Shown: positions 1-44,631 of the stretch, one piece after another | How positions within the stretch are numbered: position 1 is the stretch's first letter | Layout: each line of letters starts with the position of its first letter | NCBI GenBank assembly: GCA_019348555.1 | Contig: JAHWJH010000003.1 | Location: 1 to 44,631, forward strand | DNA from: Actinomycetota bacterium | GTDB lineage: Bacteria; Actinomycetota; Acidimicrobiia; Acidimicrobiales; CADCSY01 | Direction: 5' to 3' | Length of the DNA: 44,631 bases | Notes under the pieces: generated by a model | Database searches by the model: none | Seen by the model: only the letters and a program-made list of their open reading frames with translations | Told to the model about the DNA's origin: nothing | Translations under genes and position numbers: made by a program

Positions 1-67
1 CACCTGAGCCGTCGGATCCGCACGATGCCACGAGGACGAGGGACAGCGCCCATGAGAGCCAGCGCAT
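1..67 (-). CDS. 5' end of a putative lipoprotein, running off the window
   Basis: Minus strand from ATG at 67 reads MRWLSWALSLVLVASCGSDGSG: basic residue, hydrophobic stretch, lipobox-like VASC and a G/S linker. TAGCGT lies 10 nt upstream. Confidence 0.5.
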   Translation of the reverse strand, partial: MRWLSWALSLVLVASCGSDGSG

Positions 68-180
68 GTTGCCGAGCACGCTAGTGCTCCGGGCGTACGT
101 CATGGCTGGTGACGCCGCACCTAACGTCCCGCTCGGAATCGCTCAGCCGACGGGTTCGCGCAGCGGGGATATCGGCGCTC

Positions 181-217
181 ATGCCGGTGATCTGACAAGT
201 TCGGACCTCACCGGCAT
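181..217. repeat. Intergenic inverted repeat / hairpin
   Basis: ATGCCGGTGA (181-190) is the perfect reverse complement of TCACCGGCAT (208-217); the interior pairs partially. Confidence 0.5.
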
Positions 218-331
218 ATCCCGGCGAGGGTTCGCCATCGGCTCTTCGAGGCGCTCGAGTACCCCGTCGTAGGCTTCCAGAGCCGGTGGGACAGAACGGA
301 GGCCGAGAGCAAAAGTACTGGTCAGAAGGGG

Positions 332-414
332 CGGAGGGAGCGGGATTCGAACCCGCGGGGCTTCCGCCCAGAGGTTTTCAAGACCTCCGCATTCGGCCGC
401 TCTGCCATCCCTCC
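332..414 (-). tRNA. tRNA-Ser (anticodon TGA), CCA not encoded
   Basis: Reverse complement GGAGGGATGGCAGAGCGGCCGAATGCGGAGGTCTTGAAAACCTCTGGGCGGAAGCCCCGCGGGTTCGAATCCCGCTCCCTCCG: acceptor stem GGAGGGA/TCCCTCC, anticodon arm GAGGT-CTTGAAA-ACCTC, long variable arm, GTTCGAATC T-loop. Confidence 0.95.
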
Positions 415-450
415 TCGGCCGACACTAACGGCGACCGTCCACCACCGGCC

Positions 451-1380
451 TCAGCGGGAAGGATTCCGTATCTTCTGTCGGAGGTCGGTCAGCCACGCAT
501 CGGCCGCCTGCCAGGCGGCCTCTGCATCCCGGCGCAGGGCGTCACCGTGGTGTCCCGCCGCCGGATACGAACCGAGGAACTTCACATCGGCCAGCTTGGC
601 CTTGAGGTCCCTGAGGCAGTCGGCCACGAGCTCGTCGGCCACGTGGCCCTCGAAGTCGATGATGAAGCAGTACTCGCCGAGGCTGCGCTTCGTCGGGCGC
701 GACTCCAACTTGGTCAGGTTCACCGCCCGCGCGGCGAACTCCTGGAGGATCGCCAGCAGGCTGCCGGGGCGGTCGGCGTGCTGGAAGCACACCACCGTGG
801 TCTTGTCGTGGCCGGTCGGACCCATGATCCCGTTCCGCCCGACGAGCACGAAGCGGGTGGCGTTCTCGGGGTGGTCCTCGATGTCGGCCGCCACGACCTC
901 GAGGCCATAGAGCTCCGCCGCCAGCGAGGGTGCGACGGCCGCCATGCCCGGGGTCCCCGCACTGACGAGGCGGGCGGCTTCGGCGGTGGAGTTGGCGGCG
1001 ATCGTCGCCACACCGGGGAGCTCCCGGGCCAGGTAGCCCCGTACCTGGGCGGTGGCGTGGGGCATCGAGATCACGCTGGTGATCTGATCGAGCTGGGTGC
1101 CCGGCGCCGCCAGGAGGTTGAGCTGGATGCCCACGACCACTTCGCGCTGGATGAGCAGGTCGGTCTCGAAGGCCAGGGTGTCGAGCGTGACGTTCACGCT
1201 GCCCTCGATGGAGTTCTCGATCGGCACGAAGCCCAGGTCGACCTCGCCCTCGGCGGTTGCCGCCAGCACCTCGCCGATCGACCCCAGCGGCAGGAGCTTC
1301 CCCTGCGCCAGATCGTCCTGGGTGAGCAGGGCCTGCTCGGTGAAGGTGCCGTGAGGACCGAGGAAGCCGATGCTCGTCAC
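451..1380 (-). CDS. pheA: Prephenate dehydratase with ACT domain
   Basis: FLGPHGTFTEQA, VPIENSIEGSV, NATRFV, DRPGSL, NLTKLESRP and FLGSYP motifs. GTG start at 1380 with TACCCT 8 nt upstream; the ORF-track extension to 2448 is antisense to larB. Confidence 0.95.
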   Translation of the reverse strand: MTSIGFLGPHGTFTEQALLTQDDLAQGKLLPLGSIGEVLAATAEGEVDLGFVPIENSIEGSVNVTLDTLAFETDLLIQREVVVGIQLNLLAAPGTQLDQITSVISMPHATAQVRGYLARELPGVATIAANSTAEAARLVSAGTPGMAAVAPSLAAELYGLEVVAADIEDHPENATRFVLVGRNGIMGPTGHDKTTVVCFQHADRPGSLLAILQEFAARAVNLTKLESRPTKRSLGEYCFIIDFEGHVADELVADCLRDLKAKLADVKFLGSYPAAGHHGDALRRDAEAAWQAADAWLTDLRQKIRNPSR

Positions 1381-1464
1381 GGAGCGACAGGGTAGACAGA
1401 TCCCTCCCCCGGTCGGACGTGGTCGTCCGATGACCGCCGACGAGGGACGGTCGGGCAGGATGAG

Positions 1465-2232
1465 GTGGTGGACGAGGCCGCCCTCGTGAAGCTTCTCGAC
1501 GATGTGCGACGTGGGGTGACGACGGCCGACGAGGCGGTGCTCGTGCTCCGGAGGCTGCCCTTCGTCGACCTCGGCTTCGCCCGGGTCGATCACCATCGCG
1601 GGCTGCGCCAGGGCGTCGCCGAAGCGGTCTACGCCCCAGGCAAGACGGCCCGGCAGTGCGCCGCCATCGTGGTCGAGCTGCTCGACCAGCCAGGAGGCCC
1701 GGTCCTGCTGACCAGGGCCAACTCCGAGCAGATCGACGCCTGCTCGGAGGTCTCGCCCGGAGGGCGGGTGACCGGCACGACGGTCGTATGGCGGCCGTCG
1801 GCCACGCGGCCTGAGCGGACGGTCGTGATGACGGCGGGTACCGCCGATCTCGCCGTGGCCGACGAGTGCGTCGCCACCCTCAACGCCTACGGCTTCGAGC
1901 CGTCGCGCCTCGACGACGTCGGCGTCGCCGGGTTGCACCGCCTCTTCGCCGACATCGACGTGGTGGCCGACGCCGACGCGGTGGTGGTCATCGCCGGCAT
2001 GGAGGGTGCCCTCGCCAGCGTCATCGGCGGGATCACGCCCGCACCGGTCATCGCCGTGCCGACCAGCGTGGGAAGGGGCGCGGGCCTGGAGGGCGTCACC
2101 GCCCTGCTCGGGATGATGGCCTCGTGCGCTGCGGGCGTCACCGTGGTGGGCATCGACAACGGCTTCGGGGCCGGGTGCGCCGTGGCCCGCATCCTCGACG
2201 TGCGCACGAAGTCGTCGGAGCACCGTGGCTGA
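1465..2232 (+). CDS. larB: Nickel-pincer cofactor biosynthesis protein LarB (PurE/AIR-carboxylase-like)
   Basis: FARVDHHRGLRQG, AGTADL, DVGVAGLHRL, AGMEGALASV, VPTSVG, SCAAGVTVVGIDNGFGA. Start may be the GTG at 1468. Confidence 0.9.
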   Translation: MVDEAALVKLLDDVRRGVTTADEAVLVLRRLPFVDLGFARVDHHRGLRQGVAEAVYAPGKTARQCAAIVVELLDQPGGPVLLTRANSEQIDACSEVSPGGRVTGTTVVWRPSATRPERTVVMTAGTADLAVADECVATLNAYGFEPSRLDDVGVAGLHRLFADIDVVADADAVVVIAGMEGALASVIGGITPAPVIAVPTSVGRGAGLEGVTALLGMMASCAAGVTVVGIDNGFGAGCAVARILDVRTKSSEHRG

Positions 2233-3535
2233 GGGCCCGCCCACGGTGGCCTGGTTCCACTGCTTCGCCGGCATCGCCGGTGACATGGCGCTGGGCGCCC
2301 TGGTCGACGCCGGCGCCGACCTCGACGAGGTCCGTGCCCTCGTCGGTCGCATCCCGGTGACCGGCTGGAGCATCGAGGCGGAGGCGACCATGCGCAACGG
2401 CATAGCGGCCACCCGGGTCGTCGTCGCCGTCGAGCCCACGACGGTCACCCGGACCTACGCCCACATCGACGACCTGCTCGACCAGGCCCGCCTGCCCGAG
2501 CGGGTCCGCGATCGGGCGGCGGCCACGTTCGCGGCCATCGCCGCCGTGGAGGGCCGGCTGCACCGTCGACCGGTCGAGCAGGTGCACTTCCACGAGCTCG
2601 GCAGCGTCGACGCCATCGTCGACATCGTGGGAGTGGCTTCGGCGCTCGAGGTGCTCGGCGTCGAGCAGGTGTACGCCAGCCCTGTGGCCACCGGGCTCGG
2701 GATGGTGCGCAGCGCCCACGGCATGCTCCCGAACCCGGCTCCGGCGGTGGTGGAGCTGTTGTCGGGGGCGCCCACCCACGGGGTCGATGTCGCCGTGGAG
2801 CTGACCACCCCCACGGGTGCCGGCCTGCTCGCCGCCCTCTGTGAGGGCTGGGGAGCGATGCCGGCGATGACGATCGCCAGCAGCGGGTTCGGAGCCGGTA
2901 CCCGTGAGCTCGAGGAGTTGCCCAACCTCACCCAGGTGGTGATCGGTCGCCGAGTGACGGCCGATCTGGCCGGCCACGGCCAGCCGGTGGTGAAGCTGGA
3001 GGTGAACGTCGACGACGTCACCGGGGAGGTGCTCGCCCACGCCGTCGCCAGCCTGCTCGACGCCGGCGCGCACGACGCCTGGACCACGCCGATCGTGATG
3101 AAGAAGGGCCGCCCGGCCCACCTCGTCAGCGTGCTCGCCGACCCGGCCACCGCTGCCGAGCTGGCGGCGGTGCTGGCGCTCGAGACCGGCAGCCTGGGCG
3201 TGCGTTGGATGGTGCAGGAGCGACGGCCCGCGCCGCGCCACTTCGACGAGGTCGACGTGGGTGGGGTCGGCGTACGGGTGAAGGTGGCCGCCGACCGCGT
3301 CAAGGTGGAGCACGACGATGCCGCAGCCGCTGCCGCCGCCCTCGGTCTTCGGCTGTCCGAGGTCGTGACCCGGGCCGAAGAGGCCTGGCGCCGCCGGAGA
3401 GATCAAGGCCCGCTCTCCTCGGTACCCGACCACGACGACACCGTGGTCGACCTCCGCCCGAACGGACCGCTCCCGCCGGCTCCGCCGCACCCGCCACAGC
3501 CCTCGCCAGGTGGGCCTCCAGGCGAAGCCGGCTGA
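2225..3535 (+). CDS. larC: Nickel insertion protein LarC (single ORF)
   Basis: CFAGIAGDMALGAL, VHFHELGSVDAIVDI, HGMLPNPAPA, ELTTPTGA, NVDDVTGE, MKKGRP, ETGSLGVR. Overlaps larB by 8 nt. Confidence 0.92.
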   Translation: MAEGPPTVAWFHCFAGIAGDMALGALVDAGADLDEVRALVGRIPVTGWSIEAEATMRNGIAATRVVVAVEPTTVTRTYAHIDDLLDQARLPERVRDRAAATFAAIAAVEGRLHRRPVEQVHFHELGSVDAIVDIVGVASALEVLGVEQVYASPVATGLGMVRSAHGMLPNPAPAVVELLSGAPTHGVDVAVELTTPTGAGLLAALCEGWGAMPAMTIASSGFGAGTRELEELPNLTQVVIGRRVTADLAGHGQPVVKLEVNVDDVTGEVLAHAVASLLDAGAHDAWTTPIVMKKGRPAHLVSVLADPATAAELAAVLALETGSLGVRWMVQERRPAPRHFDEVDVGGVGVRVKVAADRVKVEHDDAAAAAAALGLRLSEVVTRAEEAWRRRRDQGPLSSVPDHDDTVVDLRPNGPLPPAPPHPPQPSPGGPPGEAG

Positions 3536-3550
3536 GCACCGGGAGCCGGC

Positions 3551-4369
3551 GTGGAGGAGCTCGCGTACGCCTCGGCGCTGGCTCTGGCCGTGGTGATGGC
3601 CGTCGCCGGAGTGGCCAAGCTCCGGCATCGAGGTGTCACCGAGCGGGCGTTCCGCAGTCAGGGCCTGGCGTGGCCCGGGGCGTTGGCCATCGCCGTGCCC
3701 GCCACCGAGGTGGTCCTTGCCCTCGGGCTGGTCGTCGTCCCCGACTGGGCCGGCATGGCCACGCTGGCGGTGCTCGCCGGCTTCACCACGTTCCTCGTGC
3801 AGTCGGTCCGGCGGGGCCGAGCGCTGGGGTGCGGGTGCTTCGGGTCGACCCGTCCTCGCCCGGTGGGTGGCGTGGAGCTGGCTCGCAACGGCGTGCTGAT
3901 GGCCGGCGCCGGCTTCGTGGCGTTGGTGGCCGAGGCACCGAACTTGCCGGGGCTCACCTCGATCGTCGTGGTAGCCGTGGTCGCCGCCACATCGGCCGTG
4001 GGGCTGGCTCACCTCGGCCGTCGCCCCTGGCCGAACGATCCTGCACGACGCCAGGGGCTGCCTCGGGGAAGCAGGGCGCCGGCTCTTGCGGGTGGTCTCA
4101 CCGCTCCGGCGGGCGAGACCACCCTCGTGGCGTTCGTGGCCCCGAGTTGCCGAGGGTGCGCCGAGCTGCTGGCCGCCCTCGACCAGATGCCCCGCTCCGA
4201 GGTCGCGGTGCGGGTGGTCGCTCTCGACGACGACTCATCCGCGACCTTCACCGCCTATGGGGTCCGCTCGGCGCCGTATCTGGTCGTGGTGGACGAAGAC
4301 GGAGAGGTGCGCTCTTCGGGGCCGGCCACGTCGTTCGCCGACATCCGTCGCATCATGGCGCGCCAGTGA
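3551..4369 (+). CDS. MauE/DoxX-family membrane protein fused to a thioredoxin-like CxxC domain
   Basis: N-terminal TM helices with AGVAKL and CGCFG...ARN (MauE-like). C-terminal FVAPSCRGC and YGVRSAPYLVVVDEDG (thioredoxin fold). Confidence 0.75.
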   Translation: MEELAYASALALAVVMAVAGVAKLRHRGVTERAFRSQGLAWPGALAIAVPATEVVLALGLVVVPDWAGMATLAVLAGFTTFLVQSVRRGRALGCGCFGSTRPRPVGGVELARNGVLMAGAGFVALVAEAPNLPGLTSIVVVAVVAATSAVGLAHLGRRPWPNDPARRQGLPRGSRAPALAGGLTAPAGETTLVAFVAPSCRGCAELLAALDQMPRSEVAVRVVALDDDSSATFTAYGVRSAPYLVVVDEDGEVRSSGPATSFADIRRIMARQ

Positions 4370-4379
4370 CGACCGCCGG

Positions 4380-5555
4380 TCATCGCCACCAGCCCTCCAG
4401 CCAACCCCGCCGCCGGCGCCGACCGAGGCGCTCGACCGCCACGCCGGTAGCGGAGGGCCCGGCGTCGACGGCGAGCTCCGTGCCCGCCACCGTCGCCGGA
4501 GCCGGGGTGAGCGGCCCGATGACGCCACGGGCCTTGAGCTCGCCGGCGACCGCCACGGCAACCGCAGCGGTGGGCACGGCGAGAAACGCGCCGATGAGGC
4601 CACCGATCACCGCTCCCCCGGTGAGGGCGGCGAGGATGACCACGGGATGCAGCCGCACGGCCCGCCCGAGCACCAGCGGCGCCACCAGATCACCCTCGAC
4701 CTGCTGGACCAGGACCACGACCCCCAGGGTGAGCAAGGCGTCGGTTGGCCCGCCGCTCACCAGGGCCACCAGCGCCGCCACCGCTCCGGCGGCCACGGCG
4801 CCCACCAGGGGGAAGAACGCCCCGAAGAAGGTGAGCAGCACCAGGGGCGCCACCAACGGGACACCGATGAGCACCAATCCGACCCCGATGATCACGGCGT
4901 CGACCACCGCCACCACGGCCGTCCCTCTGACGTAGCCCCCGAGCGCGGCCCAACCCCTCCGGGCCACCGCACGGGCGAGGTCGTGGTGCTCCTCCCTGAG
5001 CTGGCGGAGGCCGAACTCGCTCATCTGCTCGCCGTCCTTCACGAAGAAGAACGTGAGGACGAGGATCAACAGGAAGCCGGCAATGACCTCGGTGACCAAG
5101 ACGGCGCCGGCCACCACCCCAGAAGCGAGGCTGCTGCCGCTGGCGCGCAGCTGGTCGACCACCTGATCGGTGTAGCGGTCGATCTCCGCGGCCGAGAGCT
5201 CCAGGGGTCCCTCGACGAGCCATCTCTCGACCTGGAGCACGCCTTCCTCGACGGTGGGCCCCAGCCCGCTGAACTCCTTGACGACCGAGGGGGCCACGCC
5301 GGCGACGAGGCCGACGATCACGGCGACGACGCCCGCCAGCACCGTCCACGTGGCCAACAGCGGGGGGAAACCCTTGCGCTGCAGCCAGCGCACCGGGGGC
5401 ACGAGCACCGTGGCGAGCAACACGGCCACGATCGTCGGGAGCACCAGCAATCGAAGTCGGGCGAGGACGATCACCACCACGGCCACACCGGCCGCCACCA
5501 CCAGCGACTTGCCGGCGAACGAGGCCGCCCGGTCGAGGGGGTGATCCCGGCTCAT
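4380..5555 (-). CDS. AI-2E family transporter
   Basis: Multi-TM protein with FFFVKDG, LGGYVRG, FFPLVGA, VQQVEG, LVLGRAVRLHP, GAFLAVP. Confidence 0.9.
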   Translation of the reverse strand: MSRDHPLDRAASFAGKSLVVAAGVAVVVIVLARLRLLVLPTIVAVLLATVLVPPVRWLQRKGFPPLLATWTVLAGVVAVIVGLVAGVAPSVVKEFSGLGPTVEEGVLQVERWLVEGPLELSAAEIDRYTDQVVDQLRASGSSLASGVVAGAVLVTEVIAGFLLILVLTFFFVKDGEQMSEFGLRQLREEHHDLARAVARRGWAALGGYVRGTAVVAVVDAVIIGVGLVLIGVPLVAPLVLLTFFGAFFPLVGAVAAGAVAALVALVSGGPTDALLTLGVVVLVQQVEGDLVAPLVLGRAVRLHPVVILAALTGGAVIGGLIGAFLAVPTAAVAVAVAGELKARGVIGPLTPAPATVAGTELAVDAGPSATGVAVERLGRRRRRGWLEGWWR

Positions 5556-5629
5556 GGCCCCGGTCTACCCGGTGTCCGCAGAACCTGTCGGGATGGGTCG
5601 AAACGGACGGAGCTGGGCACACCAGGCGC

Positions 5630-6160
5630 ATGGACGCCATCACCTTGCTGAAGAACGACCACAAGACCGTTGAGCGGCTGTTCAAGCAGTTCGAGAAGGC
5701 GGAGAAAGCCGACGACGACAAGACCAAGGCGGAGGTCGTCGACAAGATCATCGCCGAGCTGAGCGTCCACGCCGCCATCGAGGAGCAGGTGTTCTACCCC
5801 GCCATCCGAGAGGCGGTCCCCGACACCGAGGACACCGTCCTCGAAGGCCTCGAGGAGCATCACATCGTCAAGTGGACGCTCTCCGAGCTGGAAGGGATGA
5901 CCCCCGACCACGAGCGATTCGACGCCAAGGTCACCGTGCTCATCGAGAGCGTGCGCCACCACGTCGAGGAGGAGGAAGCCGAGCTGTTCCCCGAGGTGCG
6001 CCAAGCCCTCGGCCGCAAGCGCCTCGGTGAGATCGGCGAGCGCTTGGAAAAGGCCAAGGAGACCGCCCCCAGCCGTCCGCAGCCGAAGGCTCCGGACACA
6101 CCTCCGGGAAACCTGCCCACCGGGAAGAAGAAGAAGAAGGTGGCGGCGGCGAGCTCCTGA
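5630..6160 (+). CDS. Hemerythrin-like (HHE) domain protein
   Basis: MDAITLLKNDH, HAAIEEQVFYP, EEHH, HHVEEEE...FP motifs. Confidence 0.88.
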   Translation: MDAITLLKNDHKTVERLFKQFEKAEKADDDKTKAEVVDKIIAELSVHAAIEEQVFYPAIREAVPDTEDTVLEGLEEHHIVKWTLSELEGMTPDHERFDAKVTVLIESVRHHVEEEEAELFPEVRQALGRKRLGEIGERLEKAKETAPSRPQPKAPDTPPGNLPTGKKKKKVAAASS

Positions 6161-6175
6161 CCCGCTCCCCGAGGA

Positions 6176-7771
6176 TCAGACCGGGTCGAGCACGGTGACG
6201 GCGACGGCGTGGTAGCCGGTGGCTCCGTCGGGCCTCGGCAGGCTGCGGTCGGCGGTCTGGGTGCGCCCATCGCCGTCGGTGGCACGCACCCTGAGCTCGT
6301 GTCGCCCGGGGGTGGCGTCCCATCGGGAGCTCCACTGGCGCCAGGCATCGACGCCGAGCGCGTCGGCCAGGACCGCCTGCTCCCACGGTCCGTCGTCGAC
6401 TGCCACCTCCACCCGTGAGATGCCCCGGCTGGGCGCCCAGGCGACCCCGGCGATGGGTTGGTCACCCGCCCGGACCCGCGCTCCGAACCGGGGGACGTCG
6501 ATGCGGGCCTGGGTCTTGACCGGCCCCGACTTCGACCAGCCCCTCGGCACCCAGTAGCCGTCGAAGGCCTCGAAGGTGGTGAGCTCGATCTCGCTGAGCC
6601 ACTTGGTGGCCGAGACGTAGCCGTAGAGGCCGGCCACGACGAGGCGTGCCGGGAAGCCGTGGTCGAGGGGGAGCGGCTCCCCGTTCATCCCCACCGCGAC
6701 CAGCGCACCGCGCCCGTCGTAGGCGGCCTCGGTGGGAAAGCCCCCGGTCCAGCCGTCGATCGAGCGTCCCACGGTCTGGGTGGCACCGGCGCGTACACCG
6801 GCTCGGTCCAACAGCGTCGACAGCTCGACGCCCTGCCATCGGGCGTTGCCGACCAGGTCGCCACCCACCTCGTTGGAGACGCACGACAGGGTGATGTCGG
6901 CCTCGACCTGGTCGAGCTCGAGCAGGTCGGCGAAGGTCAGCTCGAGTGGCTCGTCGACCATGCCGGTCACCCGCAAGCGCCAGTCCTCGAGCTCCACCCG
7001 GGGCACGACCAGGGCTGTGTCGATGCGGTAGAAGTCGCGGTTGGGGGTGAACAACGGCGACAGGCCCTCGACGTCGAGGGCGGTGGCCGCCCCCGGCAGC
7101 GGCAGTGAGGCGGTCGGGGCCCCGAGAACCACGTCGGCCGGCCCCGATCCCGAGGCCAGCCGTCGTACCAGGCCTCTGCCGGCGGTGCCGGCGACGACCA
7201 CCACGCCTGCTGCGGTGGCCACCAGGCGTACGAACCGCCGCCGGCCCAGCCGGCTGCTTCCTGACGGCGCAGCCGCCGGAGCGCCTGGCCGACTCGACGC
7301 CACGACAAGGCGGCGAAGGACGGCCACGCCAGCCGCCACCGCCACAGCGCCGGTGAGCGACGAGCCCGCCCATGACGCGCCCGGTGTTCCCATGGCGGCG
7401 ACCACGCCGACGGCCCCGAAGGCGACGAAGCCGACGGCCGCCGCCCAGAAGCGCCGTGCCGCCAGGGCACCGAGGGCGCCCGCCAGCGCCAACGACACGC
7501 CGAGAACGCCGATCACCAGGGCGGTCTTGTCGGCGGTGCCGAACACGGCGATCGCCGCGTCCTCGATGGCGGGCGACACCCGGTCGATGACCTCCTGGCC
7601 GACGGAGGCGACGAGCGAAGGGGTCCAAGGCACGACGGCGGCGAGAACCTCGCTGGCGGCGAGTGCCACGCCTCCTGCCACCATGCCCGATGACACGGCC
7701 CGCCCCGGTGGCAGGGTGCGTCGGTGAGGCGGCTTCTCCAGTGACAGGGCACCCGGCAGGTCCGTCTTCAT
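6176..7771 (-). CDS. Membrane-anchored molybdopterin-dependent oxidoreductase (sulfite oxidase family)
   Basis: Several N-terminal TM helices, then TPNRDFYRIDTA, TLSCVSNEVGGDLVGNARW, MNGEPLPLDHGFPARL, GLYGYVSATKW and a C-terminal Mo-co dimerisation domain. ATG at 7771 is preceded by GGAGG/GAGG. Confidence 0.88.
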   Translation of the reverse strand: MKTDLPGALSLEKPPHRRTLPPGRAVSSGMVAGGVALAASEVLAAVVPWTPSLVASVGQEVIDRVSPAIEDAAIAVFGTADKTALVIGVLGVSLALAGALGALAARRFWAAAVGFVAFGAVGVVAAMGTPGASWAGSSLTGAVAVAAGVAVLRRLVVASSRPGAPAAAPSGSSRLGRRRFVRLVATAAGVVVVAGTAGRGLVRRLASGSGPADVVLGAPTASLPLPGAATALDVEGLSPLFTPNRDFYRIDTALVVPRVELEDWRLRVTGMVDEPLELTFADLLELDQVEADITLSCVSNEVGGDLVGNARWQGVELSTLLDRAGVRAGATQTVGRSIDGWTGGFPTEAAYDGRGALVAVGMNGEPLPLDHGFPARLVVAGLYGYVSATKWLSEIELTTFEAFDGYWVPRGWSKSGPVKTQARIDVPRFGARVRAGDQPIAGVAWAPSRGISRVEVAVDDGPWEQAVLADALGVDAWRQWSSRWDATPGRHELRVRATDGDGRTQTADRSLPRPDGATGYHAVAVTVLDPV

Positions 7772-7903
7772 GACCTCGTGCCCCTCCGGTTCCAGCATCG
7801 TGCACCAAGTTGTACTCGGCGCCGTCCGTGCCGGCGCCGCGGCTTGCTCTCCGGTCGCATCCACGCCGTGACGGCGGCGCAGTAGCTTTCGACCTTCGCC
7901 ACC

Positions 7904-8569
7904 ATGGAAACCTCCTTCACCAGGTCGGAGCGCGAGACGCTCAAGGCCATCTACCGCCTCACCCGCGACCGGCTCGAAGCCCAGACCGGGGTGCTCGCCG
8001 ACGCCCTCGGTGTGGCGCCGGGGACGGTCACGTTCACCATCAAGCGCCTGGCGGAGCGCGGCCTGGTCGACCACCGCCCCTACCACGGGGTGGAGCTGAC
8101 CACCGGCGGCAGGCGGGCGGCGATCGCCGCCATCCGGCGCCACCGCATCGTCGAGCGCTTCCTCGCCGACATGCTCGGCTATGCCTGGAACGAGGCCGAT
8201 CGGCTGGCCGGCAGCTTCGAGCACGACCTGCCCCAGGAGGTGGAGGACCGCATCTTCGTCGCCCTCGACCGACCGGCCACCTGCCCGCACGGCTTCCCCA
8301 TCCCCGCCCTCGAGGCGGCCGACATCCCCGACCTCCCGTCGCTGTACGCCCTGGAGCCGGGTGATGTGGCGACCGTGGCCGTCCCCGGCTCCACCGACCC
8401 GGAGGTGGTGAAGTTCCTCGAGACCCTGGGCTTGCGACCGGGCGTCATCGTCGAGGTGCGCGAGAAGCACCCGTTCGACGGGCCCCTGGTCCTCCGGGTG
8501 GCCGGCCACGATCGAACCCTCGGCAGCATGGTCGCCAATCAGGTCTACGTGCGCTTGGGAGCCTCCTGA
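7904..8569 (+). CDS. DtxR/MntR-family metal-dependent regulator with C-terminal FeoA/SH3-like domain
   Basis: LKAIY, HTH region, RRHRIVERFL, FEH, PATCPHGFPIP, LGLRPG. Confidence 0.9.
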   Translation: METSFTRSERETLKAIYRLTRDRLEAQTGVLADALGVAPGTVTFTIKRLAERGLVDHRPYHGVELTTGGRRAAIAAIRRHRIVERFLADMLGYAWNEADRLAGSFEHDLPQEVEDRIFVALDRPATCPHGFPIPALEAADIPDLPSLYALEPGDVATVAVPGSTDPEVVKFLETLGLRPGVIVEVREKHPFDGPLVLRVAGHDRTLGSMVANQVYVRLGAS

Positions 8570-8628
8570 AGGAGGCGCTGGCGGCGGCCCGTTTGACAAT
8601 CGTCGCCGCAGGGAGTTTGCGTGGAGCC

Positions 8629-11478
8629 GTGGCCAAGCCCCTCGTGATCGTCGAGTCGCCGGCCAAGGCCCGCACCATCGCCGGGTTCTTGGGAAGCGAC
8701 TACGTGGTCGAATCGTCGATCGGCCACATCCGCGACCTCCCCCGCTCGGCCGCCGAGGTCCCGGCCGATCTGAAGGGTGAGCCGTGGGCCCGGTTGGGCA
8801 TCGACGTCGAGAACGACTTCAAGCCCCTCTACGTCGTCCCGAGGGAGAAGAAGGAGCAGGTGGCGAAGCTCCGCCGGCTGCTCAAGGGGGCGAGCGAGGT
8901 CTACCTCGCCACGGACGAGGATCGTGAAGGGGAGGCCATCGCCTGGCATCTGCGTGAGGTGCTCGCTCCCAAGGTTCCGGTGCGGCGAATGGTGTTCCAC
9001 GAGATCACCCGCAGTGCCATCGAGCGGGCCATCGCCGAGCCCCGGGAGCTCGATCTCCGGCGCATCGACGCCCAGGAGACCCGCCGGATCCTCGACCGCC
9101 TCTACGGCTACGAGGTCAGTCCGGTGCTGTGGAAGAAGGTGATGACCGGCCTGTCCGCCGGTCGGGTGCAGAGCGTGGCCACCCGCATGGTGGTCGAGCG
9201 CGAGCGCGCCCGCATGCGGTTCCGCTCGGCCTCCTGGTGGGGGATCGAGGGCACCTTCGCCGCTGGAGCGGCTGGTCCGGCGTCGTCGTCGCAGTTCGAC
9301 GCCGCCCTCGTCGCCCTCGACGGCAGGCGCCTGGCCACCGGGCGCGACTTCTCCGAGTCCGGTGAGGTGGTGAGCGCCGAGGTGGTGGTGCTCGACGAGG
9401 CATCAGCGCAGGCGCTTTCGGCCGACCTCGACGGCGCCGCCTTCGCCGTGCGCTCGGTCGAGCGCAAGCCCTACCGCCGTCGCCCGGCGCCGCCGTTCAT
9501 GACCTCCACCCTCCAGCAGGAGGCCGGCCGAAAGTTGCGCATGTCGTCGGCGCAGGCCATGCGCTCCGCTCAGCGGCTCTACGAGGGCGGCTACATCACC
9601 TACATGCGAACCGACAGCACCACGCTGTCCGACACCGCCCTGTCGGCTGCGAGAGCCGAGATCGCCGAGCGCTACGGGCGCGAGTACGTCCCCGAGGCGC
9701 CCCGGCGCTACGTCACGAAGTCGAAGTCGGCCCAGGAGGCCCATGAGGCGATCCGCCCCGCCGGCGACACCTTCCGGGCGCCCGAGCGCGTGGCCGCTGA
9801 GCTCAGCGGTGCCGAAGCCAGGCTCTACGAGCTCATCTGGCAGCGCACCCTGGCCTCGCAGATGCCCGATGCCATCGGCGAGACGGTGACCGTGCGCCTG
9901 GGGGCGACCTCGGCGTCGGGCAGGGACGCCGAGTTCGCGGTGAGCGGGACCGTGATCACGTTCCCCGGCTTCCAGCGGGTCTACGTCGAGAGCTCGGACA
10001 ACGAGACCGATGGCGCCGAGGAGCAGCGCCTTCCGCCGCTGGCCGAGGGCGATCCGACCACGGCGCTCGACCTGCGCACCGCCGGCCACGAGACCTCACC
10101 GCCGGCTCGCTACACCGAGGCCTCGCTGGTGAAGCGCCTCGAGGAGCTGGGCGTCGGCCGGCCGTCGACCTACGCCAGCATCATCGGGACGATCCAGGAC
10201 CGCGGCTACGTGTGGAAGAAGGGCAGCGCCCTGGTGCCGTCGTTCACCGCCTTCGCCGTGGTGACCCTGCTGGAGCGCCACTTCAGCGACCTGGTCGACT
10301 ACGCCTTCACCGCCCGCATGGAGGATTGCCTCGACGAGATCGCCGCCGGCAGCGAGAGCTCCCTGCCGTGGCTGTCGCGCTTCTATTTCGGCACCGACGG
10401 CGGCGCCGATGCCGCACCGGACAGCGACGGCCGAGCCGTTCCGGAGGGGCTTCGCCGGATGGTCTCGGAGCACCTGGGCGAGATCGACGCCCGGGAGGTG
10501 AACTCCATTCCTCTCGGTGTCGACGACGAGGGCCGGGAGGTGGTGGGACGAGTCGGCCGCTACGGCCCCTACGTGCAGCGCGGTGAAGAGACCGCCGGCA
10601 TCCCCGAGGATCTGGCGCCCGACGAGCTGACCGTGGACAAGGCGCTCGAGCTGCTCGCCGCTCCCAGCGGCGACCGGGTGCTCGGCGAGGATCCGGTCAC
10701 CGGCCTGCCTGTGCTGGCTCGCGCCGGGCGCTACGGGCCCTACGTCCAGCTCGGCGAGGTGGTCGAGGGGTCGACCGACAAACCCCGTACCGCGTCGCTG
10801 TTCACGTCGATGAGCCTCGACACCATCGGGCTCGACGACGCTCTGCGTCTCTTGACCCTGCCGAGGGTGGTGGGGGTCGATCCCACCGACGGGCAGGAGA
10901 TCACCGCCCAGAACGGCCGCTACGGGCCCTACGTGAAGAAGGGCAGCGACAGCCGCAGCCTGGCGTCGGAGGAGGAGCTGTTCACCACCACGCTCGACGA
11001 CGCCCTCAAGCTCTTCGCCGAGCCCAAGCGGGGCCGGGGGCAGGGCCGCGCCGCTCCGCCGCTGCGTGAGCTCGGCGACGACCCGGTCTCGGGCAAGCCC
11101 GTCGTGCTCAAGGAGGGGCGATTCGGGCCCTACGTCACCGACGGCGAGACCAACGCCTCCTTGCGCAAGGGAGACACCATCGAGGGCATCACCGCCGAGC
11201 GGGCAGCCGAGCTGCTGGCCGACCGCCGGGCGAGGGAGCCGGTCCCCAAGCGGGCCAAGAAGTCCGGGGCCAAGACGTCCGCGTCCAAGAAGGCGACCGC
11301 CAAGAAGGCCACCGCCAACAAGAAGGCGACCGCCAACAAGAAGGGCGCCACCAAGAAGGTGGCCGGCAAGAAGTCGGCGACGAAGAAGTCGGCGGCCAGG
11401 ACCTCAGCGGCGACCAAGAGGCCCGGCACCACGGCGGCGGCGAAAAAGAGGCTGGACAAGGCGGCGGCGCCGAGCTGA
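8629..11478 (+). CDS. topA: DNA topoisomerase I, actinobacterial type with C-terminal repeats and Lys-rich tail
   Basis: LVIVESPAKA, GHIRDL, LATDEDREGE, SAGRVQS, YITYMRTD, AQEAHEAIRP, GRPSTY, four GR(Y/F)GPYV repeats. GTG start at 8629. Confidence 0.97.
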   Translation: MAKPLVIVESPAKARTIAGFLGSDYVVESSIGHIRDLPRSAAEVPADLKGEPWARLGIDVENDFKPLYVVPREKKEQVAKLRRLLKGASEVYLATDEDREGEAIAWHLREVLAPKVPVRRMVFHEITRSAIERAIAEPRELDLRRIDAQETRRILDRLYGYEVSPVLWKKVMTGLSAGRVQSVATRMVVERERARMRFRSASWWGIEGTFAAGAAGPASSSQFDAALVALDGRRLATGRDFSESGEVVSAEVVVLDEASAQALSADLDGAAFAVRSVERKPYRRRPAPPFMTSTLQQEAGRKLRMSSAQAMRSAQRLYEGGYITYMRTDSTTLSDTALSAARAEIAERYGREYVPEAPRRYVTKSKSAQEAHEAIRPAGDTFRAPERVAAELSGAEARLYELIWQRTLASQMPDAIGETVTVRLGATSASGRDAEFAVSGTVITFPGFQRVYVESSDNETDGAEEQRLPPLAEGDPTTALDLRTAGHETSPPARYTEASLVKRLEELGVGRPSTYASIIGTIQDRGYVWKKGSALVPSFTAFAVVTLLERHFSDLVDYAFTARMEDCLDEIAAGSESSLPWLSRFYFGTDGGADAAPDSDGRAVPEGLRRMVSEHLGEIDAREVNSIPLGVDDEGREVVGRVGRYGPYVQRGEETAGIPEDLAPDELTVDKALELLAAPSGDRVLGEDPVTGLPVLARAGRYGPYVQLGEVVEGSTDKPRTASLFTSMSLDTIGLDDALRLLTLPRVVGVDPTDGQEITAQNGRYGPYVKKGSDSRSLASEEELFTTTLDDALKLFAEPKRGRGQGRAAPPLRELGDDPVSGKPVVLKEGRFGPYVTDGETNASLRKGDTIEGITAERAAELLADRRAREPVPKRAKKSGAKTSASKKATAKKATANKKATANKKGATKKVAGKKSATKKSAARTSAATKRPGTTAAAKKRLDKAAAPS
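11287..11352 (+). repeat. Imperfect 15-18 bp tandem repeat encoding KKATA(N) in the TopA tail
   Basis: aagaaggcgaccgcc / aagaaggccaccgccaac / aagaaggcgaccgccaac / aagaagggcgccacc. Confidence 0.8.
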
Positions 11479-11526
11479 CAGCGCGTCGTGAGAGGTGATG
11501 GGCTGGCCATGGCCTACGGTGGCCCG

Positions 11527-12354
11527 GTGGAGCGTCCTGCGACCCATCAGGTGCCCGCCGGGCCGGCCCACGCATCGCCGCCGCCTCCCGAGCCCGACCG
11601 GCCGATACCTCCTGAACCGAGCCATGCCGAGCGCGCTCGGACCCTCGTGGCCGGAGGGAACCGGGGCACGCTGTGCACGTTGGCGGCCGATCCCGCCGGC
11701 TACCCGTTCGGCTCGGTGGTGACCTATGCCATGGCCGACGACGGGTCGCCCCTGTTCTTCGTCAGCCTCATGGCCGAGCACACCCAGAACGCCGAGCACG
11801 ATCGGCGTGCCAGCCTGCTCGTCGCCGAAGCGGTGGCAGACGGTGACGATCCCCTGGCCTCGGGCCGGGTCACGCTGTTGGGCGACCTGCACCGGGTGGC
11901 CGATGCCGAGGTCGGGCCGGTTCGCGACCGGTACCTGGCGGCGAATCCCAGCGCCGCCTACTACATCGACTTCGGCGACTTCTGCTTCTACCGGCTGGCG
12001 CTGCGGGCGGTCCGCTACGTCGGCGGCTACGGGCGGATGAGCTGGGTCGACGCCGGCGCCTTCGTGGAGGCCACGCCCGATCCTCTCGCCACCTCCGCTG
12101 CGGCCATCGTTGCCCACATGAACGCCGACCACGCCGAGGCCCTCGTGCTGATGTGCCGCCACCAGGGCGCCCGGCCCGACACGACGGAGGCCACGATGTC
12201 GGCCGTCGACCGCTACGGCTTCGAGGTGGTGGCGTCGGGACCCGGCGGCCGGTCGGGGGTGCGCCTGGGGTTCCCACGCCCGCTCGCCTCGCCGGAGGAG
12301 GTGCGAGCGGCCATGGTGGCCATGGTCAGGGAAGCTCGCGGCGCCGGCGTTTGA
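11527..12354 (+). CDS. HugZ-like split-barrel (PNPOx-like) protein with DUF2470-like C-terminal domain
   Basis: GYPFGSVV, SLMAEHTQN, RVTLLG, FGDF, VGGYGRMSWV, AHMNADH, DRYGF. Likely GTG start at 11527 with TACGGT 6 nt upstream. Confidence 0.8.
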   Translation: MERPATHQVPAGPAHASPPPPEPDRPIPPEPSHAERARTLVAGGNRGTLCTLAADPAGYPFGSVVTYAMADDGSPLFFVSLMAEHTQNAEHDRRASLLVAEAVADGDDPLASGRVTLLGDLHRVADAEVGPVRDRYLAANPSAAYYIDFGDFCFYRLALRAVRYVGGYGRMSWVDAGAFVEATPDPLATSAAAIVAHMNADHAEALVLMCRHQGARPDTTEATMSAVDRYGFEVVASGPGGRSGVRLGFPRPLASPEEVRAAMVAMVREARGAGV

Positions 12355-12434
12355 CGGTCCGGGAGCCGTCCGTGGGTCGGGCTCGGAGGTAGGCACCTCC
12401 TGACCGTCGACACCCCCTGGCTACGCTGGCGCCC

Positions 12435-13913
12435 GTGGCTGGTCGCCCAACGGAGCAGGGCCTTCCGCACCCGAGCCGCCCGCCGTCGGATCGAGCCGGG
12501 ATGACCGGCGACATGTCCGGCGTCTCCGACGTCCCCACCCGCAAGGTGCGGCAGGTCGAGAAGCCGGCGCAGCCGACGGCCACGGTGCGGCTGTTCGGGT
12601 CGCACGACTTCTTCCGCCTGTGGCTGGCGCAGGTGGTGTCGGCACTGGGCGACTGGATCGGGTTCTTCGCCATCGTGGCCATCGCCGCTCGCATCGGAGG
12701 CTCGTCGTCGGGCGCGGCCATCGGCGTGGTGATGACCGCCCGCATCCTGCCGGGGCTGTTCCTCGCCCCGGTGGCTGGGGTGTTGCTCGACCGCTGGGAC
12801 CGCAAGCGGGTGATGGTCGGCTGCGACGTCGGCCGAGGCCTGGTCTTGGTGTCGCTCCCGTTCGTCACCACCTTGCCTCAGCTGGTCGTGGTGTCGCTGC
12901 TGCTCGAGATCCTCACGGTGATGTGGTCGCCGGCCAAGGAGGCGGAGGTTCCCAACCTGGTTCCGTCGGCCCACCTGGCCACTGCCAACTCACTGTCGCT
13001 GGTGGCGGCCTACGGCACCATTCCCGTCGCCGCCGCCATCTTCGCTGCGCTCGTGAAGCTGTCCGGGGTGCTCGCCGGCAACGGATCCCTTGCCTTCCTC
13101 AGGCTGAACGACGCGTCGCTGGCGGTCTACTTCGACGTGTTGACGTTCTTCCTCTCGGCGGTGCTGATCTCCACGCTGCGCCTGACCCGTCGCCCCAAGG
13201 ACGCCGCCACCACCGACGGCAGGAGGATCGACTTCAGCCAGACCTTCGACGAGTTCAAGGAGGGGTGGCGCTTCATCGCCGTCAACCGCAGGGTCTCCGC
13301 CGTCATGGTGGGCCTCGGTGCCGGCCTCATCGGCGGCGGCATGCTGGTGCCGCTGGGCCCGTTGTTCACCGAGCAGGTGCTCGGTGGTGGGACGGCCGGC
13401 TTCGGGTTGGTGGTGTTCTCCCTCGGCACGGGCGTGGCGGTCGGGGTCTCGGTCGTGTCGGTCGTCCAGAACCGGCTGCACAAGCCCCGGGCGTTCAGCC
13501 TGGCCGTCCTCGCCGCCGGCGCTTCGCTGCTGCTGGGAGCGTCGATGTCGACGCTCATCCCCGCCCTGGTGCTCGTGGGCTGCCTGGGTGGGGCTGCCGG
13601 CGTCGCCTACGTGCTCGGCTTCACCGTGCTGCAGGAGAGCGTGTCCGACGACATCCGGGGACGGACCTTCACCGCCCTCTACACCGTGGTGCGCCTGTGC
13701 CTCATCATCTCCTTCGCCGTCGGTCCCTTCCTGTCCACCGCACTCGGCGGTCTGGCCGGCCGGCTGGTGGGTGACGCGGTGTCGGTGGGAGGGTTCAAGA
13801 TCAGCATCCCCGGGGTGCGCCTCACGCTGTGGTTGGCGGCCGCCATCATCGTCGTCGCCGGCGCCCTGGCCGGCCGCGTGCTGCGCGAGCCCGCCGATCA
13901 CGAGCAGCGGTGA
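12435..13913 (+). CDS. MFS transporter
   Basis: FFRLWLAQVVSALGDW, MFS motif A (GVLLDRWDRKRVM), many TM segments, DDIRGRTF. TACGCT 7 nt upstream of the GTG. Confidence 0.88.
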   Translation: MAGRPTEQGLPHPSRPPSDRAGMTGDMSGVSDVPTRKVRQVEKPAQPTATVRLFGSHDFFRLWLAQVVSALGDWIGFFAIVAIAARIGGSSSGAAIGVVMTARILPGLFLAPVAGVLLDRWDRKRVMVGCDVGRGLVLVSLPFVTTLPQLVVVSLLLEILTVMWSPAKEAEVPNLVPSAHLATANSLSLVAAYGTIPVAAAIFAALVKLSGVLAGNGSLAFLRLNDASLAVYFDVLTFFLSAVLISTLRLTRRPKDAATTDGRRIDFSQTFDEFKEGWRFIAVNRRVSAVMVGLGAGLIGGGMLVPLGPLFTEQVLGGGTAGFGLVVFSLGTGVAVGVSVVSVVQNRLHKPRAFSLAVLAAGASLLLGASMSTLIPALVLVGCLGGAAGVAYVLGFTVLQESVSDDIRGRTFTALYTVVRLCLIISFAVGPFLSTALGGLAGRLVGDAVSVGGFKISIPGVRLTLWLAAAIIVVAGALAGRVLREPADHEQR

Positions 13914-14533
13914 GGGGTCGCCTGGTCGTCCTCGAAGGCGGTGAGGCCTGCGGGAAGTCCACCCAGGCGGCTCGCCTGGCCGAACGGCTCGGAGCGGTGC
14001 TGACCCGGGAGCCGGGCGGCACGGTGGTGGGCGAGCGCATCCGCGATCTGGTGCTCGACCCTGTCGCTGCCGGCATCGTGCCCAGGGCGGAGGCGCTCCT
14101 CATGGCCGCCGCTCGGGCCCAGCACGTCGCCGAGGTGGTGGAGCCGGCGCTCGCCAGCGGCCGCCACGTGGTGAGCGACCGCTTCACCGGCTCCTCGCTC
14201 GCCTACCAGGGCCACGGTCGGGGGCTGTCGGTCGACGACCTGCGCTCGCTGTCGCACTTCGCCACCGGTGGGCTGGAGGCCGACGTCGTCGTGCTGCTCC
14301 AGCTCGATCCCGTGCAGGCAGCCGCCCGACGCCACCGTCGGCCCGACCGGATGGAAGCCGCCGGGACGGCCTTCCACCGCCGTGTCGGCGAGGGGTTCGC
14401 CGCCCTGGCCGCCGCTGACCCGGGGCGCTGGGTGGCTGTCGACGGCGCCGGTACCGAGGACGAGGTGGCCGAGCGGGTGTGGTCGGCGGTGCGGTCCCGC
14501 CTGCTCGACCCCACCGAGGCGACGAAGGGGTGA
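13910..14533 (+). CDS. tmk: Thymidylate kinase
   Basis: LEGGEACGKST P-loop, TREPGGT, ARAQHV, SDRF, AYQG. GTGA overlap with the MFS stop. Confidence 0.95.
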   Translation: MRGRLVVLEGGEACGKSTQAARLAERLGAVLTREPGGTVVGERIRDLVLDPVAAGIVPRAEALLMAAARAQHVAEVVEPALASGRHVVSDRFTGSSLAYQGHGRGLSVDDLRSLSHFATGGLEADVVVLLQLDPVQAAARRHRRPDRMEAAGTAFHRRVGEGFAALAAADPGRWVAVDGAGTEDEVAERVWSAVRSRLLDPTEATKG

Positions 14534-15618
14534 CGCCGACGACGAGCGAGGCCACCGACGTCTTCGCCGGCATCGTCGGACAGCCGGAGCTGGTGACCCA
14601 GCTGCGGGCCGCCGCCGCCCGGCCCGTGCACGCCTACCTTCTCGTCGGCCCGCCGGGGGCGGGTACCGCCAGCGCCGCCCGTGCCTTCGCCGCCGCCTTG
14701 CTGTGCCACAACGGCGGCTGCGGCCGGTGCCGGAACTGCCGGCTGGTGCTGGCCGGGGCCCACCCCGACGCCACCACCTTCGTGCCGGAAGGGGCCTTCC
14801 TGCGGGTCAGCGACGCCGAGGAGATCACCAGGATGGCCATGCGCAGCCCGGTCGAGGGCCGTCGCAAGGTGCTGGTGCTGGCCGACTTCCACCGGGTCCA
14901 AAAGGTCGGCCCGGCTCTGCTCAAGACCATCGAGGAGCCTCCGCCGAGCACGGTGTTCGTGGTGCTGGCCGACAGCGTGCCGACCGAGCTGGTGACCATC
15001 GCCTCCCGCTGCGTGCGCATCGACGTGGCTCCCCTCGGCGTTGCCACCCTGGCCGGAATCCTCGTCGCCGAAGGCGTCGAGGCCGATGCCGCTCGCACCG
15101 CAGCCGACGCTGCCGGGGGCAACCTCGACCGCGCCCGGCTCCTGGCGTCGGACGTCGGCCTGGCCGCCCGGCGGGAGGCATGGTGGCGGGTGCCCGAGCG
15201 CCTCGACGGCACCGGCGCCGCCGTTGCCGTGGTCGTCGCCGAGCTGATGGCGCTGGTGGAAGCGGCCGCCGAGCCGCTGCGCCGCGCCCAGGCCGAGGCG
15301 CTGGCCGAGCTGGCCTCTGACCTGGCGGCCGCAGGCGGTCGGGGCGGCGGTCGAGCGGGCATGGAGGCGGCGCACAAGCGGGCGCTTCGTCGCCACCGCG
15401 CCGACGAGCTGCGCTTCGGCCTCGCCACCCTGGGCGCCCGGTACCGCCACGAGCTGGACCCCGCCCCCCTCGATGCGGGTGCGCTCGCCGCTCCGGTGGC
15501 CGCCATCGACGCCATCGTCGACGCCGCCCGGGCCCTGGTCCGCAACCCCAACGAGCAGCTGCTGCTCCAAGCCCTGTTCTTGAGGCTCCCGCCTCTGGAA
15601 AGCACCGCTCGGAGCTAA
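14530..15618 (+). CDS. holB: DNA polymerase III delta' subunit
   Basis: VHAYLLVGPPG, Zn motif CHNGGCGRCRNC, HPD, LLKTIEEPP, TIASRC. Follows tmk with a GTGA overlap. Confidence 0.88.
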   Translation: MTPTTSEATDVFAGIVGQPELVTQLRAAAARPVHAYLLVGPPGAGTASAARAFAAALLCHNGGCGRCRNCRLVLAGAHPDATTFVPEGAFLRVSDAEEITRMAMRSPVEGRRKVLVLADFHRVQKVGPALLKTIEEPPPSTVFVVLADSVPTELVTIASRCVRIDVAPLGVATLAGILVAEGVEADAARTAADAAGGNLDRARLLASDVGLAARREAWWRVPERLDGTGAAVAVVVAELMALVEAAAEPLRRAQAEALAELASDLAAAGGRGGGRAGMEAAHKRALRRHRADELRFGLATLGARYRHELDPAPLDAGALAAPVAAIDAIVDAARALVRNPNEQLLLQALFLRLPPLESTARS

Positions 15619-15631
15619 CCTCGCCGCGTCC

Positions 15632-15707
15632 GCCCGGGTAGCTCAGACGGCAGAGCGACGCTCTCGTAAAGCGTAGGTCAGGGGTTCGATTCCCCTCTCG
15701 GGCTCCA
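15632..15707 (+). tRNA. tRNA-Thr (anticodon CGT), CCA encoded
   Basis: GCCCGGGTAGCTCAGACGGCAGAGCGACGCTCTCGTAAAGCGTAGGTCAGGGGTTCGATTCCCCTCTCGGGCTCCA; anticodon arm ACGCT-CTCGTAA-AGCGT. TAACCT (-10-like) at 15616-15621. Confidence 0.95.
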
Positions 15708-16321
15708 TGGCCGACCCCTCCGAGTTCAGCGACCAGGCGATGGAGTTCATGCCGTCGCTCTACTCGGCGGCGATGCGCATGACCCGCAACCCGTCGGACG
15801 CCGAAGATCTGGTGCAGGAGACCTACCTTCGGGCCTTCCGCGGCTTCGGCGGCTTCCGGCAGGGCACCAACCTCAAAGCCTGGCTCTACCGCATCCTGAC
15901 CAACACCTACATCAACCGCTACCGGGCCAAGCAACGACGCCCCGACGAGAGCAGCCTCGACGACGTGGAGGACTTCTACCTCTACCGCCGCCTGGGCGGG
16001 TTGGAGGGCGCCAGCGCCAGCCGCAGCGCCGAGGACGAGCTGCTCGAGCTCTTCAGCGAGGCCGAAGTCAAGGACGCGGTGGAGTCGCTCCCCGAGCAGT
16101 TCCGCATCGCCGTGCTGCTGGCCGACGTCGAAGGCTTCTCGTACAAGGAGATCGCCGAGATCCTCGACATCCCCATGGGCACCGTCATGAGCCGGATCCA
16201 TCGCGGAAGAAAGGGCTTGCAGAAGAGGTTGTACGACTTCGCCGCCCGGCGACGACTGGTCGACGAGCCCGCCGCCCAGCCGATCCAGGGCGTCGAGCAG
16301 GAGGAAGCCACCCGTGGATGA
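15707..16321 (+). CDS. sigR: ECF sigma factor, SigR/SigH type
   Basis: [73 protein letters not shown]. Followed by a ZAS anti-sigma gene. Confidence 0.9.
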
Positions 16322-16616
16322 CCAGGACAGCTCCGAGCGACCGCTCCCCCGACTCGACCCGGGCGATCTCGCCCCTGGTGCCGAGTGCCGGGAGTCCCTG
16401 ACCGAGCTGTACGGCTTCCTCGACGGGGAGCTGACCGTCGAGCGCCGGCGGCTGATCCAACTGCACCTCGAGGACTGCCACGGATGCCTGGAGGCCTACG
16501 ACTTCGAGGCCGAGCTGCGCATCGTGGTGTCCATGTGCTGTCGGGAGAATGAGCTCCCGGCGGGCCTGTTGGAGCGTGTCGCCGAAGCGCTGCGCCAGCT
16601 TCCCGACGCCGACTGA
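16314..16616 (+). CDS. rsrA: Zinc-binding anti-sigma factor, RsrA/RshA type
   Basis: C...LYGFLDGEL...HLEDCHGC (HxxxCxxC), then CC...PAGL. 8-nt overlap with the sigma gene. Confidence 0.85.
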
Positions 16617-16702
16617 GCGTCGGGCGAGGGGCCGCCACGCCTCGGTCGCCGTCCGAGGTGCCCGGCAGGGTCGTCGAGAACCGGCTGGCCTACGATGGCG
16701 GG

Positions 16703-16864
16703 ATGGATCCGACGCTTGCTCCGGTGCTGGCCGCCAAGGTCTGGCACTACTGGATCGCCGTCCCCCTCGCCGGCGGGGGGCTGCTGCTCCTGGCGGCGAC
16801 GGTGGCGGGCTACCTGCGCAAGGTGCAGGCGCTCAAGTACCCCAGGGGCCACGACGATGGTTGA
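16703..16864 (+). CDS. Small single-TM membrane protein (53 aa)
   Basis: MDPTLAPVLAAKVWHYWIAVPLAGGGLLLLAATVAGYLRKVQALKYPRGHDDG. TACGAT 6 nt upstream of the ATG; stop overlaps the next start. Confidence 0.55.
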   Translation: MDPTLAPVLAAKVWHYWIAVPLAGGGLLLLAATVAGYLRKVQALKYPRGHDDG

Positions 16865-17957
16865 GGCCGTCGGCTGGGACATCGCCGAGAAGGTGGGGAC
16901 CCGCCTGGCGAACAGGGTCGGCAGTGGCGACACCTCTGCGAGGACCTACCGGCCCGATCTCCTCGTCGCCGACTTCGAGGAGCTGACCGCCGAAGCCGAG
17001 GGCCTCGTCGCCGAGGCCACCGGGTTGGTGTCGCTGTCGGGGCCGGCCCGAGCCCGGGTCACCGACCGGGCAGGGTGGGTCCGAGCCAACCTGGCTTCGT
17101 TCCGCCGGATGCTGGCGCCCCTCACCGATCGGCTCGCCGACCGCATGCCCAAGAGCGCCGCCGCGGCCAGCGCCACCCGGGCCATCACCGGGGTAGAGGT
17201 CGGAACCCTGCTCGGCTGGATGTCGACGCGGGTGCTCGGCCAGTACGACCTGCTCCTCGTCGACGACGACACCGCCGTCGACCAGGACCTCGTCTACTAC
17301 GTCGGGCCCAACGTCGTCGCCCTCGAGCAGCGCTTCGGCTTCCCTCCGAGGGAGTTCCGGCTCTGGCTGGCGCTGCACGAGGTGACGCATCGGGCGCAGT
17401 TCACCGGCGTGCCCTGGCTGCGCGGTCACTTTCTGTCGCTGGTGGAGGGCAGCCTCGGAAGCATCGAACCCGATCCCAAGCGCTTCATGTCGGCCCTGCG
17501 CCGTGCGGTCGACGAGGTCAAGGCCGGTCGGAACCCTCTCGACGAGGGTGGGCTGGTCGCGCTCCTGGCCACCCCGGAGCAACAGGAGCTGCTGGGTCGG
17601 ATCGGAGGCCTGATGAGCCTGCTCGAGGGCCATGGCGACGTCACCATGAACCGCGCCGGCGCCGACCGCATCCCGTCCGCCCCCCGCTTCGGTCGTGTGC
17701 TGCACCAGCGCCGGACCCAGGTGTCGGCGCCCGCCCGGCTGGTGCAGAAGCTGATCGGTCTCGACGCCAAGCTCAAGCAGTACGAGCAGGGCGAGCGTTT
17801 CATCGAAGCCGTCGAGGCCGAAGGCGGTGACGACTACCTCGCCACGGTGTGGGAAGGCCCCGAGCGTCTGCCGACGCTGGCCGAGATCCGCGACCCGGCG
17901 GCGTGGATGCGCCGCGTCGGCGCCCCCGTGCCCGGAGGAGCCGCTGCGGCCAGCTGA
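16857..17957 (+). CDS. Zinc-dependent metalloprotease-like protein (DUF2342 type)
   Basis: DRAGWVRAN, RVLGQYD, WLALHEVTHRAQF (HExxH), MSLLEGHGDV, KLKQYEQG, LPTLAEI. Usual position upstream of tilS-hpt-ftsH. Confidence 0.85.
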   Translation: MVEAVGWDIAEKVGTRLANRVGSGDTSARTYRPDLLVADFEELTAEAEGLVAEATGLVSLSGPARARVTDRAGWVRANLASFRRMLAPLTDRLADRMPKSAAAASATRAITGVEVGTLLGWMSTRVLGQYDLLLVDDDTAVDQDLVYYVGPNVVALEQRFGFPPREFRLWLALHEVTHRAQFTGVPWLRGHFLSLVEGSLGSIEPDPKRFMSALRRAVDEVKAGRNPLDEGGLVALLATPEQQELLGRIGGLMSLLEGHGDVTMNRAGADRIPSAPRFGRVLHQRRTQVSAPARLVQKLIGLDAKLKQYEQGERFIEAVEAEGGDDYLATVWEGPERLPTLAEIRDPAAWMRRVGAPVPGGAAAAS

Positions 17958-18825
17958 GCTGCTGCCCCGCTGCACGTTTCCCGCCGCCGGGACCAGCGTG
18001 GTCGCCGGGGTCTCGGGCGGGGCCGACTCCAGCGCCCTGCTGGTCCTCGCCGTCGAGTCCGGCTGCGACGTGACCGCCGTGCACGTCGACCACGGCCTGC
18101 GGCCGGGCTCGTCGGGCGAGGCCGACGTGGTGGCCGAGCTGGCGGCGACGCTCGGCGCCCGCTTCATCGCCCGGCACGCTCGTGTCGAGCACGGGCCCAA
18201 CCTCGAGGCACGGGCTCGCGAGGCTCGCTTGGCGGCGCTGCCGCCGGGGACCATGACCGGCCACACCGCCGACGACCAGGCCGAGACCGTCCTGCTCAAC
18301 CTCGTCCGGGGGGCGGGCCTCGACGGGCTGGCGGGGATGCGCCGGGGGCCGACCAAGCCGCTGCTGGGCCTTCGGCGTCGCGAGACGATGGCACTGTGCG
18401 CGTCGCTCGGGATCCGGCCACTCGTCGACCCCACCAACGTCGACCTCGCCCACCGCCGGAACCGCGTGCGCCACGAGGTGCTGCCGCTGCTGGAGCGGCT
18501 CGCCGAGCGCGATGTCGCCGCCGTGGTGGCCCGCAACGCGGCCCTGGTCGGCGACGATGCCCGTCTCCTCGACCATCTGGCCGCCAGCCTCGAGCCCACC
18601 GATGCCCGAGCGCTCGTCGTGGCCCCCCGGCCACTGGCCCGCCGGGCGTTGCGGCGGTGGCTGACCGACCAGGGCGGCGGGCACCCACCGCCGGCGGCCA
18701 CGGTCGAGCGCGTCCTGGAGGTGGCGGGAGGCCGGTGGCGGGCCACCGAGATCGGCGGAGGCCGACGGGTGGTGAGGCGCCAAGGTCGCCTCCGTGTGGA
18801 GCCGGGGTCGCCCGGCGAGCGATAG
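17944..18825 (+). CDS. tilS: tRNA(Ile)-lysidine synthetase (start uncertain)
   Basis: SGGADS, HVDHGLR, NLEARAR, TGHTADDQAETVLLNLVRG, DPTN, RNRVRH. Start placed at a CTG 5 nt after GGAGG (see findings). Confidence 0.9.
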   Translation: MRPAELLPRCTFPAAGTSVVAGVSGGADSSALLVLAVESGCDVTAVHVDHGLRPGSSGEADVVAELAATLGARFIARHARVEHGPNLEARAREARLAALPPGTMTGHTADDQAETVLLNLVRGAGLDGLAGMRRGPTKPLLGLRRRETMALCASLGIRPLVDPTNVDLAHRRNRVRHEVLPLLERLAERDVAAVVARNAALVGDDARLLDHLAASLEPTDARALVVAPRPLARRALRRWLTDQGGGHPPPAATVERVLEVAGGRWRATEIGGGRRVVRRQGRLRVEPGSPGER

Positions 18826-18867
18826 TTGGGTGGCCATGGCCTCCACCGTGCGAACGAGCCACCGGGC

Positions 18868-19464
18868 ATGACGTCGCTGCCACCTCCCTACGACGCCGAC
18901 CCGGCCCTGGGGCCGCTCGTCGTCAGCCAGGAGGAGCTCGAGCTGCGCATCGTCGAGCTCGGCCGTCAGATCACCGCCGACTATGCCGGTCGACCGCCCC
19001 TGCTGGTCGGCGTGCTGAAGGGCGCCTTCGTGTTCATGTCGGACCTCTCCCGCGCCATCGACCTGCCGGTGGAGTTCGACTTCATGGCCGTGGCCTCCTA
19101 CGGCAGCGCCACCCGTACCAGCGGCGTGGTGCGCATCGTCAAGGACCTCGAGCTCGATCTGGCCGACCGCCACGTGTTGCTGGTGGAGGACATCGTCGAC
19201 AGTGGCCTCACGCTGTCGTACCTGCGTCGCACCCTGCTGGCCCGCAACCCCGCCAGCCTCGCCGTGTGCGCCCTGTTGGTGCGTGAGGGCAGCGACGACG
19301 AGCTCGACCTGGCCTACGTCGGCTTCGACATCTCCACCCAGTTCGTCGTGGGCTACGGGCTCGACGTCGACGAGCGCTACCGCAACCTGCCGTTCGTGTG
19401 CGCCTACGCCGGCGAGGCCGATGCCGCGCCTTCCGGTGTCGTGGGCAGGGGTGCCAGGCCGTAG
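18868..19464 (+). CDS. hpt: Hypoxanthine phosphoribosyltransferase
   Basis: [43 protein letters not shown]. Confidence 0.95.
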
Positions 19465-19497
19465 TCTGGGGCCTTCCCTCGGCTCATGGAGTTCACC

Positions 19498-21402
<1,905 letters not shown>

Positions 21403-21408
21403 GCATCG

Positions 21409-21993
21409 GTGAAACCTGAGCCGATCGACCGGGCTCGGATCGAGAAGGCGGTCGGTGAGATCCTGATCGCCATCGGCGAGGATCCGGGGCGGGACGGCCT
21501 CGAACGCACCCCGGGCCGGGTCGCCGAGCTCTACGCCGAGATCTTCTCCGGCATCGACGACGACCCCGGCGACCACCTGAGCGTCACCTTCGCCGCCGAC
21601 CACGACGAGATGGTGATGGTGCGCGACATCGCTCTGGTGTCGGTGTGCGAGCACCACCTCGCTCCCTTTCTCGGCACCGCCCACATCGCCTACATCCCGA
21701 GCGCCGACGGTCGCATCACCGGGTTGTCCAAGCTGGCCCGCCTCGTCGACGGCTACGCCCGCCGCCCTCAGGTGCAGGAGCGCCTCACCACCCAGGTGGC
21801 CGACACCCTCGAGCGGGTGCTGCGCCCGCGGGGTGTGCTCGTGGTGATCGAGGCCGAGCACCTGTGCATGTCGATGCGGGGGGTGCGCAAGCCGGGAGCG
21901 ACCACGGTCACGTCGGCGGTCCGGGGCTTGTTCCGCGACAACGCCGCCACCCGAGCCGAGGCCATGGCCTTCATCCACCGAGGAGGCCGCTAG
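21409..21993 (+). CDS. folE: GTP cyclohydrolase I
   Basis: [40 protein letters not shown]. Confidence 0.96.
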
Positions 21994-22028
21994 CCCGCCA
22001 ACCGGCAAGGGAGGGTTACCGTGGCCCG

Positions 22029-22817
22029 GTGGCGACTCGGGTGATGGGCGTGCTGAACGTGACCCCCGACTCGTTCTCCGACGGTGGCCGCTTCACCGAT
22101 CCGGAGCAGGCGGTGGCCCATGGCCTCGCCATGGTGGCCGAGGGCGCCGACATCATCGACGTGGGCGGTGAGTCGACCAGGCCCGGCGCCGAGCCCGTCG
22201 ACGAGGTGGAGGAGCGCCGGCGGGTGCTCGACGTCGTGGCCTCGCTCGCCGGTCGGGTGGCCGTCTCCATCGACACCCGCCACCGATCGGTGGCCGAAGC
22301 GGCCGTGGAGGCGGGCGCCACCATCGTCAACGACGTGTCGGCGTCGCTGTGGCCCGTGGCCGCCGCCTCGGGGGTGGGATGGGTGGCCATGCACATGCAG
22401 GGCGATCCCCGCACCATGCAGGTGGCGCCCCGCTACGACGACGTGGTCGACGACGTCGTGTCGTTCCTCCTCGACCGCGTCGACTTGGCGCGAGGGGCGG
22501 GGGTGGCGGAGGTGTGGATCGACCCCGGCATCGGCTTCGGCAAGACCGTGGAGCACAACCTGTCCCTGCTCGGCCGCCTCGCCGACCTGGTGGCCACGGG
22601 AGTGCCCGTGCTCGTCGGCGCCAGCCGCAAGGGATTTCTCGGCACCCTGCTCGGTGGCGCCCCTGCCGAGGACCGCCTGGAGGGATCGCTGGCGGTGGCC
22701 GTGTGGGCGGCCATGTGCGGCGTGGCCATGGTGCGGGTGCACGATGTCGCCGCCACCGTGCGGGCACTGCGCCTGGTGGGCGACGCCGCCTTCGTCCCGG
22801 CCACGGTCCGGGCGTGA
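22029..22817 (+). CDS. folP: Dihydropteroate synthase
   Basis: MGVLNVTPDSFSDGG, DVGGESTRPG, SIDT, NDVS, MHMQG, DPGIGFGK, SRK, RVHDV. TACCGT 6 nt upstream of the GTG. Confidence 0.96.
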   Translation: MATRVMGVLNVTPDSFSDGGRFTDPEQAVAHGLAMVAEGADIIDVGGESTRPGAEPVDEVEERRRVLDVVASLAGRVAVSIDTRHRSVAEAAVEAGATIVNDVSASLWPVAAASGVGWVAMHMQGDPRTMQVAPRYDDVVDDVVSFLLDRVDLARGAGVAEVWIDPGIGFGKTVEHNLSLLGRLADLVATGVPVLVGASRKGFLGTLLGGAPAEDRLEGSLAVAVWAAMCGVAMVRVHDVAATVRALRLVGDAAFVPATVRA

Positions 22818-23320
22818 AGGGCAAGTGGGCCGAGGGGATGCCCCCTCGCAACTTCTCCTGGGTGATCCGGGACCGGCTGGCAGTCTGCGAGCGGCCGGGC
22901 GGCTACGGGGCGAGCCACCGCAAGGTCCGCCGCCAGGAGGAGGTCGTCTGGGTCAAGGCCCAGGGCTTCACCCTGGTGGTCAGCGTGCTGGCGTCTCCCC
23001 ACAACCTCCACGTCTACGAAGCCGCCGGGCTCCCGTGCCGCCACGTCCCGCTCGGTTCGGGGGACGATCCCGCCGCGGTGCTGAGCTTGCTCTACGCCGA
23101 TCTCCAGGCCGTGCTGGCCGCGGGCGACCGGGTGCTGGTGCACGACGACGACGTGGGGGATCGGCTGCAGGGGGTGATGGCCGGGTACCTGCTCCACACC
23201 GGGATGGTGCCGCACGAGCCTCGGGCGATCGCCGCCGTCGAACACCTCCTCCACCGCCAGCTGGGCCCCGCCGGCCGCCGGTTGGTCACCGTCGCCGGCG
23301 GCCTCGCCCCTCAGCCGTGA
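22814..23320 (+). CDS. Hypothetical protein with a dual-specificity/tyrosine-phosphatase-like fold; catalytic Cys replaced by Asp
   Basis: NFSWVI..RLAVCERP, GF..VVSVL, G...RHVP, VLVH-D-DDVGD-R, AGYLL follow the DSP pattern (FSW, VVSL, VLVHCxxGxGR, AAYL). GTGA overlaps with both folP and folB. Confidence 0.65.
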   Translation: MKGKWAEGMPPRNFSWVIRDRLAVCERPGGYGASHRKVRRQEEVVWVKAQGFTLVVSVLASPHNLHVYEAAGLPCRHVPLGSGDDPAAVLSLLYADLQAVLAAGDRVLVHDDDVGDRLQGVMAGYLLHTGMVPHEPRAIAAVEHLLHRQLGPAGRRLVTVAGGLAPQP

Positions 23321-23685
23321 GCACCGACCGCCTGGAGCTGCGCGGCCTGCGGGTGCTGGCCCGCTGCGGGGTCGGCGACGCCGAGCGTGAGGTGGCCCAG
23401 CCCCTCGAGATCGACCTCGACGTGGTCGTCGACCTCGGCCTCGCCGGCACCACCGACGACGTCGGCGACACCGTCGACTACGGCGGCCTGTGCACGGCAG
23501 CGGTGGCGGCGACGACCGAACCGGCGGCGCTGCTCGAGCACGTCGCGGAGCGCGTCGCCGATGCCGTGCTGGCCGGCGACGCCCGCATCGCCGCCACCGT
23601 GGTCGCCGTGCGCAAGCTCCGACCCCCGGTGCCGCACCACCTCGCCACCGCCGGCGTGCGCATCAGCCGTGCCCGCTCCTCGTAG
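23317..23685 (+). CDS. folB: Dihydroneopterin aldolase
   Basis: DRLELRGL...GV..AER...Q, DDVGDTVDYG, LLEHVAE, VRKLRPP. Confidence 0.92.
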   Translation: MSTDRLELRGLRVLARCGVGDAEREVAQPLEIDLDVVVDLGLAGTTDDVGDTVDYGGLCTAAVAATTEPAALLEHVAERVADAVLAGDARIAATVVAVRKLRPPVPHHLATAGVRISRARSS

Positions 23686-24133
23686 AGCCTTCCTGGGCCT
23701 CGGCTCCAACCTCGGCGACCGGCGCCGCCATCTCGAGGCGGCCGTGTCGGGCATGCCCGACGTCGTGGCCGTCTCCCCGGTGTACGAGACCGCTCCGGTC
23801 GGCGGTCCCTCCGGCCAGGGCCCGTACCTCAACGCCGTGGTCGAGCTGGTCACCGAGCTCGGGCCCCATGAGCTGCTCGACGTGGCGAGATCGCTGGAGG
23901 CGCAGGCGCGCCGGAACCGCACCGAACGACACGGGCCCCGCACCCTCGATGTCGACGTCCTGCTCGTCGGCGACGAGACGGTCGACGAGCCCGACCTCGT
24001 GGTGCCGCACCCGGGGATGTGGCGACGGCGCTTCGTGCTGGCCCCTCTCGCCGACCTGGCGCCCGAGCTGGTGCCCGAGGCGACGTTGGCCGCCAGCGAA
24101 GGCGCCGTCCGCCGTACCGGCATCGTCCTCTGA
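23669..24133 (+). CDS. folK: 2-amino-4-hydroxy-6-hydroxymethyldihydropteridine diphosphokinase
   Basis: AFLGLGSNLGDR, SPVYETAP, YLNAV, GPRTLDVD, VPHP, RRFVLAPL. Confidence 0.95.
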   Translation: MPAPRRAFLGLGSNLGDRRRHLEAAVSGMPDVVAVSPVYETAPVGGPSGQGPYLNAVVELVTELGPHELLDVARSLEAQARRNRTERHGPRTLDVDVLLVGDETVDEPDLVVPHPGMWRRRFVLAPLADLAPELVPEATLAASEGAVRRTGIVL

Positions 24134-24162
24134 GCTCGGCGACCGGTGGGCGGTGCCCCGGC

Positions 24163-24879
24163 TCAGCAGCCCCGGTCCTCGACCTCGGTTGAGACCCGCC
24201 CGTCGGCGGTCACCTCCACCCTGACGCAGCGGGCCTGGAGGCGCACCGTCACCTCGTCGGATGCCGTGAAGCCCTCCGGCCCCAACGTCGCTTGGTCGTA
24301 GGGGCCGCCCGGCAGGCCGGGGTCCGCACCGGAGATGGACCGCACGTAGTCGGTCCGCAGGCTCTGGAGCGTCCGGTCCTCCAGCGCCGTGCGTATCTCC
24401 TGTTCGCGGGCAGCCGCCCGGCGATCTGCCTCGGCCGCTCCCCAGGCGTCGAACGCCCTGCTGGCCACCACGAGGAGCAGCACCAGCACCACGAGGAAGC
24501 GCCCACGCTGCTCTTTGGTCTCGAACCGGCGGCGACGCCGCCCTGGGTCGGGGGGTGGCTCCCCGGTGGGCGGCGCATCAGGGCGGGCCACCAGCAGCGC
24601 CCCCGCCCTGACCATGAGCGCCGCGAGGGCCACGATCAGCGGCGTTACCACCACCACGACCAGGAGCGACCCCAGCGAATCGCTTCCGGCTCGCACCAGT
24701 CCGACGAGGAACCCCGGGGCCGAAGCCAGGGCGGCGCTGCGCCACGGGTGAGCGGGCAGGACGGCACCGAGGCCGAGGAACACCATCACGTTCGCCACCA
24801 TGGTGGCGCCGCTGTCGAGCCACACGGCCGACACCCCTACCAGCAGCACGCCGGCGGCCACCGGGAGCAGGATCTCCAC
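24163..24879 (-). CDS. Hypothetical multi-TM membrane protein (start uncertain)
   Basis: About five hydrophobic segments, a PDPGRRRRRF linker and a soluble C-terminus with two Cys. No family recognised. Confidence 0.55.
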   Translation of the reverse strand: MEILLPVAAGVLLVGVSAVWLDSGATMVANVMVFLGLGAVLPAHPWRSAALASAPGFLVGLVRAGSDSLGSLLVVVVVTPLIVALAALMVRAGALLVARPDAPPTGEPPPDPGRRRRRFETKEQRGRFLVVLVLLLVVASRAFDAWGAAEADRRAAAREQEIRTALEDRTLQSLRTDYVRSISGADPGLPGGPYDQATLGPEGFTASDEVTVRLQARCVRVEVTADGRVSTEVEDRGC

Positions 24880-24981
24880 CGGCGAAGGTGGATGTGACGA
24901 TCCGGAGCCCTGTTCCCCACAAGGTGCTCCCACCGCTCCAGGGTGGCAGAGCCACCCCTCGGTCGCCGCCACCGCACCGGT

Positions 24982-25031
24982 TAGGCTCGGCATCGGCGAA
25001 CGGCACCTCCTAGGGCCGGAACGCGAAGGAG
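24982..25031 (+). promoter_or_regulatory. panC -10 element, 5' leader hairpin and Shine-Dalgarno
   Basis: TAGGCT at 24982-24987; hairpin GCG-AA-CGGC-A-CCT-(CCT)-AGG-GCCG-GAA-CGC directly followed by AAGGAG, then ATG at 25035. Confidence 0.5.
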
Positions 25032-25034
25032 ACG

Positions 25035-25892
25035 ATGGTGCAGGTGATCGAGCGGGTGGCGGAGCTGTCGTCGGTGCTCGGCGAGGAGCGTTCGGCCGGC
25101 GCTCGTGTCGGTCTGGTCCCCACCATGGGCGCACTCCACGCCGGCCATGCCAGCCTCGTCGAGCGGGCGGCGAGCGACTGCGACGTGGTCTGCGTGAGCG
25201 TCTTCGTCAACCCCCTGCAGTTCGGCTCCGCCGACGACGCCGCCGCCTACCCACGGGACCTCGCCGCCGACCTGGTGGTGGCCGAGAAGGCGGGCGCCAC
25301 CATGGTGTTCGCCCCGTCGGTGGCAGAGATGTACCCGCAGGAGCCGGTGGTCGGCGTGCGAGTCGACGGCCGCCTGGGAACCACCCTGGAGGGCGCGAGC
25401 CGGCCGGGGCACTTCGACGGCGTCACGACGATCGTGGCGAAGCTGTTCAACCTCGTTCGGCCCGACCGTGCCTTCTTCGGCGAGAAGGACTACCAGCAGC
25501 TCCTCGTCGTGCGCCGGCTCGTGGCCGACCTCTCCTTTCCGGTCGGCGTGGTGGGATGCCCGACGGTGCGCGCCCTCGACGGCGTGGCCGAATCCAGCAG
25601 GAACCACCTCCTGTCGAGGCAAGAGCGGGAGGCGGCGGTCGTGTTGAACCGGGCCCTGCGGGCCGGCGCTGCCCTTCTCCTGGCCGGAGGGTCGGTGCCG
25701 AGGGATGCAGCCGAGTTGATGGCCGACATCATCGGGGCCGAGCCGCTGGTGGACCTCGACTACGCCGTCGTGGTGGACGCTGACACCCTGGCCGTGCCCG
25801 AGGGCGTGGAGGGTCATCTGCGCCTGCTGGTGGCAGCGCGGATCGGCACCACCCGCCTGATCGACAACCTCGGCCTGCGCGTCGCGGCGTGA
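25035..25892 (+). CDS. panC: Pantoate-beta-alanine ligase
   Basis: VPTMGALHAGH, SVFVNPLQF, YPR, RPGHFDGV, FGEKDYQQ, SSRN, RLIDN. Confidence 0.96.
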   Translation: MVQVIERVAELSSVLGEERSAGARVGLVPTMGALHAGHASLVERAASDCDVVCVSVFVNPLQFGSADDAAAYPRDLAADLVVAEKAGATMVFAPSVAEMYPQEPVVGVRVDGRLGTTLEGASRPGHFDGVTTIVAKLFNLVRPDRAFFGEKDYQQLLVVRRLVADLSFPVGVVGCPTVRALDGVAESSRNHLLSRQEREAAVVLNRALRAGAALLLAGGSVPRDAAELMADIIGAEPLVDLDYAVVVDADTLAVPEGVEGHLRLLVAARIGTTRLIDNLGLRVAA

Positions 25893-25899
25893 GGGCCCG

Positions 25900-26256
25900 A
25901 TGAGGCGGCGGATGATGAAGTCGAAGATCCACCGGGCCACGGTGACCGCCGCCGACGTCTCCTACGTGGGCTCCATCTCACTGGACCCGACGCTCATGGA
26001 GCTCGCCGACATCCGGGAGCATGAGCAGGTGCAGGTGCTCGACATCGACAACGGCGCCCGCCTGGAGACCTACGCCATCTCCGGAGGGCCGGGTGAGGTG
26101 ACGGTCAACGGCGCCGCCGCTCGACTGGTGCATCCCGGCGACCGGGTCATCGTGCTCACCTACGCCGACTACGACGAAGCCGAGCTCGGTGGGTGGAGCC
26201 CCGTGGTGGTGCACGTCGACGGCGCCAACCGCCTCCGAACCGAGATGGCGTCGTGA
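25900..26256 (+). CDS. panD: Aspartate 1-decarboxylase
   Basis: KSKIHRATVT, YVGS (Gly-Ser autocleavage site), NGARLETY, NGAAARLV. Confidence 0.96.
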   Translation: MRRRMMKSKIHRATVTAADVSYVGSISLDPTLMELADIREHEQVQVLDIDNGARLETYAISGGPGEVTVNGAAARLVHPGDRVIVLTYADYDEAELGGWSPVVVHVDGANRLRTEMAS

Positions 26257-27842
26257 GTGTGGACCCAGGAGGCGCCGAGCTCGATCTGCTGGTGCTCGGC
26301 AGCGGCGTGGCGGGGCTGTCGGCGGCCGTTCGGGCGGCCGCCAGTCCCGGCATGCGGGTGGGGGTGCTGACCAAGGCCGCCCTCGACCAGGCCGCCACCC
26401 GCTGGGCCCAGGGCGGCGTCGCCGCCGTGCTGTCGACCGACGAGGACTCGACCGATTCGCACCTGGCCGACACCCTCGCCGCTGGCGCCGGTCTGTGCGA
26501 CGTCGACGCCGTGCGGGTCATGGTCGACGAGGGGCCGGCCCGGGTGCACGAGCTCATCGCCCTCGGAGCGGTGTTCGACCGCGACCAGCGGGGCGCGCTC
26601 GAGCTGGCCCGCGAGGGCGGCCACTCCTGGCCGCGGGTCGTGCACGCCGGCGGGGCCGCCACCGGTGTCGAGGTCGAGCGGGCGCTGGTGGAGGCGGTGC
26701 ACGCCACCGCCGCCGCCGTGCTCGAGGGGTGGTTCGCCCTCGACCTGCTGGTGGAGGGCGGACACTGCGCTGGGGTGGTGGCGCTCGACAGGAACGGGCG
26801 ACGTCACGAGGTCCGATCGACGCACGTCCTGCTCGCCACCGGCGGGGGCGGGCAGCTCTACGCCGTCACCACCAACCCGGCCGAGTCGACCGGTGACGGG
26901 CTGGCCATGGCGTTGCGGGCCGGCGTGGCGACCGCCGACGTGGAGTTCGTGCAGTTCCACCCCACCGCCCTCCACCACCCGTCCGCCCCCCGTCCCCTGC
27001 TCTCCGAGGCGCTGCGGGGCCACGGTGCGGTGGTGCGAGACGCCAAGGGCGAGCGCTTCGTCGACGAGCTGGTGACGCGCGACCAGCTCAGCCGGGCCAT
27101 CACCAGCCGGATGATCGAGCAGGGCGTCGACCACCTGTGGCTGGACGCCACCGGGCTCGAACGCTTCGACCTGCGCTTTCCGACCATCGCCGCCAGTGTC
27201 CGGACCGCGGGCCTCGACCCGGGCACCGACTGGCTTCCCATCGCCCCCGCCGCCCACTACCTGTGCGGCGGAGTGCTGACCGATCTCGACGGAGCGACGA
27301 GCCTGCCCGGGCTGTGGGCATGCGGCGAGGTGGCCTGCACCGGTGTCCACGGGGCCAACCGCCTGGCCTCCAACTCGCTGCTGGAGGGCATGGTCTTCGC
27401 CCCCCGGGTGGTCGAGGCCATCGCCGCCGGTCGCAATGGACCCCAGGCGAGCGGCGCCATGCGGGCGGTCCTGGCCGGCGAGGACGCCGGCGACGCGGTC
27501 GGCGGGCAGGTAGTTCACAGCGAGGCCTGGTTCGACCTGGCGCCGGCGCCTCGGCCGGCCGGCGAGCTGCGCGTCGAGCTGCAACAGTGCATGACCGCCG
27601 GCGCGGGCGTGGTCCGCACGGCCGGTTCCCTCCACGAGGCGCGCGAAGGGTTGCGCGGGGTACGGAGGGGTATCGCCGGAGGCGGTGGCCGGGCTGAGGC
27701 CGAGGTGCTCAATCTGTGGACGGTCGGTGACGCCGTCGTGACCGCCGCGCTGGCGCGCACGGAGAGCCGCGGCTGCCACTGGCGCGACGACCACCCGCAG
27801 ACCGACCCGGACCAACGGGTGCGACTGGTCCGGACCAGGTGA
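26253..27842 (+). CDS. nadB: L-aspartate oxidase
   Basis: GSGVAGL, WAQGGVAA, EGGHS, LATGG, TGDG, QFHPT, SEALRG, AHYLCGG, TGVHGANRLASNSLLEG. GTGA overlap with panD. Confidence 0.93.
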   Translation: MSVDPGGAELDLLVLGSGVAGLSAAVRAAASPGMRVGVLTKAALDQAATRWAQGGVAAVLSTDEDSTDSHLADTLAAGAGLCDVDAVRVMVDEGPARVHELIALGAVFDRDQRGALELAREGGHSWPRVVHAGGAATGVEVERALVEAVHATAAAVLEGWFALDLLVEGGHCAGVVALDRNGRRHEVRSTHVLLATGGGGQLYAVTTNPAESTGDGLAMALRAGVATADVEFVQFHPTALHHPSAPRPLLSEALRGHGAVVRDAKGERFVDELVTRDQLSRAITSRMIEQGVDHLWLDATGLERFDLRFPTIAASVRTAGLDPGTDWLPIAPAAHYLCGGVLTDLDGATSLPGLWACGEVACTGVHGANRLASNSLLEGMVFAPRVVEAIAAGRNGPQASGAMRAVLAGEDAGDAVGGQVVHSEAWFDLAPAPRPAGELRVELQQCMTAGAGVVRTAGSLHEAREGLRGVRRGIAGGGGRAEAEVLNLWTVGDAVVTAALARTESRGCHWRDDHPQTDPDQRVRLVRTR

Positions 27843-28705
27843 GCGCGGTCCACCCGCCGATCACGGCGGTGCGGGCTGCCGTGCAGCGGGCGCTCGCCGA
27901 GGACCTCGAGCCGTTGGGCGACCTCACCGCCGGGCTTCTGGCCGCCGGGGCACAGGCCCGTGGGGCCATCGTCGCCCGCGCCGGCGGGGTGGTGGCCGGG
28001 CGGCACTGCGCCGTCGGGTCCTTCGCCGGCGTCGATCCGGCCGTGGAGGTCGAGTGGCTAACCGACGACGGCAGCAGGGTCGGCCCGGGCGATGTCGTCG
28101 CCACGGTGAGGGGACCGGCGGCGTCGATCCTCACCGCCGAGCGCACGGCGCTGAACTTCCTGTGCCACCTGTCGGGCATCGCCACCTTGACCCGACGCTT
28201 CGTCGACGCCGCCGCTGCCGGTGGCCCGGCCCGGATCTGGGACACCCGCAAGACGACCCCCGGACTGCGAGCGCTGGAGAAGGCGGCGGTGCGTGCCGGT
28301 GGTGGTGCCAACCACCGGGGCAACCTCAGCGACTGGGTGCTGCTGAAGGACAATCACCTGACCGGCCTCGGCATCACCGAGGCGGTGGCCGAGGTCCGAC
28401 GGCGCTGGCCCGGCCGGACCGTGGAGGTGGAGGCCGACCGGCTCTACCAGGTGGTGGAGGCCATCGCCGCCGGAGCCGACCTCGTCCTGCTCGACAACAT
28501 GACACCCGGCGAGGTGGCCCGCTGCGTCGCCGAGCGGGGCGAGGCCCGCCACCCGTTCCTGGAGGCCTCCGGCGGCGTCACCCTCGACACCGTCGGCGCC
28601 TACGCCGACACCGGCGTCGACCTCATCTCGGTGGGGGCGCTCACCCACTCCGCCCCCGCCCTCGACCTCGGCCTCGACCTCGACGTCGACCCCGACACCG
28701 TCTGA
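27839..28705 (+). CDS. nadC: Quinolinate phosphoribosyltransferase
   Basis: ERTALNFL, DTRKTTPG, NHR, LKDNH, EVE, LLDNM, EASGG, GALTHS. Confidence 0.95.
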   Translation: MSAVHPPITAVRAAVQRALAEDLEPLGDLTAGLLAAGAQARGAIVARAGGVVAGRHCAVGSFAGVDPAVEVEWLTDDGSRVGPGDVVATVRGPAASILTAERTALNFLCHLSGIATLTRRFVDAAAAGGPARIWDTRKTTPGLRALEKAAVRAGGGANHRGNLSDWVLLKDNHLTGLGITEAVAEVRRRWPGRTVEVEADRLYQVVEAIAAGADLVLLDNMTPGEVARCVAERGEARHPFLEASGGVTLDTVGAYADTGVDLISVGALTHSAPALDLGLDLDVDPDTV

Positions 28706-29490
28706 TGCTGCTCGCCCTCGACGTCGGAAACACCGAGATCGTGGTCGGGCTGTTCGGAGACCCCGCCGATTCGCCGGAGCCGCTCGACCACTGGCGCCTG
28801 TCGTGCGACCCCGAGCGCACCTCCGACGAGCTTGCCTTGGTGCTGGCCCAGGCGCTGGCGATGCGGGGCCTCGGCCTGACCACCGATATCACCGGGGTGG
28901 CCATGTGCGCGGGGGTCCCACGGGTGGCCTCCGCCGTTCGGGCCCTGACCGCCCGCTACCTCGGCTGCGCCCCCGTGGTCATCGAGCCCGGGACCCGGAC
29001 CGGCGTACCCGTCCTCTACGAGAACCCGCGTGAGGTGGGCGCCGATCGCATCGCCAACGCCGTGGGGGCCCTCGACCGCTTCGACCCGCCCCTGGTGGTG
29101 GTCGACTTCGGCACCGCCACCACCCTCGACGCCATCTCCGCCCGGGGGGAGTACCTCGGCGGCGCCATCGTGCCCGGCGTCGAGATCGCCCTCGACGCCC
29201 TGTACTCGCGGGCGGCGCTGCTGCGGCGGGTCGAGCTGGTCGAGCCCCGCCATGCCATCGGTCGCAGCACCGAGCAGTCCATCCAGTCGGGGGCGCTCTT
29301 CGGCACCGCCGCCCTCGTCGATGGCATGGTGGAGCGCATGGCCGCCGAGCTCCATGATCCCACCGTGGTCGCCACCGGAGGGCTGGGCGACCTGGTGGCG
29401 CCGTACTGCCGGCGTGTCGAGCACGTCGATCCGTGGCTGACCCTGCGCGGGCTGCGGGTCGTGTTCGACCGCAACCGGCCGGCCTCGTGA
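28705..29490 (+). CDS. coaX: Type III pantothenate kinase
   Basis: LALDVGNT, VGADRIAN, VDFGTAT, GGAIVPG, ATGG, LTLRGL. TGATG overlap with nadC. Confidence 0.94.
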   Translation: MLLALDVGNTEIVVGLFGDPADSPEPLDHWRLSCDPERTSDELALVLAQALAMRGLGLTTDITGVAMCAGVPRVASAVRALTARYLGCAPVVIEPGTRTGVPVLYENPREVGADRIANAVGALDRFDPPLVVVDFGTATTLDAISARGEYLGGAIVPGVEIALDALYSRAALLRRVELVEPRHAIGRSTEQSIQSGALFGTAALVDGMVERMAAELHDPTVVATGGLGDLVAPYCRRVEHVDPWLTLRGLRVVFDRNRPAS

Positions 29491-30893
29491 GCCCGCCCTA
29501 CCGCTACGAGGTCACCCGGAGCGCCGCCTCGCTGCACGACGAGTTCGCCTCCCTGGAGCCTGGCGTCGAGACGGGCACGACGGTGAGCGTGGCCGGGAGG
29601 ATCATGCTGCGCCGCGCCCAGGGCAAGCTCGCCTTCGCCACGCTCGCCGACAGCACCGGGCGGGTGCAGCTCTTCGCCCCTGCCGCCACCACGCCCCGCT
29701 TCGACGAGTTCTGCGCCCTGTCGATCGGCGACTGGGTGGGGGTGGCCGGCGAGGTCATGACCACCCGGCGCGGCGAGCTGAGCGTGCAGGTGGCCGACTG
29801 GGTGGTGCTGGCGGCCACCCGCCGGTCGTTCCCCGACAAGTGGCACGGGCTGGCCGACGTCGACACCCGCTACCGCCAGCGCTACGTGGACCTGTGGGCT
29901 TCAGACGACGCCCGGGCCACGGCACTGGCCCGCAGCCGGACGGTGAGCCTCACCCGCCGCTGGCTGGAGGGCCGGGGCTTCGTCGAGGTGGAGACCCCGG
30001 TGTTCCACCCCATCCCCGGAGGAGCCACGGCCCGGCCCTTCACCACCCACCACGACGCCCTCGATCTCGACCTGTACCTGCGCGTCGCTCCCGAGCTCTT
30101 TCTCAAGCGCCTGGTGGTGGGTGGCATGGAGCGGGTCTTCGAGATTGCCCGGGTGTTCCGCAACGAGGGTCTGTCGACCCGCCACAACCCCGAGTTCACC
30201 ATGCTCGAGCTCTACCAGGCCTACGCCGACTACACCGACATGATGACGGTCGTCGAGGAGCTGGTCGTCCACCTCGCCAAGGAGGTGTGCGGCACCACCG
30301 AGCTGGTCTACGACGGGCGCCCGCTCGACCTCGCCCCGCCGTGGCGACGGTCGACCATGGTCGACCTGATCGAGGAGCACATCGGGGCGCGGGTCGGCGT
30401 GGCCACCCCGATCGACGAGCTGCGCAAGGCGTGCGCCGACCACGGCGTGCCTGTCGACGAGGCGTGGGGACCAGGCAAGCTGGTGCTCGAGCTCTACGAG
30501 AAGACCGTCGAGGCCAACCTGTGGGGCCCGGTCTTCGTGTGCGACTACCCCCAGGAGGTGTCGCCGCTGGCCCGAGACCACCGGGACCAGCCCGGCATGG
30601 TGGAGCGCTTCGAGGTGATCGTCGCCGGCCGGGAGCTGGGCAATGCCTTCTCGGAGCTGACCGACCCCGACGAGCAGCGCCGCCGCTTCGAGGCCCAGGC
30701 GGCGCTCCGCGGGAGCGGCGACGACGAGGCCATGACCGTCGACGCGGACTACCTGCGGGCGCTCGAGTACGGCCTGCCGCCCACCGGCGGCCTGGGCATC
30801 GGCATCGACCGCCTCGTGATGCTGCTCACCGGCGCCACCGCCATCCGAGACGTGATCCTGTTTCCCACCCTGCGCCCCGAGCCGGGGGAGTAG
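29487..30893 (+). CDS. lysS: Lysyl-tRNA synthetase (class II)
   Basis: OB-fold GKLAF, RYRQRYVDL, ARPFTTH, FRNEG..HNPEFTMLE, YGLPPTGGLGIGIDRL. GTGA overlap with coaX. Confidence 0.96.
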   Translation: MSPPYRYEVTRSAASLHDEFASLEPGVETGTTVSVAGRIMLRRAQGKLAFATLADSTGRVQLFAPAATTPRFDEFCALSIGDWVGVAGEVMTTRRGELSVQVADWVVLAATRRSFPDKWHGLADVDTRYRQRYVDLWASDDARATALARSRTVSLTRRWLEGRGFVEVETPVFHPIPGGATARPFTTHHDALDLDLYLRVAPELFLKRLVVGGMERVFEIARVFRNEGLSTRHNPEFTMLELYQAYADYTDMMTVVEELVVHLAKEVCGTTELVYDGRPLDLAPPWRRSTMVDLIEEHIGARVGVATPIDELRKACADHGVPVDEAWGPGKLVLELYEKTVEANLWGPVFVCDYPQEVSPLARDHRDQPGMVERFEVIVAGRELGNAFSELTDPDEQRRRFEAQAALRGSGDDEAMTVDADYLRALEYGLPPTGGLGIGIDRLVMLLTGATAIRDVILFPTLRPEPGE

Positions 30894-30908
30894 CCCCGTT
30901 CCCTGGTG

Positions 30909-30955
30909 ATTTCTGGACACTCGGCGTCGATGATCGGCGCGAAGTGTCCACAAAT
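30909..30955. terminator. Long hairpin between convergent lysS and polyprenyl synthase genes
   Basis: ATTTcTGGACACT ... AGTGTCCAcAAAT, with inner GCGTCGAT/ATCGGCGC pairing. Confidence 0.6.
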
Positions 30956-30960
30956 GCGGC

Positions 30961-31941
30961 TCAGGAGGTGGGGACGGTGCCGAGGAGGGCGTTGGCGGTG
31001 GCGGCCAGGTCGTCCACGCACGCCCCGCTCACCTCGGCCAGGGTGGCCACGGCCTCGTCGCAGTAGTGCCCGGCCACGGCCAGGGCGCTCTGCACGGCGC
31101 CGTCGGCCTGCACCAGGGCCCGGGCCCGCTCGATCTCGGCCGGGGCCAGGGGTCGACCGAGCAGGGCGGCCAGCTCCGGCCCGTCACCGGCACCGTTCAG
31201 GGCCCGGATGACCGGGAGGGTGTAGACGCCCTCGGCCAGGTCGTTGCCGGCCGGCTTGCCGAGCTGCTCGTCGGTGGCCACCACGTCGAGCACGTCGTCG
31301 ACGATCTGGAAGGCCATGCCGAAGCGCTGGCCGAAGCGGGTCAACGCCTCCACCTCGGTGCGGGGGAGGCCGGCGACGAGGGCGCCGATGCGACAGGCCG
31401 AGGCAGCCAGCGATGCGGTCTTGCCGGCGATGGCGGCCAGGTACTGCTCCTCGTTGCGGCGGGCGTCGAAGGCGGTCTGCAGCTCGCGGACCTGCCCCGC
31501 GCACATGTCGCCGATGGTGGCGGCCAGCAGCGCGGCCACCTCGGTGCCGAGCGAGGCGGCGATCTCCGAGGCCTTGGCCAGCAGGAAGTCGCCGGCGAGG
31601 ATGGCCCGCAGGTTGCCCCAGCGGGCGTTGACCGACTCGACGCCCCGGCGGGTCTCGGCCTCGTCCATGACGTCGTCGTGGTAGAGCGAACCGAGGTGGA
31701 CGAGCTCCACGGCGACGCCGCCGAGCACGACCTCGTCGCTCACCTCGCCGCCTGACGCGCAGCGCCCGGCGGCTATGGCGAGGGCCGGGCGCCACCGCTT
31801 CCCCCCTGCGGCCACCAGGTGGGTGGTCAGCTCGGTGAGGAACGGGTCGTCGGTGACCACCGCCGCCCGCAACGCCTCCTCGACCCTCGCCAACTCGCCG
31901 GCCATCCCCGGGAGCCGGAGCAGCGGGGTGAGGGCGGCCAC
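30961..31941 (-). CDS. Long-chain polyprenyl diphosphate synthase (HepT/IspB family)
   Basis: GGKRWRP, HDDVMD..TRRG, GDFL, KTA, FQIVDDVLD, GKP.GNDL.EG..TLP. TACCGT 6 nt upstream of the GTG. Confidence 0.92.
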   Translation of the reverse strand: MAALTPLLRLPGMAGELARVEEALRAAVVTDDPFLTELTTHLVAAGGKRWRPALAIAAGRCASGGEVSDEVVLGGVAVELVHLGSLYHDDVMDEAETRRGVESVNARWGNLRAILAGDFLLAKASEIAASLGTEVAALLAATIGDMCAGQVRELQTAFDARRNEEQYLAAIAGKTASLAASACRIGALVAGLPRTEVEALTRFGQRFGMAFQIVDDVLDVVATDEQLGKPAGNDLAEGVYTLPVIRALNGAGDGPELAALLGRPLAPAEIERARALVQADGAVQSALAVAGHYCDEAVATLAEVSGACVDDLAATANALLGTVPTS

Positions 31942-32117
31942 GCGGCCACGGTAGCCGGGGAGCCCCGATCATCCCATTGCCAGCGCACGAACCGTGCGAT
32001 CCGGGCGAACTCGTCGGGCCGGCAGAAAGGCCGGCAGCCGGAAAGGTCAACCGGCGCGGAGGGGTAGGGGGTCGGTAGACTCACAGCACGTAGCGCCCAG
32101 CCGAGGAGGGCGGTTCC

Positions 32118-34618
<2,501 letters not shown>

Positions 34619-34631
34619 GCCTCGACGCCTC

Positions 34632-34680
34632 GTTCTTTGTCGCATTCGCCGCCCCCCGGGTAGCGGATGCGACAGAGAAC
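34632..34680. terminator. Long hairpin downstream of clpC
   Basis: GTTCTTTGTCGCATTCGC...GCGGATGCGACAGAGAAC; stem of more than 18 bp with G-U pairs and no U-tract. Confidence 0.65.
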
Positions 34681-34720
34681 AGGTGGTTGACCGGCTCCGG
34701 GCCCCGTCAGGGAGGCGAAC

Positions 34721-35101
34721 ATGTCCGGGAAGGTGGTGCACTTCGAGGTCCCCGTCGACGACGTCGACCGTGCCACGTCGTTCTATGTCGAGGCCTTCGG
34801 CTGGCAGCTCGCGTCCATGCCGGGGATGGGCTACACCATGATCACCACCACGCCGACCGACGAGCAGGGCCGCCCGGCCGAGCCGGGTGCCATCAACGGC
34901 GGCATGTTCGTCCGTGAAGCCGACCTGACCACGCCGATGATCACCATCGACGTCGCCGACCTCGACGCCGCCCTGGCCAAGGTCGAGGAGCTGGGCGGGT
35001 CGGTGGTCCGGCCCAAGTTCCCGGTGGGCGACATGGGCTTCGCCGGCTACTTCAGGGATTCCGAGGGCAACCTGTTGGGGCTCTGGCAGTCGGCGACGTA
35101 G
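34721..35101 (+). CDS. VOC/glyoxalase family protein
   Basis: VVHFEVPVDD..RA..FY..FGW, INGG, GG, YFRDSEGN..GLWQ. GGAGG Shine-Dalgarno upstream. Confidence 0.9.
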   Translation: MSGKVVHFEVPVDDVDRATSFYVEAFGWQLASMPGMGYTMITTTPTDEQGRPAEPGAINGGMFVREADLTTPMITIDVADLDAALAKVEELGGSVVRPKFPVGDMGFAGYFRDSEGNLLGLWQSAT

Positions 35102-35108
35102 CCGCCGC

Positions 35109-35498
35109 TCAGGCCCGGCCGAGCACCCGGTCGACGGTGATCTCGATGGCCACCCGGTCGGGGTTCTCGCCGGGCTGGCGGTAGCGACCGGCGTAGGCGG
35201 CGACGGCCTTCGCCACCCGGTCCGGCTCTGCGCTCAGCACCACCGGGCCCTCCAACGACAGCCACCGACCCCCGTCCACCTGGCACACCACGGCTCGGCC
35301 ACCTCGGGCGGCGTTGGCCGCCTTCTGGCTGCCGGCGTTGGTGATGACGCGCACCAGGCCGGTGGCGGCATCGAAGGCGAAGCCGACGGCGACGGCATGG
35401 GGAGAGCCGTCCGCCCGCAACGTGGTCAGGCTGGCGAGATGGCGCTCCGCCAGGAACGCCAGCACCGGCTCGGGCAGGTGGCGGGGATCCAGGGCCAT
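35109..35498 (-). CDS. PPOX-class putative F420-dependent oxidoreductase
   Basis: FLAERHLASLTTLRADGSPH, SQKAAN, WLSLEG, RVAIEI. Confidence 0.8.
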   Translation of the reverse strand: MALDPRHLPEPVLAFLAERHLASLTTLRADGSPHAVAVGFAFDAATGLVRVITNAGSQKAANAARGGRAVVCQVDGGRWLSLEGPVVLSAEPDRVAKAVAAYAGRYRQPGENPDRVAIEITVDRVLGRA

Positions 35499-35526
35499 GG
35501 CAGAGCTCGCCAGTTGGAGGGGCGCC

Positions 35527-36438
35527 TCACCCGAAGGCGGGCAGCTGCTGTTCGACGGTGGCGGCGGTGGCGAAGAGGTCACCGTGGTCGGCGATGCGCT
35601 CGACCACGGCCCCCGCCTCGAAGCTCAGTCGGGCCGGTTCACCAGCGTCCACCGCCTCTTGGACCTCCTCCCAGCTCAGCGGGGTGGAGGCCGTGGGTCG
35701 CTCCCGGGCCCGTAGCGAGTAGACGCACACGGTGGTCTTGTGGCGGGAGTTCTGGCTCCAGTCGACCAGCACCTTGCCCGTGCGCAGGTCCTTGCGCTGG
35801 GAGCTCACCACCCGGTCGGGAGCCTGGCGCTCGAGGAGCTGAGCCAGGCTGCGGGCGAACCCGGCCGTATCGGCATAGGTGGTGGGCGTGTTGAGCGGGA
35901 GATAGACCTGGATGCCCTTCGACCCCGAGGTCTTCGCCAGACAGGTGAGGCCCACGTCGGCGAGGACGTCGCGGATCCACAGGGCGACGTCGGCGCACTC
36001 GAGCACCGCTGCCGGTGCCCCGGGGTCGAGATCGAACACCACCATGGTCGGCGTGTCGGGGTCGACGCCGCGGGCCATGGACGTGTGCAGCTCCAACGCC
36101 GCCAGGTTGGCCACCCACGTGAGGGCGGCCAGGGAGTCGATGCGGCAGAAGTCGATGGTGCCCTCCTCGCCGTGGACGCGGTGGACGCCCACCCAGTCGG
36201 GCCGGTGGCGGGGACAGTTCTTCTCGTAGAAGGACTTCCCGTCCACCCCGTTGGGGAAGCGCCGCAGCGTGAGAGCCCGGTCGCGCAGATGCGGGAGCAG
36301 GACGGGCGCCACCCGTGCGTAGTAGTCGAGCACCTCCGACTTGGTGAAACCGGCGGCGGGATAGAGCACCTTGTCGAGGTTCGACACGGTGAGTGCCCGA
36401 CCTTCCACCTCGATGACGGCCTGGTGGCCGGCGGCCAT
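35527..36438 (-). CDS. ligD: Stand-alone LigD polymerase (AEP primase-polymerase) domain
   Basis: SNLDKVLYP, TKSEVLDYY, RFPNG, FYEKN, ELH, FDLDP, KTSGSKGIQVY, VDWSQN, VYSLRAR. Confidence 0.92.
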   Translation of the reverse strand: MAAGHQAVIEVEGRALTVSNLDKVLYPAAGFTKSEVLDYYARVAPVLLPHLRDRALTLRRFPNGVDGKSFYEKNCPRHRPDWVGVHRVHGEEGTIDFCRIDSLAALTWVANLAALELHTSMARGVDPDTPTMVVFDLDPGAPAAVLECADVALWIRDVLADVGLTCLAKTSGSKGIQVYLPLNTPTTYADTAGFARSLAQLLERQAPDRVVSSQRKDLRTGKVLVDWSQNSRHKTTVCVYSLRARERPTASTPLSWEEVQEAVDAGEPARLSFEAGAVVERIADHGDLFATAATVEQQLPAFG

Positions 36439-36450
36439 GCGAGAAGCGGC

Positions 36451-37344
36451 CTAGGCGCTCTGCGCCGCGGCCGCCGGCGCCTCGGGCTCGGGCTCGGGTG
36501 CCGCCTCCTCCGCCTCGGCCTCGCCGGCCGGTTCCTCACCCGCGGTGGGGTGGCGCCGGCGGGCCTCCCGTGCCTTGGCCACGCTCGCTTCGAGGGCGGC
36601 CATGAGGTCGACCACCCCGGTCTGGGCGGGAGCCGCCTCCGGCACGATCACCGGCTCGCCCTCGGCCTTGCGCTCGATGAGCTCCAGCAGCCGGTCGCGG
36701 TACTCGTCGCGAAAGCGCGCCGGATCGAAGTCGGCCGACAGCGACTCGATGAGCTGGCTGGCCATGACCAGCTCCTTGTCGGACACCTTCACGTCGCGTG
36801 CCGCCGACAGCTCGGATATCTCCTCGGCGGGAGTGACCTCGTCGGCGTAGACCATGGTCGACAACACCAGTGCACCGTCCTTGGCCCGCAGGGCGGCAAG
36901 GTACTGCTTGGTGCGCATGACGAAGCGGGCGATGGCCACCTTGCCCTGCTCCTCCATGGCCCGGACGAGGAGCGCGTAGGGCTTCTCGGCGGTCTTGACC
37001 GGGGCGACGTAGTAGGCGGCGTCGAAGAAGATGGGATCGATGTCGGCCAGATCGATGAACTCCTCGATGTCGATGGTGCGGGTGCCCTCGGGGTCGAGCG
37101 CGTCGAGCTCCGCAGGCTCGAGGAGGACGTAGTGCTCCGGGGACAACTCGTAGCCCTTCACGATCTGTTCGTAGGGCACTTCGGTGCCGTCGGCCGACGA
37201 CACCCGCTTCATCTTGACCCGGGCGCCGGTGCGGGCGTCCATCTGGTGGAACGAGACCCCCTTGCGGGAGACGGCGTTGTAGAGCTTGATGGGGATGTTG
37301 ACCAGCCCGAAGCTGATCGATCCGCTCCAGATCGCTCTCGGCAT
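36451..37344 (-). CDS. ku: NHEJ DNA end-binding protein Ku
   Basis: RAIWSGSISFGLVNIP, IVKGYE, IDPIFFD..YY, F.DEY, VVDLMAALEASV. GAGGAGG Shine-Dalgarno upstream. Confidence 0.95.
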   Translation of the reverse strand: MPRAIWSGSISFGLVNIPIKLYNAVSRKGVSFHQMDARTGARVKMKRVSSADGTEVPYEQIVKGYELSPEHYVLLEPAELDALDPEGTRTIDIEEFIDLADIDPIFFDAAYYVAPVKTAEKPYALLVRAMEEQGKVAIARFVMRTKQYLAALRAKDGALVLSTMVYADEVTPAEEISELSAARDVKVSDKELVMASQLIESLSADFDPARFRDEYRDRLLELIERKAEGEPVIVPEAAPAQTGVVDLMAALEASVAKAREARRRHPTAGEEPAGEAEAEEAAPEPEPEAPAAAAQSA

Positions 37345-37489
37345 GGCAGGCCCTCCTCGTGGTCCCGGCTCCCCCCCTGCGTCCAGTCAACCGCGTCGCC
37401 GGCCCGGTCGGCACCTCGGTGGGGGTGTCGTCGAAGAAGCCGGAGGCGAGCGGTACGGTGGCGGTGAACCGAGCCGAAAGGGAGGTGCG

Positions 37490-37708
37490 ATGAGCATCAT
37501 CGACAAGATGAAGGGCAAGGCGGGCGAGCTGGCCCGTACCCACGGCGACAAGGTCGCCGGTGGGCTCGACAAGGCCACCGACGCCGTGAACCGCCGCACC
37601 GAGGGCAAGCACGCCGGCAAGCTGGCCGACATCTCCCAGCGGGCCAAGGCGGCGGTGGACGGCCTGGCCGACCAGGACCGTCGGCCGAAGGGCCCCGAGC
37701 AGGTCTAG
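37490..37708 (+). CDS. Small MT0933/Rv0909-like ('antitoxin') protein
   Basis: MSIIDKMKGKA...HGDKV..GLDKA.D.VN.RTEGKH..K pattern. GGAGG Shine-Dalgarno; TACGGT at 37454-37459. Confidence 0.7.
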   Translation: MSIIDKMKGKAGELARTHGDKVAGGLDKATDAVNRRTEGKHAGKLADISQRAKAAVDGLADQDRRPKGPEQV

Positions 37709-38688
37709 GAGCGCTTCGTGTCGCCGGCCGCCAGGTCGGCCGGCGACTTGTCGATGCGGGTGCCCTTGTAGGAGGGGTGGCGCAGGATGCCGGCGTCGGT
37801 CCGTTGCCGGTACTCCACGTCCACCACCAGGCGGGGGACGACGAAGACGGCATCCCGCCGAGGGACCGGCCCGGCGAAGGGGCTCGACGGCGTGACGTCA
37901 CCCGCCAGCTCCCGGCCGAGGCGGGCGAGCTCGGCATCGGTGAAGCCGGTGCCGACGGCGCCCACGAAGTCGAGCGCAGCGTCGGACCGGGGCAGGCCGA
38001 GCAGGAGGGCGCCGATGCGCCCGGCGCGGGAGCCCTCTCCGGGCAACCACCCGCCGACCACGAACTCGTCGCGCGCCACGAGCTTGACCTTGACCCAGTC
38101 GCGCGAGCGGGCGCCGGGGATGTACGGGCTGGCCATCCGCTTGGCCACCACGCCCTCGAGGCCCTGGGACCGGGCGGCGGCGAGGGTGTCGTCGCCGGAG
38201 CCGGGGAACGTCGGCGGCGTGGCCCAGAACGGGCCGGCCAGCGCCAGGGACTCGAGAACCGCCCGGCGTTCGGTCCACGGCAGTGCCAACGTGGAGTGCT
38301 CGCCGACGTGCAGGACGTCGAAGGCCAGCCAGCACGCCGGCACCCGGGCTGCCCGCTCGGCGGCGGTTCGCGGGTCGGCCACGTGCATCCGCTCCTGGAG
38401 GTGCTGGAAGCTCGGCACCCCCCGGTCGTCGAAGGCCACGATCTCCCCGTCGAGCACTGCTGCCTGACGGCCCAACGCAGAACCGATCGCCGCCAGCTCG
38501 GGGTAGGCCACGGTGACGTCACGGAGGTTGCGGGTCTCCAGGCGCACGGCGGCCCCGTCCCAGTGCACCACGGCACGGATGCCGTCCCATTTGAGCTCGA
38601 AGGTGAAGTCGGCCTGACTTGCGGGGTCGGGGAGGGGGCCGGCGGTCGCCAGCATGGGAACGACGTGGGGCGGTGGCCCGGCCATCAC
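37705..38688 (-). CDS. ligD: Stand-alone ATP-dependent DNA ligase (LigD ligase domain)
   Basis: PMLAT, ELKWDGIR (adenylated Lys), LDGEIV, FDVL, EGVVAKR, Y.PG.RS.DWVKVK, VGTGF, LRHPSYKG.R.DK. Start GTG 38688 or ATG 38685, overlapping the upstream stop. Confidence 0.92.
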   Translation of the reverse strand: MMAGPPPHVVPMLATAGPLPDPASQADFTFELKWDGIRAVVHWDGAAVRLETRNLRDVTVAYPELAAIGSALGRQAAVLDGEIVAFDDRGVPSFQHLQERMHVADPRTAAERAARVPACWLAFDVLHVGEHSTLALPWTERRAVLESLALAGPFWATPPTFPGSGDDTLAAARSQGLEGVVAKRMASPYIPGARSRDWVKVKLVARDEFVVGGWLPGEGSRAGRIGALLLGLPRSDAALDFVGAVGTGFTDAELARLGRELAGDVTPSSPFAGPVPRRDAVFVVPRLVVDVEYRQRTDAGILRHPSYKGTRIDKSPADLAAGDTKRS

Positions 38689-39440
38689 GGCTCCCAGGTA
38701 CGGGCCCACGTGCCGTCGGGCCGGCGGGCGAGGGTGACGGTGGCCACCGCCGGGCGCGCTTCGCCACTGGCCAGCGGTTCCCAGCGCACCGCCCGGGCGC
38801 GCAGTGCCCGGTTCGACGGTGCCAGCTCCAGCACCAGGGCGTCGTCGACCACCGCCAGCCCGCGGGCCCAGACCTCCAACACCCACCGCACGCTCAGGGC
38901 GGCGCTCGCGCGAGCGGTGTAGCGGTCGAGCACGCCGACCACCCGGCAAGCCTGGCCGGGGCGCAGGATCTTCACCTCGACCGCGGGGCTCTGCCCGAAG
39001 CCCAGGCGGTCGGCCCAAGCGGCGGTGTGCCGGCGCACCGGCTCGAGCGCCCGCTGCTGCAGCTGGGCCTGCAGCAGCAGCTCGTGGCCCTCGCCGTAGT
39101 AGGACGACGTCCGCCAGGCGCGCTCCCAGGTGAGCAGCAGGCCGAGCTCGTGGGGCGTGGCCAGGGCGCCGGGCCCCAGTAGCTGTTCGTCGCCGAGCCG
39201 CGCCCGCATCTGGGCGAACAGCTCGGTGGAGGTGGCCCACGTGTGGAGCTGGCGCCACTGGACCAGGATGCGCACGCAGGTGGGCGTCTCCGCGCCCATG
39301 GCCCGCATCGTGCGCTCGGCGGCCAGATCGTGGTCCTCGATCACCACCTGGCCCCTCCGCCAGCTCACCCGGTGCTCGGTGCCGCTGCAGGCCACCGTCG
39401 CGGTCACCGGCCTCAGGTGGTCGCACCACCGGGTGGCCAT
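38685..39440 (-). CDS. Hypothetical protein with an N-terminal C/H/H/C cluster
   Basis: 251-aa ORF from ATG 39440: VACSGTEHRVSW...EDHD..AE..MRAMG....C. Lies 19 nt after the VWA gene and overlaps the ligase start. Confidence 0.7.
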   Translation of the reverse strand: MATRWCDHLRPVTATVACSGTEHRVSWRRGQVVIEDHDLAAERTMRAMGAETPTCVRILVQWRQLHTWATSTELFAQMRARLGDEQLLGPGALATPHELGLLLTWERAWRTSSYYGEGHELLLQAQLQQRALEPVRRHTAAWADRLGFGQSPAVEVKILRPGQACRVVGVLDRYTARASAALSVRWVLEVWARGLAVVDDALVLELAPSNRALRARAVRWEPLASGEARPAVATVTLARRPDGTWARTWEP

Positions 39441-39459
39441 GTCGCCAGGAGCCCTGCGG

Positions 39460-40707
39460 CTAGGCAGCGGAGTCGACGTGCACCACGCGGGCCCACGTCG
39501 GCGTGGCCCACACCTGGCCCCCACCGGTGGCGCCGGGGGCACCCACGAGGCCGACGACCACCTCCATGCCCTTGGGCGGCTCGGCCGGCCACGGGGTCAT
39601 GCCGTCGGTCAGCACCACCAGGACCGAAGGCCGGGGGCGCAGCCGGGTGGCGGTCTCGATGCCGACGGCCATGTCGGTGCCGCCCCCGCCCACCAGCTCG
39701 ACGAGCGAGGCGCTGGTCACCCGGCGGGTCGTGTGCACGGCGGCGTCGACGGCGAGCACCCGCAGGCTCGAGCGGCCGACGCCGACGCCACGCAGCAGTC
39801 CCTCCACCTCGGCCAGCACCCGGGCCAGGTCGTCGGCGGTCATGCTGCCCGAGGTGTCGCACAGCACGGCGACCTCGGGCACCGGGCGCTCGAGCGCCGG
39901 GAGCACCACGTCGGGGCTCGAGCCGGCGCGCCGCGACGGCCGGCGGTAGCTGTAGTCGGCCCGGCCGGCCACCGTCGTGATGCCCTTGCGGATCTCGGCG
40001 GCCAGCACCCGGCGCCAGTCGACCCGGGGATCGAGGCGCTCCTCGGCCCACCGCTGCCACCCTGTGGCCACCCGCCCGCGGCCCCCCTTGGCGTAGTCGA
40101 TCACCCGGCTGGCGGTCTGGCAGGCCAGCAGCTCCCGCTCGCCGGGGGGCAGGCCACCGCCGGCGTCGCCGGCCAGCTCCCAGGGACGGGGTTGGGCGTC
40201 GGCACCGCTACCGCAGTCGGGATAGTCGGGGTGGTCGGGCATGTGGAAGTTCCCGAGGCGGAGGTACTCCTCGGCCAGGTGGCCCCGCTCACAGCCCAGG
40301 ACGTCGGGCAGCACCACCTCGCCCGGTAGGCGCAGGTCGGCGTGGAGAAGGTCGTCGTTGATCTCGGCATCGGCGGCCAGCGCCCAGTCCCCGGCCCGGG
40401 CGTGGTCGACGCCCAGGCTGCGGGCCCGGCCGGCATGGTCTCGCAGCAGGTGGCCGGTGTGGTGGACCATCAGGCTGCCGAGCTCGGCCACCGTCCAGGT
40501 GTCGACGACGTCAGGGTCGACGTAGAGACGCCACGCCTCGTCGACCGACGCACCGCCCAGCCCGGGGACCGCCACCACCGTCGAGGCGAACAACGCCGAC
40601 GCCAGGTAGGGATGCCGAGCCGCCGCCCACAGGCGAGCCGAGGCCACCTTGTGGGCGTCGAGGGGCGTGGTGTCGGGCTCGCCGGGGCGCTGCGCAGGAA
40701 CGGTCAC
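39460..40707 (-). CDS. DUF2201-like protein: putative metallopeptidase N-terminal domain plus VWA domain
   Basis: PYLASAL, VD..WRLYVDP, HHTGHLLRDH, ADAEINDDL, DCGSG, VDWR, RPSRR; MIDAS elements DTSGS, GGGTD, VLTDG. GTGA overlap with the AAA gene. Confidence 0.85.
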   Translation of the reverse strand: MTVPAQRPGEPDTTPLDAHKVASARLWAAARHPYLASALFASTVVAVPGLGGASVDEAWRLYVDPDVVDTWTVAELGSLMVHHTGHLLRDHAGRARSLGVDHARAGDWALAADAEINDDLLHADLRLPGEVVLPDVLGCERGHLAEEYLRLGNFHMPDHPDYPDCGSGADAQPRPWELAGDAGGGLPPGERELLACQTASRVIDYAKGGRGRVATGWQRWAEERLDPRVDWRRVLAAEIRKGITTVAGRADYSYRRPSRRAGSSPDVVLPALERPVPEVAVLCDTSGSMTADDLARVLAEVEGLLRGVGVGRSSLRVLAVDAAVHTTRRVTSASLVELVGGGGTDMAVGIETATRLRPRPSVLVVLTDGMTPWPAEPPKGMEVVVGLVGAPGATGGGQVWATPTWARVVHVDSAA

Positions 40708-41792
40708 ATCAGTCCGGCGTCTTTGAGGAGGGGGGCGAAGAGCTTGACCTCGGCCGGGGCCACGGCGGCCGGCGGGCGGCACCGGGCCAGGGTGCGGGCG
40801 GCCACGGCGGCGACGTCAGGCGTGTGGGCGCCCACCTTGGCCACCACCTTCCAGCCTGCCTGCCATCGGTCGACCGTCGGTCGTGCGGCCACGGCGGCGG
40901 CGACGGCGGACAGGGCGGCATAGGCCCGGTCGCCGCGCTCGGGTACGACGAAGAGGTCGGGCTGGGCCAGGACCGTTTCGGGGTCGGGCAGGTCCATCTC
41001 CTCCTGCCAGAGGAGGAACTCGGTGCCCGGGCCCTGGCCGACCGCCCCGTTCACCAGGGCGGTCGTCACGGCCCGGCCGGCGCCGACGACCCTGGAGGCG
41101 CACGAGAGTCGGGCCGCCATCTCCCAGGTGCGCGGGCTGGGCCAGCCCCGCCCCGCACGGGCGGCGTCGGTCGGCAGGGCGCAGGTGAGCCCGGGGCGTA
41201 CCGACACGAACGCCGACACCATGGCCCGCTCCGCCGCCAGCGCGTCCTGCCAGCCCTCGGGAAGCACGGGGATCACCGGCGCCGGCCATCCACCGACGAT
41301 GCCCTGGGCGAAGACGGCGGCGTCGACCTCCCAGTCGAGGTGGCAGAACCGGTTGGCCAGCGGCGCCGACAGGTCCCAGCCGTCGGCCGCCTGTTCGGGA
41401 GGGTTGGCGGCGGCCACCACGACGACGTCGTCGGGCAGGTCGAGGTCGCCCACCACCCGCTCGAGGACCACGCGCAGCAGCGCCGCCTGCACGGCCGGCG
41501 GCGCGGTGGAGATCTCGTCGAGGAACAGCAGGCCTCGCCCGCTGTCGGCCAGTCGCTCCGCCCACCGCGGCGGCGCGAAGTGCACCACCCCACCGATGAC
41601 CACCGGTAGCCCCGAGAAGTCGGACGGCTCCCGGATGGCGGCGATCACCGTCTCGCACGGCCACCCGGCGGCGTCGGCCATGGCGCGGATGGCCGAGGTC
41701 TTCCCCGTGCCCGGCGCACCCCACAGCAGCACGGGGACACCGGCGGCCACGGCCACTCCGAGGGCCTGGACCGTCGTCTCCTGCCCGCTCAC
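40704..41792 (-). CDS. MoxR-like / dynein-related AAA+ ATPase
   Basis: Walker A GAPGTGKT, REPSDFSGLP, Walker B LLFLDE, AAANP, LANRF, SPRTW. TAGGGT 6 nt upstream of the GTG. Confidence 0.88.
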   Translation of the reverse strand: MSGQETTVQALGVAVAAGVPVLLWGAPGTGKTSAIRAMADAAGWPCETVIAAIREPSDFSGLPVVIGGVVHFAPPRWAERLADSGRGLLFLDEISTAPPAVQAALLRVVLERVVGDLDLPDDVVVVAAANPPEQAADGWDLSAPLANRFCHLDWEVDAAVFAQGIVGGWPAPVIPVLPEGWQDALAAERAMVSAFVSVRPGLTCALPTDAARAGRGWPSPRTWEMAARLSCASRVVGAGRAVTTALVNGAVGQGPGTEFLLWQEEMDLPDPETVLAQPDLFVVPERGDRAYAALSAVAAAVAARPTVDRWQAGWKVVAKVGAHTPDVAAVAARTLARCRPPAAVAPAEVKLFAPLLKDAGLM

Positions 41793-41874
41793 GTTTGCAC
41801 CCTAGGGGTTTCGACCTCGAGCCACGCCCAACAGCCGGGGTGGCGACCCTTGTAGTGAGTAGCCTCGTGCGCCC

Positions 41875-42627
41875 GTGGGGCGAACGGCGCGCTGCAAGAT
41901 GGTTCTGCTGTCGCTGCTGGTCACCGTCATCGCCGCCGGCTGCGAGGTCGACGCCCGTGTGGGGGTCGACGTGGCCGACGATGGCTCGGGTCGCGTCGAG
42001 GTGGCGGTGACGCTCGATCCCGACGCCGCAGGGCGGGTCAGCGATCTCTCCGGCCAGCTCCGGGTGGCCGACCTGACGGCCGCAGGATGGGCGGTGTCCG
42101 GTCCGAACACCCGGCCCGACGGCTCGGTGGTGGTCACGGCGACCAAGCCCTTCGCCGACGTCGCCGACGTGTCCGGCGTGCTCGACGAGATCAGCGGGAC
42201 CCAGGGGCCCTTCGGCGGCTTGGAAGTGCGCCGGGAGGGTTCGTTCTTCGCCACCACCTACCACCTGTCCGGCGTCGTCGACCTCACCGACGGCATCGAC
42301 GGGTTCAGCGACGACGGGCTGCGCCGGCGCCTCGAGGGAAGCGGCTTCGGGCTGGCCACCCCTGAGGTCGAGCGGCTCACCGGCGTCCCCCTGGGCGAGA
42401 GCTTCCACGTCGACGTGCGTACCCACCTCCCGGGCCGGCTGGTCGAGGGGCCCCGTGCGCCCGGCGACGGCGAGACGGCGGTGTGGTCGCCGGAGGTGGG
42501 TGAGACCACCGTGGTGGAGGCCCGCTCCCGGCGCTTGCACGTGGCCCGGCTCGCCTGGCTGGCGGGTGCGGTCGTCGCTGCCACGGCGCTGGCGGCGGTG
42601 CTCGGGGCCCGGCGCTGGCGGCGCTGA
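41875..42627 (+). CDS. Putative lipoprotein with C-terminal TM anchor (LppM/DUF3153-like)
   Basis: Basic N-region, hydrophobic core, lipobox AAGC, V..DGSG..., LPG, C-terminal TM helix followed by RRWRR. Confidence 0.65.
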   Translation: MGRTARCKMVLLSLLVTVIAAGCEVDARVGVDVADDGSGRVEVAVTLDPDAAGRVSDLSGQLRVADLTAAGWAVSGPNTRPDGSVVVTATKPFADVADVSGVLDEISGTQGPFGGLEVRREGSFFATTYHLSGVVDLTDGIDGFSDDGLRRRLEGSGFGLATPEVERLTGVPLGESFHVDVRTHLPGRLVEGPRAPGDGETAVWSPEVGETTVVEARSRRLHVARLAWLAGAVVAATALAAVLGARRWRR

Positions 42628-42650
42628 GCCGTGCCGCCGGGCACGGTGGC

Positions 42651-42672
42651 TGTCACACGGTCTGCGTACGGT
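42651..42672 (+). promoter_or_regulatory. RecA-NDp/PafBC-type DNA-damage promoter of radA
   Basis: TGTCAC (42651-42656), exactly 10 nt, TACGGT (42667-42672), then 7 nt to ATG 42680. Confidence 0.6.
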
Positions 42673-42679
42673 GAGCGTG

Positions 42680-44014
42680 ATGGGCACCGCCAAGGTCGAG
42701 CACCGCTGCACCGAGTGTGGGACGACCAGCCCCCGCTGGCTGGGCCGGTGCCCGTCGTGTGGCGCATGGAGCACCCTGGTCGAGGCTTGCGCCCCGTCCC
42801 GAGCGGCTTCGGGCACTGCGCTCCTCCCGACCTCCACGGTGGTGCCCATCAGCGCCATCGACCTCGAGGGATGGGGTGCCCGTTCCACGGGGATGGCGGA
42901 GCTCGACCGGGTGCTCGGTGGCGGGCTCGTCCCCGGCTCGGTCACCCTCGTGGGTGGCGAGCCGGGGATCGGCAAGTCGACGCTGCTCCTCCAGGTGTTG
43001 GCGGCGATGGCGGGTGCCGGCGCCCGGGCCCTGCTCGTCACCGCCGAGGAGTCGGCCTCCCAGGTGGGCCTGCGCGCTCGCCGCCTGCGCATCTCGGCCC
43101 CGTCCCTGCACCTGGTGGCCGACGCTTCCCTGCCCTCGGTGTTGGCCCATGTGAGCACGGGCCGTCCCGACGTGGTGGTGATCGACTCGATCCAGACCTT
43201 GTTCGACCCCGAGTTGGGGGCGCCGCCCGGATCGGTCACCCAGGTGCGGGAGTGCGCCCAGCGGTTGGTGGCGGCGGCCAAGGACCACGGCGTGAGCGTG
43301 GTGCTGGTGGGCCACGTCACCAAGGAGGGGTCCCTGGCCGGACCACGGGTGCTCGAGCACGTGGTCGACACCGTGCTGAGCTTCGAGGGCGACCGTCACC
43401 ACGCCCTGCGCCTGGTGCGAGCCGTCAAGCACCGGTTCGGCTCCACCGACGAGCTCGGGCTCTTCGAGATGACCGAGACCGGTCTGGTGGGCGTGCCCGA
43501 CCCCAGCGGTCTGTTCCTCGGCGACCGTCGGCCCGGCGTTCCCGGGTCGGTGGTGGCGCCGATCATGGAGGGTCACCGACCACTGCTGGTGGAGGTGCAG
43601 GCCCTGGTGTCACCCTCGACCCTCGCCCAGCCCCGTCGATCGGCACAGGGCCTCGACCACGGCCGGCTGGCCCTGGTGCTGGCGGTGCTGGGCGCCCGCC
43701 TCGGCCACCGGGGCTTCGCCGCCGCCGATGTCCACGCCTCGGCGGTGGGCGGGGTCCGGGTGGTGGAGCCCGGCGTCGACCTGGCCGTCGCCCTGGCGCT
43801 GGTGTCGTCGGTCACCGGTCACGCCCTGCCCGCCGATCTGGTGGCCTGCGGCGAGGTCGGGCTCGGGGGCGAGCTGCGCGTAGGGGTTCACGCCCAGCAG
43901 CGGCGCGCGGCGCGGCGGCGGGGCTGCATTCCGCGGCGGCGCGTCTCGGTGGTCACGCGCGACCAGCGGTCCCACGCGGCCATGAGCGCCTCGGGGCCGC
44001 GGGTGAGCTCGTAG
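42680..44014 (+). CDS. radA: DNA repair protein RadA/Sms; recognisable similarity stops near 43879
   Basis: C4 Zn finger CTECG...CPSCG, GEPGIGKST, IDSIQT, GHVTKEG, KHRFG, GEVGLGGELR, then unrelated sequence. Confidence 0.92.
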   Translation: MGTAKVEHRCTECGTTSPRWLGRCPSCGAWSTLVEACAPSRAASGTALLPTSTVVPISAIDLEGWGARSTGMAELDRVLGGGLVPGSVTLVGGEPGIGKSTLLLQVLAAMAGAGARALLVTAEESASQVGLRARRLRISAPSLHLVADASLPSVLAHVSTGRPDVVVIDSIQTLFDPELGAPPGSVTQVRECAQRLVAAAKDHGVSVVLVGHVTKEGSLAGPRVLEHVVDTVLSFEGDRHHALRLVRAVKHRFGSTDELGLFEMTETGLVGVPDPSGLFLGDRRPGVPGSVVAPIMEGHRPLLVEVQALVSPSTLAQPRRSAQGLDHGRLALVLAVLGARLGHRGFAAADVHASAVGGVRVVEPGVDLAVALALVSSVTGHALPADLVACGEVGLGGELRVGVHAQQRRAARRRGCIPRRRVSVVTRDQRSHAAMSASGPRVSS

Positions 44015-44361
44015 CGCGCACCGCGGGCGGCGCGCTCGGCGGCCAGCCCGGGCACCGGGTCCGCCAGGCGGCCCTGCACGCCGGCGCTTGCCGCCGCGGC
44101 CGCGTTGCCGTTGCCGCTCTTACCATTGCCGTTGCCGCTCTCGCTCGTGCGGGCGACGGTCGTCGTCTGCACGTCGGCGGTGAGCGTCGGCTGGATCCAC
44201 TCGCCGACCGGCGGGAGCTGCTCCTCCTCGGCCTCGCGCGACGGGTAGTTGATCTGCTCCAGCTTACCCACCCGCTCCTCGCCCGCGTCCGCCGCCTGGC
44301 GGAACTGCTCGATCAGCGGCGTCGCCACGCGCTTGAGCGTGCCGTCGGGCTGCCGCTCGAG
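43888..44361 (-). other. Headless 3' fragment of an unrelated CDS, possibly the C-terminus of a family-1-like glycoside hydrolase
   Basis: Open frame LERQPDGTLKRVATPLIEQFRQAA...SGNGNGKSGNGN... begins directly after a stop, with no start signal. The family resemblance is recalled, not tested. Confidence 0.3.
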
Positions 44362-44631
44362 CTAACCGAGCTTCGCAGCAATCCCGGTCAGCGTTTGCCG
44401 AAGCGCGGCGACCCGCTTCGCCGCGGCCGTGTCCGAGCTGGCCGGCGCCAGGCCCGCCGCGAGCGACTGGATGCGGGAGGCAAGCTGCGCGTCGCGCGTG
44501 CCCGACTCCAGCCGCGCTCGCGCCGGCTCGAGCGCCTGCCGAAGCTGCGCGATGGTGCCGGCCGCGAGCCCGGCGCTGCGCTGAAGCTGGTCGAGGTAGG
44601 CGAGCGCCACCACCGGATGATCCGGCCAGCG
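44362..44631 (-). CDS. 3' end of a CDS entering from the window edge; resembles the helical C-terminus of LVIVD-repeat proteins
   Basis: RWPDHPVVALAYLDQLQRS...LRQTLTGIAAKLG followed by a stop. Confidence 0.45.
   Translation of the reverse strand, partial: RWPDHPVVALAYLDQLQRSAGLAAGTIAQLRQALEPARARLESGTRDAQLASRIQSLAAGLAPASSDTAAAKRVAALRQTLTGIAAKLG

Follow-up and report, generated by a model that had tools for sequence, protein, structure and literature searches.

In enterobacteria, the tRNA genes of thrU-tyrU-glyT-thrT-tufB are co-transcribed with a protein gene and separated from it by processing, and tufB is preceded by a spacer of roughly 100 nt that carries a Shine-Dalgarno (SD) sequence. 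The locus described here likewise has a tRNA-Thr gene ahead of a protein gene, but its spacer is only 2 nt long and holds no SD. In animal mitochondria, flanking tRNAs are excised by RNase P and RNase Z/ELAC2, leaving leaderless mRNAs (PMC12242768, PMC6924987). Our locus shares with this tRNA punctuation a tRNA set against the start codon of a gene without its own promoter or SD, and cleavage at the tRNA 3′ end is predicted to set the 5′ end of a leader-free mRNA in the same way. It differs from the mitochondrial case in being a single locus on the chromosome of a free-living bacterium, with other enzymes and with canonical RNase Z not found. Within the Actinomycetota, P. acnes has no obvious tRNase Z and encodes CCA in about half of its tRNA genes; dRNA-seq placed the cuts in the encoded CCA "always between the Cs", i.e., at C74/C75, with additional cuts a few nucleotides downstream (PMC3848588). 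Cutting at C74/C75 fits the universally encoded C74 of the group studied here, although P. acnes belongs to a different class and the available part of that study reports no downstream mRNA that depends on the cut (PMC3848588). The order of the protein genes, a SigH/SigR-type ECF sigma factor followed by a zinc-binding (ZAS) anti-sigma factor with an HxxxCxxC motif, is that of Streptomyces SigR-RsrA and mycobacterial SigH-RshA. Streptomyces sigR is controlled translationally through the sigma-R′ isoform and an IF3-repressed GTC start (PMC5472188); the gene studied here, in contrast, starts with ATG, lacks a long isoform, and has a tRNA where the promoter would be.

The locus lies in a 44,631-nt stretch of a genome of the Acidimicrobiales (hereafter the window; genome G000, 85.75% complete), and its features are listed in Table 1. 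The host is a soil actinobacterium. ARAGORN placed tRNA-Thr(cgt), anticodon CGT, at 15632..15707, and the Rfam score of its 15632–15704 span (L001 1426–1498) is well over the gathering score, 29. GCCCGGG (15632–15638) pairs with CTCGGGC (15697–15703) as the acceptor stem. T15704 is the discriminator, followed by C15705, C15706, and A15707, and the sigR ATG occupies 15707–15709. A15707 has a double role, closing an in-register CCA and opening the ATG, just as the initial annotation had described. That annotation had also raised the possibility of an assembly collapse at this point, which was ruled out by bridging contigs of other runs: X7 record 28 (15676–15807) and X2 record 4 (15676–15900) crossed the junction without difference, and X4 record 13 (15660–15793) spanned it gap-free, though with 13 substitutions. 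X7 and X4 stem from other studies, and X2 from the same study as the possible source run.

Table 1. Features of the tRNA-Thr(CGU)–sigR–rsrA locus in the window, and letters of the spacer between tRNA and sigR start at loci with a true tRNA.
Feature	Position or loci	Strand	Basis
holB (DNA polymerase III delta′ subunit), upstream gene	14479..15618	+	ORF, NCBIfam
TAACCT, −10-like hexamer (TANNNT), predicted promoter of tRNA-sigR-rsrA	15616..15621	+	sequence; function inferred
tRNA-Thr(CGU), position 1 to discriminator T	15632..15704	+	ARAGORN; Rfam RF00005 66.7 bits
CC, tRNA positions 74–75, entire spacer before the sigR ATG	15705..15706	+	sequence
sigR/sigH-type ECF sigma factor gene, 204 aa, ATG start	15707..16321	+	TIGR02947, SigH similarity
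rsrA-type zinc anti-sigma gene, GTG start, 8-nt overlap with the sigR end	16314..16616	+	TIGR03988
Spacer CC	G000, G006 (true tRNA)		
Spacer CCC	G005, G003 (true tRNA)		
Spacer CTC	G001, G010 (true tRNA)		
Spacer CCT	G009 (true tRNA)		
Spacer CGT	G008 (true tRNA)		
Spacer CGGG	G048, G018 (true tRNA)		
Spacer C	G145 (true tRNA)		
Spacer CTG	L129 (true tRNA)		

The sigR product matched M. tuberculosis SigH (5zx2_F) over residues 6–183 with 203 bits (E 3e-59) and TIGR02947 (SigH_actino) with 244.3 bits, 7 bits short of the cut-off of 251.55. The product of the following gene scored 68.6 bits with TIGR03988 (antisig_RsrA; cut-off 62.5) and contains HLEDCHGC, an instance of HxxxCxxC; such an adjacent RsrA-family ZAS anti-sigma factor is what a SigR/SigH-type sigma factor is expected to have. 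Upstream, holB matched NF005926 at 201 bits, where the cut-off is 300, and TIGR00678 at 141 bits, and no terminator-like site was detected between holB and the tRNA.

The sigR ORF opens at the first ATG/GTG/TTG past an in-frame TAG at 15674–15676. As judged from its relatives, the ATG at A15707 is the correct start: residue 1 of the alignment was ATG or GTG in 88 of 89 distinct orthologous loci, which bears out the Met at 15707 for which the initial annotation had proposed an N-terminal alignment. Codons 2 (GCC/GCT/GCG), 3 (GAC/GAT), and 7 (TTC/TTT) varied synonymously, and the alignments with TIGR02947 and with the SigH and sigma-R structures began at residues 5–7. A GTC start inside the tRNA, considered by analogy with Streptomyces, was dropped because homology and conservation begin at the ATG.

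The junction has the layout of tRNA punctuation, a 2-nt spacer with no promoter-like or terminator-like site in between; across 15300–16000, neither sigma-70-like promoters nor terminator-like sites (0) were returned. No TANNNT was present within 14 nt of the window ATG and no SD-like word 3–12 nt before it, in agreement with what had been noticed at first. Leaderless genes are recognized by a TANNNT ending about 6–8 nt before the start together with the lack of an SD; the sigR of the window has no TANNNT at that distance, and an SD is absent too. The −10-like TAACCT that had been noticed ahead of the tRNA was located; it overlaps the holB TAA stop and lies 10 nt ahead of the tRNA 5′ end. The same hexamer stands 11 nt before the tRNA at L129, and in all 12 abutting loci examined the tRNA or tRNA-like element had a TANNNT 6–41 nt ahead of its 5′ end. 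Autoregulatory promoters of the SigR type carry GGAAT and GTT about 18 nt apart. With this motif, no match was obtained upstream of the window sigR, and the whole window held 5 matches against 8.9 in shuffles. Among 43 loci searched up to 500 nt upstream, one had a match and 42 had none, which sets the group apart from the SigR/SigH systems as far as this motif goes.

Near-zero spacing recurred in relatives. True tRNA-Thr(CGU) genes lay 1–4 nt from the sigR start at 12 loci in at least four lineages, and tRNA-like remnants lay 3 nt from it at two further loci (G007 and G004). In the genus of the window, the abutment was found in 10 of 10 genomes in which sigR was found. The spacing that the initial annotation had wished to see compared thus stays near zero: the letters and the length of the spacer differ, but it never exceeds 4 nt, whereas the distance from the −10 element to the tRNA 5′ end varies widely. 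A scan of 13 abutting loci turned up neither a TANNNT less than 15 nt from the start nor an SD-like word; at L129, outside that scan, the last 30 nt before the ATG, inspected by eye, were likewise without TANNNT or SD. A loose tRNA–start pattern gave matches in 134 of 401 genomes, mostly chance matches in coding DNA; it picked up the cases already known and, in addition, G145, which, having been found through the abutment itself, should not enter any frequency. Judged by these comparisons, the close contact between the tRNA and the start codon is a conserved feature and no one-off.

At orthologous loci the picture was different from that in the window. A TANNNT was found 5–11 nt before the sigR start in 59 of 89 distinct loci (6 nt, n = 28; 7 nt, 13; 8 nt, 10; 9 nt, 3; 10 nt, 3; 5 nt, 1; 11 nt, 1), with an estimated chance expectation of about 2% per locus. 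By this spacing, sigR orthologues elsewhere are leaderless-type genes. In genus g7, TAGGGTCGGTCCGCCC stands immediately before the ATG, which is the promoter string of G007 minus the tRNA-like element. Since the orthologues are built leaderless, the best reading of the window locus, and in our estimate a probable one, is that a tRNA-sigR-rsrA co-transcript is cut endonucleolytically at the tRNA 3′ end to give a near-leaderless mRNA. Such a product had already been proposed, and this part is supported; as to the RNase Z-type enzyme proposed along with it, canonical RNase Z was not found in the genomes of family f1 that were searched.

In this preferred reading, tRNA-Thr(CGU), sigR, and rsrA would form a single transcript, started at a predicted housekeeping-type promoter (TAACCT) and possibly also fed by read-through from holB. 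RNase P would remove the short 5′ leader of the tRNA, and an endonuclease would cut at the tRNA 3′ end, either after the discriminator or, more likely, after C74. The predicted cleavage falls at 15704/15705 or 15705/15706, a position taken from the P. acnes dRNA-seq (PMC3848588). The CCA-adding enzyme would complete the cut tRNA, and the downstream piece would be a sigR-rsrA mRNA with its AUG 1–2 nt from a monophosphorylated 5′ end, translated as leaderless like the orthologues. The overlap of CCA and ATG would then be an accident of the 2-nt spacer. We infer co-transcription, the cut and its position, and the translation of the product. Folding of the cut product to minimum energy left its opening 11 nt, which begin at C15706 and include the AUG, unpaired. 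For leaderless translation in mycobacteria, ATG or GTG at the extreme 5′ end is reported to be both necessary and sufficient (PMC4633059), and for this reason a leader of 1–4 nt on sigR may translate poorly. A further point against this reading is that the tRNA promoter would make transcription of sigR-rsrA constitutive, with no SigR-type autoregulatory promoter found.

The initial annotation had argued that a tRNA keeping its encoded CCA and an intact sigR mRNA cannot both come from one precursor. This either/or was not supported. Among the sigR-abutting loci, an in-register CCA was present only in G000 and G006, and the other 10 of the 12 true-tRNA loci differed; in G000, 12 of 49 core tRNA genes encoded CCA. 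Every tRNA gene examined encoded C74: 49 of 49 in the core set of G000, 27 of 27 and 18 of 18 at relatives' loci, and 32 of 32 in G033, a genome with a 280-bit RNase Z match. With C74 always encoded, the one-base overlap of CCA and ATG is no more than expected by chance, and the encoded CCA at the junction is, on this comparison, incidental. In G000 and G006, where CCA is in register, a B. subtilis-type RNase Z could be kept from cutting, a point against the preferred reading. The CCA-adding enzyme was present in G000 in two pieces (304 and 246 bits). Because C74 is always encoded and this enzyme is present, one precursor can, on this gene content, yield both tRNA and mRNA, and the either/or would dissolve with a cut after position 73 or 74. 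G000 also encodes RNase E/G (480 bits) and RNase PH (347 bits). For canonical RNase Z (TIGR02651), 25 genomes of family f1 were searched, G000 among them; it was found in none, with scores of at most 91 bits. Matches of 234–286 bits occurred only in G028, G033, and G039. The idea that universal C74 is tied to missing RNase Z was rejected, as G033 has both the RNase Z match and C74. The best RNase Z candidate was a 333-aa MBL-fold protein found in relatives. Its top NCBIfam match, to the RNase Z model NF000806, was weak (108.6 bits; cut-off 363), and G000 shows no more of it than the first 30 residues, at a contig end. A search of G000 for RNase P RNA (RF00010) gave no match, a result without weight in a genome that is 85.75% complete.

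The two remnants are each 76 nt long, the length of tRNA plus spacer, and both retain the two acceptor strands, with 14 of 14 letters the same in G007 and G004; in the sigR tree, the two do not group as sisters. The acceptor stem was present in the minimum-energy folds of both. The T arm is intact in G007 and forms in its minimum-energy fold; that of G004 has one A·G mismatch in the T stem and is absent from the fold. The D arm is destroyed, and neither remnant was called by ARAGORN or by the Rfam tRNA model at E ≤ 1. TAGGGT or TAAGGT stands exactly 6 nt before the first G of the remnants. A third variant was seen as a loose end in run X5, and a metagenome scan for remnants gave one contig, identical to the G007 locus over the region, with no new sequence. 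Tentatively, such elements recall the t-elements of plant mitochondria, likewise tRNA-derived non-tRNAs at an mRNA 5′ end (PMC1920247), and the tRNA-like elements of Haloferax volcanii, which are of the same kind of shape (PMC4946936); t-elements are RNase P/Z signals (PMC1920247, PMC4946936). The remnants differ from these in being bacterial, in coming from two genomes and one metagenomic variant, and in being candidates for processing only, and the element in the window is a genuine tRNA.

Four alternatives to a cut at the tRNA 3′ end, or to the start at A15707, were weighed. The one that survives best, though unlikely, is maturation in the style of E. coli, in which the co-transcript would be cut within sigR and the tRNA trimmed from its 3′ side by RNase PH and others, so that no usable mRNA results; equally unlikely is its corollary, that the abutment arose by a deletion that is tolerated, with weak or no expression of sigR from the co-transcript. 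The enzyme set of G000 (RNase PH and RNase E/G present, canonical RNase Z not found), its in-register CCA, and the downstream cuts at CCA-encoding tRNAs of P. acnes (PMC3848588) are consistent with such a route. Against it, the spacer changes its letters but keeps to 1–4 nt across 14 loci from at least four lineages, sigR and rsrA are intact and conserved with no other promoter visible, and the abutting loci are mostly without CCA, so that a cut at 73/74 would be needed anyway. The G+C-rich region would moreover be a poor RNase E site, by an argument made for P. acnes (PMC3848588).

A cryptic promoter in the 3′ half of the tRNA, giving a primary leaderless transcript at or near A15707 independently of tRNA processing, we regard as quite unlikely. 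Actinobacterial promoters need little beyond a −10 hexamer, and TAGGTC at 15673–15678 resembles the TAGGGT of orthologues; this hexamer, however, does not end in T and is 28 nt away from the start on the upstream side, in sequence constrained by the T arm and acceptor of the tRNA. The scan of the 13 abutting loci described above argues in the same direction, and the remnants keep the 5′ acceptor strand and their own −10 element before it, both of which an internal promoter would not require.

Translation of the uncut precursor, with the tRNA as a structured 5′ leader and the AUG beside the acceptor helix, without SD or cleavage, appears improbable. SD-less internal initiation occurs in Actinobacteria, and the unpaired 11 nt that begin at C15706 when the downstream piece is folded would suit it, but the 20 nt before the AUG are held in the acceptor and T helices. 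Processing of tRNA precursors is fast in all known bacteria, which likewise speaks against a stable uncut leader. Initiation at M12 (15740) or M15 (15749), with the first 11–14 codons as an untranslated leader, is highly improbable, for although both ATGs are kept in many relatives, residues 5–11 align with the SigH and sigma-R structures and TIGR02947, residue 1 and codons 2, 3, and 7 show the conservation given above, and no TANNNT lies between 15707 and 15749.

Beyond a cut at the tRNA 3′ end in the window itself, a wider reading can be offered only tentatively: in one clade within the Acidimicrobiales, this thiol-stress sigma factor gene may have lost its promoter, leaving a leaderless mRNA wholly dependent on excision of tRNA-Thr or, in some species, of a pseudo-tRNA retained solely as a cutting signal. 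Part of the same tentative proposal is that this would be bacterial tRNA punctuation, with an enzyme cutting after the universally encoded C74. If so, the supply of SigR-RsrA would track tRNA transcription and processing capacity. If the excision is real, the mitochondrial logic, in which a tRNA is excised and a leaderless mRNA remains, would operate in an ordinary bacterial chromosome, and a suggested origin would be that a gene needing just a 5′ end at its AUG lost its promoter and was rescued by a neighboring tRNA. The locus would then offer a natural read-out of the endonuclease that cuts tRNA 3′ ends in actinobacteria without RNase Z, and the one-base overlap of tRNA and coding sequence at sigR would be real and no error of an annotation pipeline. 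In the literature searched, which covered subscription journals thinly and so gives no proof of absence, no bacterial leaderless mRNA made by tRNA excision was found. Organellar and archaeal cases were found in the same search.

Within G000, eight candidate ORFs, all 80 aa or longer, begin no more than 13 nt from where a tRNA ends, and no other tRNA was found to abut a convincing ORF. The coding-looking members of the eight were sigR (GC3 0.92) and an ORF at +11 on contig C40 (GC3 0.89).

Analysis of the sigR locus placed a tRNA-Thr(CGU) gene directly against the start codon of an ECF sigma factor gene. The tRNA was canonical by its Rfam score, and its discriminator (T15704) was followed by C15705, C15706 and A15707, the last being the first base of the sigR ATG. 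The sigma factor scored 244.3 bits against TIGR02947, 7 bits below the cut-off, and residues 6–183 matched Mycobacterium tuberculosis SigH (5zx2, E 3e-59); judged by these matches it is of the SigH/SigR type. The downstream anti-sigma protein exceeded the RsrA-family cut-off and contained HLEDCHGC. Its GTG start lay 8 nt before the sigR stop, and this overlap (16314–16321; GTGGATGA) suggested translational coupling of sigma and anti-sigma factor. The interval 15300–16000 yielded neither a sigma-70-like promoter nor a terminator-like site. A scan of the upstream region confirmed the initial annotation in finding neither TANNNT nor a Shine-Dalgarno (SD)-like word directly before the ATG, the sole −10-like hexamer being TAACCT (15616–15621), which overlaps the holB stop and lies 10 nt 5′ of the tRNA. 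The assembly (2.76 Mb, 283 contigs, 85.75% complete) carried several tRNA species in 2 or 3 copies with identical ends (e.g., Arg-ACG, Leu-CAG, and Trp-CCA), which fits its reported 5.57% contamination or a strain mixture.

Features of the tRNA-Thr/sigR locus in the window
Feature	Position	Strand	Description
holB	14479–15618	+	ORF upstream of the tRNA
tRNA-Thr(CGU)	15632–15704 (ARAGORN 15632–15707)	+	anticodon CGT; Rfam tRNA model 66.7 bits on 15632–15704 (gathering score 29)
sigR/SigH-type ECF sigma gene	15707–16321	+	204 aa
rsrA-type anti-sigma gene	16314–16616	+	RsrA-family zinc anti-sigma factor

The start codon was examined across 91 sigR loci (89 distinct), drawn from 41 related genomes, one pattern-search match and 48 of 80 loci on contigs of named genomes (L112–L159); the remaining 32, mostly Microbacteriaceae, were left out. 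An ATG or GTG aligned with residue 1 in 88 of the 89 distinct loci, the lone exception being L131, whose alignment reached residue 7 at the earliest. This supported the proposed Met at 15707 as the true start. The loci shared nothing 5′ of the start codon, and 3′ of it codons 2, 3, and 7 varied synonymously. Initiation at M12 or M15 is very unlikely, because similarity to TIGR02947 and to the known structures of SigH and sigma-R sets in at residues 5–7, so that a start at either would delete conserved protein.

Assembly collapse at the junction was ruled out, since contigs from other sequencing runs carried the same join: two (X7 record 28 and X2 record 4) spanned it with zero differences, and a diverged relative (X4 record 13) spanned it without a gap. 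The abutment also recurred. Among 11 genomes of the genus, sigR was found in 10, with no match in G002 (79% complete), and in all 10 a tRNA or tRNA-like copy lay against the ATG. A tRNA likewise abutted sigR in a second genus within the family (G048 and G018), in a genome of another family located via pattern search (G145), and in a named record (L129) whose anticodon and T stems carry compensatory changes. L129 and a further record, L130, are labeled Bifidobacterium breve and Burkholderiales; their sigR was 72% identical to the Acidimicrobiales gene and the context alike, and by this similarity the labels of these MAGs are probably wrong. Between discriminator and start codon, the 12 abutting loci, one of them from a genome flagged as unpublished (L006 of G003), carried C, CC (2), CCC (2), CTC (2), CCT, CGT, CTG, or CGGG (2). 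Spacer length was thus held at 1–4 nt while the letters drifted, unlike the gap between the −10 hexamer and the 5′ end of the tRNA, which ranged from 6 to 41 nt. The near-zero spacing is therefore real and no one-off, whereas the CCA end is incidental: it was in register only in the window's genome and in G006.

Most other orthologues carried a promoter-like signature instead. TANNNT occurred 5–11 nt before the start in 59 of the 89 distinct loci (6 nt in 28, 7 in 13, and 8 in 10), far above the ~2% per locus roughly expected by chance given the base composition. Such spacing is the geometry expected of transcripts whose 5′ end coincides with or adjoins the start codon; the hexamer lay 8–11 nt away in about a third (20/59), implying leaders of a few nucleotides. 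Fifteen loci were of other kinds, e.g., with TAGAAAG or AAGG-type words, possibly SD; this class counts L129, itself a tRNA abutment, and L019 from a genome flagged as unpublished (G014). Because tRNA-Thr(CGU) lay upstream of sigR at many distances (28–85 nt in several genera, 266–678 nt in others), the synteny is old and the spacer is its variable part. These arrangements suggest an ancestral order of tRNA, ~70 nt with a promoter, and leaderless sigR. With the spacer lost, sigR would have required no more than a 5′ end at the AUG, which tRNA 3′ processing could provide.

Two genomes of the genus, G007 and G004, carried against sigR a 76-nt element as long as tRNA plus spacer. It retained both acceptor strands, GCCCGGG and CTCGGGC, as well as the variable region and the greater part of the anticodon loop; its D arm was replaced by a G+C-rich hairpin. 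The T arm was intact in G007; in G004 the T stem had one A·G mismatch and the arm was absent from the minimum-energy fold. The element was not called by ARAGORN, nor by the Rfam tRNA model at E ≤ 1. The first G of the element was preceded at exactly 6 nt by TAGGGT or TAAGGT, so a transcript would start at the acceptor stem. In genus g7, with no tRNA at the locus, the same promoter string was followed by four further letters and then ATG. These features fit a pseudo-tRNA retained as a cutting signal, in a sample of two genomes and one partial variant (a loose end in run X5), which a metagenome scan did not enlarge. G007 grouped with G008 and G004 with the unpublished G003 in the sigR tree, so that the tRNA-like loci were not sisters, with bootstrap support not settled. 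A true tRNA-Thr(CGU) with encoded CCA lay 159 nt upstream of the element in G007, and the 3′ part of a second tRNA lay at a contig end in G004. These tandem copies (L007 of G007; L009 and L044 of G004) have ~40 nt in common in their 3′ parts, a configuration open to recombinational deletion; recombination between the tRNA and its copy could turn either arrangement into the other.

The best-supported reading of these comparisons, and a reasonably probable one, is that the tRNA 3′ cut yields the 5′ end of the sigR mRNA. The genomes searched in the family yielded no canonical RNase Z; matches of 234–286 bits occurred in only three order-level genomes. A 333-aa MBL protein in relatives resembled RNase Z weakly, and the window's genome shows just the N-terminal 30 residues of it, where a contig ends. 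This genome encodes a CCA-adding enzyme, RNase E/G, and RNase PH. Position 74 was C in 49/49 core tRNA genes of this genome (72 ARAGORN calls, of which 23 were set aside: those in the C64 and C81 contig arrays, any with <6 acceptor-stem pairs, and two anomalous calls), in 27/27 and 18/18 distinct tRNAs at relatives' loci, and in 32/32 tRNA genes of G033. Full CCA was encoded in 12 of the 49. In the window, C74 is 15705, and one also adjoins tRNA-Ser(TGA) (330–414, − strand). A C74 this constant suggests a rule of 3′ processing or repair peculiar to the clade or to actinobacteria. In Propionibacterium acnes, with no obvious tRNase Z, dRNA-seq placed cuts within an encoded CCA triplet "always between the Cs" (PMC3848588). 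If the same held here, the mRNA leader would vanish in G145 (0 nt) and be 1 nt (C-AUG) in the window, 2 nt for most members of the genus, and 3 nt in the second genus, and the CCA-adding enzyme would complete the tRNA. The proposed dilemma, that one precursor cannot give both a tRNA keeping its encoded CCA and an intact sigR mRNA, falls away, since a single precursor can give a finished tRNA and the mRNA whether it is cut after the discriminator or after C74. Reporter data from mycobacteria describe an RTG at the extreme 5′ end as necessary and sufficient for leaderless translation (PMC4633059), so short leaders may reduce efficiency.

No SigR-type autoregulatory promoter was found upstream of sigR in the window, and 42 of 43 loci lacked a match to the motif within 500 nt. 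Driven from a tRNA promoter, sigR-rsrA would be transcribed constitutively, and control would fall to RsrA and mRNA decay; coupling of stress to tRNA processing is speculation. Mitochondrial tRNA punctuation and bacterial tRNA-mRNA operons such as tufB are among the nearest known parallels. The literature searched, with incomplete coverage, yielded no case of a bacterial leaderless mRNA made by tRNA excision. Plant mitochondrial t-elements (PMC1920247) and Haloferax tRNA-like elements (PMC4946936) also belong to the nearest parallels.

Tandem tRNAs and tRNA-adjacent genes were also observed elsewhere. Contig C64 of the window's genome (~1124–4127) held a dense array of ~22 tRNA genes 1–5 nt apart, many with encoded CCA and including a second tRNA-Thr(CGT), whose origin may be a mobile element, a phage, or contamination; C81 held a smaller array. 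On C40 (1690–1783), tRNA-Leu(TAA) was followed, 11 nt past its ARAGORN end, by the ATG of a 436-aa ORF (GC3 0.89), possibly a second short-leader gene behind a tRNA. In four other genomes of the order, tRNAs Arg-CCT (L106, G245), Leu-CAG (L108, G405), Ala-CGC (L109, G215), and Leu-TAG (L110, G081) had a candidate ATG or GTG 1–7 nt past the discriminator, opening ORFs of 185 to >258 aa, so tRNA-punctuated genes may extend beyond sigR.
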